Positions 1-64,000 of a stretch of DNA of 64,000 nt are shown piece after piece. This DNA is from Chiloscyllium plagiosum. Its lineage: Eukaryota. Each line of letters starts with the position of its first letter. Position 1 is the first letter of the stretch. The notes under the pieces were generated by a model that was not told the DNA's origin, did not search any database, and saw only the letters and a list, made by a program, of their open reading frames with translations. The translations under genes and the position numbers were made by a program. The stretch is taken from the NCBI RefSeq assembly GCF_004010195.1, contig NC_057726.1, positions 34,155,171 to 34,219,170 on the forward strand, read 5' to 3'.

Positions 1-980
1 GAAGTCCCCCATGATCACCGTGACCTTGCCTTTCTGACATGCCTTTTCTATTTCCCGGTACATGTTGCGCCTCTGGTCCTGACCACTGTTAGGAGGTCTG
101 TACATAACTCCCATTATGGTTTTTTTGCCTTTGTGGTTCCTCAATTCCACCCACACAGACTCCACATCATCCGACCCTATGTCATTCAGTGCCATAGATT
201 TAATTTTGTTCTTAACTAACAAGGCCACCCCGCCCCCTCTGCCCACCTCCCTGTCTTTTCGATAAGTTGTAAATCCTTGGATGTTTAACTGCCAGTCCTG
301 AACCCCCTGCACCATGCCTACCACATCATAATCATTCACGATGATCAGTGCCGTTAGTTCATCTACTTTGTTACGAATGCTCCGACCATTCAGGTAAAGT
401 GCCTTAATGCTAACATTCTTATCATTAGAGATATTGGAAATCATAAGATGTCCTAAATTATCCTTCCTTTTTGTTGCATTCCTAATCTGCCTCAAGGTTA
501 AATCCATATGCATACATACTATCCACCTGCTTATCTTTCCATTTAACTCCATACTCCCTGTCGCTTTCACTTTCCCTTCCCCCCAACTCAGAAGTTTAAA
601 GTCCTACTGACCACCCTATTTATCCTCTTCGCTAGAACATTGGTACCAGATCAGTTCGGGTGGAGACCGTCCCAACGGTACAGATCCCCCCGGTTCCAAA
701 ACTGATGCCAATGCCCCATGAAATGGAATCCCTCTTTCCCACACCAATCCCTTAGCCACGTGTTTACTTCCCTAATTTTCTTATCCCTATGCCAATTCGC
801 ACGTGACTCAGGCAGTAATCTGGAGATTATGACCCTTGAGGACCTGTACTTCAATTTCCTTCCTAGTGCTTGATAATCCCCAAACAGGTCCTCCACCCTA
901 GCTTTGCCTATGTTGTTAGTCCCAACGTGGACCACAACAACTGAGTCCTCCCCCTCCCGCTCCAATATCCAACCCATCAT
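1..980 (-). mobile_element. CR1 LINE fragment: ORF1 SGNH esterase plus start of ORF2 APE endonuclease
   Basis: ORF 651..980 has VVVHVGTNN...RWDGLHPN (CR1 ORF1 esterase pattern); minus strand near base 1 reads VIMGDF (APE endonuclease motif). Confidence 0.85.
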
Positions 981-1330
981 GCTCCCCTTCTAACCTATTA
1001 TTATACAATCAGATATTTCTCACCAGAATATTTACTAACTCAAATTGGACCTTTGTCGCTATAGCCTCATCATGTGTGACACTATTAGTATCCTGACAGC
1101 AACAGTGAACACATCTTACTGACATTGCACTCCTTCTCCCTTAAACAAGTCTTCCTGGTAGATCAAGGGCTGCTTGATTTAATGTCCAGCAATATTTAAA
1201 GTATTAGCTTGATAAATACAAAAAGTAACTTTTAAAATTAAAATGTTTTGTTGTCAGACCATTATTTAAACAAAATGACTTTTTCATCAAACTTAATAAT
1301 ACAAGCAAATTGAGCATGATTAATGCTTAC

Positions 1331-1467
1331 TCATTTGCTTTCACCAGAATGTGTTTTGCGTAGTCAACTAGGAAACACTCTGCAAGGTAACTACTTCCAC
1401 TTGATACAAGAGATTCAAGTATTGCCCTGCACCAGCAACGTAGTTCATGGCAGTATATAGCACAAAT
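1331..1467 (-). CDS. TDRD12: TDRD12 coding exon 3 (Tudor domain)
   Basis: ttttttgcag|ATT...GCA AAT GA|gtaagc; 137 nt; ICAIYCHELRCWCRAILESLVSSGSSYLAECFLVDYAKHILVKAN resembles remembered TDRD12 VCVVYCEELKCWCRAIV...YLAECFLVDFAK. Confidence 0.9.
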
Positions 1468-2123
1468 CTGCAAAAAAGACAAATTCATTGGACAATCACA
1501 AGAGGTACAAGTCCTGTCACTGTGCATGGATTACTCATATAGCTATACATTTGGCTGCAGCTCCAACTATTATTATGAATTTTTAAACACAGGCGAAAGT
1601 TTAGGACACTTTTCAGTATTTGCTCAGAAACAGACAAAATACAGTTAGTACATTAGGAAGTTCTTTTTACTATGCTCTATTATACAATCAGTTAGAATGC
1701 ATGTAACTATAAAAAGGTACTTCGAAAAGTAAAGAAACAAATTGGATTTATATTGCATTTCATCACATTCTGATTCCAAAGAATTATTTTTTTCGAAGTC
1801 AGTCACCATTAAGTGGACAAGCAGCAGTCAGGTTATACTGCTCTACAAACAGTAAAGAAGATGAATAACTGGATAAATCAGTTTTAGTAGTAAACAGACT
1901 TTGACTAGGATGCTGTTCTTTAAATAATGCCATGAAATCTATAACATCAAGTTGAGCAGGGAAAGCCTCAACTTCATATCTAGAGATTGTAGTACCCTGT
2001 CAGAGTTTCAGTTCAGTAGTTCAGCATGTCAGCACAGATTATCCAGATGAGTTTTAGAGGCTTAGTCATTGATTTTTACATGCTTAGAAATTTTCTCAGG
2101 CAGAATAGAAAATCCAAATCTAC

Positions 2124-2288
2124 CTGCCCCTGTTCTAGAACCGCAAGTTTAATTTCTTCTGAATCTTCATCTCTTCTGTTGTAGACTTGATTCATCTTTT
2201 CCTCCAATCTTTGATACTGGTTTGCATTTTCAACCAGATCACTGAAACCATTTGTTATTCGCCCCCAGAAACAGCTAGGGTCTTCCAC
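2124..2288 (-). CDS. TDRD12: TDRD12 coding exon 2
   Basis: tgcttag|GTG GAA GAC...GGG CAG|gtagat; 165 nt, phase 0-0; VEDPSCFWGRI...YQRLEEKMNQVYN...LEQGQ resembles TDRD12 IEDPGCFW...YQKLNSAMNDFYN...LEEGQ. Confidence 0.9.
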
Positions 2289-2899
2289 CTAAGCACAAAC
2301 AAGTAATAAACAATATATCATTTGGCTACACAAGTATCAGATGACGACCACTGAAGTTTAATGTGAAGTTTAATTGCTGTACCACCATGAAATCCTTCAC
2401 CGTTACCACTTTGGAGATTGCCATTGACAATGAAATAACTGGAACAGCACATAATCACTGCTTACAAGAGCAGGTCAAGAGAATTGTGCTAAGTAACTCA
2501 ACTAATTCCCCAAAGTCTGCACACTATTTTTAAAGCACAAGTCAGGAGTGTGATGGAAGACTCTTCATTTGCTGTGTTTGAATGCACTTCCAACACTAGA
2601 AAAAGCTCAACATCAAAACCAGCCTGCGTGACCAACATCCCATTCATCACCTTAAATATTTTGGCCCTCAACTGCCACTGCACAGAGGCAACATGTACAA
2701 AATGCACTTTTGCCCTCTGATCTTAGAGGCATCCGCCTTTGGGAAGAGATTGTCACAATTTGCTCTGTTTCTGTCTCTAATAATTTTGTACAACTCAAAT
2801 TTGATATCTATCTCCTGGGTTGCTAATACCTTCTGGGTCTTTGGATTTGTACAACATGGTTCTTTTGTTCCTCAGTAGTCCTTTGTAAATTATCATTCA

Positions 2900-4300
2900 T
2901 TGTGTATATCCTTCCCTTATTGCACTTAACAGGATTAAATTCCACCTGCCATCACTCTGCCTAATTTACCAGCTGATTGATATCAGACCTGAAACCGTCT
3001 GCCTCACTATCAACAAACAATCTTCATGTCATGTCATCTGCAAACTTACTAAGTATACTTTGTACATACACACCGAAGCTGTTAAGGTGCATAAACAGCA
3101 AGAGTCCCATTACCAAATCATGTGGTCACAGGCTTCCAATCACAAAAACAAAACTCCATAATCAACCTGTGCTACCTATTTCAAAGTCAATTTTGGATTT
3201 GTTTGCAAACTTGCCTTGGATCCTATAGGCTTTTACGCTTTGGACGATCTTTGTGGGATATTGTGAAAGGCTGTACTGAAGTCTGTGCAACCTACATAAA
3301 CTGCACTACCTTCATCAATATATTTAGTTACCTTATCAAAACTCAATTCAATTCGCCAGACAGGGTCTGTCTCGAACAAATCCATACTGACAATTCCTGC
3401 CTTTCTAAGTACTGATTTATCCTGTGCTTGAGAATTGTTTTGAATAATTTCCCTGTGACTAACAGGTCTGTAATTACCTACCTATCCTTGCTGCCCTTCT
3501 TGAACAAAGTACAATAGTCATTCTCAAATCAAAAGGCGCTTCATCTGTGGCCAGTGAAGGATTACATATATCCACCAGGGCCCCAGTCATCTCCTCCCTT
3601 GCCTCTCATAGCACTGCAGCGATATACACACCTACATACCTAATATCTCCTTATTAATCTTAACATGGCCCAGAACCAGACCATGCAAATTTAAATCCCA
3701 AACTACTATGTCTTTCTCCCCCGTGAAAATAGATAAGAAATATTTATTCAAGACCTCACCCACAAACATTGGGTCCTCACACAAGTTGCCTCTTTGGTTT
3801 TCTAGAAGATCATACTCTTTCCCTGGTAATCATCTTACTCTTAATACACATCTAAAAAGATTTAGAGTTTTCCTTGATCCCGTTTTCCAAAGATATTTCA
3901 TGGCCCCTCTTTTCCCTCTTAATTTTCTTTTTAAGAAACCTCTTACTTTCTCTTTACTTTTGAAGAGCCTCTACTTTTCTCAAAAAAGTGCTGTTTTGAC
4001 ATATGGTTCCTCTTTTTCCTTTATCAACCTCTCAATATCCTTTGACACGCAGGTTTTCCTGGATTTACTGGCCCTGAATTCTCACTGAATTGCATTTACA
4101 TTACTCCCACTTTCCAAACATAGTTACTTGCCTACAAGTAGCTGCTCCTGGTCTATGTTAAACACTTAATTTCACCTCTTTCGATAATAGATTTTGAAAT
4201 TTAGAGGGAAATGACGAATATCCCAAAATGTTTACCCACTGAAATCTCAACCACTTGATCGTTCCATTTCCTAGGATTAGATCTAGCACAACTCCATTTA
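2900..4300 (-). mobile_element. Degenerate CR1 LINE ORF2 remnant
   Basis: CR1 RT hallmark tcatctgcaaactt (KFADD on minus) near 3034; broken frames; boundaries approximate. Confidence 0.6.
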
Positions 4301-4318
4301 TAGTAGGGCTACCGATAT

Positions 4319-4636
4319 AGATTAGATTTAGATTACATTAGATTACATTACAGTGTGAAATCATGCCTTTCGGCCCAACAAGTCCACACCGACCCGCTGA
4401 AGCGCAACCCACCCATACCCCTACATTTTCCCCTTACCTAACACTACGGGCAATTTAGCATGGCCAATTCACCCAACCTGCACATCTTTGGACTGTGGGT
4501 GAAAACCGGAGCACCCGGAGGAAACCCACGCAGACACGGGGAGAACGTGCAAACTCCACACAGTCAGTCGCCTGAGGCGGTAATTGAACCGGGTCTCTGG
4601 GGCTGTGAGGCAGCAGTGCTATCCACTGTGTCACCC
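4319..4636 (-). mobile_element. HE1-type V-SINE, full length, (AGATT)n tail
   Basis: tRNA-like head, V-domain core gtggagtttgcacgttctccccgtgtctgcgtgggtttcctccggg on minus, microsatellite tail. Confidence 0.85.
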
Positions 4637-4989
4637 ACATATACTGGCAGAAAAAAAACCCATCTTGGATGCACTTTAAAAATTCCAGCCATTATGTATG
4701 GCATGGACTGGTCAGACTGAAGGGTCTGTATACGTGCAGTATGACTCTATGACAAGAAAGGCAGTCCAAAAGCAGCATCCTTTAAAGATCTGATCACTTT
4801 GAACCAGTGAATGGGAGATTCAATTCATATAACCTGACACATTACTCCTGAAGCAGCTGGTCACTGCAGAACTGGGTTATAACAGAAGACTCCCAGGAGG
4901 AGAAGACCACAAAGCTACCCTGATGAGATTAAACTTCCTTTCAATCTCATGGCAGTCCTTGGCTTGTGATTAACAAAAGTAAACAGTTA

Positions 4990-5800
4990 TCAAGTTTTGA
5001 GAATATTTGTAGTTCAGATTAAGGTTCTGGATGTAGGTTTGCTCGCTGAGCTGGAAGGTTCATTTTCAGATGTTTCGTCATTATAACTCGGTAACATCTT
5101 CAGTGAGCCTCTGGATGAGGCACTGATGGTGTAGCCTGCTTTCTATTTATGTGTTATTATTTATCCGTAAATAAGCAGACAAAACATGTCCAGAAACCCT
5201 AGCCACTCTCCTCCACATCAAAGCCATCTCAGAAATGACTGCCAGATTACTCTGACATCATGGTAGCCCACAAACCCACCAACACACTAAAAGAGTAGCT
5301 AATGAACTTGGAAGCCCCTATACAGACAAGCAAAACTAATGTAATTTACAACATACCTTGCAAGAACTGTAACAAACACTACATTGGACAGTAGGGCAGA
5401 AAACTAGCCACCAGGATACATGAACATCAACTAGACACAAAAAGACATGACCCACTCTCACTGGTATCCTTACATATGGATGAGGAAGGACACCACTTCG
5501 ACTGGGACAATAAATTCATCCTAGGACAAGCCAAACACAGATATGCACGAGAATTCCTCAAAGCATGGCATTCTAACTAGAACTCCAACAATAAACAGGA
5601 GACCCCCGAGAAAATGAACAGGAAATGTCATCACCATGGGAAATGACATCACCAACCCAAGGAAACTCAAATACATAGTTAGAAAGCAGGCTACACCACC
5701 AGTGCTTCATCCAGAGGCTCACTGAATACGTTACCTAGTATGGTGGCAAAATGCCCAAAAATGAAGCTTCCAGCTCAGAGAGCAAACCTCCATCCAGAAT
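4990..5800. mobile_element. Penelope-like element remnant with inverted terminal segments and GIY-YIG fragment
   Basis: VIYNIPCKNCNKHYIGQ at ~5341-5391; ~5025-5150 is an inverted copy of ~5670-5800; flanking repeat aacagtta at 4982-4989 and 5802-5809. Confidence 0.8.
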
Positions 5801-5871
5801 GAACAGTTACATTAAAGAGGTAAAGTTGTCCTAGTCCCAGAAGAACAAGGGGCTGCTCTCACATTAGGGAG

Positions 5872-6313
5872 TGTGGTGAAACGGTTAAAAATTATGTCCC
5901 AATACATGTGTGAATCTAACCGGAATGGAGGTGTTGCTTAGTCCCGTGTGCTTCTTATCTGTATGTAACCAGAATGGAATGTGTTTTTTAGCCTTGCTCT
6001 GCTGTTCACATGAATGTTTATATCTGGAAAAGAGTATATCAGCTGGAAAAGTCTCCAGTTCGGTGAGTCTGCTCCGGGGTTACGTTTAACCGCCGAGCGT
6101 GGGTTGTTGGCAACCGCTCTACGAGAACTGACGGCTCCCAGTTCCGGTAACATGTAGAGTGAGTATAAGCCAGACCCGTTGTAAGTATGAGACCTGGTTG
6201 TGGCGACGCTGCGGGGAATAAAATGCTCATATTCTAGCAGACTCGCCTCTTGGTCGTTTGTTCTGTGTCAGACTACTCTCCTACGAACCTGACCTTGAGA
6301 ATTTTTTAAAACA
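5872..6313 (+). mobile_element. Solo LTR (442 bp) with 5-bp TSD
   Basis: TGT...ACA termini; GGGAG at 5867-5871 and 6314-6318; TATAA near 6164 and AATAAA near 6217; CpG-rich. Confidence 0.85.
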
Positions 6314-6351
6314 GGGAGGGAGAAAGACAGAGGGGAAGACAGACAGAAAAG

Positions 6352-6356
<5 letters not shown>

Positions 6357-6409
<53 letters not shown>

Positions 6410-6421
6410 CACACACACACA
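6357..6421. repeat. (GA)n/(CA)n microsatellite
   Basis: Read directly. Confidence 0.95.
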
Positions 6422-8499
6422 TAGATGGACAGAGAGATGGCTGGTGTTGGTGTATACTGGGAGCCATACAGCTCAGGCAAGAGCAAGTCAAGAAGATAGG
6501 ACCTTGATGTTGACTTCAGGCAATACGTGAATTGAACCCATACTGTCGGCATCACAAATCAGCCATCCAAACAACTGAGCTAATAATGCAAAGTTGAGGC
6601 AGAGTGTGTGCATCTCCAAACATGTCATGGCCGTTCCAGCATTACCTGCTCTATATATGACAAATTCAGATAGCACTTTGAACTTAACAAACATTTCCGA
6701 ACCTATTGACCCAAAATGAAAGGAAGGCAATCTCCATCTGACAGATGAAATGAAAAAGCAAACATAGGCCATTCAGCCTATCAACTACATGCCCCCAACT
6801 ACATCACAGCTAAACTGATCCTCTATTCCACTTTCCTCCTTTTCCTAGAACTCTTGATGCCCCTAGTACTCTGTCTATCTCAACCGTGAATATACTTAAT
6901 GACCCAGCTTTGACAGACTGTAGGGTCAAAGAAATGCACAGATTCACTATCCTCAGAGGATTAATTCATTCTTCTGAGTCCTAACCAGCCATCCACTCTG
7001 TCATGCACCCTCCAGGATTCCTATATTCACACAGAGTGTGATGGGTAACTTCACAATCGTCCCTTAATCAACTGTCTTTTGGAAATCCAAACATATTTCA
7101 TCAACTGGTTCTCCTTTATCTATTCTGTTTACATCCTCAAAAGAATTCTGATAAGTTTGTCAGACATAATTTCCAATTCGTGAAGCCATGCTGTTTAATT
7201 ACATAATGTATTTCCAAAGTTGTCCAATCTTTGGACTTCTTGTTGTGCACCAAACCACTAAACATTACCACTAATTAACATCTTGTTAGTGACTATCCCC
7301 TATGCTTGATCAAACATCCTGAGCTGGCTTGCCAATGCATGAACACCTTATGATCAATCTCAGATTGGTTACATATGTGTGTCCTGTTCCTTCTTTAAAA
7401 GTGCGTGTCCTGTCATTTTCTTTAAAAGTGAAAGACATCTTACCTGATGATATTACTTCCTACTATCTCCTGACTTGCTCCTCAAATCTCCCTTTTATAA
7501 CAGTGTGTCCCTATGAGCTTAATAACTTCATAAATCTCTACCAAGATAATGTGCCACCAGCAGAGTAATTTGTCTGATTAAAGTATGAAGTGTGAGCTCC
7601 AAATGATTCAATATTATCCCAAACACCCAAAGAAGTATCTCAAAGAATTCTCAAAAACTCCAAAGCTTTCCAATATCATCTGTTAAAAGAACATGTCCAC
7701 AGTAACTGGTGATTCCTAAAACAAATTGACTAAAATTACTTTCAAAACAGCACTACTAAAATAAAAGCAAATTACTGCGGATACTGGAATCTGAAACCAA
7801 AAAAGAAACTGCTGGAAAATCTCAGCAGGTCTGGCAGCATCTGTAAGGAGAGAAAAGAGCTGACGTTTCGAGTCTAACCGACCCTTTGTCAAAGCTACTC
7901 AGAGCCTGCCTTAGAAATTAACTGAATGTTAAAATGGAACTTAAAATGCATCGCAAGATACATTAAAACACAAAGCTCAAAGTAACCTACAAGAGTAATA
8001 GTTACAAACCACCTTTGAGAAAAAGCCTTTTACATCACAGCATTTTTACATTTGCATCCTAAAGTTCACAGTAGCTTGAGCCATAAAAATACATAAACCC
8101 ATTATCTTACTTTGTACCTGGGCCATATAGCTTTCCTTCCTTATGAAAAGTAGTTTGTAACTAACTCTAATTACACAAAATTTGATTTAACTTCTTACTT
8201 GCTTAATAAAGTCATATATATTTTTAAAAATCCAGCCATCTCATTCAGGACAAGAGATCATTCTAGACAGGAGAACAAAGACAATCCATTGAAATAAAAC
8301 TGATCATTCAAAGGAGTTGATGAAATCAGCTTCTGTGATCGTACTGTAAAATTTCACAAATGAAGTGGAATTTCATGAAGTGCACAATTTTAAATGAACA
8401 AACTTTAAAACAAACTGCAGTCTGATCAAATCAGCTAAAACCAAGTATCAGTTTTTTTATATACAAGGAGATGAAGGCACAAATGTTAGTTATGGTTAC

Positions 8500-8523
8500 C
8501 TTGATGATGAAAATTTCAAACAT
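8500..8523 (-). CDS. TDRD12: TDRD12 first coding exon (MFEIFIIK); exon probably extends to an acceptor at 8566
   Basis: agaagATG TTT GAA ATT TTC ATC ATC AAG|gtaacc; 24 nt, phase 0, joins VEDPSCFW as in remembered human MLQLLVLK|IEDPGCFW; upstream ttctttctttcaaaacag acceptor. Confidence 0.85.
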
Positions 8524-9138
8524 CTTCTGTGTGATGGTACACAATTTTAAATGTGTGCAAATTCTCCTGTTTTGAAAGAAAGAAATTTGTCATATTGTTT
8601 TTCATATTTGTTTTACCCCTTGAAAAATCCGAAATGTAGTTCAACAATGCAAATAAGAAACCAGATAAAGTTATACTGTCAGAGATATTTTGTTTAGTTT
8701 GAGTAAATCATCTTCTTACAGCTTTGGACTTGCCAAACAGAAATTTACAGTTGGTACACATTCAGCTTTATGGCAATTTCACTGGTGCAGCAGGTCTGTA
8801 ACCTTCTCAACAGTTACTTTATACAAAAATTAACTCCATGCTCTGGTGAGGTTTCCAGCTTGCATATTACTTTACTTCCACACCCTCCCTTCACAAAATT
8901 CCAAATGACACAACTGCAGCAAAATCTATTGACCTGTACTAAAATTAGCAGAACAATGGCCAACTAATTGGATACTGTCAAATGGGTAAATTGTTGTACT
9001 TAGTGGCAATCCAATACAGTCATTCCTTAAGGGTTTGCAAATTGCTAAGGATGAAATTGCATTGCAGCAGGTCACCCAAATGTCAACATAATCGAAACAT
9101 TAAGCTTCAGAACAGAAGTCATAATTAAACTGCATAAA

Positions 9139-9682
9139 GTGGCTGAGCAGAGGCTGATAGCTAAGTTTGGTACCCATAGGGAGGGCCTCAACCGGGACCT
9201 TGGGTTCATGTCACATTACAGGTGATCACCATTGCACTACACACACACACACTCACATGCACACAGATACACAGACTCCCACACATGCACCCCCTCACAG
9301 ACTTAAGACACTCTGCACTCACTACACACACACACACACACTTTCTCACACACACAACCCCCACCCCAGACAGACACACACACAGAGACAGCTATCACCA
9401 TTGTTAACAGCTAACCCAAGAATGCAACTTTCAAAAAGAAAGGGTTTTGTGATTTACACATGAAAGAAGTGAAGCTATCACTGTATTCTAACAGATGAAA
9501 AGCTTAACAGACAATCAATTCTTCAATGTATAATTTCAGTTACATCACACTGCAAATTTTTGCTATAAATTCTGTGTTACGATCGAGCCCTCCACAATCA
9601 CCTGATGAAGGAGCGTCGCTCCGAAAGCTAGTGTGCTTCCAATTAAATCTGTTGGACTATAACCTTGTGTTGTGAGATTTTT
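9139..9682 (+). mobile_element. 5'-truncated Penelope-like element 3' end with CA-rich tract and hammerhead core
   Basis: AEQRLIAKFGTHREGLNRDLGFMSHY (PLE ORF C-terminus pattern); TSD aactgcataaa at 9128-9138 and 9683-9693. Confidence 0.8.
9599..9633 (+). ncRNA. Minimal type I hammerhead ribozyme motif
   Basis: CAC-CTGATGA-A-GGAGC gtc GCTCC-GAA-AGCT-A-GTG: core boxes, 5-bp stem II, palindromic AGCT stem III, CAC/GTG stem I. Confidence 0.75.
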
Positions 9683-12600
9683 AACTGCATAAATTTCTGG
9701 TTGCGTTAACTTTTGTTTAACAGGATCATACGTTCAGACATCAGGCTTTTTGACCAATCGTGGCTTTTGTCAGCTCCTTCAGAGAGTTATCCAATTAGTT
9801 ATATTTCCTTGCTTTTCCCAAAGCCCAGTCCTATATATTTTTTGCTTTTCTAGTATATATACAAAAACGTTACTGCTCAGTCTGCTTCCATCATTCTTTC
9901 TGACAGTACATTCCAATATTTTTTTAAAAATTCATCTCTCTTCTGGTTCTTTTAGCAGTTATTTAAAATCTGGACTACCAATTCATCTGCTAGTAGAAAT
10001 AGTCATGAGTATCACTATTAAATCTCTCTGTTATTAACCTCTGTTCCAAGGAAAAAACTTCTTGAGTGTCTCCACATAATTGCAGCCCATCATCTCTGGT
10101 ACTAATCTAGTAATTTGTGCCATTACACACAAAGGAGGCAAACAAGTCTAAAAGTGCAGAGTTACGATGAAAGATTAACAAAAAAATTAGCAGAGGGAAG
10201 TCACAGTTAAATTCAGAGGGATATCTCAGATATCAATGTAGAAATATAAATCCAGAGAATTAATTTAACTTATAAATATAGGAACCTTTTCACAGAAAAA
10301 GTGATACAATACCATGAAATGAACTCCCAGATGGAGTGGTGGCTCGAAAATGTTGGAATACTTTAAAGAACGAATTAAATGCTAAAATCACAAGACTTCA
10401 GAACTCGATTGATCAAATGCCTTTTATGATATAATTTTCTTATGAAATCAACTTCACAACAGTCATAATGCAATACTGTATTCCTAAAAGAAGTACGCTT
10501 TGGTGAAGTATGCAACATTAATGTGAAGGCAAATGATCATTAAACAATTAAAAGCACAAAAAACAAGCTTCCAAAGAATTCATTCATTTAAGCAGCCCCA
10601 TCTCTAAAAACATTCTAATATTGCCTGTTTGCTTGTGCAATCTCATCCAAAGCTATTCTATCTCTAAATATATATTAAAATTGACCCAGATTTCAATAAT
10701 AACAAATGAGAAAACCTCTTAGCTTCACCACTTTACTGCGTTATGTAAATACTGGGACAGAATATAGGCCAAAATAAGGGAGACAGTAGCATAATGGTAA
10801 TGCTATTAAACTCATAATCTAGAGGCCTGACTAATGCTCCAAAGACATGTGTTCAAATGTCACCAGTGAATAAATTCAATTAATAAATAAAATAAATTTG
10901 GAATAAAAAGACAGCCTCAGTGATGACAATCATGAAACTACAGTGATATCTGCTTAACTGATGCTCTTCAGGAAGGAAAATCTGCTGTTCTTAACAAGTA
11001 AGGCCTGTGATTTGAAATTAACCAGAATGCAAATTAACTCTCAACAGCCCTCTAAAGTGGCATAGTAAGTCACTCAGTTGTATCATATTGTTTTGGCCAG
11101 GTCAAATATAAATAAAACTGAATAGACAACCCAGCCATCCACTAGAAATAAAAGGAGGTGTACTCTCTCTGGTCAACTCCAAAATCCTCTGAATATAAGG
11201 GGCTTATGTGAAGATTATGAGAGTCACCCTAAAGCTGAGTCAAGCAGTACCCTGACACAAATATGCAAGTATGAAGATACCTTACAACCAATATCTCAGA
11301 CAAAAGGTGTGGTGCTGGAAAAGCACAGCCAACCAGGGAGCATCCAAAGAGCAGGACGGTCGACATTTTGAGCATAAGCTCTTCATCAGAAATATCTCAT
11401 ATACATCCATCACCCTGCCACAGGCAAACAGAGTTGCAGCACAGTGGCATATAGTTAGGAAGGAGTAAGACTAAGAATTCTCAACATGAACCCCATATTC
11501 AATTAAGTCTCATGGCATCAGACCCAACATGGGCAAGAAACCATGTTGATGATTCGCACCAACCAATCTCCCTCAGCTGATGAATCACTACTCTCCCATG
11601 TTGAACATCATTTAGAAAAAGAAAATTGAGGACACTAAGGATAAAGAAATATACTCCATGCAGGGTCTTCAATATTAAATCACTAGGAGTGGTTCTGATG
11701 AGCTAGACAAGTTCTGACAGAAACTTGCTGGTCTGGGCCAGTGATATTGAATCAATAACACGGAGAAACTATTGACCTCAACCTCACTAATCCACTTATC
11801 GAAGCTGCATCTTTCCATTTGAGTACTGATAGCAATAATGATCTTTGAGTTCTCGTGGAGAAGTTCCTTCTTCTCAGTGGATGTCCTCCATTATTTTCTG
11901 CTGCACTACTAGTGCTTAACGGAACAGATCTTGAACAAGCAGCTCAAAACTGGACATTCATGATGTGCTGTAAGCTATCAGCAACAGAACTGCATTCTCT
12001 CACATTCTGTAACTTCATGGAAATGTGTTGGTGATAGCTTCAATTGAGGCATTATTGAGTGCACTGGCTGTTTCTTTAGACAGCAATAGTATGCATGGAT
12101 ATAGTGAAAAGGTAAGATATTGACATTAGACAAAGGTGTCAGACAATATAATAGAGCCAGTGGCAAGCATGATGGGCCACATGCACAGCAATATCTCAAC
12201 ATATCCCTCACTCCACTATTATCATTAAACCAAGTGATAATCTTGCTTCAGCATGGGAGCAGATGAGAGCCATACTTAAAATTAGATATATGCACATGAA
12301 GTTCCAGCACAGGACTTGCATGCAATGTTAAACAATGGAAGCAGCGTGTTAAAGAGTTAAGTGATTTTCCAAACAACAGATCAGATCCGTGGTACTACTT
12401 TATTCAGACTTGAATACTGGAGGCCATTAAATAATTAATTGAAAAAAATGCCTCAACGAATATCCCCATTCTTAATGCTGGTGGACCTCAACTTATCAGT
12501 ATGGAAGACAAACTGAAGGTGTTGTAAGTGTTTCCATCTTTGTGTGTTAATGGAAGATTCATTGTGATCTTCTTAGGCTCGCAACATCACTATGCCAGTT

Positions 12601-13014
12601 TTCAGACAATTTACTTCAGTCCACATCATATCAAGAAACAGATATACACAATGGATGCAGCAATATTTATGGGCTCTGACAACATTCTGTTGCAAAACTG
12701 AAAACTTGTGGTCCAGACTTAACCATGCTTTTTGCCAAATTATTCTAGTACAACCACATCATGGGAACCTATCCAACAATGTTGCCCAACCCACTAAAAG
12801 AACAAGTCAAATACAACTGAGCTGTAGTCAATGACGATATTAAGGGATACTATAACAACAATCTGATCACCAATATGCAATTTGAAATCTGCCAAGGGCA
12901 CTTGGCTCTAGACCTCAATATAGTCTTGGTCTGAAACAAGATTTTAAAAAAAGCAATTTCTAGATGAGAATGACTGTTTTTGACATCAAGGTAGCATTTG
13001 TTCAAGAATGGCAC

Positions 13015-13565
13015 TGTGATGATGCTGTCACTTTATAAAGATTATTTGTCCTGGGTTTTTTTTAAAAAGAGGTTGTAAAGGTAGAGGCACTGAAGAGGTT
13101 GGGGAGCTGCTTTTTTTAAAAACAGTTTAACAATGGAAGAGGAGTGGTTAGTTCTCCAAGTTCAGGTTCCAGTGTTTTTTAAGCTTAACAGTCACAAGGT
13201 GAGAGAGTACCAGAAGGGTTGCAAGCTTCAGTAAATAGTTCTTTACTGAATTTCTCTGAAATCTCTCTAGATTTTGATCCCTCCTGCCTGTAAGAATCTG
13301 TGTTTGAATTTACCTTTAGTAAGTTAAGTTGCTGTATCGAGTCGGTTATGTTTTCCAATTATTCAGTTAATCTAAATCCCGCTTTCTTTTGTTCATGGTT
13401 CAACTGTAATGCTTAAATAAATTCTATTTTGGTTAAAGCAGAGTGATTTGACCAGTTGCATCACAGCTGGAACAACCACTTCACATCTACCTTTAAACTA
13501 AGAAAAAGTTAAGGTCTAGACTACCTTCTTAAAGTATTTTGAGGGGTCTGGCCTGGTCCATAACA
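13015..13565 (+). mobile_element. Solo LTR (551 bp) related to the LTR at 63053-63675
   Basis: TGT...ACA; near-TSD GCAC/GCAT; AATAAA near 13416; 3' end ttttgaggggtctggcctggtccataaca matches ~63647-63675. Confidence 0.75.
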
Positions 13566-13669
13566 GCATCAAGAAAAAAATGGACATAAAAATGGAAGTT
13601 AATTGGAACCAGACAGAAAAGCTTTCATTGGCTAGAGTCATAGTCATAGTCAGCACAAAGGAAATGAGG

Positions 13670-13852
13670 CAAAAGTGAGGACTGCAGGAGATCAGAGTCG
13701 TAAGTGTGGTGCTGGAAAAGCACAGCAAGTCAGGAGAATTGAAGTTTCAGGCAAAAACCCTTTCCTGATGAAGGGCTTTCACTCGAAACGTTGATTCTCT
13801 TGCTCCTCAGATGCTGCCTGACCTGCTGTGCTTTTCCAGAACCACACTCTCA
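13670..13852. mobile_element. Short fold-back Penelope-derived element with degenerate hammerhead core
   Basis: Arms gtgtggtgctggaaaagcacagca / tgctgtgcttttccagaaccacac; CTGATGA AGGGC tttc ACTC GAAACG at ~13765-13790. Confidence 0.7.
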
Positions 13853-15599
13853 ACAAAGGAAAATGGCTGTGTTTGTTGGAACCCAATTTCAGCCCAGGAC
13901 ATGATTACAGCAGTTCTGTGGGTTGTCTCTTTGGCCAAACAATTTTCTGTTCCTTAAATAACTTGACCTCTTTCGTATATTTAGGAATAAGATTTGCATT
14001 GATAATTACAAATAATAATTTAATTCTTTCATGGGGATGTGGGCTGCACCACCGTTTATGGTCAATCCCTAATTGCCTTTGAGAAATAGTGGTCAACCAC
14101 TTTCATGAACTGCCACAGTCAATGTGCAATGTCCGGGAAGAGAGTTCCAGGACTTAAACTAAGTAATAATAAGTGAACAGCGATATGATTGCAAATCAGG
14201 ACGTGAGACTTAGAGGGGAACTTGTGAATATTAGTACCTACGTAGTTTGTTTACCACTGAGAAGGACAAGGTTAGGGCTGAGAGTTTGGAAACTTTGAAG
14301 ACCTTTGATGACCTGTTGTACTACATCTGGTAGATGGTAGACAAGGCTGTGACTGTGCAGTAGTGACAGTGGAAGACAATATTTAAGGAGATATTGGAGG
14401 TGCTGATCAAGCAAGTGTCTTTGTCCTGGATTCTGTTGAGTTACTTCAGTGTTGCTGGAGCTGTACTCATCCAGACAACTGGAGAGTATTCCATCAATCT
14501 GACTTGTACCTTGCAGATATAGGAAACATGAGAAACTACTCACCATAGAACCCTCAGGCTCCAACTAGCTCTTATAGTCAAAGTACTTATGTAGCCAACT
14601 GTGTGGATTTTAGTAAATCCTCAGACGCTGGGGTAGTGCATGCTTGCACATAGCAAGAGCTAGACACTATTTAGGCTTGGTCGATAAGTAGCATTGACAC
14701 CACACAAGTGCCAGGTGAACATCAAAAGAGAGAATCCAATCTTCCCTTGACTTTCAACCATAATACCACAATTGAAAACCCCCACCATTAACATCAGATA
14801 TTGAACTGGACCAGTTATACAATTATTTTTGCGAAAGAACAGTGAGTAACTCACATCTTGACGAACCACAGCCTTTCAATCATTTACAATGCAGCAGTCC
14901 AAAGTGTTATAATAATTTCCACTTGTCTGCACAAGTGCAATTCTATAATACTAAAGGCGCTCAAAAAAATGTACTATAAAGCAGCCCGATGATCCATATT
15001 TTGCTCAACACTCGTTGGACTATAACGTGCTGTTGTGTGATTTTTAACTTTGTTCACCCCAGTCCAACACCGACACATCCATTTCAATGCTACTGGAGGC
15101 TCACTAGTGCCTTCTTAGCAAAATGGAAGTTTTCACATCTCACGAATTTGCATTCTTGTCCAAAAGGAAAATAGTGGCATTTTACAACATTTCACCCACA
15201 GAAGTTCATCATTTAACAGAGAATGTGAAAATACCTATTCATCAACAGGTGAACTAAAGAACAGCGCTTTTATTTTTTTCTACATTTGACAAACTCTTTG
15301 AAATAATGAAATAAACACAAACTGCTGGAGAAACTCAGTCCTGTGACTTTTCTTCAGAACGCAGAGTTTCAGATTTCCGGCAGTTCTTTCTTTCACGTTA
15401 TTTGTAAAAATATTAACGATTTGTCAAAAACAAAATGGTTTAATTATGCTGTCTGCCAAATACCCGCCCTTCTCTCTTTCTTTCTACCGTCTTCGCCTAT
15501 CCACCCATTACTCACTTTACAAATTCTAGCAACAGAAGTTCACAATAAAATCGCCAGAGTGCTGAAAAAAGAAGAGTTTTTGTTTGGCACTGGCCTGAA

Positions 15600-15790
15600 A
15601 TTTTAAATTTACACCTTCGCCTCGTCCAGTGAGACTCGCCCCAACGAGAGCGTCGGTTACTTCTCGGAGGCGGCGTGCGCGAGAGCCGCTCCCACCGCGC
15701 CTGCGCTCTTCGAGGATCTTCGACCTGATTTTGAGACCGACCAACTTTGGCCTGCTTCTGGGCGAGCAGTGACTGAGGACCTGTGAATTC
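15600..15790 (-). promoter_or_regulatory. Small CpG island; candidate TDRD12 promoter / non-coding exon 1
   Basis: Clearest non-repeat CpG-dense patch upstream of TDRD12; NRF1-like GCGCCTGCGC at 15697-15706; possible minus-strand donor aag|gtgtaa or aaggt|gtaaat at 15611-15615. Confidence 0.5.
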
Positions 15791-16277
15791 ATCCTAGTTG
15801 TTACCAGCTATATCATCTCCTTCCATATTTGGATGTAATAGTTGTATTAGATATGTGTCAGATTTTTCCATGTCCAGTTTCATATTATTGCATAAGACAT
15901 AGGATCAGGAGTAGGACGTTCGGTCATTTGAGTCTGTTGTGCCCATCAATGAGTTCAATGCTGCTCTGACAATTCTCAACATCGGTCCCCTACAGTTTCT
16001 TTATAACCTTTGATTCCCTTATTGATTAAAAATCTATGTGTCTCAGCCATAAACATATTTAAGAATTCAGCCTCAACAGTTCTTTGTGGTAAGGCGTTCT
16101 GCAGATAGATTACCCTCTGAGACCTGTTAGGGGAGAGAATATTCTCATTCTTATCAGTAAGACATGCCTTTGGAAGCAAATTCACACCAACTCCATGTTG
16201 CACTGGAAGATGATGACAGGACGACACCATAAACTAGGAACCCATAATGGCCCATGTACATTTGAAAAATCATGAAC

Positions 16278-16476
16278 ATTTAGATTTAGATTTAGATTAC
16301 TTACAGTGTGGAAACAGGCCCTTCGGCCCAATAAGTCCACACCAACCCTCCGAAGAGCAACCCACCCAGACCTATTCCCCTGCATTTACCCTTTCACCTA
16401 ACACTACAGGCAATTTAGCATGGCCAATTCACCTAACCTGCAAATGTTTGGACTTTGGGAGGAAACTGGAGCACCC
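16278..16476 (-). mobile_element. HE1-type SINE, head-truncated
   Basis: Same body as 4319-4636 with (TTTAGA)n tail. Confidence 0.8.
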
Positions 16477-17642
16477 GTTTCACTGAAAGCATGTTGAATC
16501 ATTTTCTCAATTCCAACAATTCACAACTACTGTATCTTTTAAAAAAACTGAGTTCTAAAAGGGACTGGATCAGCTTGTGTATTTGATCTCTCACCAAAGA
16601 GATGTTATTGGATCTAATCCCTCCAATCCCTATTTTCTGTAAAGACTGAAAGTTCTCAGCGCCCATATGGAAATCAAACCAAAACTATGAATGTAGTGTA
16701 AAACATATTTGCCATCCTTAATACAAGATCATCAAGCAGCATTAATACTAATCAGTACCACAGACAATGATGTCCATGATAAAATATACAAACTTTACAT
16801 TATAAATATAAAATGAAAATTAAAATTCATTTTGAAAATAAATAGTTTTGTCAATTGGCAATACAGGCTCCAAATTAGCGTGCAAACTTGAATTTTCTAA
16901 TGTAGCAGTAGCTAATGACCAATTTGTACTAATTACAGAATTTTGTGCAAGTAAATTATGAGATATCAATTATAAACTAAAAGAACATGCTTGCAAAAAT
17001 ACAAGTTCCTTTGAAATCCATAAATTAAGTAAAGATAGTGTTTCATATGCATATTTTACATAATTGTAAATTATCTCTGCAAAATGTCTAGCAAAAAATG
17101 ACCATCAAAGGATATTCAGTCTTTAGGAAGGACTGACAAAATTTAAAAGGAAATGGTGTAGTGTTGTTGTGAAAGTAAATACAGTGCAATAGTGAAAAAG
17201 AATATTGACAAAGAAAATCAATAAGTGGAATCAATCTAGATTGAACTAAGGGTCAACATGGGCTGGAAACCATTTGTGGAATTTGAGTATAAGCCTCTAA
17301 ATACTAGAGGTAAGGTAGGGGATAGTTTAAATAGGAAATCAGAGATGCATGCAACACGATAATTATGGGTGACTTTAATCTACATTTGACACGGTGAACC
17401 ACATTGGCAATAATACTATAGTGGATGAATTCCCTGGCTCTGTACAAGATTTAGTTTAGGGGCCAGGTAGGCGACAGACTATCCTACATTTGATTTTATG
17501 CATCAGGAGGGTTAATTAATAATCTTGCTGTGAGAGATCCTGTGAGAAAAAAATAACAATAATACAATAGATTTTTTTGGGAATAGAGCGTGAAGTCAAT
17601 CTAAAACTGGGGTCTGAATTCTAAATGAGCAAACTACAAAGG

Positions 17643-17820
17643 TCTGAGGGGTGAATTTGTTTCCTGAAGATAGTGGACAGGCATTAGGAAGGTAGGATAT
17701 GAATCAGAAGACATGACATTTGATCTGCTTCTGAGGGGTGAATTTGTTTCCTGAAGATAGTGGACAGGCATTAGGAAGGTAGGATATGAATCAGAAGACA
17801 TGACATTTGATCTGCTTCTG
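17643..17820. repeat. Perfect 87-bp tandem duplication
   Basis: Unit starts at 17643 and 17730; copies appear identical. Confidence 0.95.
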
Positions 17821-17839
17821 TGGGCACAGAGTTTATGTG

Positions 17840-18690
17840 GCTGGTCCAGTTCTGAGTACAATGGGATCTTGATCAGATGGGCCCATGGGCCAAGGAATGG
17901 AAGATGGAGTTTCATTTAGATAAACATGAGGTGCTGCATTTTGGAAAAGCAAATCAGGGCAGGACTTACACTGAGTGGTAATGTCCAGGGGAGTGTTGCT
18001 GAACAAAGAGACCTTAGAATGCGGGTTCATATTTCCTTGAAAGTGGAGTCACAGGTAGATAAGATAGTGAAGAAGGCGTTGGTATGCTTGCCTTTATTGG
18101 TCAGTGCATTGAGTATCGGTGTTGGGAGGTCATTTTGCAGCTGTACAGGACCTTATTTGGCCACTTTTGGAATATCATGTGCAATTCTGGTCTCCCTGCT
18201 ATAGGAAGGATATTGTGAAACTTGAAAGGGTTCAGAAAAGATTTATGAGGATGTTGTAGAGTTGGAGGGTTTCAGCTATAGGGGAAGATTGAATAAGCTG
18301 GGGCTATTTTCCCACGTCGGAGGCTGAGGAATGACTTTACCGAGGTTTATAAAATCATGAGAGGGATGAATAGGGTAAATAGACAGTGTCTTTTCTCTGG
18401 AGTATGAGAGTCCAAACCTAGAGGGCATAGGTTTAGTGTGAGAGGGGAAAGGTATAAAAGGGATCAAAAGGCCAACTTTTTCATGCAAAGGGTGGTATGC
18501 GTACAGAATGTGCTGCCAGAAGATGTATTCGAGGCTGTGCAGTTGCAACATTTAAAGGCATGTGGATGAGTATATAAATAGGAAGGGTTTGGTAGGGCAT
18601 AGGCCAAATGCTGGCAAATGGGACTGGATTTATATAGGATATCTGGTCAGCATGGGCGAGTCGGACTGAAAGTCTGTTTCCGTGCTGTAT
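17840..18690 (+). mobile_element. CR1 LINE 3' portion (degenerate)
   Basis: CR1 ORF2 C-terminal patterns (EVLHFGK, RDL, LERVQKRF) and CR1 3' UTR; older endonuclease remnant upstream at ~17100-17640. Confidence 0.75.
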
Positions 18691-21600
18691 TCCTGATGAA
18701 GTGCTTTTGCCTAAAACGTCAATTTTCCTGCTCCTCGAATGCTGCCTGACCTGCTGTGCTTTTCCAGCACCACTCTAATCTAGTCCCCAGCTAGTTCTGG
18801 AGCAAAGCATTACCACCATTATGTTGGCACAGCTCATAGCTTTTGACCTTACTGCTGCAGTCAACCATTTCTTGATCTCACAAGTCAATTTGATTGTCTG
18901 GTTGTCATTCCTGAAACTAGCTTTGTACTCCCGGATTATTTAATTAACTACATTTAAATTCCTCTATTGCCATTGTAGAATTTGAGCTCATGTATCTGAA
19001 TCATTAAAACAGGTATCTAGATTACAAACAAAAACAGAAATTGCTGTAGAAACTAAGCAGGTCTGGTAACATCTGTGGAGAGAAAGCAGAGTTAACATTT
19101 CAAGCCCAGTTACCCTTCTTTAGAATTTTGAAGTTCTGAAGAAGGGTTACTGGACTGAACCATTGTAAATTATAAACATTTCAGTATGATTTTTGCACTC
19201 AGGTGCTGGAATCTTCCATTATTAAGGATGTAGTTTTCCATGGATCCTGTAGCTCCTATTAGTTGTTTGAAAGCCCACCACCATTCAAAGCTGGATGTGG
19301 CATGACTGCAGAGCACTGTTTATTGCATACAGCACCCATTGTTTAGCAAACATCAAATCTTGTAGCTTCACCAGATTGGCACTTTTTTTAAGTACACATG
19401 ATGGTGCTCATGCTATCCTCATTTACAACCTTTATGGAACTAGGATTGAAAATTTTATTGACGGTAAACTGAAGAATATGCTGTGCCATGTGTAGTTATA
19501 GATAGTAACAGAATGCTATTATATTTCTGCTACAATCAGACTGCATCTCATGGATTCCTTGTATTGAGCTGCTGTATTGATCTGAATTTACTCCAAGTGA
19601 CAAAATTAAAGTACATGGCAGGTGTCCTTAGTGTGAAGACTGGATTTCGTCTCCACAAAGACTTTGCAGTGATCACTCCAACTGTCATGTACTGATACAT
19701 CTTCGACAGGTAAATTGTTGAGAACAAAGGTTTTTACCTTTGATTTGGTTCTCACTTTAGTTGTAGTGACTTCAATCTGGCAGATGTGTTCTGATGCTTG
19801 AGAATACATAATATACACAAGGACTCTCAGGGCCATTTTGTCCTGACTGTATATCCCTGTACTACCAGTTCTGGTTCCTGTATCCTTTTCTACCAGATGG
19901 CAATGGAGGAGTTTGGAATATTGACTGGAAGATATGATTCCATGAGTATAACAGTGTAATTCTGTTTCTTGACTAATGTGTGGTACAAATCTCTGAATTT
20001 TGACACATGTCCCCAAATAAAGTAAGGAGGACTGGCAGCATGTACCTTTGTTGTGTCTGATTCCAGGTTGTTTGTCTCGTTTTATTCTTGTTAGATTTTT
20101 TTCATAAAGTTTGATACAATTGAGACTTACTGTATTTCTTTTCAGAGGCAGTGAACAGTCAACAATATTGCTGTGGATCTAGAATCCAATATACAATGAA
20201 CTGGGTAAGACTGCCAGTTTTTTTTTCCATAAAAATTTGAAGAGATGCGTTTTATGACACTCTGGTAGTTTCATGGTTACTGTTACAGACCTTATAGGGG
20301 CCTTTGTTTTTGCTTTATTAACTGAATTCATATTCTCTATCTGTCATGGTGAGATTTAACATTTGAATGCATGTCTCAGGATATATAGAAACATATGATA
20401 TATGAAATAGGAACAGAGGTAGATCATTCGGCTTCTTGAGCTCACTCCAACCATTCAGTAAGATCATGGCTGATTAGTTCATGTTTTGAATTCTGCATTC
20501 CCATTTACCCCTCAATGATCCTCAATTCTTTTGTTCAATAACAATTGATCTTAAAAATATTTAACAACCCTACCTTTGCCATCTTCTGAGTAGAGTTCCA
20601 AAGTCACATGACTCTCTGAAAGAAAACAATTTCTCCTCATCTCTATTCTGAACGTGTGACACCTAGTTTGGGACTGACTCACCAGAAGAAACATCCTTTC
20701 CACATTCACCTTGTAAAGACCACTGATGGTCTTATAGCTTCAATCAAATCCCCTGATGGTCTTCTAAATTCCAGTGGAACAAGTCCACCTTTCATCGTAG
20801 GCCATCCAGCTCATTCCAGGTAATAATCTAGTAAACCTGTCCTGAACTGCCTTTAAATCCTTTAAAACATAAGGAGAGACCAAAATTGCACACAGTATTC
20901 AAGATGTCATCTCATCAATGCATTGTATAACTGAAGCCAAACATCTTTACTTTTATGTTCAATTAACCTCGAAATAAAGAATAGCATCCATTAGCCTTCT
21001 TGAAGATGTACTGTGCTTGCATCAGAACGTTTTGTGAATTGTGCCACAGAACACTTAAATTCATCTGCAGCTTGAAACTCAGCAGCTTTTCTCTATTTAA
21101 TTAGTTTTCCACATTTTCATTTTTCCTGTCAAAGTGAAGCACTTCATATGTTTCCACATTTTGCTGTAATTATTGAATAATTTGGGTCTTCATGGTAATT
21201 CATAGTCTCTTGGTCACTATTATAAAATAGCCTCAAAGTTTATGATTAATTGAAATTAAATTCCACCAGCTGCCGAGGGGGATTTAAATATATGTCACCA
21301 GAGCATTAACCGGGTCTCTGGATTATTCATTGTAACATTACTACAAGGCCATGGCCAAATAATTCAATAAAGGAACTATTTCCTTTCACTCATGAAATTC
21401 AATGATTACTTCAAACCAACAATTTAAATACTGTTTTAAACAAGTATTTGTGTTCTAAATGAAAGTAAATACATTTACCATATAAGAGCCTTGGAATTTT
21501 TGATTCAGTTCATGACACAAATGTATGTTGTTGATATTATAATATCCCCATAATGATTCTCAGCATTATGACATCTGAGTCATAATTTATGATTTAAATG

Positions 21601-22419
21601 TATTATAATAAAATTATTTGTGAAATTATAGCAGTAAATTTGATTCTTTTGAGGCTTGTGAGATATGTGTTAATATCAAGATTGATTTTTATTTGCATTT
21701 GTGACTGGAAATGAAAAATGTATTTGTCCCACCTGCAGGTTTAATTTGTATTGGAGCTTGATCAACAGTAAAGATTACTGAGAGTGTCTTCCTAAATATC
21801 GTGAATTAAATGTAACATGCTTGACTAAATTGTTAACAGCACTCTAATCATAATGATCCAGTTGTACTAACTCAAGTTAGCACAGAGTTTGTAGAATTTG
21901 CAAAAATTCCAAGCTTCCAATATCTTGTGAATGGGAATGATACTTGCATCGAGTGGAAAAACAAACACCCAGTCAAAAGTTGAAATGCCTTGGAGGGATA
22001 CTGAATCATTGCTGCTGCTTGTATGCCATCCTGTTCTGTCATGAAAAGTCAGCTTCTAATTGCATTTGGGACTTTTGTCAGTTTAATCTAAGGTTTTGGC
22101 AAGCATACTTTTATGTGAAGAACATTGGTCTGCAAAGGTTGAAACTGCTCTGCTATATTTATGGGCTGGCACGCGAGATATGTTAATAACTTCAACATGC
22201 ATGTATATAGCAAGTGTACCGTAGGAAAATGAGCCAGAGCTTTTCACAGAAGCTGAGCTGGATGAAAATTCCATTCAGTCGTAGAAAATGAGATTAGGAG
22301 GGATTCATCAAAGACCTGAACTTTAATGAAAAGTAAAATGGTTAAGTGCAGATTAGGGAAGAAATTCCAGTACTTAGGGCTGAGATGGATTAGTGGTGGA
22401 GTGGAAAATGCAGAGTCTT

Positions 22420-23360
22420 AGAGTCATACAGCATGGAAACACCCAACTTGTCCATGTCGACCATGTTCCCAAACTAAAGTAGTCTCACCTGCCTGCATTT
22501 GGCCCATATCCCTCCTGTTCATGTACTTATCCAAATGTCTTTTAAATGTTGTAACTGTATCTGCATCCACCATTTCCCCTGGCAGTTCATTCCACACACT
22601 AACCACTCTCTGTGTAAAATGGTTGCCCCTCATGTCCTTTTTAAATCTTTCTCTTCTCACCTTAAAAACATGCCACCTAATTTTGAACTCCCCTACCTTA
22701 GGGAAAAGGCCTTAGCTAATCACCTTATCTCTGCTCCTCATGATTTTATAATCCTCAATAAGGTCACCTCTCAATCTCCTATGCTCCAGTGAAAAAAATG
22801 GTCCCAACCTATTTTTACAATTCAAACCCTCCATTCCTGGAAACATCTTGGTCAACCTTTTCTGAACCCTCTCCAGTTTAATAATATCCTTCCTATAACA
22901 GGGCGACCAGACTGCACAAAGTACTCCAAAAGAGGCATCACCAACATTCTGTAACACCCTCAACATGACATTCAAATTCCAATACTCAAAAATCTGAGCA
23001 ATGAAGGCAAGTGTGTTCAATGCCTTCTTAACCACCCTGTCTACCTTTGATGCAAATTTGAAAGAATTATGACCCTGAACCCCAAGGTCTCTCTGTTCTA
23101 CAACACTACCCAGCACTCTACCATTAATTATATTAGTCTTGCCTTTTTTTGTTTTACCAAAATACAGCACTTCGCATTTATCTTAAATGAATTGCATGTG
23201 CCACTTCTCAGCCCATTGATCCAATTGATCAAGATTTCTTTGTAACCTTATGTAACCTTCACTGTCCACTATACCACCAATTTTGGTATCAACCAAAATC
23301 TTACTAACCATGTCTACTATATTCTAATCCAAACCATTTATATAAATGACAAACTAATCC
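22420..23360 (-). mobile_element. CR1 LINE 3' portion
   Basis: ORF 22712..23170: EQRDLGVQ...WSPCYRKDIIKLERVQKR...RRLRGDLIE; CR1-type tail. Confidence 0.85.
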
Positions 23361-23784
23361 AAAGTGGCATATCTCTTTAACGGAGGAATGGCCACAGGAG
23401 ATTTCTGCACTGTCTGCGAGTCCTATTCCCCTTCGACCTGCAGAGTTTTAGTCTGCAGTGTGACTACCTCTTTGTACCTTCTATCCAGCATACTCTCAGC
23501 TTCATGGATGCTTCATAGTATCCCCAGCAACTGCTCCAGCTCTGAAATGCAGGCTTTCAGGAGCTGTAGCTGGAAGCAGAAGGATCTTGTTATAGAGGGG
23601 CAAGGAGTTCTTGGAAGGCTGCAGGCCTGGAAAAGGTTACAGAAAGATGGGGAAATCAAGCGAGATGGTAGAGAGGCAAAGCTGCTTATGATCAGCCTAT
23701 ATATGGAGCCTAACAATTATGTTGCCACACAGGAGAGGATGAATAAAAGAAGTCTAAAAGTGGACCCTTCTCAAATGCCAAAAT

Positions 23785-24100
23785 TCATAGAATCCCTCAT
23801 GTAGAAGCAGGCCATTTGGTCCATCGAGTCCACACTGACCCTCTGAACACATTCCCACCCCATCCCTGTAACCCTGCATTTCCCATGGATAATCCATATA
23901 ACTTACACGTCCTTGGATATTATGGGCAATGTAGCATGGCCAATTCACCTAACCTGCACATCTTTAGACTGTGGGAGGAAACCAGAACACCCAGACAAAA
24001 CCCATGCAGACATGGGGTGAGTGTGCAAATTCCATACAGACAATCGTCTGAGTGTCCCTAGCGCTGTGAGATAGCAGTGCTAGCCGCTATGTCACCCCAC
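23785..24100 (-). mobile_element. HE1-type SINE
   Basis: agcatggccaattcacctaacctgcacatcttt core shared with other copies. Confidence 0.8.
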
Positions 24101-27100
24101 AAGAACAAGACAGGAAAAAAAAACTACTTCAGGGGATTCTCTGGTTAAGATTGAATAGGTATGAGTAAAATCAAGTAATGGTAATCCAGTTAACTGAACA
24201 ACAGAAAATGTATTAAAAGAGGATGGTGTGATCGGCAATGTCAAAGGTTTTGCGTATCATGAATACAATCAACTAGATTTTTGGCATTGACTTTAATTGG
24301 GTCTTAAACATTGCTAAAGAGAGGCATGAAATCCAATTTTGTTTTGTCTTGCAATGATCAGAACTGAAAGACAAGCAAATTTACTTAGAAAGGAAAGGAC
24401 AATTTAGGCAGAATATAAATAGGGTGCTGATTGGCTGGTCTACGGTTAGTAAGGAGATGCAGCAGGAACTGTTGACTGTTCCAGATCAAATTCAAACAAG
24501 ATAAGCTAATCTTTGTTAGAGTGTTGCCATGGGGATGCAGTGTGATTGACTGTGTCCTTGGCACTTTTTTCATTACAGTTCAGAATACAAGCACAAGGTT
24601 AATATAAAAGTTCAGATAGACATAAAAATATACAAAAAGAACATACTTTAATTTTTTGCATTATACAAGATTGGTTATCTGGAGGCTGAAGGCTGTGGAT
24701 CTTCGCTCAACTCGTACAGCTGTGGAGGTTAAAGGTTGAAGATTGTCAGGTTGCTCTTCTGCTGCTTTGTAGGTGAAGGGTTGAATATCCATGGGGACAG
24801 TTTTTAAACTCTTCTTCAACCTTAGTCAAAGCAGTCACTGGCCAAAATGAATTGAACAAACAGGAATTTGCCCAGGAATGCTGCGTTTTGACATGCATTT
24901 ATTCCTCTGTGCTGATGGTACTCAAATATGAACTGTGTTAATGCAAATCATAAGAACATAAGAACTAGGAGCAGGATTAGGCCATCTGACCCTTTTAGCC
25001 TGCTCCTCCATTCAATAAGATCACGGCTGATCTTTTCGTGGACTCAGCTCCCTTTACCCACACTCTCACTTTATCCCACTGGGCAGGAAATTCCATAGAT
25101 TTACAACTCTCTGGATGAAGAAGTTCCTTCTCAATTCAGTCCTAAATCTGCTTCTTCTAATCTTGAGGCTATGCACTCTTGTCTGAATTTCACCTACCAA
25201 TTGAAATGTCCTCCAAACTATTTCATAGTTTTATGTTTCTGTAAGATCCCCCCTCATTCTTCTGAATTCCAATGAATATAATCTCAATGTACTCAGTCTC
25301 TCCTCATAAGCCAACCCCTTCAACTTCAGAATCAATCTAGTGAACTTCCTCTGCACTCCCTCCAGTGCCAGTACATCCTTTCTCAAGTAAGGAGACCAAA
25401 ACTGCGCACAATACTCTAGGCATGGCCTCACCAGCACCCAGTACAACTGCAACATAACCTACCTGCTTTTAAATTCAATCCCTTTAGCAATGAAGGACAA
25501 AATTCCATTTGCCTTCCTAATTGCTTGTTGTACCTGCAGACCAGCCTTCTGTGATTCATGCACAGGGACACCCAGGTCCCTCTGCACAGCAGTATACTGC
25601 AACTTTTCACTATTCAATTAATAATCCTTTTTACTGTTACTTCTAACAAAATGGATGACTTCACATTTATTAACATTGTATTCTATCTGCCAGACATTTG
25701 TCCACTCAAAGTATCTATGTTTCTTTGCAAAGTTTCACAGTCCTCTGCACACTTTGCTCTGCCACTCAATTTAGTATCATCTGCAAACTTTGACACCCGA
25801 CACTCCCAGAATCATCTATATAGATTGAGAATACTTGCAGTCCCAGCACCAATCCCTGAGGCACACCACTAGTCACTAATTGCCTGCCAGAATAGCACTC
25901 ATTGATCTGGTCTTTGCTTCCTGGCAGTCAACTAATCCTCTATCCATGCTAATACTTTACCCCTAATGCCATGCATCCTTACCTTATGCAGCAGCCTCTT
26001 GTGTGGCACCTTGTTGAAGGCCTTTTGGAAATCTAGGTACACCACATCCACTGGATCCTGTTGTCCACCTTGCTCATAATGTCTTCATAGAATTCCAAAA
26101 GATTAGTTAAGCATAACCTGCTCTTCATGAACCCATGCTGCATCTACCCAGTGGGACAATTTCTATCGAGATGCCTTGCTATTTCTTCCTTGATAATAGA
26201 CTCAAGCGTCTTCTTCACTACAGAGTTTAAGTTAAGTTAACTGGTCAATGATTATCCACCTTTTGTCTACCTCCCTTTTTAAACAGTGACGTCACATTTG
26301 CTATTTTCCAGTCTGCTGGGACTGCCCTAAGAGTCCAGCAAATTTTGGAAAATTACCGCCATTCTCCCGCCATCTCTTTTAGTACCCTGGGATGCATTCC
26401 ATCACGGTCAGGAGACTTATCAATCCTTACCTCTTTCATAATAATGATTGTTTCCGGGCCCTCACCTACTTTGTCTCTTTGTCAATTTATTATGTTATTC
26501 ATGTCCTGCACTGTGAAGACCAATACAAAATACCTATTCAATGCCTTGGCCATTTCATCATATCCCATAACTAAATGCCCCTCCTCATCCACTAAAGGAC
26601 CAACATTTACTTTAGCTACTCCTTTATATTTTATACATTTATAGAAACTTTTGCTCTGTCTTTATATTCTGTGCTAGTTTTTTTCTCATATTCGATCTTA
26701 CTTTTCTTTATAGTTCTTTTTGTGGCTTTCTGTTGACCTTTAAAGTTTTCCCAATCTTCTATTTCATGTTGTTTTTGGCCACTTTGTATGCCTTCTCTTT
26801 CAATTTGATAGCCTCCCTTATTTCCTTAGACACCCAAGGCATTTATCCCTTTTCTTACAGTCCTTCCTTTTCACTGGAATATAGTTTTGCTGAATATTTT
26901 GAACAATTGCTTTGAAAGTCCTCCACTACTCGTCAACTGTCCCACAGTAAAATCTTTGTTTCCAATCTATTTTAGCCAAGTCCTCCCTCATTATGTTGTA
27001 GTCTCCCTTGTTTAAGCACAGGACTCTAGTACTGGATTTTATCTTCACACTCTCTCTATCTGTATTCTAAATTCAACCATACTGTGATCGCTCCTTCCAA

Positions 27101-27535
27101 GAGAATCCCTAACTATAAGGTCATTAATTATTTCTGTCTCATTACACAGGACCAGATCTAGGATAGCTTGCTCCCTCATTGGTTCCATTACATACTGTTC
27201 AAGAAAACTATCACAACTACACTCTATTTACTCCTCCCCAAAGCCACGCTGACCAAGCTGGTTCAACCAAGCAAGATGTAGATTAAGATCCTCATGATAA
27301 TTGCCATTCCATATTACTGGCATTAGTTATTTCTTGGTTTATTGCCTGCCTCAATGTGATATTATTTGGTGGCCTATAGACTACGCCTAACAGTAACTTT
27401 TTCTTTTTAGAATTTCTAATTTCCACCCAAATGAATCCCATCTTATTGTCCATTGAATCTATATCATCTCAGCACCACTCTGATGTTGTCCTTGAATATC
27501 AGAGCTACACCACCTCCCTTACCTTCCTGTCTGTC

Positions 27536-29757
27536 GTTGTGGTTCTGTTCACCGAGCTGGAAATTTTTGTTGCAAACGTTTCGTCCCCTGTCTAGGTGAC
27601 ATTCTCAGTGCTTGGGAGCCTCCTGTGAAGCGCTTCTGTGGTGTTTCCTCCGGCATTTATAGTGGCCTGTCCCTGCCCCTTCCGGTTGTCAGTTTCAGCT
27701 GTCCGCTGTAGTGGCCGGTATATTGGGTCCAGGTCGATGTGTTTGTTGATGGAGTTTGTGGATGAGTGCCATGCTCCTAGGAATTCCCTGGCTGTTCTTT
27801 GTTTCGCTTGCCCTAGAATGGTACTGTTGTCCCAGTCAAATTCATGTTGCTTGTCATCTGCNNNNNNNNNNNNNNNNNNNNNNNNNNNNNNNNNNNNNNN
27901 NNNNNNNNNNNNNNNNNNNNNNNNNNNNNNNNNNNNNNNNNNNNNNNNNNNNNNNNNNNNNNNNNNNNNNNNNNNNNNNNNNNNNNNNNNNNNNNNNNNN
28001 NNNNNNNNNNNNNNNNNNNNNNNNNNNNNNNNNNNNNNNNNNNNNNNNNNNNNNNNNNNNNNNNNNNNNNNNNNNNNNNNNNNNNNNNNNNNNNNNNNNN
28101 NNNNNNNNNNNNNNNNNNNNNNNNNNNNNNNNNNNNNNNNNNNNNNNNNNNNNNNNNNNNNNNNNNNNNNNNNNNNNNNNNNNNNNNNNNNNNNNNNNNN
28201 NNNNNNNNNNNNNNNNNNNNNNNNNNNNNNNNNNNNNNNNNNNNNNNNNNNNNNNNNNNNNNNNNNNNNNNNNNNNNNNNNNNNNNNNNNNNNNNNNNNN
28301 NNNNNNNNNNNNNNNNNNNNNNNNNNNNNNNNNNNNNNNNNNNNNNNNNNNNNNNNNNNNNNNNNNNNNNNNNNNNNNNNNNNNNNNNNNNNNNNNNNNN
28401 NNNNNNNNNNNNNNNNNNNNNNNNNNNNNNNNNNNNNNNNNNNNNNNNNNNNNNNNNNNNNNNNNNNNNNNNNNNNNNNNNNNNNNGTTGATTTGTTCGT
28501 ATATCTGGTTGTTGAATGTGAAGTGTGTTGTGAGGCACAAGTCCAGTAGTTTAAGTATGCCATCTTTGTTGATAGGTTCAACGTCCTGTTGTCTGTTCTT
28601 TATGTCCAGCAGGTTGGCTATTGTTTCTCTGGCTAGGGTTTTGTCAATAGAGGTGAACGGTGCCATTACGTCGAATGAGACCCAAACTCTGGGTCAGATA
28701 TGTTGATGACACCTTTGTAATCATTAAAAACACAGAAATAGAGAAAACAGACTGGATCATCAACGCCACACTAACAGAAATCCGATTCACGAGAGAAGAA
28801 GAAAAGGACAACCAACTCCCATTCCTAGACATGATGGTACAGAGAGCACCAAACGGAGAATTCACCACAAAGGTATACAGGAAAGCCACACACACAAGTC
28901 CTGAACTATGAAAGCAACCACCCCAACACACACAAACGAAGTTGCATCAAGACACTATTCAAAAGGGCCACAACACACTGCAGCACACCGGAACTGCAAA
29001 AAGAGGAAGAGGAACACCTGTACAAGGTATTCGCCAAAAACGGATACCCGCACAATTTCATTAACAGATGCCTAAGAGAAAGACAACGGAACGAGGACAT
29101 GCCGCAACCCAAAGGTCTAGCCACACTACCAGACATCAGGAGCATTTCAGAACTGACAGCCAGACTACTGCGACCACTAGGACTCATAACATCACACAAA
29201 CCAACAGACACCCTCAGACAACAACTCACCAGAACGAAGGACCCAATACCCAGCATGAGCAAAACTAATGTAGTGTACAAAATCCCATGCAAGGACAGCA
29301 CAAAACACTATATAGGACAAACAGGAAGACAGCTAATGATCCGCATCCATGAACTAGCCACGAAACGCCACGACCAGCTATCCTTAGTAGCCACACACGC
29401 AGACGACAAGCAACATGAATTCGACTGGGACAACACTACCATTATAGGGCAAGCCAAACAAAGAACAGCCAGGGAATTCCTAGAAGCATGGCACTCATCC
29501 ACAAACTCCATCAACAAACACATCGACCTGGACCCAATATACCGGCCACTACAGCGGACAGCTGAAACTGACAACCGGAAGCGGCAGGGACAGGCCACTA
29601 TAAATGCCGGAGGAAACACCACAGAAGCGCTTCACAGGAGGCTCCCAAGCACTGAGGATGTCACCTAGACAGGGGACGAAACGTTTGCAACAAAAATTTC
29701 CAGCTCGGCGAACAGAACCACAACAACGAGCACCCGAGCTACAAATCTTCATCCAAA
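27536..29757. mobile_element. Young fold-back Penelope-like retroelement (RT + GIY-YIG), two oppositely oriented copies, 13-bp TSD
   Basis: Plus arm: WVRYVDDTF and VVYKIPCKD...HYIGQT; minus arm: SFDVMAPFTSID and a near-identical 3' end; TSD cttcctgtctgtc at 27523-27535 and 29758-29770; contains a 625-N gap. Confidence 0.9.
29650..29686 (+). ncRNA. Hammerhead-like core at Penelope 3' end (mirror copy on minus at ~27575-27610)
   Basis: CTGAGGA tgtcacctagacaggggac GAA ACGT T; palindromic ACGT after GAA. Confidence 0.55.
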
Positions 29758-30734
29758 CTTCCTGTCTGTCCTTCGGAATAGTTTGATACCCCTGGATATT
29801 TAACTCCCAGTCATGACCATCCTGTAACTGTCTCCGTAATGGCTACTAAATCATATTCATTCGCAATGATTTGTGCGGTTAACTCATCAATCTTATTATG
29901 AAAGCTACAAGCATTCAGGTAAAATGCCCTTATGGTAGCTTTCTTAAATCAGTGCTCCATTTTTGATTGATGGGTAGTAAAATAAAATCAGTTATAGTAA
30001 AACTGCATTTCTTGAGGACTATTGGTATCCAGTTTTGTTGTATCAGTCCCTGCAGTTATTACTTCTGACCTAGCTGTGAATTGGTGTTTGATTTATATAA
30101 TGATGGCTGGGTGGGGGAAGGTTGCAGTTAACTCACTTGCCTACATGGCCAGTTTGTGGATCAGTTTAATGCCAACAACACAAGGTTTAATCCTCATTCC
30201 AGCTGAGGTGGATTTGGCTTGGCCCTTGACAAAAAACGGTCAGAGCCAACAGAGACTGTTTCTGATTTCTCTCAACTCCCCTGTCTTGTATCGATAAAAA
30301 AAACATATCTGACAACTATCCAGTAATTCAGTATCTGTCAATAGAAAAACGTATTCGGGGTCTAGCATTTCAGTTCTCTAAGTTAACATTTATCATAAAT
30401 GCTGTACAATACATTTAACTTCATTTGTGCAGAATTAATTTACCCAGTTCACTACAGAATACTGGCATTAACACTTAAACATTGCTGGTCATTATGAATA
30501 CACTTCAGTTGATATACTGGACCGATTCTCCTGTCCTACTGAGGCACAGTCGTAAGATATATGACTACTTAAGACACATTATTTAACCCGCAAGTAACAC
30601 GTTCCTAACTCTAGGAAGCGCTAGATAGATGAATAACTGATGTGGCTGTCTCCATTTTCCCGAAAGAAAATAAACTGCGAACGTAAACATGCAGCAAGTT
30701 ACGTAATTGCCTTTAACGAAGTTCTGTTCAATTT

Positions 30735-30835
30735 TTGATTTTGACACAACCACTTGATGAAGAAGCTGCGCTCCGAAAGCTAGTGCTTCCAAATAAACCT
30801 GGTGGAGTATAACCTGGTGTTGTGTGATCTTTAAC
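30735..30835 (+). mobile_element. ~100-bp Penelope-derived insertion with degenerate hammerhead core, just downstream of RGS9BP stop
   Basis: TSD tctgttcaattt at 30723-30734 and 30836-30847; TTGATGA...GCTCC GAAAGCTAGTG matches 9602-9633. Confidence 0.75.
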
Positions 30836-30921
30836 TCTGTTCAATTTAATCCTTAAGTTTCAAAAACCAAAATGTAATGGCTGTTTCCTTATGTAAATGA
30901 AAACATGTCAACATTGAAGTG

Positions 30922-31641
30922 TTAAGCAAATTTTACAACACAGAGAGCGAGAACAATGGCAAATACTAATACAGCGGTGAACATCGCGCCAGCAAAGACC
31001 TTATTGGTGTCGCACAACTTTTTGTCTGTACCCTCGTTCACGGGCCTCATGCCAAACGATGAAGCGCCCGCACTGGCAGCTGACTTTAGTTCAGTACCCA
31101 GTTCTTGCTTCGCCTCCACTGTCCACTGAAGTACATTCACCTTCATCTCCATCTCGTACATCATTTCCCCGATTTCATTGATATCTTGTTCCAAGTCGTT
31201 CAGATCGACAGTGTCAATGTTGTTGCCCTCTTCATACTTCATGTTCTGTACACTCATGGCACGGGCAGCCACAGCAGATGTCCCCCCGATCATTCCAGTC
31301 TGGATGAGGTGTTTTGTGGGAAGGTTCAGTGGAAACTCCTGACCCAGATCCAGAGCTTTTCTCATATCGATCTCCAAGATCTCCATACATGTCGAAAACA
31401 CTACCCACAGCCTTTCGAATTCAGCTCGATCATCCTTGCTTATAGTTTTGTCTTTTAAAATAGTTGTTAGCTTGGCTTTATTGGCAATTGCCAGGTTTTG
31501 TGCTTTTTGTCTGGTTTTCTTCAGTTCTTCGCGTAAATTCTGAGAGTCTGATGACCCACCAGCACAGATAACCAAGTGTCGATAGCAAGCAGACACTTTG
31601 TTAAGGGCATCTAAAAGCGTCTTACATTCGTCCTTCACCAT
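30922..31641 (-). CDS. RGS9BP: Regulator of G-protein signalling 9-binding protein (R9AP family), intronless, 239 aa
   Basis: [24 protein letters not shown]...[21 protein letters not shown]...EFERLWV...EMEMKVNV with C-terminal transmembrane helix; good Kozak gcaATGG; near TDRD12 and ANKRD27 as in human. Confidence 0.93.
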
Positions 31642-34267
31642 TGCAGTGGTACATATACACAACACAGATCCTTCAGAATAATTTATACTGATATCACGTA
31701 CGGATTTAGTCCTGTAATATCTACACAGATAATTTTGAATTGAAANNNNNNNNNNNNNNNNNNNNNNNNNNNNNNNNNNNNNNNNNNNNNNNNNNNNNNN
31801 NNNNNNNNNNNNNNNNNNNNNNNNNNNNNNNNNNNNNNNNNNNNNNNNNNNNNNNNNNNNNNNNNNNNNNNNNNNNNNNNNNNNNNNNNNNNNNNNNNNN
31901 NNNNNNNNNNNNNNNNNNNNNNNNNNNNNNNNNNNNNNNNNNNNNNNNNNNNNNNNNNNNNNNNNNNNNNNNNNNNNNNNNNNNNNNNNNNNNNNNNNNN
32001 NNNNNNNNNNNNNNNNNNNNNNNNNNNNNNNNNNNNNNNNNNNNNNNNNNNNNNNNNNNNNNNNNNNNNNNNNNNNNNNNNNNNNNNNNNNNNNNNNNNN
32101 NNNNNNNNNNNNNNNNNNNNNNNNNNNNNNNNNNNNNNNNNNNNNNNNNNNNNNNNNNNNNNNNNNNNNNNNNNNNNNNNNNNNNNNNNNNNNNNNNNNN
32201 NNNNNNNNNNNNNNNNNNNNNNNNNNNNNNNNNNNNNNNNNNNNNATGTTAAAATATAATGCAGAAGCACTATTTAAAACATGTTAGACTAGTGAATAAT
32301 GTCACAAGATGTGATTTAAATTAGCATTTCAAAAGGAGCAAGTGAAGAGGGCAATCAGTAGAATGCACACCTCTGCCTCGCTTTATTAACTCAATGTCAT
32401 TACATTTACACAGCTCTTCCTTAAGAATTTTTTCCTGCCTGTTAGCACAAACCTGACATTTTTATGAAGGGCTTTCATCTTATTGAAGAGACTTCAGGCC
32501 AATCCACATCCAACACCCTACCTTGAAATAAAATCAAGAACTATGGTTGCTAGAGATTTGAAACAAACAAAAACAAGTTTCTGGAGAAACCCAGGAGGTC
32601 TGGCCGTATCAGTGGAGAGAAGATGAGCATTAACATTTCAAGTCCAGTAACCCTTCTTCAGAATGGAAACTGAAAACTCCGCCCACATTTGACAGCTTTG
32701 ACAAATTCTACCACAGCAGCTGAGACAGTCAACAACATTCTAAGTAAAACAACCAGTGCATTTGAAATAATAATCAACTTGCCATATCTCCTAATATTAC
32801 TGGGTCCTTTCAAAAATTCCAGAATCTGGAACTACACATTTGCAAAAAACTAATCAGATTTTCCTTGGACCATAACTGTGCATCAAATGTGTTGAAATCC
32901 CTCCTTTAGTTTTTGGGATATTTCATAGGCATAAATTGTTTACACAAATAAACTACTACACCGGTGTAAACATTATCTTTATTCAGAATATGTTTTTGAG
33001 TGTTTCCAGGGTTTTAATGGCTACTTTTTCATTTACTGTAACTCAGTTATTTATTAAGTGATGCTGTCACATAGCAACCATGATTTTTGTATTTGTGTTG
33101 ATATTTGGAAGCAGACAAAAGCAAATTTGAAAAATTAATTGATATCTAATTATCAACTCCTCGTTAAAATGAGAAATTTCTTTTTTGAGTAGTGAATCTC
33201 AAAGAAAGCAATAATTTCTGAGACATAGCAGTATTTAAATTGCTGCAAGACAACAGGTGTAAACTAATAGAGGTTTTTCCGAAAGAGCTGACAAACACTT
33301 CTACACATGAAAAGCCATTACCCTAAATACATCTTGCATAGACTGGTGAGGTCCCAGCCGATGCATCTCCATTGTACTTGAATGAAGCTGGAATGTTTAA
33401 GCAATTAAAACCCTATTTACTGCATTTTGGATCTTAATCTTGGATGTAGATTTAACAATTAAGCGTATATTACAGTAGCATCCACTACATTTTTTCCAAG
33501 AATAGTGACTCCTAAATTTACACAATCCTGGAGTTTCCATATTCATATTCAAGGAATTTATTATGTTGGTGTTTAAAATTTTCTTGGATCCCAGTTACCT
33601 GAGTATTTGTTTGTCAACAGGTTTAAAGCTGTTCTGTTTCCTTTGAAGCCTTTCCTTGGAAACTCCATTTCCCAACCCTCTCATTTATCCTTTGAGTCTT
33701 TTTAATCCCCACACCTCTCTTGCAGCTTCCTTCTCTCTTCTCTTCCTCTATTCCACTCTTAGAGCCACCTTCCTCCTCCTTGAACACTGCTGTAGCAAGC
33801 CCCCCACCACACTTTAGACCCAACAGACAGAATTCCTGGATCTTGCCAAAGGAACTCTTGTCCCAATCTTCCCAACCTTGGCTCCTGAATGGTGCAACAC
33901 TATCGGTTCCCAGTAGAAGGTGCTCAATCACCACTGACTTTTCAAATAGGTCACTGCTTGTCCAGCACGGGCTCTTTCCCTCCCACCTTTGCTGCTGATA
34001 AGTTCAGTCATGAGCAAATCAATAGCCAGCACAGGATTGAATAGCCTGTGATTACAGAAGCAAACTCTTCACTATTTCCTTCTATTCTGTTTATATGAAT
34101 GACTTTTCCCTGGTTGTTTTGCAAATTAATTTTCGTGGGCAATTCATGGACTTTTGGGGTGCAGTACCGCATGTGTTTTGATTTGCCTCTGTCTGACTAT
34201 CAGTTACTGATTGTTGCCATTTACAATTTGTTTGCTAGATGAAAACATTCCATTCATGTGACAGGTC

Positions 34268-34537
34268 TTTAGAGTCATAGAGATGTACAGCATGGAAACA
34301 GACCCTTCGGTCCAACCCGTCCATGCCGACCAGACATCCCAACCCAATCTAGTCCCACCTGCCAGCACCCGGCCCATATCCCTCCAAACCCTTCCTATTC
34401 ATATACCCATCCAAATGTCTCTTAAATGTTGCAATTGTACGAGCCTCTACCACATCCTCTGGCAGCTCATTCCATACACGTACCACCCTCTGTGTGAAAA
34501 TGTTGCCCCTTAGGTGTCTTTTATATCTTTCCCCTCA
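34268..34537 (-). mobile_element. CR1 LINE 3' end fragment
   Basis: agagtcatagagatgtacagcatggaaacagacccttcgg..., same family as ~22420 and ~52780. Confidence 0.8.
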
Positions 34538-34684
34538 TAATTACCTAATGGAGGTATTGCAAGGTTCTTCAATAATCATGTCTTAGACATGTTATCATAA
34601 TTAATTGTCAACTTGTTAAATCAGTCAGAATCTGTACATCAGATGTCACTATTTGTTAATTATGTTTATTTTATCTGAATTTAG

Positions 34685-34728
34685 GATGCACCTGATGATC
34701 AGCAAAACCAGCAAGAAGCAAAACAGCG
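34685..34728 (+). CDS. PDCD5: PDCD5 exon 2 (DAPDDQQNQQEAKQR)
   Basis: ttag|GAT...CAG CG|gtaag; 44 nt; phase fits exon 3. Confidence 0.85.
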
Positions 34729-35182
34729 GTAAGAAAATACAGACTGCCTGATTTACCAATTGTACCTCCCAGTGAACGTTTTCAAAAAAAGCCTGCCTGC
34801 AAAAGGGATCTGTGAGGGAGGAGGTCATGGAAGAGTGAGATGGGATGAATGCTATTTCCTCCATATTTATCTTTTATGGTCCCTTAGAGAAATAATTGAT
34901 CTGATTTAACGTTTTAACACACCCAATGTAAAGGGTGTGTAGTCCTTGATGTGCTTTCCTGTTTTTAAACTTGGTTTCTTTATCAGAGTTTTCTACTGAA
35001 GGTGTCATTAATTCCGACTTTTCTGATTACTATAAGTTCATATTTTGATTCTACTGTAAAAAGCCTGCTGTAGTCCTCCTTTAGTAACTTATATATTTTC
35101 TTGCTTTTGATTTTATTGGATGTAATGCAATGTTGCATTTTTTTATTTATGCCTTCTTATTGTGAATAAATTGTGATTGCAG

Positions 35183-35244
35183 GGAGTCAGAAATGAGGAA
35201 CAGTATTCTTGCTCAGGTCTTAGATCAATCTGCTCGTGCTAGAT
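35183..35244 (+). CDS. PDCD5: PDCD5 exon 3 (ESEMRNSILAQVLDQSARAR)
   Basis: gcag|G GAG TCA...AGA T|gtaagt; 62 nt; near identical to PDCD5 core. Confidence 0.95.
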
Positions 35245-36419
35245 GTAAGTAATAGAAGACTGCATGTTACAGCTCAAATTACAAAATATTGTCGAAAGTG
35301 ACTTACTAGACTGTAAGGTCTTTAAAATGATTGGTGTAACAGAATGAATTCCAGACACTAAATGAAAAACATTATCAAAGTTTTCTGTTGGTCAAAATCA
35401 GCAAGCAGTAGCAACACGAAAGACCCACATTCTCAGTTTCTCATCAAGATATTCATCTTATCTTCCTTCCTCAGCTTCTGTACTGACCAAACTCATCCTT
35501 AATCTCTGTTCCTCTTGCCTTCTTTTCTGATTTCATGGCCTTCCTGTTTTATCAAAACCATCCCCTCTGTCTTATGTTTACAGCCATCTCAACCTTCTAA
35601 TCTGACAGGTATTCTTTACCATTTCCTTGTACTTCTTATCCCTGACATTGGCCTACCTTCATTCAACTCCACTGTCTTCTTTATTCACCTTTGCGGAATA
35701 AGCTGTCTTAATTCTCTTTAAAGATTAACAGATGTCCTTGTGACCAGCACACTGTTACTCCTATTCATCCTGGACATTCAGTTTGGTATGATGCCTATCT
35801 TCACTTCCTCAGGTTTACTGGATCTCAGACAAAATTGAATTAGTCCAAGCTTTATATGATTTGGCCACTTCAAGCTCTGCATTTTCTAATTTTCCCAATA
35901 GCAGACACCACCCAAGGATCATTCTAGGCTTCTTTCTTGTCATTGCAACAGTTTCCTCTCCTCTGATACAGACCCCTTCACAAATTGGCTATCATCAAAA
36001 GCAAAATACATTCTAATCCTCTGTCTTCACAAATTACAGCTACAACTTGAGCATACCTGTCTTTTGTAATGTCATTGTCTTTTCAAATCTGTGCTGAACT
36101 TTCCTTTATCTTTGTGTTTGAGTCTTTTCAATCAAGTTGCCCCTCAAACCAGCTAATTTAAGTTATAAATGAAATCCTTTGATATGTGCATTATTCTTTC
36201 TCATCCTTCTCAACCATTTAATAATCTTTGACGTAGGTGAGATTTGTTAATGCTTCCTTTCTATTGTCCAATTTGGTGTACTGTTCCTGCCTGTTTACAC
36301 TTTTACTATCTGTTTGCAGCCAAAGTGTTTCTGGCAGGGACCTGTCTCCTGACCCCGGCTCCATTACTTCAGGATTTTACAAAGAATCTTTTGCTTCTGT
36401 ATGTTTGTCTAAATCGTAA

Positions 36420-36705
36420 GGGGAGCTCAGTGGTTAGCACTGCTGCCTCACAGTGCCAGATGCGATTCCACATTCTCCCCATGTTGTGGGTTTTCTCTGA
36501 GTGCTCTAGTTTCCTACCACAGTCCAAAGATGTGCAGATTAGCTGGATTGACCATGCTAAATTATCTGTAGTGTCCAGCGATATGCAGGCTAGATGGAGT
36601 AGCCATGGGGCTAGGGTAGAAGACTGAAGTTAGTTGGGATGCTCTTCGAAAGGTCAGTGCAGATTCAATGGTCCAAATGGCCTTTTTCCACACTGTAGGG
36701 ATTCC
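36420..36705 (+). mobile_element. HE1-type SINE (internally deleted)
   Basis: cagtggttagcactgctgcctcacag head and ccacagtccaaagatgtgcag core. Confidence 0.75.
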
Positions 36706-37429
36706 TTGATTCTCTGATTAGCAATGTGCTCCAGACATGTAGATTAATGTTTCACATGTATTCTGTTTATCAAGTTCAACCTCTTGGACATTTTCTCAGA
36801 ACCCTTTTGGCCTCTGTATCATCACATAGCTTATCCCTGCCCAGTTATGGATGGGTTACAATTTCCTCCATTTAAACATTGGGAAGACAAAGGCCACTGA
36901 CTTTGAAAGCTAACACAAATTCATACCATTGCCAGTTCAACTGCTATTCCTTCCATTATCACTTTGCAACCCCAGCAATATATTTGACCAAAACTAAGCC
37001 TCTGACTCCATATCCTCTCTTTTACGAATGCCACCAACTCAGTCTCCAGTATCCTCCACATCTGTCTCTCCTTTAACTAATTTGTTGCTGAAACACTGTG
37101 CCTTTGTCATTTACAGGTTCAGCTCTTCAAGAATTCTGCCGACAAGTCCTCCACCAACTGGACACATTAATTTGTCCACAACTCTGCTTCCTCTCTCCTA
37201 TCTTACACACTGGTGTAGTATATGCAGTACTCTGGTACTCATTGAGCTGTACTGGCTTCCATTCCTCAAACCTTGGTTAAAATTCTCATCCCATTAATGG
37301 ATATGTTTAGTGGTTGCAGTGATAGTATGTATAACTAATGGTTCTAGCAGTTAATTTGTTTACCAATGTCTCTATAATCTGGTCATTTGCACATGATCAT
37401 AACTGCCAAAGAACAAATTGAATAGGTAT

Positions 37430-39720
37430 TTGATACTGAAGCAAAATTCTGCAGATGTTGGAAATATGAAATAAAGACAGGTCAGGCAGTGAGAAAAGCA
37501 GAGTTAATATTTCAGTTTGATAACCTTTCCTTGGAACTAGAGAAAAATAGAAATGTATCATGTTTTTAGCAAGTAACAGATGCATGATGGAATTCAGGAT
37601 TGATGACATGACCAAATGATAATAGTGAAAGTGGAAGGAGATCACAATGAAACAAAGAAATAAAAGGTGTTTCCAGAGGAAGGCACAGCAAAATTGCTGC
37701 TATCCTGAAAAATGTGAGCAGAGACTACAGTCTGATATTATTGAATGCAGTGATGTGTCAGGAACTATAATATCCACAATTCAAAAATGAGGTGCTGCTC
37801 CCTGTCATTAAATTAAGCTTAACTGTAATAGTGAAGGAGGCAGAAGACTCAGAGTATTTGGAATTAAAATGACAGACAACCAAAAGCTCAGGGTGATGTT
37901 TTCAGTGTGAAGAGGTGGTTGTAAAGCAATCTCCCAATTTGCATTTCCTCTTCCCAATGGAGAGGAGATCCACATGAATGCTCACTCTACCTCTGTCTCC
38001 TTCCCAAGATCCATAATGCAGTTGTTTATGTTAAGTCCTTGTTTCGCTCTGTTCTTGCCACATACAACTGATTTCTTCACGTCTCGATTCTACTTGTTCT
38101 CTACAACTTTTCTGACCAACTCTTCTGACATCCTCTGCCACTTTAATGGTTTCCAGTTTTCTGGCTGTATCCATCGTTTTCATCTTTTTCCGGTCATCCA
38201 ATCACTTTGTTCTTTCATCACCAGACACAAGAGTCTGAAGCATACCATCTCTCTCTTAAATAGAGACCCAACTGGTCCTGTCCACCCCACCATCTCTGCC
38301 ATGCTGAACTCGTCCTTGTATAGGATAGCTTGTCTATTGAATCCTTTCGCATCCTCAATAAATGGTGTGGTTGGACCTGTACAGGCCTGGGTTGGACCTG
38401 CTTTAACTTTGAATATTGTTGTTACACACTTACTGAGACGCATTTTATCTCTGTATTTCTTTCTCGAATATATTGACAGTTGTATCAGTGGTGTTTCCTG
38501 GGGTGTCCAGAACTGGAAACTTCAATTTAAGTTGCTTTCAGTTCCCACCCTGCCCTTGCTTTCTAGTGGCCCATTTTGGATTCTTCCCTTTTCTGTCTCC
38601 ATTTCAGGGGTTGGGGTAGGCATAGGCTATCAATCAGCATCTAGTAGAAACCACTCATTTCCACAACTGTCTTAACTATACTTCATACTATGCCCTTTCC
38701 TCAAAGAATCTATTTTTTTCCAGCTTCTTTATCCAAATTCGTCAATCCCACCTCCAAACCAGTATGTTCTGTGTGTTTCCCTCCACTTTTGTTAACAGGA
38801 TTCTCGCAACGTCCATTCTCTGTCCTGAATTTCTGGTCTTCAATTTCCTTACCACACAAAACCTCAGTCTGGTCTCCCTTATTTTCACCTTCTATTCCAC
38901 ATTTTGTCCTCATTTTCACCACCTCCTGCATGCTGTCACCACCAAACTCTTCTTTCCCTTTCCAGTGCCCTTTGCATTTGAAAGGAGCACCCCAGCCAAG
39001 CTATCATCTCAGGCAAGATCAGAAATGCAATATTTGCATTTTACCTTTTTACTTTCTGTCATCCATGGTCCCAAACGTATTTTTCAGATGAAAGTGCTAA
39101 TTGCATATCATTTCAATTTAGTGTATTGCATTCAGTATTTATGTATGACCTCCTGTACATTGAGTGGATGAGAGAGGGTTGGATGGGTCAGACACAGATT
39201 GGGTGAATCCTGTGAGTGTGCCAATACTTCCTAAATATCATCTGGAGCTACTCGCCAACAATTCTGATTTTCCGTTCCATTCTCACTAACCTCAGCATTC
39301 TGCACTGTTTCATTGAAGATAGATGTAATCTTTGGAAGCAGCATCTCATCTTTCAAACGGACACTTGATAGCCCTTAGGATTAAATGTTTAGTTCAAGAA
39401 TTTCAGCTCAAAACCTTTGTGTAAATCTTTTAGCAGGCAACAGCTATTGATGATGATTCTGTGATTTCCATTTTCACCACCTCAGCAGCTTTTTGTTTCT
39501 TTGCTTGTCTAATTGCCATCTCTTAGTTCACAGCATTTTTTGTTTTTTTTGTTTTATCTCTCCTGCTGTTCATCTTGCAACAGACCTTCCCTGTACTTGC
39601 CTAAAGCCTGTTACATCTTGAAGTTTCTCCAGTTCTGATGAGAAGTCATCACACCAAAAGGTTAACTGTTCCTTTCTTCACAGACGCTGCCTGTCCTACT
39701 GAGTATTACTGGGGTTTTGA
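37430..39720. mobile_element. Old Penelope-like element with inverted 3' copy
   Basis: Degenerate RT motif FLEYIDSCI (~38460); atgaggtgctgctcc (~37787) is the inverse of ggaagcagcatctcat (~39334); PLE-type termini on both sides; boundaries approximate. Confidence 0.55.
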
Positions 39721-40266
39721 TATCAGGTGATGAAAGTAAAAGAACCATTTACTCATTGTTGCTCACCTGGTGGTGTCCATATACTGTTCATGATTGAAAA
39801 ATTAGCATTATACCCTTGTTTATTGTGTATAGTTTTTTTTCTTAAAAGGCATGGTTCAAGTATTAGTCTTGTCAGTAACTTGTGTGAGAATTGTCTGGTT
39901 AACTAAAATTTCCTGTGATTAAATGCTAAAAGCAAACTTACCTGTAATTTTTTTTTAACTTTGAAGTTCAAGTGAAATCAATTGCTGGGTTGTGAGATGG
40001 ATGTTTTGCACCCTTAGTGCTTAGTGTGAATAACATTTCCAACTAGCAATATGTTGTATTACTTCTTGCACAGCATTGCAAGAATACAACATTTCCTTTC
40101 ATCCAGCAAGTGGGATAATGATTGGGAAACTTTTAAAAAGTATTGATGCATTCTGATTTTACAAAATGCCTTGGTTAGCAAATATCTTTTTGTTGGCCTT
40201 TTCTGAAATCTTCCATTAAAATATTTCCTGTGTCCTTCATGTCATTTTATATTTTTTCATTTCCAG

Positions 40267-40358
40267 TGAGTAATTTGGCTCTGGTGAAGCCTGAGAAAGC
40301 CAAATCGGTGGAGAATTACCTTATACAGATGGCAAGGTTTGGGCAGCTTGGTGGAAAA
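40267..40358 (+). CDS. PDCD5: PDCD5 exon 4 ([30 protein letters not shown])
   Basis: ttccag|TG AGT...GGA AAA|gtaagg; 92 nt. Confidence 0.95.
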
Positions 40359-40898
40359 GTAAGGCAATATCACTTCTGCGCTTCTCTCTATTAAAATTGA
40401 GTTTTCATCATTTTTGTCTTATAAAAAAAATTAACATGCAGCTATAGGAAGCAATTAAGAATGCATGTAGTACGATACAAAGGGATTGTTTTACAACAGT
40501 TATTAGTGAGAAATGTAATGCTGTGTATATTTTCAGTCTTCTTACCCAAGGATGGATGGACCTACATCAGGGAAGTACAGTAAAGTTTGTTCGATTCCTT
40601 TGATGAGGTGATTGTTCTTTAAGGAGAGGTTGAGCAATGAAAGTTTTTATTCCCTAGAATTCAGGTGAATGAGAGGTTGAAACTGACAAAATTATTAAGG
40701 ACTTGGCAGGGTGGATGCTGGGCTGTCTAGAAAGGGGTCATAGATAAGCTCGCTTAGGAGTTTGATGAGAATCCTTTTTTTTTAACTGTGTAGAGTTATG
40801 CACTGCAATTCTCAGTGCCTGATGCATTGAGTTAATTGATCTAATTAGCTTTTGAGTACTGAGTATTGTGACGGTAATGTGGGAAGGCGGAGTTGATT

Positions 40899-43800
40899 AA
40901 CATAGAATATAGAACAGTACAGCACAGAACAGGCCCTTCAGCCCACGATGTTGTGCCAACCACTGATCCTCATGTATGCACCTCAAATTTCTGTGATCAT
41001 ATGCATGTCCAGTAGTCTCTTAAATATCCCCAATGACCTTGCTTCCAAAACTGCTGCTGGCAATGCATTCCATGCTCTCACAACTCTCTCTGTAAAGAAC
41101 CCGCCTCTGACATCCCCTCTATACTTTCCTCCAACCAGCTTAAAACTATGATCCCTCGTGTTAGTCATTTCTGCCCTGGGAAATAGTCTCTGGCTATCGA
41201 CTCTATCTATGCCTCTCATTATCTTGTATACCTCAATTAAGTCCCCTCTCCTCCTCCTTTTCTCCAATGAAAAAAGTCCAAGCTCAGTCAACCACTCTTC
41301 ATAAGATAAGCCCTCCAGTCCAGGCAGCTTCCTGGTAAACCTCCTCTGAACCCTCTCCAAAGCATCCACATCTTACCGATAATAGGGCGACCAGAACTGA
41401 ACGCAGTATTCCAAGTGCGGTCTAACCAAAATTTTATAGAGCTGCAACAAGATCTCACGACTCTTAAACCCAATCCCCCTGTTAATGAAAGCCAAAACAC
41501 CATATGCTTTCTTAACAACCCTGTCCACTTGGGTGGCCATTTTAAGGGATCTATGTACCTGCACACCAAGATCCCTCTGTTCCTCCACACTGCCAAGAAT
41601 CCTATCCTTAATCCTGTACTCAGCTTTCAAATTTGACCTTCCAAAATGTATCTCCTCGCATTTATCCAAGTTGAACTCCATCTGCCACTCTCGGCCCATC
41701 TCTGCATCCTGTCAATGTCCCGCTGCAGCCTACAACAGCCCTCTATACTGTCAACGACACCTCCAACCTTTGTGTCGTCTGCAAACTTGCTGACCCATCT
41801 TTCAATCCCCTCATCCAAGTCATTAATAAAAATTACAAACAATAGAGGCCCAAAGACAGAGCCCTGCGGAACACCACTCACCACAGACTTCCAGGCAGAA
41901 TATTTTCCTTCCACTACCACTCGCTGTCTTCTGTTGGCCAGCCAATTCTGGATCCAGACAGCTANNNNNNNNNNNNNNNNNNNNNNNNNNNNNNNNNNNN
42001 NNNNNNNNNNNNNNNNNNNNNNNNNNNNNNNNNNNNNNNNNNNNNNNNNNNNNNNNNNNNNNNNNNNNNNNNNNNNNNNNNNNNNNNNNNNNNNNNNNNN
42101 NNNNNNNNNNNNNNNNNNNNNNNNNNNNNNNNNNNNNNNNNNNNNNNNNNNNNNNNNNNNNNNNNNNNNNNNNNNNNNNNNNNNNNNNNNNNNNNNNNNN
42201 NNNNNNNNNNNNNNNNNNNNNNNNNNNNNNNNNNNNNNNNNNNNNNNNNNNNNNNNNNNNNNNNNNNNNNNNNNNNNNNNNNNNNNNNNNNNNNNNNNNN
42301 NNNNNNNNNNNNNNNNNNNNNNNNNNNNNNNNNNNNNNNNNNNNNNNNNNNNNNNNNNNNNNNNNNNNNNNNNNNNNNNNNNNNNNNNNNNNNNNNNNNN
42401 NNNNNNNNNNNNNNNNNNNNNNNNNNNNNNNNNNNNNNNNNNNNAGACAAATTCCCTATGCTATCCCTGATCAGCCCTACTCTTTCTTTGACTATTCTCT
42501 TATTCCTCACATAAGTGTAAAATGCCTTTGTGTTCTCCCTAATCCGTTCTGCCAAGCCTTTCTCGTGCCCCCTCCTGGCTCTCCTCAGACCATTTTTGAG
42601 CTCCTTCCTCGCCTGCCTGTAATCCCCTAGAGCTGAGCTTGACCCTAGGTTCCTCCACCTTACGTAAGCTACCTTTTTCCTTTTGACAGGAAGCTCTACC
42701 GCTCTCGTCATCCAAGGTTCCTTTATCTTACCACTTCTTGCTTGTCTCAGAGGGACATATTTATTCATCACTTGCAGCAACTGTTCCTTAAACAGTCTCC
42801 ACTTCCCCAATTAAATATCCTCCCATTTTGCCTAATCCTCTCCTTCTCCATAGCTGTGTAGAATGTGAGGCACTTGTGGTCACTATCTCCAAAATGCTCT
42901 CCCACCACAAGATCTGATACCTGCCCCGGCTCGTTTCCGAGCACCAAGTCTAGAATGGCCTCTCCCCTCGTCGGCCTGTCAATGTTCTGAGTTAGGAAAC
43001 CCTCCTGAACACACCTTACAAAAACAACTCCATTCAAATCTTCTGCTCGAAGGAGGTTCCAATCAATATTGGGAAAGTTAAAGTCACCCATTACAACAAC
43101 CCTACTGCATCTACACTTTTCCAAAATCTGCCGACCTATGCTTTCTTCCAACTCCCTGCTGCTATTGGGGGGGGCCTGTAGTAAACCCCTAACGAGGTGA
43201 CTGCTCCCTTGCTGTTCCTAATTTCCACCCATACTGACTCGGTTGGCAGATCTTCCTTGACAATGGAAGCTTCTGTAGCTGTGATACCCTCTCTGATTAG
43301 TAGTGCTACACCCCCTACTCTTTGTCCTCCCTCCCTATTCTTTTTAAATGCTCTAAACCCTGGAACATCCAGCAACCATTCCTGCCCCTGAGAAATCCAT
43401 GTCTCTGTTATGGCCACAACATCATAGCACCAGGTACTAATCAATGCTCTAAGTTCATCACTTTTATTTCTGATACTCCTTACGTTAAAGCAAACACACT
43501 TTAACTGATCCCTTGGTTCCTTCCCAGGAAAATCCTTCCCACTAGCTGGCCTACCTCTTGCTATTGCCTCATCTGCATCAACTCTCACCTCCAGTATACA
43601 GCTCAGGTTCCCACCCCCCTGCCATACGAGTTTAAACCCTCTCGAACTACTCGAGCAAATCTTCCACCAAGGACATTAGTCCCCTTCCAGTTCAGATGCA
43701 ACCCGTCCTTCTTGTACAGGTCCCACCTTCCCCAGAAGGCATCCCAATTATCTACATATCTGAAGCCCTCCCTCCTACACCAGCTGCGCAGCCACGTGTT

Positions 43801-43970
43801 AAGCTGCGCCCGCTCCCTGTTCCTCGCCTCGCTATCTCGTGGCACCGGTAGTAAACTAGAGAACACTACTCTGTTCGTCCTGCTTTGCAGCTTCCATCAC
43901 TTTTTATATCCTCGATCCTTTTCCTGGCTATATCATTGGTGCCAATATGTAACACGATTTCTGGCTGTTC
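40899..43970 (-). mobile_element. Relatively young CR1 LINE (ORF1 esterase C-terminus, APE endonuclease, RT) in PDCD5 intron 4
   Basis: WGRWDLYKKDGLHLN (ORF1); CFNVRSI, VAITETW, VVMGDFN, SDH (endonuclease); [15 protein letters not shown] (RT); few frameshifts; 480-N gap inside. Confidence 0.92.
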
Positions 43971-44608
43971 ATTAGATTTGACCTTATTGAATGGAAGAAA
44001 GAGCTTCAAAGGCCACCTATCCTAATACTCCTAGTTATGTTCTAATGTTACTGTTTTTCATGCATTTAGAAAATGTTTTTATTTTTGTCTTAATTGACTG
44101 CAGTTACCTTTAGCAAACTAAAATGATGAAAATAATTCTAGTTGCAGTGTTTATTGAACATGGTATGTGCTGCTGATCCCATCATGGCTGATCATGAAAT
44201 GTAGGATACAGTTTCATTCTTGTCATTCTCTAATTATACCATCAAGAGGCTAGTTGTGGCTAGTTGTCCCAGCCTATGCTGACCACTGAGAAAAAGCCAC
44301 CTAGTAATGATGATTGGGCAAAACCGCTGGTATCTCTGAGTGCTGTGCTCAGACATGTGAAACGTGCAAGGCTTCTTGGGAAGTTCCCCATGACAAGATG
44401 GGAAATGAAGAAGCTAAATAATACTTTAAATATTTTTCAATGTTTGAGTTTACAGTAAATCCTAACTTAAGTAGAATATGAGGCCAGTTGTTGTGGCTGT
44501 CTGGAATGTATTGTTCCTCATTTATTTAAAGTTCACACATCATGAACACAAAATATGACATGACCTCACGACAAACGTAGAAAACCTTATTATACTGTTT
44601 GTTTTTAG

Positions 44609-44680
44609 ATTTCTGAATTAGAATTGATTGAAATCCTTGAGAAAGTCAACCAACAAACAGGAAAGCAAACTATTGTCAAG
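44609..44680 (+). CDS. PDCD5: PDCD5 exon 5 (ISELELIEILEKVNQQTGKQTIVK)
   Basis: ttttag|ATT...GTC AAG|gtaatt; 72 nt. Confidence 0.93.
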
Positions 44681-45756
44681 GTAATTGCTGATATTTGTAA
44701 GTGATATATTCGGGTTGTATTGCCTAATGATTCAAACTCTAATATATTTAATCTTTAAAAATCTGTTTTATTATCTTACTGTTTTAGCAAAACAGTCTGG
44801 TTCAATTTGAAATATAATGGGGCTACAGATGCTTCATCTTTTCAAAATGAAAGTAAAATAGATGCTTTAGCTATTTTGATGAAATTGTGTAAAGTGTTTG
44901 TTTTGGACAATTTGAAAATTAAAATCAAAAGATATAGACCAGGATCTAAAACATTCTGTAATTTTACTAAAGGAATTTGAAATGTGTCCAAACCCCACTA
45001 TTGAGATAAATAACATTCCTTTAAGATGCTGCATGATAAGCCACACAATCCGAACATGCCAGTTATCAACCTAAAAAGGCAATTTAAACCATGACTTGAA
45101 TTGTAAAGTGCCCATTTTCCAAAGAAATATGATCTCTTTCCCCCCACCAATACTCCTCCAATAAAAGTTATATTATTTGGTTAATTAGGAGCACAATTTT
45201 CTTAACTGTATCTCAAACATCTGGGACAAATGAACCAATTGTATTGGTTACAGGTCTACTATACAGCGATACCTTTCTGCTTTATTCATAATATGGAAGT
45301 CTCCTGGGCTTAACTCCACTACTAATCATTTAGGAAAATAACATTTTATAGAAGTGCTCATCTTTGCTGATCTTTTGAACAAATAAAAAATGCTTTTCAT
45401 AAATAGATCTTAAAACATCTGCATGATTCAGGGAATGTAAGCACGTGGATTATTTTTCTCAAATGCAGCTTAAAGTCTGGAGCACTGTTGTGTGATCAGA
45501 TACTAATCTTGCTGCTCCCGTTACTTAAATATTTTTTGTTGGGAAATAGAGCTTTTAGATTAGCAGCTACCTTCCTCTCCCCAAATTATCTCAAAAGTTG
45601 GAGCAAAATTTGCTCTTTAGGTAGAGTTAAATATTTGGAAGAGCGACTTGATTATAAGATAAACACTCTGCATTGAACTAATAGAATTTGAACTGGATAT
45701 AGAAACCACAGAGTTTTGAAAAAACTGACACTTTTCATATACTTTCTTTGTTTCAG

Positions 45757-45804
45757 TTTAACAGAAGAAGAGTAATGGATTCTGATGAAGAGGATGATTA
45801 CTGA
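45757..45804 (+). CDS. PDCD5: PDCD5 last coding exon (FNRRRVMDSDEEDDY*)
   Basis: tttcag|TTT AAC AGA...TAC TGA; matches PDCD5 C-terminus. Confidence 0.95.
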   Translation, partial: FNRRRVMDSDEEDDY

Positions 45805-46528
45805 CTTCTGAACGTCCAAAAACTTAATTTAATAATATGGGGAATTACAGCGAGAAAACTATGCTGACAGAGGATGGATGGATGTATTTGATATTTTTCC
45901 CCTTGTTTACTGAGAGAGTTTTTCTCTGTATAGTTTGATATCTGTGGGTGGAAATAACAAATTCTTGATAACTTGGTGGTTCAGAATGCTGTTTAGAAGG
46001 CATAGGTGGGTGGTTGTGTGGAAATTTACATGACTGACTTTTTGAAAAGGCGGAACACCACCTTGACAAAACAATTTCTCTGATTATCCCACTCACTACT
46101 CTGAGAACAGCCACTAAGGCCAAGTACAATTGTGTGCAGGTAATCCTGATGTCTAAATGGAGGAAATATTTGCAGTTTCATTTCAATCAAGTTTGAATTA
46201 AACTGCTCCAATGTGGAATATTAGAAACAAACATGACATGTAAATTGGGGATTTTGTGCAAGAAAAGAAATATGTAACTTGTTTTGCATACTTAAGTGTT
46301 GTTCTTTTTTAACTTTAATCTTTAGGGACTGCATTTATGGAAAATTGTTGGCAGACAAACAGATTTTCAGTCCATAGACTCTATGAACCACAATGTACTC
46401 CCTACTGGGAGTGTGCAGTTGGCCTTTTTTGTTTTGTTATTATGTGGGTAACAATTCTGAAATTTAATTTAAAAAGTTACCTTTCAATCAATTCCCAAAT
46501 TTTGTCCAAACCTCATTGCCTGTACAAT

Positions 46529-46618
46529 AATAAAGATGTACTTCATTTCAGTTATGTGGGTGTAGTCTGAAATTACTGCTTGTTGTAAATTGTTGAAATA
46601 TGCACTGACTGAAATAAA
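46529..46618 (+). terminator. Candidate PDCD5 polyadenylation signals
   Basis: AATAAA at 46529-46534 (preceded by TGTA, followed by GU-rich sequence) and at 46613-46618. Confidence 0.5.
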
Positions 46619-47549
46619 ATACTGCTAGAAACCTGAAATCAAAGCAAGATACAGTGAATGCACAACAGAACCAGCTGGAGCTGTAAAGAGAGAAATAGAT
46701 ATTGAGTCAGTGTAACTCAAAACACAATATGTATGGCTATTCGGTATGGATCAATGGAAAATTTGATTTACTTTTAAAGTTTGGTTTTGTTTGAGTTAAA
46801 AATAAATCCAGTCTGCCATATGAGATGATCTCCAGTTATAGGCAGTAAGATCATCAAAACTCCAAAGATTTTTGGAGAGACAATGACCTAGTTGTATTTT
46901 TACTGGACTATTATTCCAGGAACTCAACTATATGTTCTGACATGGCAGATAGTGGAATTTGAATTCAAAGAATCTGGAATTTTGGGTGTAAGGATGACCA
47001 TTAAGCCATTGTGGATTGTTGGGGGGAATACACTTAATTCACTTTGGGGAAGGAAATCAGTCATCCTTAGCTGGCATAGCCTGCATGTGACTCCAGATCC
47101 ACACTAGTACAGTTGACTTTCAACTGCCCTCTGGGCAATTAGAGTTGGGTAATAAATGCTGGTCCAGCCAGAGATGCACAAAGACAGTGAATTAAAAAAT
47201 GGTCATTCACTGTTTTATGATTGACACAAATTTTACATGAATTGTAGAGAATAGTCATCAAATGCACTTGCTACCTCCCTCAAAGAACTACTACAGTTGG
47301 AAGGGAAATGAATGCAAATTGGTAGTTTAGCCAATAAAGCAGATGCGTATTAAATTTATTTTGTATGTTCAAAAGCACATAGTAGCAAATTGGGATGTTT
47401 GGCAAGTAATCTAAATACTTGATGAGAGTTTATCTACAGTGTTAAGAGTTCAAGCCAATAAAATTAAACCATTCAGCTGTTTAAATCTCTGCTCAGGTAG
47501 TTGAGGCCAGCTATGATAGTGCCACGTCAAATGGTGCTGGTAACACCAA

Positions 47550-47780
47550 GATAGTGGTTTGCACTGCTGCCTTACAGCACCAGGGTTCCAGGTTTGATTC
47601 CAACTTTGGGCAACTGTATGTGGAGTTTGCACATTCTCCCTATGCCTACGTAGGTTCCCTCCTATGGTCCAAAGATGTGCAGGTCAGGCAAATTAGCCAT
47701 GCTAAATTACCCATAATGTTAGGTGCATTAGTCAGAGGGAAATGGGGTCTGGGTAGATTATCCTTCAGAGGGTTGGTGTA
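47550..47780 (+). mobile_element. HE1-type SINE
   Basis: gcactgctgccttacagcaccaggg...gtggagtttgcacattctccc...gtccaaagatgtgcagg. Confidence 0.75.
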
Positions 47781-48367
47781 GGAAATTAATCAAAACTGAC
47801 ATCTGCATTGCGATTAAACAGGACTGTGTTCTAGCACTGAGTTTACATGTTCTTTGCAATTATATGCTTTCATTCATCTACAGGAACTCTCTCTAAGTAA
47901 CTTTCGTATCACTAATTAATCCAAACTACAATTGGTGGGCTAATTGTCTTAAACGTTCTTCTTACTTCCTACATTTTAGCAGGTATATCACCATATCTCC
48001 CTCTAAGGGATCAGTTTTAGCACCAGTGCGCTTTGAGATATTTAGTTAACCCTCAGTAGACAGGGTACAATTTAAATGATTACAGATGCTACAAAAGTCA
48101 AAGTCAACAGCAATAAATGATAATTGAAAAAAAGACTTCAGGAGCATGCAAACCAGATTGGAACAGGCATGTGGGCGATGCCATTTACTGTCGAGAACTG
48201 AAATTATGCAGTGGTTTTAAAAAAAAATGGAGAGGCAATAGGAACTAAATAGCAGGCGATATAATATTAAGTGCTTAGTAAAAGATCATGTAGACATTAA
48301 GTACTTTGAATATTAGGGTTAGATAATTTTGTTAAAATGGAAGCTTGGTCAGTGAATTCATTTTACA

Positions 48368-48593
48368 GCTGAAAATGTGTTGCTGGAAAAGCGCAGCAGG
48401 TCAGGCAGCATCCAGGGAACAGGAGAATCGACGTTTCGGGCATAAGCCCTTCTTCAGCGTTTCCTGAAGGGCTTATGCCCGAAACATCGATTCTCCTGTT
48501 CCCTGGATGCTGCCTGACCTGCTACGCTTTTCCAGCAACACATTTTCAGCTCTGATCTCCAGCATCTGCAGACCTCACTTTCTCCTCAAAGAG
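48368..48593. mobile_element. Fold-back Penelope-derived short element with hammerhead core; 185-nt hairpin
   Basis: 48367-48551 near-perfect palindrome; minus 48457-48429 reads CTGAAGA AGGGC ttat GCCC GAA ACGT CG; TSD ttcattttaca at 48357-48367 and 48594-48604. Confidence 0.88.
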
Positions 48594-48879
48594 TTCATTT
48601 TACAACCAATTAATCTTATGCTTATTTACTTGGCATGATTAGAATACTTACCATCATGCAACAAATTAAGTCATGACTGATTATTCAAATTAAATTAGTG
48701 GCAAAATTGACTAGTGGAAACTTATGGAAATAAAAGTTAATCTAATATTTAGAAATAGACTATATTTGATTTTGGAATCATTGTCAAAATTCTAGGTTAT
48801 AAAGTCCTTTTAAAAACTTTACCTTGTATCCTTTGGTAAACAGTTTATAACTTCCTTTTCTTCCAAAAAATGTAGGGAA

Positions 48880-49210
48880 GCATGTTAGTAAAATTGGGCC
48901 TCAGTGCCAGGGCCCCTCCCCGCTCTGGTTCAATTCCACCCTCATGTGTGGTGTTTGCACATTCTCCCTCTGTCTGTGTGGGTTTCCTCAGGAGGCTGTG
49001 GTTTCCTCACACAGTCCAAATATGTGCAAGTTAGGTGGATTGGCTATGCTAGATTGTCCATAGTGTCCAGGGATGTGTATGTTAGGAGGATTAGCCATGG
49101 GAAATGCAGGGGTACAGGGAAGAGGGTGAGGTGAGGTACTTTGCGGACTGGCAGTGTGGACTCAATGGGCTGAATGGCCTGCTTCCAAACTGTATTCTTT
49201 GACTCTATAG
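48880..49210 (+). mobile_element. HE1-type SINE (degenerate)
   Basis: gtgtggtgtttgcacattctccctctgtctgtgtgggtttcctc core. Confidence 0.7.
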
Positions 49211-49266
49211 CCAGAATACACACTCAGGGAACCTGTTCCGTCATATTAACTTCTTCAAAACCAAGA

Positions 49267-49440
49267 TGTGGAGGAGCTGGTGTTGGACTGGTGTGGATAA
49301 AGTTAAAAATCACTATAACAGGTTTATTTGGAAGCACTAGCTTTCGTATCGCAGCTACCTGATGAAGGAGCAGTACCTCCGAAAGCTAGTGCTTCCTAAT
49401 AAACCTGTTGGACTAGAACTTGCTATTGTGAGATTTTTAA
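49267..49440. mobile_element. Fold-back Penelope-derived short element (second family) with hammerhead core
   Basis: TSD cttcaaaaccaaga at 49253-49266 and 49441-49454; arms aacaggtttatttggaagcactagctttcg / cgaaagctagtgcttcctaataaacctgtt; CTGATGA AGGAG...CTCC GAAAGCTA. Confidence 0.82.
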
Positions 49441-49829
49441 CTTCAAAACCAAGACAACCCTATGAACAAAATATGATACCTAGGAACAGCTGAAGGATCA
49501 TCGCTCTGGAATCTCTGACATTAGAGACACCTGCAAATGCATTCAAACATCAACTCAAGAAAGCGTATTTTACTGAATTCAGTTGAGAGATACACAAGAT
49601 TACAAATAGACTAGTGAATAGTAAAAATGGTGTTATTTGCAAAATTAGCATTTAATGTATTTAATCTGGACGTGGTTAAAATAGTGTCATCAAACATTGC
49701 AACCAAGGGACTCAAATGATGATGAAAATTACTTTAAATTGGTTACACTTGCAGTGTTCATTGTATACCCTGAAATGATGGCTGGGGCGAGGGGTAAATA
49801 AAATAATAGCAATCTTTTCCACAAAAATG

Positions 49830-49951
49830 TTTATTTTTGAATAATTTGTTTATATGAATAGTAACATTGCACATTTATAAAATTAAATAAGGCACACATT
49901 GTTATAGAAAGTCCTAGAAAAATACAGACACCAACAGAAACAAACTTTATT
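49830..49951 (-). terminator. Candidate ANKRD27 polyadenylation signals
   Basis: Minus-strand AATAAA at 49946-49951 and 49830-49835, about 430-550 nt after the stop. Confidence 0.45.
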
Positions 49952-50378
49952 TGTGCTCAATAGGAATTGGCAGGAGTTTAAAAAAATACATTTTTGATGT
50001 TTTAATGTTAAAATTACTGCCAATAATCAAGAGTGATTTTTTTAAATATATACACACAAAAATACAGATGCATGTCTAATGGAATACTACACAGTAGCTC
50101 ATGGACAAAGCTCCATTTCCCTATATATGTGCAAAGTAAAATATTGCTACTGCAATACATTTATCCATAGAGTTAAGTGCTTTCTCCTTTGTGACTGCAC
50201 AGTGGAAGTGAACTTCATACTTAGTGACAATTTTTATCCAAGGTTTCAGTTTTAGTAGATCAGTTTTCCAGCCGAAGTAGGTAGTGAGCATTGCAGTCCT
50301 TTCATGTGTGCGTACATTATGTGGGGTACCTACCTGGAGGCATTTATATTAGCAGCTCCTTTATGAACAGTTTTTGGT

Positions 50379-50702
50379 TCATAATTCACCAATATCTTTG
50401 TGGTTGCCTACTTTTGCAACATTAACTGTCTCAAAATCTGGTGAATCTTGTGAATGATTACAAAGTTCTCCACACATTCCCACAAATTCGGTGTTTCCAT
50501 TTACATCATTCAATTTACTGGGTAAAGATTTAATAAAACCTGTATCTCTCTTGTTTTGATAATTAGTCTCTGTATGGTTTGCTGCAATTAGCTTTTCTTT
50601 CTCAGTTTCAAGGTCAATGGCATAATTAAGAAACAATGCTGCACTGTGATCCTTTGTTTCAGTTTGCTTCAATTTTCTTTTGTCAAAAGTCTTGATTGCC
50701 AA
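50379..50702 (-). CDS. ANKRD27: ANKRD27 last coding exon (begins LAIKTFDKRKLKQTETKDHS)
   Basis: tctgacag|TTG GCA ATC; phase 0 matches the preceding exon; 107-codon open frame to TGA. Confidence 0.75.
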   Translation of the reverse strand: MAIKTFDKRKLKQTETKDHSAALFLNYAIDLETEKEKLIAANHTETNYQNKRDTGFIKSLPSKLNDVNGNTEFVGMCGELCNHSQDSPDFETVNVAKVGNHKDIGEL

Positions 50703-51869
50703 CTGTCAGATCAAATTATAAAAACAATGTATATAAATTAGACTACTGACTTGTTAGTAATAAAAAAAGCTTTTCAAATATTCTTAAAAACTGTTCAGTT
50801 TATTTGAAAAAGTGTCAAATCCAAATTAACAAGGCTTCACCTAGATCATGTTGGAAGCAGAGTCCTGGTGGATTGCATGGACTAGGGCTGTACATCGGGC
50901 TAGAAACTAAATAGGCAGGGCTTCAGTTGCATGGAGAATTATGGAAAAAGTTAAAAAGGGACAGGTAGCACTCTAAATAGGTTATTGAAGTTTCCAGACC
51001 AAGTAACAAGATAGAGTATGGAAAAGGTCAGGAATTTAACTTCAGGCATAGCAGATAAAAGGACAACTATGACAAGGGTGTAGTCAATGCAGGACTGAGT
51101 GTTGTGTTTAAATGCATGAAGTATATAAAATAAGGAAAATGAGCATGTAGGAGAGATTGAAATTGGCAGGTACAAAGTTGTGGTCATCGTGGACATATTT
51201 GCAAGGGGTCAGGGTTGCCTTGTTAGTAAGAATTGAAATTAAATTGATAGCAAGTAGTAACAGAGTTTGAAAGCGTAGAATCCGTGAGGGTAGAGTTGAA
51301 GAAAGGAAAACAAAATACCCTAATGGGAGTTATGTATAGGCCTCCTAGCAGTAGTCAGAATGTGGGCAGAAAATAAATCATGGGGAACTTCAATATGTTG
51401 GGAGTGGATCTCAAGCAAAGGAATCAAGGAATATGTATTTTTTTTTTGCGAACAGTTTATGGTACAGCCAACTAGGAAACAGGCAATTCTGAATTTGGTA
51501 ATTTGTAATGAGGCAGATTTGATTGGGGAGCTTAAGGTGAAGGAACATCTAGTGACCATAACATGACAGAATTTACCCTGTAGTTTAAGAGAGAAAAGCT
51601 GAAATCAGATGTAACAGTATTACAAGGGAAAGAAGTTTAATCCAGATAAATATGAGGTGCTGCATTTTGCGAGATCAAATGTTAAGGAAAAGCAGACAAT
51701 TAACAGCAGGATCCTGAACAGCATTGGTGTCCATCAGGATCTTGGAGTGCAAGTCCATAGCTTCCTGAAAGTGGCTTGCTTGCCTTTATTGCATGCCATT
51801 ATTTGCAGCAGATGGTATCATGATTTTCTTATAATTATCTAGTAAAGTTAATCCAGTTAGATTTCATAC

Positions 51870-51942
51870 CTGATGGATTAGGAGTTCATCAAATTCAGGG
51901 CTGCTTTTATCTCTTGTAACAGTCTTCTTTAAATTCTCAGAT
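51870..51942 (-). CDS. ANKRD27: ANKRD27 penultimate exon (RSENLKKTVTRDKSSPEFDELLIHQ)
   Basis: ctttgtctgtag|A TCT GAG...CAT CAG|gtatga; 73 nt, phase 2-0 fits both neighbours. Confidence 0.8.
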
Positions 51943-52779
51943 CTACAGACAAAGGTTTAACCAAAATGCTTTCAATGTCTTCAAGGGTCACATTCAGAGC
52001 AAGGTGCAGTTTTTTTTTTATCCCATCTAATTTGATTTGTTTCTATGGAAATACCAATTCTTCTGTTATCCTCTTACTTCATGAGTAAAAACATACATTG
52101 CCATAATTTTTTTTCCTTTTCCCATTTTTGGATTTTACTCTAGATAATTTTGTGAGGTCCATTATCTGAAACCACTCACATAAGCACATCCTTGCACCTA
52201 AACCTGTGATATATTCTTTCCTTTGTGAATATCTAACTAATCTGTAGTGAGGCCAGGGATCAAACTGAAATTCGCCTGAAAGCAGAAGCCAACTGTGAGA
52301 GAAACAAGTGAACAGACATTTTAGAAAGGGGTGGCTGACAGTGAAGCAAAATGCATACTTGTAACTGGATTACTTAATTAAAGCAAGATAAACAGAAAAA
52401 TTCTCAAACATTCAAGACATATTTGAATTCCCATCTTTTTAAAAAAATGTTCAAATTGCTGGTTCAAAATTTGGCATGTAACATTTGGACGTAACATTTG
52501 GTAAGAAAACAGAGTTAACACTGAGTCTTTTGACTCTTCAATCAGAGCACATGATGCTGCCAGACCTGCTGAGTTTCAACACCAAGTTCAGTTTTTGTTT
52601 CAGATTTCCAGCTTCTGCAGTTCTTGGTTTTACTTTATGCTGAATTTGGTGCTAAGTTATGAACAATTGCATATATTTTAAAAGATTTATAAAAATAATG
52701 CAGCTTGTTATTAATTAACACAGCTTCCTAATAACTTTTTAAGTTCATTACAATTTTTAAAATAAATGATATAGACACC

Positions 52780-53135
52780 TAGAGATGTACAGCACAGAAA
52801 TAGACCCTTCGGTCCAACTCATCCATGCCAACCAGATATCCCAACCCCAATCTTGTCCCACCTGCCAGCACCTGGCCCACATCCCTCCAAACCCTTCCTA
52901 TCATATACCCATCCAGATGCCTTTTAAATGTTGCAATTGTACCAGCCACCACATCCTCTGGCAGCTCATTCCATACATGTACTACCCTCTGCATGAAAAA
53001 GTTGCCCCTTAGGTCTCTTTTATATCTTTCTCCTCTCACCCTAAACCTATGCCCTCTAGTTCTGGACTCCCCAACCCAGGGAAAAGATTTTGTCTATTTA
53101 TCCTATCCATGCCCCTCAATTTTGTAAACCTCTAT
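52780..53135 (-). mobile_element. CR1 LINE 3' end fragment
   Basis: RGNFFMQRVVHVWNELP...FKRHLD and CR1 3' UTR. Confidence 0.85.
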
Positions 53136-53143
53136 AAGGGATA

Positions 53144-53347
53144 AGAGAGGAGAAAGTGAGGACTGCAGATGCTGGAGATCAGAGCTGAAAAATGTGTTGC
53201 TGGAAAAGCGCAGCAGGTCAGGGAGCATCCAAGGAGCAGGAGAATCGATGTTTCAGGCATAAGGGCTTATGCCCGAAGCGTCGATTCTCCTGCTTCTTGG
53301 ATGCTGCCTGACCTGCTGTGCTTTTCCAGCAACACATTTTTCACCTG
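53144..53347. mobile_element. Fold-back Penelope-derived short element, same family as 48368-48593, opposite orientation
   Basis: Arms tgaaaaatgtgttgctggaaaagc / gcttttccagcaacacatttttca; flanking taagggata at 53135-53143 and 53348-53356. Confidence 0.82.
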
Positions 53348-53670
53348 TAAGGGATATGTGAGCAAGTTAATCAGGAACGAGCTATGTAAAAGGCAGCTGT
53401 CTGGTTTGGACTATAATCCAGTTCAAGGAACAGCAGTTACAACTTCATCCTCACTTGTTTCAAAATTCCATCCTAGATAATTTTATATAATGGAATCATA
53501 CGCTGCACTGTAAGCTTGACCACTTACAACACACCCAGAAAACCTTCTTGGCAAAAGTTTATACACATCAAAAGTAGCCCAAATTAATTAAGCTAACATT
53601 GATTGATAGTAGTAACTAATTTGTACCTTTACTGAATCTACATTCTTTTCCACATTAGAGTTGTACTTAC

Positions 53671-53761
53671 CTGTTAAATTTCTGAATGGATTGCACAAGC
53701 TGGATCCTTTTTTTATCAATGATTTCATTAACTTCATCTGGCTTCGTAACAAATGCATCAG
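53671..53761 (-). CDS. ANKRD27: ANKRD27 exon (SDAFVTKPDEVNEIIDKKRIQLVQSIQKFNR)
   Basis: ctttccttttcag|CT GAT...AAC AG|gtaagt; 91 nt, phase 1-2. Confidence 0.82.
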
Positions 53762-54131
53762 CTGAAAAGGAAAGTAGGTGGTTTTGATACTGAAATGGAA
53801 ACAAGCAAATATAGATTTCCTTTCCTCTCACTTCAATTCCTTTATCAGAAGACAGCACTACAAGTGGCAGTCACCCTCTGGCTATTCAGCTTCTGGTATC
53901 CATGCCAGGCAGAATGTTGTCCTCACTTCATGTCCCTGCATAAGAAATTTCAGCTGTGGGAATCTTGGCTCACTTTCCCAGTTTCTGACATGACTTTGTC
54001 AAATAGACAATCCACGCCACGAGCACAGGAACAGTAGCAAACCAGCAAAGGATTTGAGAAAATCCTATAAATTAAAGAAACCCACAGTCCAGAACAATTT
54101 ACTTGATGATTAACTTTAAACAACTTCTTAC

Positions 54132-54246
54132 ATTTCTTTCTGACATCAGCTGACTTTATCTTCCGGGCAGCAGTTAGTCTGAATACTCCATCTTCTTCGG
54201 TTACCTGAGCAGATGCTGTTTCCAGAATTTTCAGAATCTCTACATT
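54132..54246 (-). CDS. ANKRD27: ANKRD27 exon (NVEILKILETASAQ...DVRKK)
   Basis: ttttacctgtccag|AAT GTA...AAG AAA T|gtaaga; 115 nt; resembles remembered human NSKIMELLQ...VKIRKK. Confidence 0.82.
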
Positions 54247-54766
54247 CTGGACAGGTAAAACAGAAAATAAAAAGTGATGTGTAATTTCTTTTATTTATAA
54301 AATGTATCATATCATTCTTCAATATTTAATATTCAGCATTCATTTAATCTGGATTAAAGTAATCACTTTATATGCAACAAATCATGGCTGAATTATACCT
54401 CAACATAGTTTGTCCATCTTCTCTATACCTCTTTATGCTTACAATAAGCCTTACAATAATCCATCAAATTTAATTTGGCCAAAAATCCATAGCCTTGTCA
54501 GGAAGGTGCTCCAGCCAGTGCATGAAAGTGCTTCTCAATTTTGTGCTTAAATAGTCTAACATTAATTTCAAATTTGCGTCCCTTTGTTTTGGATGCTCTC
54601 AAATAGAATACTTTATCTGAATCCACTATTTACTCCTTCATAATTTAAAAGACTTGATTAGATAACCCCTCAACCTTTCAAACACAAAGGAATACAAAAT
54701 ACAACTGACCTTCATAACCTAACTCTCTTTGACAACCTGCATTTACACAGTGCCTTTAACATAGCA

Positions 54767-57700
54767 CTGGGAAAGGCTTCAGGAGTAAACCACAAGGAAA
54801 AATCCAAAGCAGGGGGCCCCAAAGATAGATCGTTGTTATCTACAACCTTGTTCTGACAGCTCCTGCGATGGCACTGGTACCAAACTGTAACGGCTCTGCT
54901 GTTCCTTTAGATTAGCCAGTGTTGTGGAGAGGGAGAACATGCTTCATGGGCAACAGCTTGTCCCTATACCACACCACCTAGGCTTGCATCCTACCACCAC
55001 TGTACCTGGAGAGGACACTCCACCCGCTTCACCTACGGCATCGACACAACACGAGGGGGCAGCAGATACTGGTTTTGTGTCATCGCAAGATTGGCGTAGA
55101 ACACAATGCCAGGGGTATCAACCGTAGGAGGAATTTTCGGATCCCACTGGACAGCTATCACCCGCCTCAACCCACTATCCTTATTGGGTGAATGGGGATT
55201 AGGAATTGTCCTGACAGCAGATTGTAATCATTGCACCAAACAATAAAAGAACAACAACAAAAAAAGAAGACCAGCTCTAAAACTGAGCAGATGGAATGTC
55301 TGGACAATGATGACCGGCCTCTCAGAAACCCTCCAGGACATCAGCGACTCTAGGAAATCAGCTGTCATAAATAACGAGCTCAAGAGACTCACCATCGGTA
55401 TAGCCGCTCTCCAGGAAACAAGGCTGACAGAGGTGGGTTCACTGAAAGAGAAGGACTACATGTTTTACTGGCTGGGGAAGGACTCAGAGCACGGGGTCGG
55501 CTTTGCAGTGATGAACACAGGACAACCAGGCAGCAATGGCTCACAACAACTCATGACTCTTCGCCTCAGTCACCTTGTCAGCGTGTATAATCCAACACTG
55601 TCCTCCACACCAGACACATAGGACAAGTTCTACAACAATCTCGCTGCCCTCATTAGCAGCTTCCCTAGGGAAGAATAACTTGTCCTTCTGGGTGACTTCA
55701 ACACCAGAGTGGGTGCAGACCACAACTTGTGGCCCTCCTGCCTTGGGCATTTTGGTGTGGGCAAAGTGAATGAGAACAGACAGCGACTGCTTAAGCTGTG
55801 CACTTACCATGATTTGTGCATCACTAACTCCAACTTCCAGACAAAGCCTCAGCACAAGAATTCCTGGAGACACACCAACTCGATCTGATTCTAGTTAGGC
55901 GCATCGCCAAACATGTTCTCCACACTCACTCTTACCCACAGTGCTGACTGTCATATAGACCACTCCTTGGTGTTTTGCAAGATTAAGCTGCAACCTAAGA
56001 GATTCCATCACACTTAGCAACAGGCGAACCCTCGCACCAATCTCAGCAAGATGTCCCAGCCAGATTTTATGCAGCAGTTCTCGGAGACTTGAGAGAGAGA
56101 ACTCAGTGCCTCGTGACACAGAGACTCTGCCACAGAGAAGACAGAAACCTTTCAAGATACCATGTACCGCACATCCCTGGCCATCTTTGGGAAGAAGAAC
56201 TCCAAGAGACACGACTGGTTTGAGGCAAAAGCAATCGAGATGACCCCCATACAAGCGGTCAGCTAACAGGAAGAACCTGCAGATTCTCAGAGCTGCCAGA
56301 AACAAGGTTCAGCAGACTGCCAGGTGTTGTGCTAATGAGTACTGGACACAGCTAAGTGAGGGAATTCAGACGGCCGCTATAATGGGGAACATTAGGGGAA
56401 TGTACAGAGGCATCAAGGAGGCACTAGGACCAGCGCAGAATAAGACAGCCCCCCCCCCCCCACATCGCCCTCAATTCCTCGACTGGGGAAGTAATCACAC
56501 ACAAAGGCCAGCATATGGAGAGGTGGGTTGAACACTACCCTGATCTCCACTCCAGAGAGTATACAGCGTCTGCTTCAGTACTTGATGCCATCATGTGCTT
56601 GCCAACCATGGACGAGCTAGATGCAGAGCCATCAGTAGAAGAGCTCAGCAAGGCCACTGACAGCCTGGTCTCAGGGAAGGCCCTGGGTAGTGACGGATTT
56701 CTCCTGATCTGATCAAGTGCTGCAAGACTAGCTTCCTGCTCCCATTACATAAAGTCCTCTGTCAGTGCTAGCAAGAAGGAGCTGCACTGCAGGCCATGCG
56801 GGACGCCAAGATCATTGCCCTCTTCAAGAACAAGGGCAAGAGAAGCGACTGCAACACCTATAGAGGCATCTCTCTCCTCAACACTGTCGGCAAAGCATTT
56901 GCTTGGATCATCTGACTCGCCTGCAGAAATTGGCAGAACGTGTATACCCAGAGTCACAGTGCGGCTTCTGAGCTAAAAAGGTCAAGAGTAGACATGATCT
57001 TCTCCCTTTGCCAACTGCAGGAAAAATGTGCAGAGAACAGAAAATGCCCCTACATGCTACTTTCATTGACTTTACCAAGGCGTTCAGCCTGGTCAGCAGA
57101 AACAGCCTTTTCAAGGTTCTCCTGAAGACCAGCTGCCCACCAAAACTGCTCAGTATGATAGACTTCTTCCACAGTAACACGAGGGGGACAATGTGGTTCA
57201 ATAGCAGCTCTTATGAGCCCTCAACGTCAGCAGTGGCATCAAACAAGGCTGCGTCCTCGCTCCCACACCGAGATTTTTTCTGTTGTACTCCTGAACCATG
57301 CCTTTGGCACCCCAACGGAGGGGATTTACTTACGCACTAGAACAGACAGCAGGCTCTTCAACCTGGTCCGCCTCACAGCCAAGACTAAAGTAAGCATGGC
57401 ACTCATCAGGGACATGCTGTTTGCCAATGATGCCACAGTTGCAACACACACACAGCAGGAACTCCAGTTACTGATAGACTGCCTCTCTTACACTTGCAAG
57501 GTTATCAGACTGACTCAGTCTGAAGATGAGCGTCCTGGGACACCGCCGGTCATCACCATCGACGACTACAAACTCTGTGTCGTCCATCAGTTTACATACC
57601 TTAGCTCTACCATCAGTGACAACCTCTCCTTGGACACAGAGATTGACAAGAGGATCAGGAAAGCAGCCTCAGCTCTTGCTCACCTCTCGATTAGAGTATG

Positions 57701-58359
57701 GACAAATCCCAAGCTGACACTGAAGAAAAAGATGTCAGGCTACAATGCCTGCATCATAAGCACACGGTTGTAAGGCAGTGAAACATGGACTACATATGCC
57801 AGACAGAAGAGAAGACTGAACACCTTCCACTTAAAGAGTATCTGCCATATCCTGGCAAGACAGTGTCCAATGCAGTGGTCCTATCTTGTGCTGGCTTTCC
57901 CAGCATTTACACTCTGCCCAGACAGCAGTGACTGCGCTGGCTAGGCCACTTCCACTGCATGGAGGATGGCCGCATCCCAAAGGATAACCTTCATGGAGAG
58001 CCTGCTTCTGGGAAGAAACCCACAGGGCACCCCCAGCTGCACTACAAGGACGTCTGCATGAGGAACATGAAAGTGCTTGATACCGTTACGGAGTCCTGGC
58101 AATGGCTTGCAACTGACTGCACAAGATGAAAAAACACCCCGAACCAAAACAGGGGAAAAGAAGCTGATGAGCGCTGCAGCAGACAAGTAGTACAGCAGCT
58201 CGAGCAGATCAACCATTACATAGAGATTAGCCCTCTGCAACCGGGACTGTCACTCCAGCATTGGCCTCTTCAGTCAAAAGTGACACTGCGTCAGGGAAGT
58301 AGAAAGCCAGAACAACGGGATGCAACCCATGGTCAGCCATGACGAAAAGGGGCCTCACA
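54767..58359 (+). mobile_element. Full-length degenerate RTE-clade LINE, antisense in an ANKRD27 intron
   Basis: WNVWTM...IAALQETRL, LLGDFN (endonuclease); FIDFTKAF, KQGCVLAP, DMLFANDA (RT); TSD taacatagca at 54757-54766 and 58360-58369. Confidence 0.9.
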
Positions 58360-58519
58360 TAACATAGCAAAGCATTCCATGTGCTCACAGTTTAATATCA
58401 AGCCAAATAAATATTTATTCAGAGGGGTGACAGAAAGTCAGATTAAAAAAGATAGTTCTGGGGAATCTTCATTCTGATGATTCAACACTATAGTGCTTCC
58501 AAGGCCAATACACATCATT

Positions 58520-59240
58520 CCTAAGATTTAGTATCCAAGAGCACTCCAGATGGAATGTGAGGCAATGAACATCTCCAAGAGAAAATCTAACAATCTCTCC
58601 TTGACATGCAATTGCATTAACATCACTGAATCCCCCACAACCAACAAGCTAGAGGTTACCAGCTGGACCTGCCACTTAAACACTCGCCAGTGGATACAGG
58701 AGCAGGTCAAAAGGCTGGGAATACTGCGGTGAGTAACGCACCTCCTGACTCCCCAAAGCCTGTCGGCCATCTACATGGCACAGCTCACACAGCAGTCAGG
58801 AGCGTGATGGAATACTCCCGAATAGATGAGTTGGATGAATACAGTGCCTAACATTCAAAAACGTTAATACCATCCAGGCCAAAGCAGCCCACATGATTGG
58901 TACCACATCCACAAACATTCAATCCCTCCACACCAATGCAAAGTAGCAGTGAGTGTACAAACTACAAGTGTGTACCAAAACCCATAGCCATTACCATTCA
59001 GAAGGAACTACACCAACTGCAAGTTCAATTCCAAATTCATCATCTTTACTAGGGATGATAGCACTGTTCCTTTGGTGACATTGGGTCAAAATCCAGGAAT
59101 TTCCACCCTAATGGCATTGTGGGTTAGCTTACAGCAAATGGACCGCAACAGTTCAAAGCAGCAGCCACCTTCTCCAGGGCAACTGGGAATGGGCAACAAA
59201 GCTGCTCCAGCCAGCGACAGCCACAACCCAATGAAAAATG
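58520..59240 (+). mobile_element. Degenerate CR1/L2-group LINE 3' portion
   Basis: RSVMEYSR-like frame and gcaacagttcaaag...ctccagggcaactgggaatgggcaacaaa 3' end; related pieces at ~2400-2700 and ~14650-14990. Confidence 0.55.
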
Positions 59241-61220
59241 ACGCAGCACATTCTTAGGTGTTAGATCCCCGCAGAATGTCAATGATTATGTCTCCCTTTA
59301 ACCACCCCTCCACCCTCCCCTTAAGGGAGAATTATAAACACCTCTATTACATATTCAAACTTTGGAAACTAGCATGTAAACCTGATAGATTGAGCGATCA
59401 AACTGATGAAAAATTACAAAAACAGGTTGCCAATTGCCTAGAGACAGTATCTATGTTACAATCACAACCAAGCAATTGCAGGAAAATAAAAAAGCTACAA
59501 ATCTTAGGTTAGCAGTACATTGGCAATAAATAATTCAAAACGAGCCTACACTTCAGTAAAGTGCAACATTTCTGGTATAGCCTGTGAAATATTTTTTAAA
59601 CTATCAAACACTATAAAATGAAAGAAAAATCAATTAGCCGATTTACCAACTGCTGATAGCATCGTATAATACCACTGTGTAACAGAAAAACATCCCTGCA
59701 GTGCAATATTCATATTTAATAATTCAACAACTGAAGTATAAGATTCAAATTAAATTTGGAAAAAACAGATGTGCAATAAAGAATACACAGACATCCTCAA
59801 ATAGCACAAAGACTATATTGCAGCAAATCTCATTTGTGGAAGTAATAAGTTACCATTTATAAACTACAAAGATCACTTATTAATTCTCATGAAATTATTC
59901 CATTTATATAGTACAGAGCTTATACACTTTCCACAGTAAAACAGATATTCTAGTCAAAGCTAACTGTTCATTTCTTTTCTACTTTTGTGAATGTTGAATC
60001 CCAAAACAGTGCCGCTCCACAAAAAGTTTGTTTGATTTTGGAAATGAATATAAAGCAAGCTGTAGCTTAAAGCTAGAAAACTATGGCTAACCAATTTCTC
60101 TTGTGTGTATTTTAGCCAGTAAATTTCTTGGGCAGGTTTTCAACATGAAAGCAATGCAATGTCCAATATCCAAGTTCAAGAGGGAGAATTAGAAAAATAC
60201 CATTGCAATTTCCGAAAGGAAATCCAGAATTGAACCAGAGGCCAACAAATGGTACACCTGGGTGTGACAAATAATGTTGTACTCGAAGGCCGCCCAAAGT
60301 GAAAAAAAGCTCATGAAATGAAATTAATCGTCAGGCATAACAGATTTTTTTCCCCAAACTTTTATTCCCAACAAATATTACTTCAACAGTCAACAGATGA
60401 TTCTCATCTGACTCCTTTACACTAAGCTCAGATTGTTTTCCATGTACTTCTTCCAGTTGTCAATGATAAGTCATATCATTAAACAACACAAAATGTTCAT
60501 CAATTAGAGAAGCAGGGTTGCTTGGAACAGAAGAGTAAATCTAGATGCTGAAGATGTGAACTTAAGGCCCTACTGGTAACAGAATGTAAATACAACACAC
60601 AAATATAATTATTCTGAAGGAGAATCGAAACTAACTCTCCACAGATGCAGCCAGAGTTGTTGAGTTTCTCCAGCTTTGTGTTTGTGCTTAATTACAGCAT
60701 AACAATTTACACTAGCAGTCTCAATAATTAACATGGGCATTAGAATTTATAATGAGACATTATCCATAAGTGAGACAAAAATGTGATAATGGGAAGGAAA
60801 GTTTCATGGGCAGATACTAAATACAGATGCAGTTAAAAAAAAACCTGGATGAGAAAACAAAATTAGGTTCAGAATTTAACTAGTCCTTCTCCGTAGTTTC
60901 AGCAACTTGCCATTCTCTTTTCTTTTTAAAGTTGGACTAACATGTGAAAAAGCTTTTTGATTGGCTGGAATGCAATGGTCCCACTATAAACAGCTTTGTG
61001 ATTGCTCAGAAATCATTTCCCACAAGCAGATTAAATGGCAACTGTCTAAAGGAAATTGGTTATACACTTGAAAAGCTATTTAGAAAGAGGAGAGAAGAGA
61101 AAATAATGGATTGCTCGTTATAAAACCTGGCAGAGAACAGATGCTAACATGGCCTTTTTGTGCAGGATTTTATGATTCCTAAGTGAAATGACAGTTACAA
61201 GCTTTTACCTTCCCACAGAC

Positions 61221-61382
61221 CTCCTCAGCACAATCAACTGGAGTGCACTGCTGCTTATTTCGTAAATTGACCGATGCTCCGTTGCACAAAAGTAGATTCA
61301 CCAGCGCTCCATGTTTTCCCTTTACAGCCTCATGCAGAGCAGTATTTCCTTGGTTGTTGGCAAGATTAACATTGGCACCATG
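61221..61382 (-). CDS. ANKRD27: ANKRD27 ankyrin-repeat exon
   Basis: ctctccag|CAT GGT GCC; HGANVNLANNQGNTALHEAVKGKHGALVNLLLCNGASVNLRNKQQCTPVDCAEE; 162 nt (alternative donor gives end at 61209). Confidence 0.92.
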
Positions 61383-61554
61383 CTGGAGAGTTTTCAGAGT
61401 AAGCAGATTTTAAAAAACTCACCAAGTTTCAGAACAGTACGCACACATTAACAAGTCAAACAAAGCAGCAAAGTTCTTCAACTTTATTTCCTATTACTAG
61501 TGGTGTGGTTACTATGCTACTAGCAATCATCTTAATTGCTGTGTCGTGATCATT

Positions 61555-61851
61555 GAATCCCTATAGTGTGGAAGCAGGCCATTCAGCCCATCAAATCCAC
61601 ACTGGCCCAAGAAAAGCATGCCACCCAGACCTTCCTCCCTACCCCATCCCTGTAATCCTGCATTTCCCATGGCTAATCCACCTAGTCTGCACATCCCTGG
61701 ACAGTGGGAGGAATCCAGAGCACCTGAAGGAAATCCATACAGACACTGGAAGAAGGCGACCGTTTAGAGTTTGCACTTGAGGGTAGAATCGAACCTGGGT
61801 CCCTGGGACTGTGAGGCAGCAGTGCTAACCACTGAGCCATCGTGTTGCCCA
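61555..61851 (-). mobile_element. HE1-type SINE
   Basis: gtgaggcagcagtgctaaccactgagcc head on minus; shared body. Confidence 0.8.
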
Positions 61852-62523
61852 TAAATGCTTCATAGTGGCGATAAGACTAGCATTGTGTGCCAAATTGGAA
61901 TAGCTGCTTGGCCTTTATACAGCAGCAAACTAAAAATTGCTGAGAACATTCTGCATTTATAAACTCAAGAGGGGCAAGTACATGAGAACAAAGTTGTGCA
62001 AAGACAAAAGGGCACAGGCATTCTGAAGACAAAATACGTCCACGTATCACCTTGTAGTTATACACCTTGCATACCCTCAAGATATCCTGAAAGCTCACAG
62101 CCAATGAATTATTTTAAGCTTACTAATGTAGGGAAACCTGGCAACCAATTTAAGTATAATAAGGTTCCATAAACAGCAATAAATGATCAACTAATGTGTT
62201 TTACTGGTGCTGCTTGACAGACAAGAACACAACCCTGCTCCTCTTTAAACAGAGTCATGGGTTACAGAAGCCTGAAGGGTTAAATAGGGCTAAGATATCA
62301 CATCTCCTCTCAAAGTGCAACACGCTCAGTACTCCACTGAAGTGTCACTTTAGATTGCGGACTGAAGTCTATGGAGTGAAGCTTAGGCCTGGGGTTATTA
62401 CATCCTGACCTAGGGTAGATGTTATCAACTGAGCCAAGCTCGAAAAATAGTTTAAAGCAGGTTTTAACTGCTTTACAGAAACAGCCTCAAAAGAGCATAT
62501 TTCAGGCAAATTGGTGTTCTTAC

Positions 62524-62643
62524 CTCCAGCAACAACTCAGCAATTTCCAGATGTCCTTGAAGGCAGGCATGGAGCAATGATGTATTACCATATACATCTT
62601 TCTTATTTAATTTTGCATTATAATTCAGCAAGTATTGAACTAT
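62524..62643 (-). CDS. ANKRD27: ANKRD27 ankyrin-repeat exon
   Basis: ttaaacag|ATA GTT...CTG GAG|gtaaga; IVQYLLNYNAKLNKKDVYGNTSLLHACLQGHLEIAELLLE; 120 nt. Confidence 0.92.
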
Positions 62644-63052
62644 CTGTTTAAGAAAACATAACTTTTTGTAATTCTTCATTACTGAAATGCAATGCTATGT
62701 TTTCATTTGACTTTATTTTATTAAGTATGAAAAGGCGATTCTAAATTTGGACCTAGTATTGGTTAGGTGACAAATTAAGCGTTATATACAATTCCGGGGA
62801 TCCCATTACCAGAATGATGGTAAGGATATAACAGATACATTGGAATGACAAAGAATTCTTGACAATTGCTGAGGGAACTGTATTGAAGATGCCAAAGGCA
62901 ATCATTTATATTGAGTGATACCCATCTCCATGTACCAACATGCCAAGCTGATCATCTTGCTCATTTCGCCGTCAAGAATAAAACAACTATTGGCTAATGT
63001 TTTGTTTTCCAAGGTGCAATTGTGCAGATATTTAATATTTCCAAATATGTGT

Positions 63053-63332
63053 TGTTACAATAGTGGTTCTGTTCCAAGGTTACTATGCCCTTAATTTTTT
63101 TTTCAAAGGGGTCATAAAGCAGCCCAGTCTCTGAAACAGCTGAGTTGGTGCAAAGATGAATGGTTTATTCGGGCCCTTGTTTACCCCTAATCAGATGACA
63201 CCTCAGACCCACAGTTTTCATGCTTTAGAACTAGCTTGCATACTGAAATGGGAGTGGCCAGTCCCAGCATTTGCGGGTGTGTGTGTGTGTGAGTGAAGAA
63301 AGGTTGCTAGAGTCACTCACAGTTGGGAGTGG

Positions 63333-63370
<38 letters not shown>

Positions 63371-64000
63371 CTGTAAGCCTCTGTTTCATTTTTACTCAGT
63401 GTTTAAGAAGTTGGTTTATTGAGACTGTTGCACGTATTTTCAGAACTGCATAATTAAACCGGGTTTAGATAGGATAAGTTAGGCAGTATTCTGTATTTTG
63501 TTCTTCATGTTTCATTCTGTAATCTTGTAAATAAATCTGGTTTGTTTAAAACCTGGCAGACAACTCAGCTAATCTACACCAGGAATATCCACTACATACC
63601 TAGTTAAACAAATAGTAAAGTTATGATCTGGGCTACCGACTTAATGTTTTGAGGGGTCTGGCCTAGTCAATAAGAGATTGGGGGCTCTTTGCAGGATTTA
63701 AACAATTAGTGGTGGATATTAGTGTCTTTTATTTCAGGTGTTGATTTGGTTATTTAAACACTCAGATAGCAATGGCTCTTTCAGTCACCAAGGAGTTTCT
63801 GGAGGTGGAAGAAGTGAGCTTGGGGATGTTACAAAAAGCAAATAAGACCAAGCTGCAAGAATTAATAGATAAGTTGTGGTTGAAGTTACCTCCTAATATG
63901 AGGAAAGATATGATGATATCAGCAGTAGCTCAGCATTTAAATTTGCTGGAAACACCATCAGGATCTGTCGAGATGACAAGAATTCAATTGCAAATGAAGC
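63053..64000 (+). mobile_element. 5' end of an LTR retroelement (LTR ~63053-63675, tRNA-Pro-like PBS, gag start), probably Gypsy/Gmr1-like
   Basis: LTR end matches solo LTR 13015-13565; TGGGGGCTC at 63679-63687; ATG at 63772 opens MALSVTKEFLEVEEVSLGMLQKANKTKLQELIDKL... to the window edge; LTR start approximate. Confidence 0.75.

Follow-up and report, generated by a model that had tools for sequence, protein, structure and literature searches.

Two tandem WH2/beta-thymosin-like units in the C-terminal tail of shark ANKRD27 (VARP), a putative actin-binding module

The spliced C-terminal tail of ANKRD27, also called VARP, from the shark Chiloscyllium plagiosum was confirmed at the sequence level to carry two tandem WH2/beta-thymosin-like units, hereafter unit 1 and unit 2. 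The pair likely binds actin monomers and would thereby connect VARP held on retromer with the actin of endosomal tubules, a reading to which we assign a probability of about 0.6. The units were found in a 64,000-nucleotide stretch of contig NC_057726.1 (the window), in which both of them are cut by introns.

The gene in the window is identified as ANKRD27/VARP by comparison with its shark relatives. When the last exon was used as a query, six annotated shark ANKRD27 proteins were retrieved, all with the same spliced tail, and no other match was obtained. Six joined exons of the window agreed with whale-shark ANKRD27 at 261 of 297 residues (88%). The window covers only the 3' exons of the gene, and the upstream domains are known from the whale-shark relative, in which a VPS9 domain, two cysteine-rich zinc fingernails and two ankyrin stacks are present in one protein. 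Mammalian VARP is a Rab21 GEF and a Rab32/38 effector, and binds VAMP7, VPS29 and SNX27. A PDCD5-family exon (40269-40367, plus strand) lies downstream of ANKRD27 on the opposite strand, and this neighbour presumably corresponds to the one beside human ANKRD27.

Three minus-strand exons of 91, 73 and 324 nt, in order of transcription, encode the two units (Table 1). As the original prediction had proposed, they join at canonical sites in a single open reading frame: each is preceded by AG, the first two are followed by GT, and the third closes with TGA. The two predicted junctions, 53671/51942 and 51870/50702, as well as the upstream joint 54132/53761, were all present in contigs of six of the eight runs (X1, X4, X5, X7, X15 and X18, from six studies and three organisms), none of which carries an RNA label on record. 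For both joints the shorter flank within the contig was 73 letters in X1, X4 and X18 and 27-28 letters in X5 and X15, while the contigs of X7 gave 75 and 27 letters for the two joints. The remaining two runs (X21 and X22) consist of raw single-cell reads with too thin a cover; neither showed a joint, and nothing from X22 could be placed. The contig joints skip, to the letter, stretches that end in CT..AC on the forward strand, and only a single genomic match exists for the last exon, so that splicing is the straightforward explanation. A processed gene copy was considered as another source of the joints and is disfavoured by the single genomic match of the last exon.

Table 1. ANKRD27 features located in the window (positions are those of the window)
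Feature	Position	Strand	Evidence
Exon, second ankyrin stack	62524..62643	-	Joint 61382/62524 (X1, X4); acceptor AG; translation matching shark ANKRD27
Exon, last ankyrin repeats	61209..61382	-	Joints in X1, X4; AG/GT ends
Exon, end of ankyrin stack and start of disordered tail	54132..54246	-	Joint 53761/54132 (6 runs); AG/GT ends
Exon with predicted unit 1 amphipathic helix (~53708-53685) and first half of linker	53671..53761	-	
Exon with unit 1 LKKT (51932-51921), WIP-like extension (51917-51897) and helix into unit 2	51870..51942	-	
Last coding exon: unit 2 thymosin-like core, poorly conserved tail, stop	50379..50702	-	
Unit 2 in last exon	Pfam Thymosin match 50696-50652; LKQT 50672-50661	-	
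3' untranslated region	49877..50378	-	Extent of spliced contigs X1, X4; other runs to at least 49800

Unit 1 begins with a helix, followed by a linker in which a phenylalanine is conserved, then by LKKT and an extension. Its linker measures 8 residues from the helix isoleucine to the leucine, as compared with 5 in WIP and MIM and 7 in thymosin. The extension could be aligned to WIP and MIM without a gap, with a basic residue at the position of WIP R54 and a serine at that of WIP S55; these two residues, together with the hydrophobic helix and LKKT, are the ones named for the long WH2 in the available part of a WIP review (PMC7407642). The helix of unit 1 has a conserved leucine and isoleucine and a hydrophobic moment of 0.30. 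The helix ahead of unit 2 has a moment of 0.12, lacks the usual two leucines and is out of the usual WH2 register. Unit 2 itself shows the thymosin linker with thymosin spacing, and all 17 of the 17 sequences share its isoleucine, phenylalanine, aspartate and leucine. The distance between the units is 31-32 residues and stays constant from shark to Capsaspora, and the core leucine is retained in 98% (LKKT) and 93% (LKQT) of 44 orthologues.

In the AlphaFold model of the whale-shark orthologue, which has a mean pLDDT of 58.7 and is weak in some folded parts too, residues 890-1076 fall below pLDDT 50. The pair lies in this tail, predicted to be disordered as expected of free WH2. Helices were predicted at 928-942, belonging to unit 1 and itself below pLDDT 50, and at 964-969. 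A second, C-terminal thymosin helix after unit 2 is absent from the model, and the Pfam match stops at position 22-25 of 39. Since this helix is missing, we do not class the module as a beta-thymosin; by its sequence features it is a WH2-type module with thymosin features. Helix 964-969 could serve as a C-terminal thymosin-type helix for unit 1. Ahead of unit 1, no proline-rich profilin site was found in shark.

Profile searches gave signals of the expected families. The scan with Pfam models placed WH2 on unit 1 and Thymosin on unit 2 in six of six shark proteins (E-values of 0.003 and 0.004 in whale shark), but every match in these full-length proteins remained under the curated cut-off. At E up to 1, WH2 was matched in 6 and Thymosin in 16 of 37 further vertebrate proteins, and each of them in 3 of 21 distant proteins, all below the cut-off as well. 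The gathering cut-off was reached by none of the 64 full-length orthologues (best WH2 score 17.8 versus 23.1), and neither WH2 nor Thymosin appears in the Pfam lists precomputed for the best 120 of 742 vertebrate matches. When the pair was excised from 17 orthologues and scanned at E up to 1, WH2 was matched in 12 and Thymosin in 14, with any other family in at most one; the excised sawshark pair scored 27.3 bits for WH2 and 25.5 bits for Thymosin against cut-offs of 23.1 and 24.8, scores inflated by the short target and by the summing of two units.

A PDB search with one sequence returned WH2/thymosin peptides or chimeras as five of six matches, all weak (E 0.36-0.65). With a 17-sequence profile, nine of ten matches were of this kind (E 4e-6 to 0.22) in a set that contains known WH2 peptides, and WIP (2a41) and MIM (2d1k) were among the PDB matches. 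The likening of the first motif to WIP is therefore borne out by a gap-free match to the long WH2 of the WIP/MIM type in PDB and Pfam WH2, and that of the second motif to thymosin beta-4 by beta-thymosin matches in Pfam Thymosin and PDB. Among 13,134 open segments, the unit profiles gave their top ranks, the window itself aside, to WH2 and thymosin exons of the shark, with those loci having been fetched into the set by prior searches, and three control profiles did not find the WH2 motif. Profile-profile comparison to nine shark WH2/thymosin exons gave a probability of 96% and an E-value of 2.5e-9. When the whole genome was scanned, the last exon came 6th of 7 Thymosin matches (E 8.4, insignificant alone), and unit 1, split by an intron, was not among the 19 WH2 matches. 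We reject a chance likeness to WH2 on the basis of the unit and control profiles, 836 decoys, the PDB matches and the Pfam matches of the excised pair. The ESM Atlas yielded no usable match to the shark or Lingula segment.

The units are a conserved island in the tail predicted to be disordered, as judged by column identities of 0.78 (unit 1) and 0.69 (unit 2) versus 0.43 and 0.44 in the flanks, calculated on 44 vertebrate proteins picked for intact tails. In tetrapods, the residues after the unit 2 leucine are variable. The vertebrate survey was based on the best 120 of 742 matches, of which 89 with a full tail were counted; the other 31 have fewer than 190 residues past the last ankyrin anchor, include coelacanth and bowfin entries, and represent incomplete gene models or other isoforms. 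Counting 90% clusters rather than species, with some members also used to build the profiles, both units scored high in cartilaginous fishes (12/12), amphibians (3/3), squamates (14/14), turtles (7/7), the crocodilian (1/1), birds (25/26) and further unnamed proteins (3/3), and in none of the teleosts (0/15), monotremes (0/4) or marsupials (0/2). Sturgeon and paddlefish have kept unit 2, and their unit 1 is damaged. A profile of eight invertebrate-type sequences plus Capsaspora, all nine picked with the vertebrate profile, gave 48-66 bits in cartilaginous fishes, 47-55 in amphibians and mostly 50-60 in birds, as compared with 1-9 in mammals and -5 to 8 in teleosts. Conservation in other cartilaginous fishes, on which the original prediction depended, thus extends to all 12 named full-tail proteins, and its claim of erosion in mammals agrees with monotremes and marsupials (0/6 intact) and hamster, which stand in for mammals here. 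The erosion in teleosts, with 0 of 15 intact, goes beyond that claim of loss in mammals.

The distant survey comprised the best 150 representatives at 50% identity, of which 76 were near full length and 74, being partial or without a fingernail match, were left out. Among the full-length representatives with a long tail, 19 of 34 outscored the best of the 836 decoys, and in all 19 the match lay in the tail. No match was found in the other 15 of these 34 or in any of the 42 short-tailed representatives, and the module is therefore dispensable in many lineages. Both units were found in brachiopod and mollusc orthologues and in Capsaspora; the named carriers besides Capsaspora are Lingula, Patella, an oyster cluster, Argopecten, Babylonia, Pinctada and Elysia. 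A single unit was found in amphioxus, Acanthaster, Tubulanus and Acropora, the first three having unit 1 only, and the match was weak in Hydra, Mylnosiga and hamster. Lamprey, hagfish, the tunicate Phallusia, the flatworm Macrostomum, Trichoplax and the sawfly Orussus gave no profile match; some absences may be gaps in gene models. Between shark and Capsaspora five positions do not vary, every one of them at a WH2/thymosin core site. Presence of the pair in the holozoan ancestor followed by several losses would be the simplest history, and what had been suggested as possibly ancestral is traced beyond that suggestion, back to Capsaspora. Just upstream of unit 1, a further conserved helix was observed in invertebrates and Capsaspora. 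This helix was also considered as a decayed ankyrin repeat, and this was rejected when its profile matched no ankyrin repeat in 11 proteins.

With regard to function, at least one of the two units probably binds G-actin, and the stronger binding is to be expected of unit 1. Following the known WH2 structures, each unit would fold upon binding actin, with its helix lodged between subdomains 1 and 3 in the cleft of the barbed face and its L-[KR]-[KR]-T core in contact with actin D24/D25, while the extension of unit 1 would run along subdomain 1 in a WIP-like manner. Because the zinc fingernails hold VARP on retromer, the flexible tail would act at tubules, where it could hold or hand over monomers or catch the barbed ends of filaments. 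According to the available part of PMC4506460, WH2 modules have a range of possible activities (sequestration of monomers, supply of barbed ends, capping, tracking and nucleation), and which of them applies cannot be read from the motif alone. Given the close spacing of the two units and the absence of a thymosin end helix, we would rank monomer binding with tethering first and nucleation on clustering second, and on balance we favour the former over nucleation as the job of the pair. The setting is described for mammalian cells only, a lineage with an eroded module, and these data are cited as scene-setting: in the available parts of the sources, VARP is recruited by VPS29 and resides on retromer tubules largely free of WASH in human cells (PMC4059916), and its loss hits cargoes that are spared by WASH loss (PMC4231307).

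The same architecture raises the question of nucleation. Tandem WH2 arrays seed filaments in Spire, Cordon-bleu and JMY, and the pair could bind actin as a nucleator if the two units of each chain were multiplied on retromer arches and aligned monomers into a filament seed. We consider this unlikely, since VARP has just two units, whereas known tandem-WH2 nucleators carry three or four of them or work as dimers. Moreover, the inter-unit helix is short and may be shared, and unit 1 occurs alone in amphioxus, Acanthaster and Tubulanus. The constant spacing of the units from shark to Capsaspora does speak for nucleation, as do the two retromer-binding fingernails, and the available parts of PMC4059916, PMC12311110 and PMC7539009 indicate that VARP can be arrayed on coats.

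It is quite unlikely that the WH2-derived units bind another partner, for example an actin-related protein, or fold back on the ankyrin or VPS9 domains of VARP as a brake. The unusual linker length and helix register would fit such a partner, and so would the extra conserved helix just upstream in invertebrates and Capsaspora, but what stays invariant belongs to the core by which thymosin and WIP bind actin, and in the monomer model, although it is weak, the tail is not confidently packed against the body. Finally, 14-3-3-type sites follow the consensus of a basic residue, two residues, a serine, one residue and a proline. That the WH2 likeness is incidental and the island was kept as a phosphorylation or 14-3-3-type site is very improbable: a short element of this kind does survive in monotremes and marsupials after loss of the LKKT core and is present in 70 of 89 full-tail vertebrate proteins as compared with 65 of 89 for the full core pattern, but such a site leaves unexplained the leucine-basic core with its helix and phenylalanine linker, the whole of unit 2 and the nine WH2/thymosin peptides among the ten PDB matches, and the element fits better as a switch within WH2. 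Such a phosphorylation switch inside WH2 is described for yeast Las17 in the available part of PMC8102491, and by analogy the serine-proline element that outlasted the core in mammals may be one as well.

Literature searches on ANKRD27/VARP with WH2 or thymosin found no paper, in line with the earlier statement that no WH2 had been described in VARP, and broader searches brought up unrelated papers only. Of the 26 papers on ANKRD27/VARP and actin, 22 were covered by title or abstract start, none of them about direct actin binding, and neither direct actin binding nor WH2 is mentioned for VARP in the available parts of 10.1101/2024.07.11.603126, PMC3279394, PMC4059916, PMC4231307, PMC12311110 and PMC7539009. 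The last of these describes the evolution of VARP back to Capsaspora through its VPS9 domain, fingernails and ankyrins, and its main text does not contain the term WH2. A WH2/thymosin pair in the well-studied VARP was not encountered in the literature searched, which was mostly open-access; an automatic InterPro or PROSITE call of WH2 on some ANKRD27 orthologue is possible.

If monomer binding at tubules is correct, a conserved actin-binding module would provide a second direct link from the retromer coat to actin, beside WASH. It can further be proposed, tentatively and at somewhat less than even odds, that the VARP of the holozoan ancestor regulated actin directly on the retromer coat, with a pair that predates animals and was lost separately in mammals, teleosts and probably insects. 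A single protein would then combine exchange activity for Rab21, control of VAMP7 and attachment to retromer with the binding or nucleation of actin on WASH-free tubules, and the usual model organisms would be the exceptions, having lost the module. The repeated erosion in mammals and teleosts would offer a natural comparison of the role of this link and of its replacement. In humans the module is probably without function, and motifs of the WH2 type are already a known kind.

Compared with mammalian VARP/ANKRD27, the shark protein is the product of the same gene, with the VPS9 domain, two fingernails and two ankyrin stacks present in its shark relatives; in monotremes, marsupials and hamster, however, unit 1 is merely a trace and unit 2 is gone. 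Unit 1 is similar to the long WH2 (PF02205) of WIP (2a41) and MIM/MTSS1 (2d1k) in its hydrophobic helix and LKKT, as well as in its extension, where aspartate, a basic residue, serine and proline keep the register seen in both. It differs from them in its longer, phenylalanine-containing linker (8 residues, theirs 5), in lacking a preceding proline-rich profilin site in shark and in the sub-cut-off Pfam scores of the full-length proteins. With the beta-thymosins (Tb4, Tb9) and ciboulot (PF01290), unit 2 shares the isoleucine-x-x-phenylalanine-aspartate linker and the leucine-basic core, the linker being shared by unit 1 as well, and the tandem arrangement resembles that of multi-repeat thymosins such as ciboulot. 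Unlike beta-thymosins, however, the VARP units are part of a trafficking protein of 1,000 residues, and unit 2 has no C-terminal helix, its Pfam match spanning only positions 8-22 of 39. Self-matches aside, the unit 1 profile has its best match (E 0.0008) in the WH2 exon of a shark PX-domain gene. This exon is matched by unit 2 too, and it also has a phenylalanine linker and a WIP-like extension. A single unit of this kind was detected at that locus, with a score above the Pfam cut-off (37.5 bits). The PX exon lies 49 kb upstream of the WH2 exon on the same strand, and we take this gene to be PXK. PXK is endosomal, and its WH2 binds G-actin.

Immediately N-terminal to unit 1, the WH2-like half of the tandem pair in the VARP tail, a conserved helix-like element was observed in invertebrate and Capsaspora VARP. 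Its profile matched none of the seven vertebrate proteins tested (0/7), and no ankyrin repeat was matched by it. In the tails of seven distant orthologues (P0175, P0178, P0189, P0208, P0209, P0211 and P0212), one of which carries the name of the choanoflagellate Mylnosiga, the last ankyrin repeat is followed by an additional stretch of roughly 100 residues that is rich in aromatics and conserved among them; a weak or partial WH2-like unit comes after it.

Within the window, ANKRD27 and a PDCD5-family gene are arranged tail to tail. High-copy repeats occupy ANKRD27 introns, and a longer element appears to be present as well. Elsewhere in the shark genome there are clusters of actin genes, with at least four near-identical copies inside 125 kb; in these genes one exon encodes residue 42 to the end and a separate exon encodes the first 41 residues. 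A divergent thymosin-like reading frame (locus L098) scored 22.7 bits, under the Pfam cut-off; it has a methionine at its start and an acidic residue within the core motif.

Coordinates of the accessory features
Feature	Location	Strand	Remarks
Helix-like element before unit 1	P0129:976-995; P0179:1679-1698		also 12 other distant orthologues
PDCD5-family gene exon	window 40269-40367	+	Pfam PF01984, E 9e-5
High-copy intronic repeats	window 52657-53340 and 61555-61840		very deep cover, all contig runs
Apparent longer element	window, about 54800-58800		reverse-transcriptase-like frames
Actin gene clusters	G000:C4:2112090-2235084 and C4:35744855-35792927		loci L001-L004, L006
Thymosin-like frame L098	G000:C12:16893098-16893193	-

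C-terminal to the pair, some vertebrate VARP tails carry a short basic motif, RRH[TS]. It is present in 49 of the 89 full vertebrate tails, also in hamster, and in no cartilaginous fish among the vertebrate orthologue tails scanned. Judged by its sequence, RRH[TS] looks like a kinase site.
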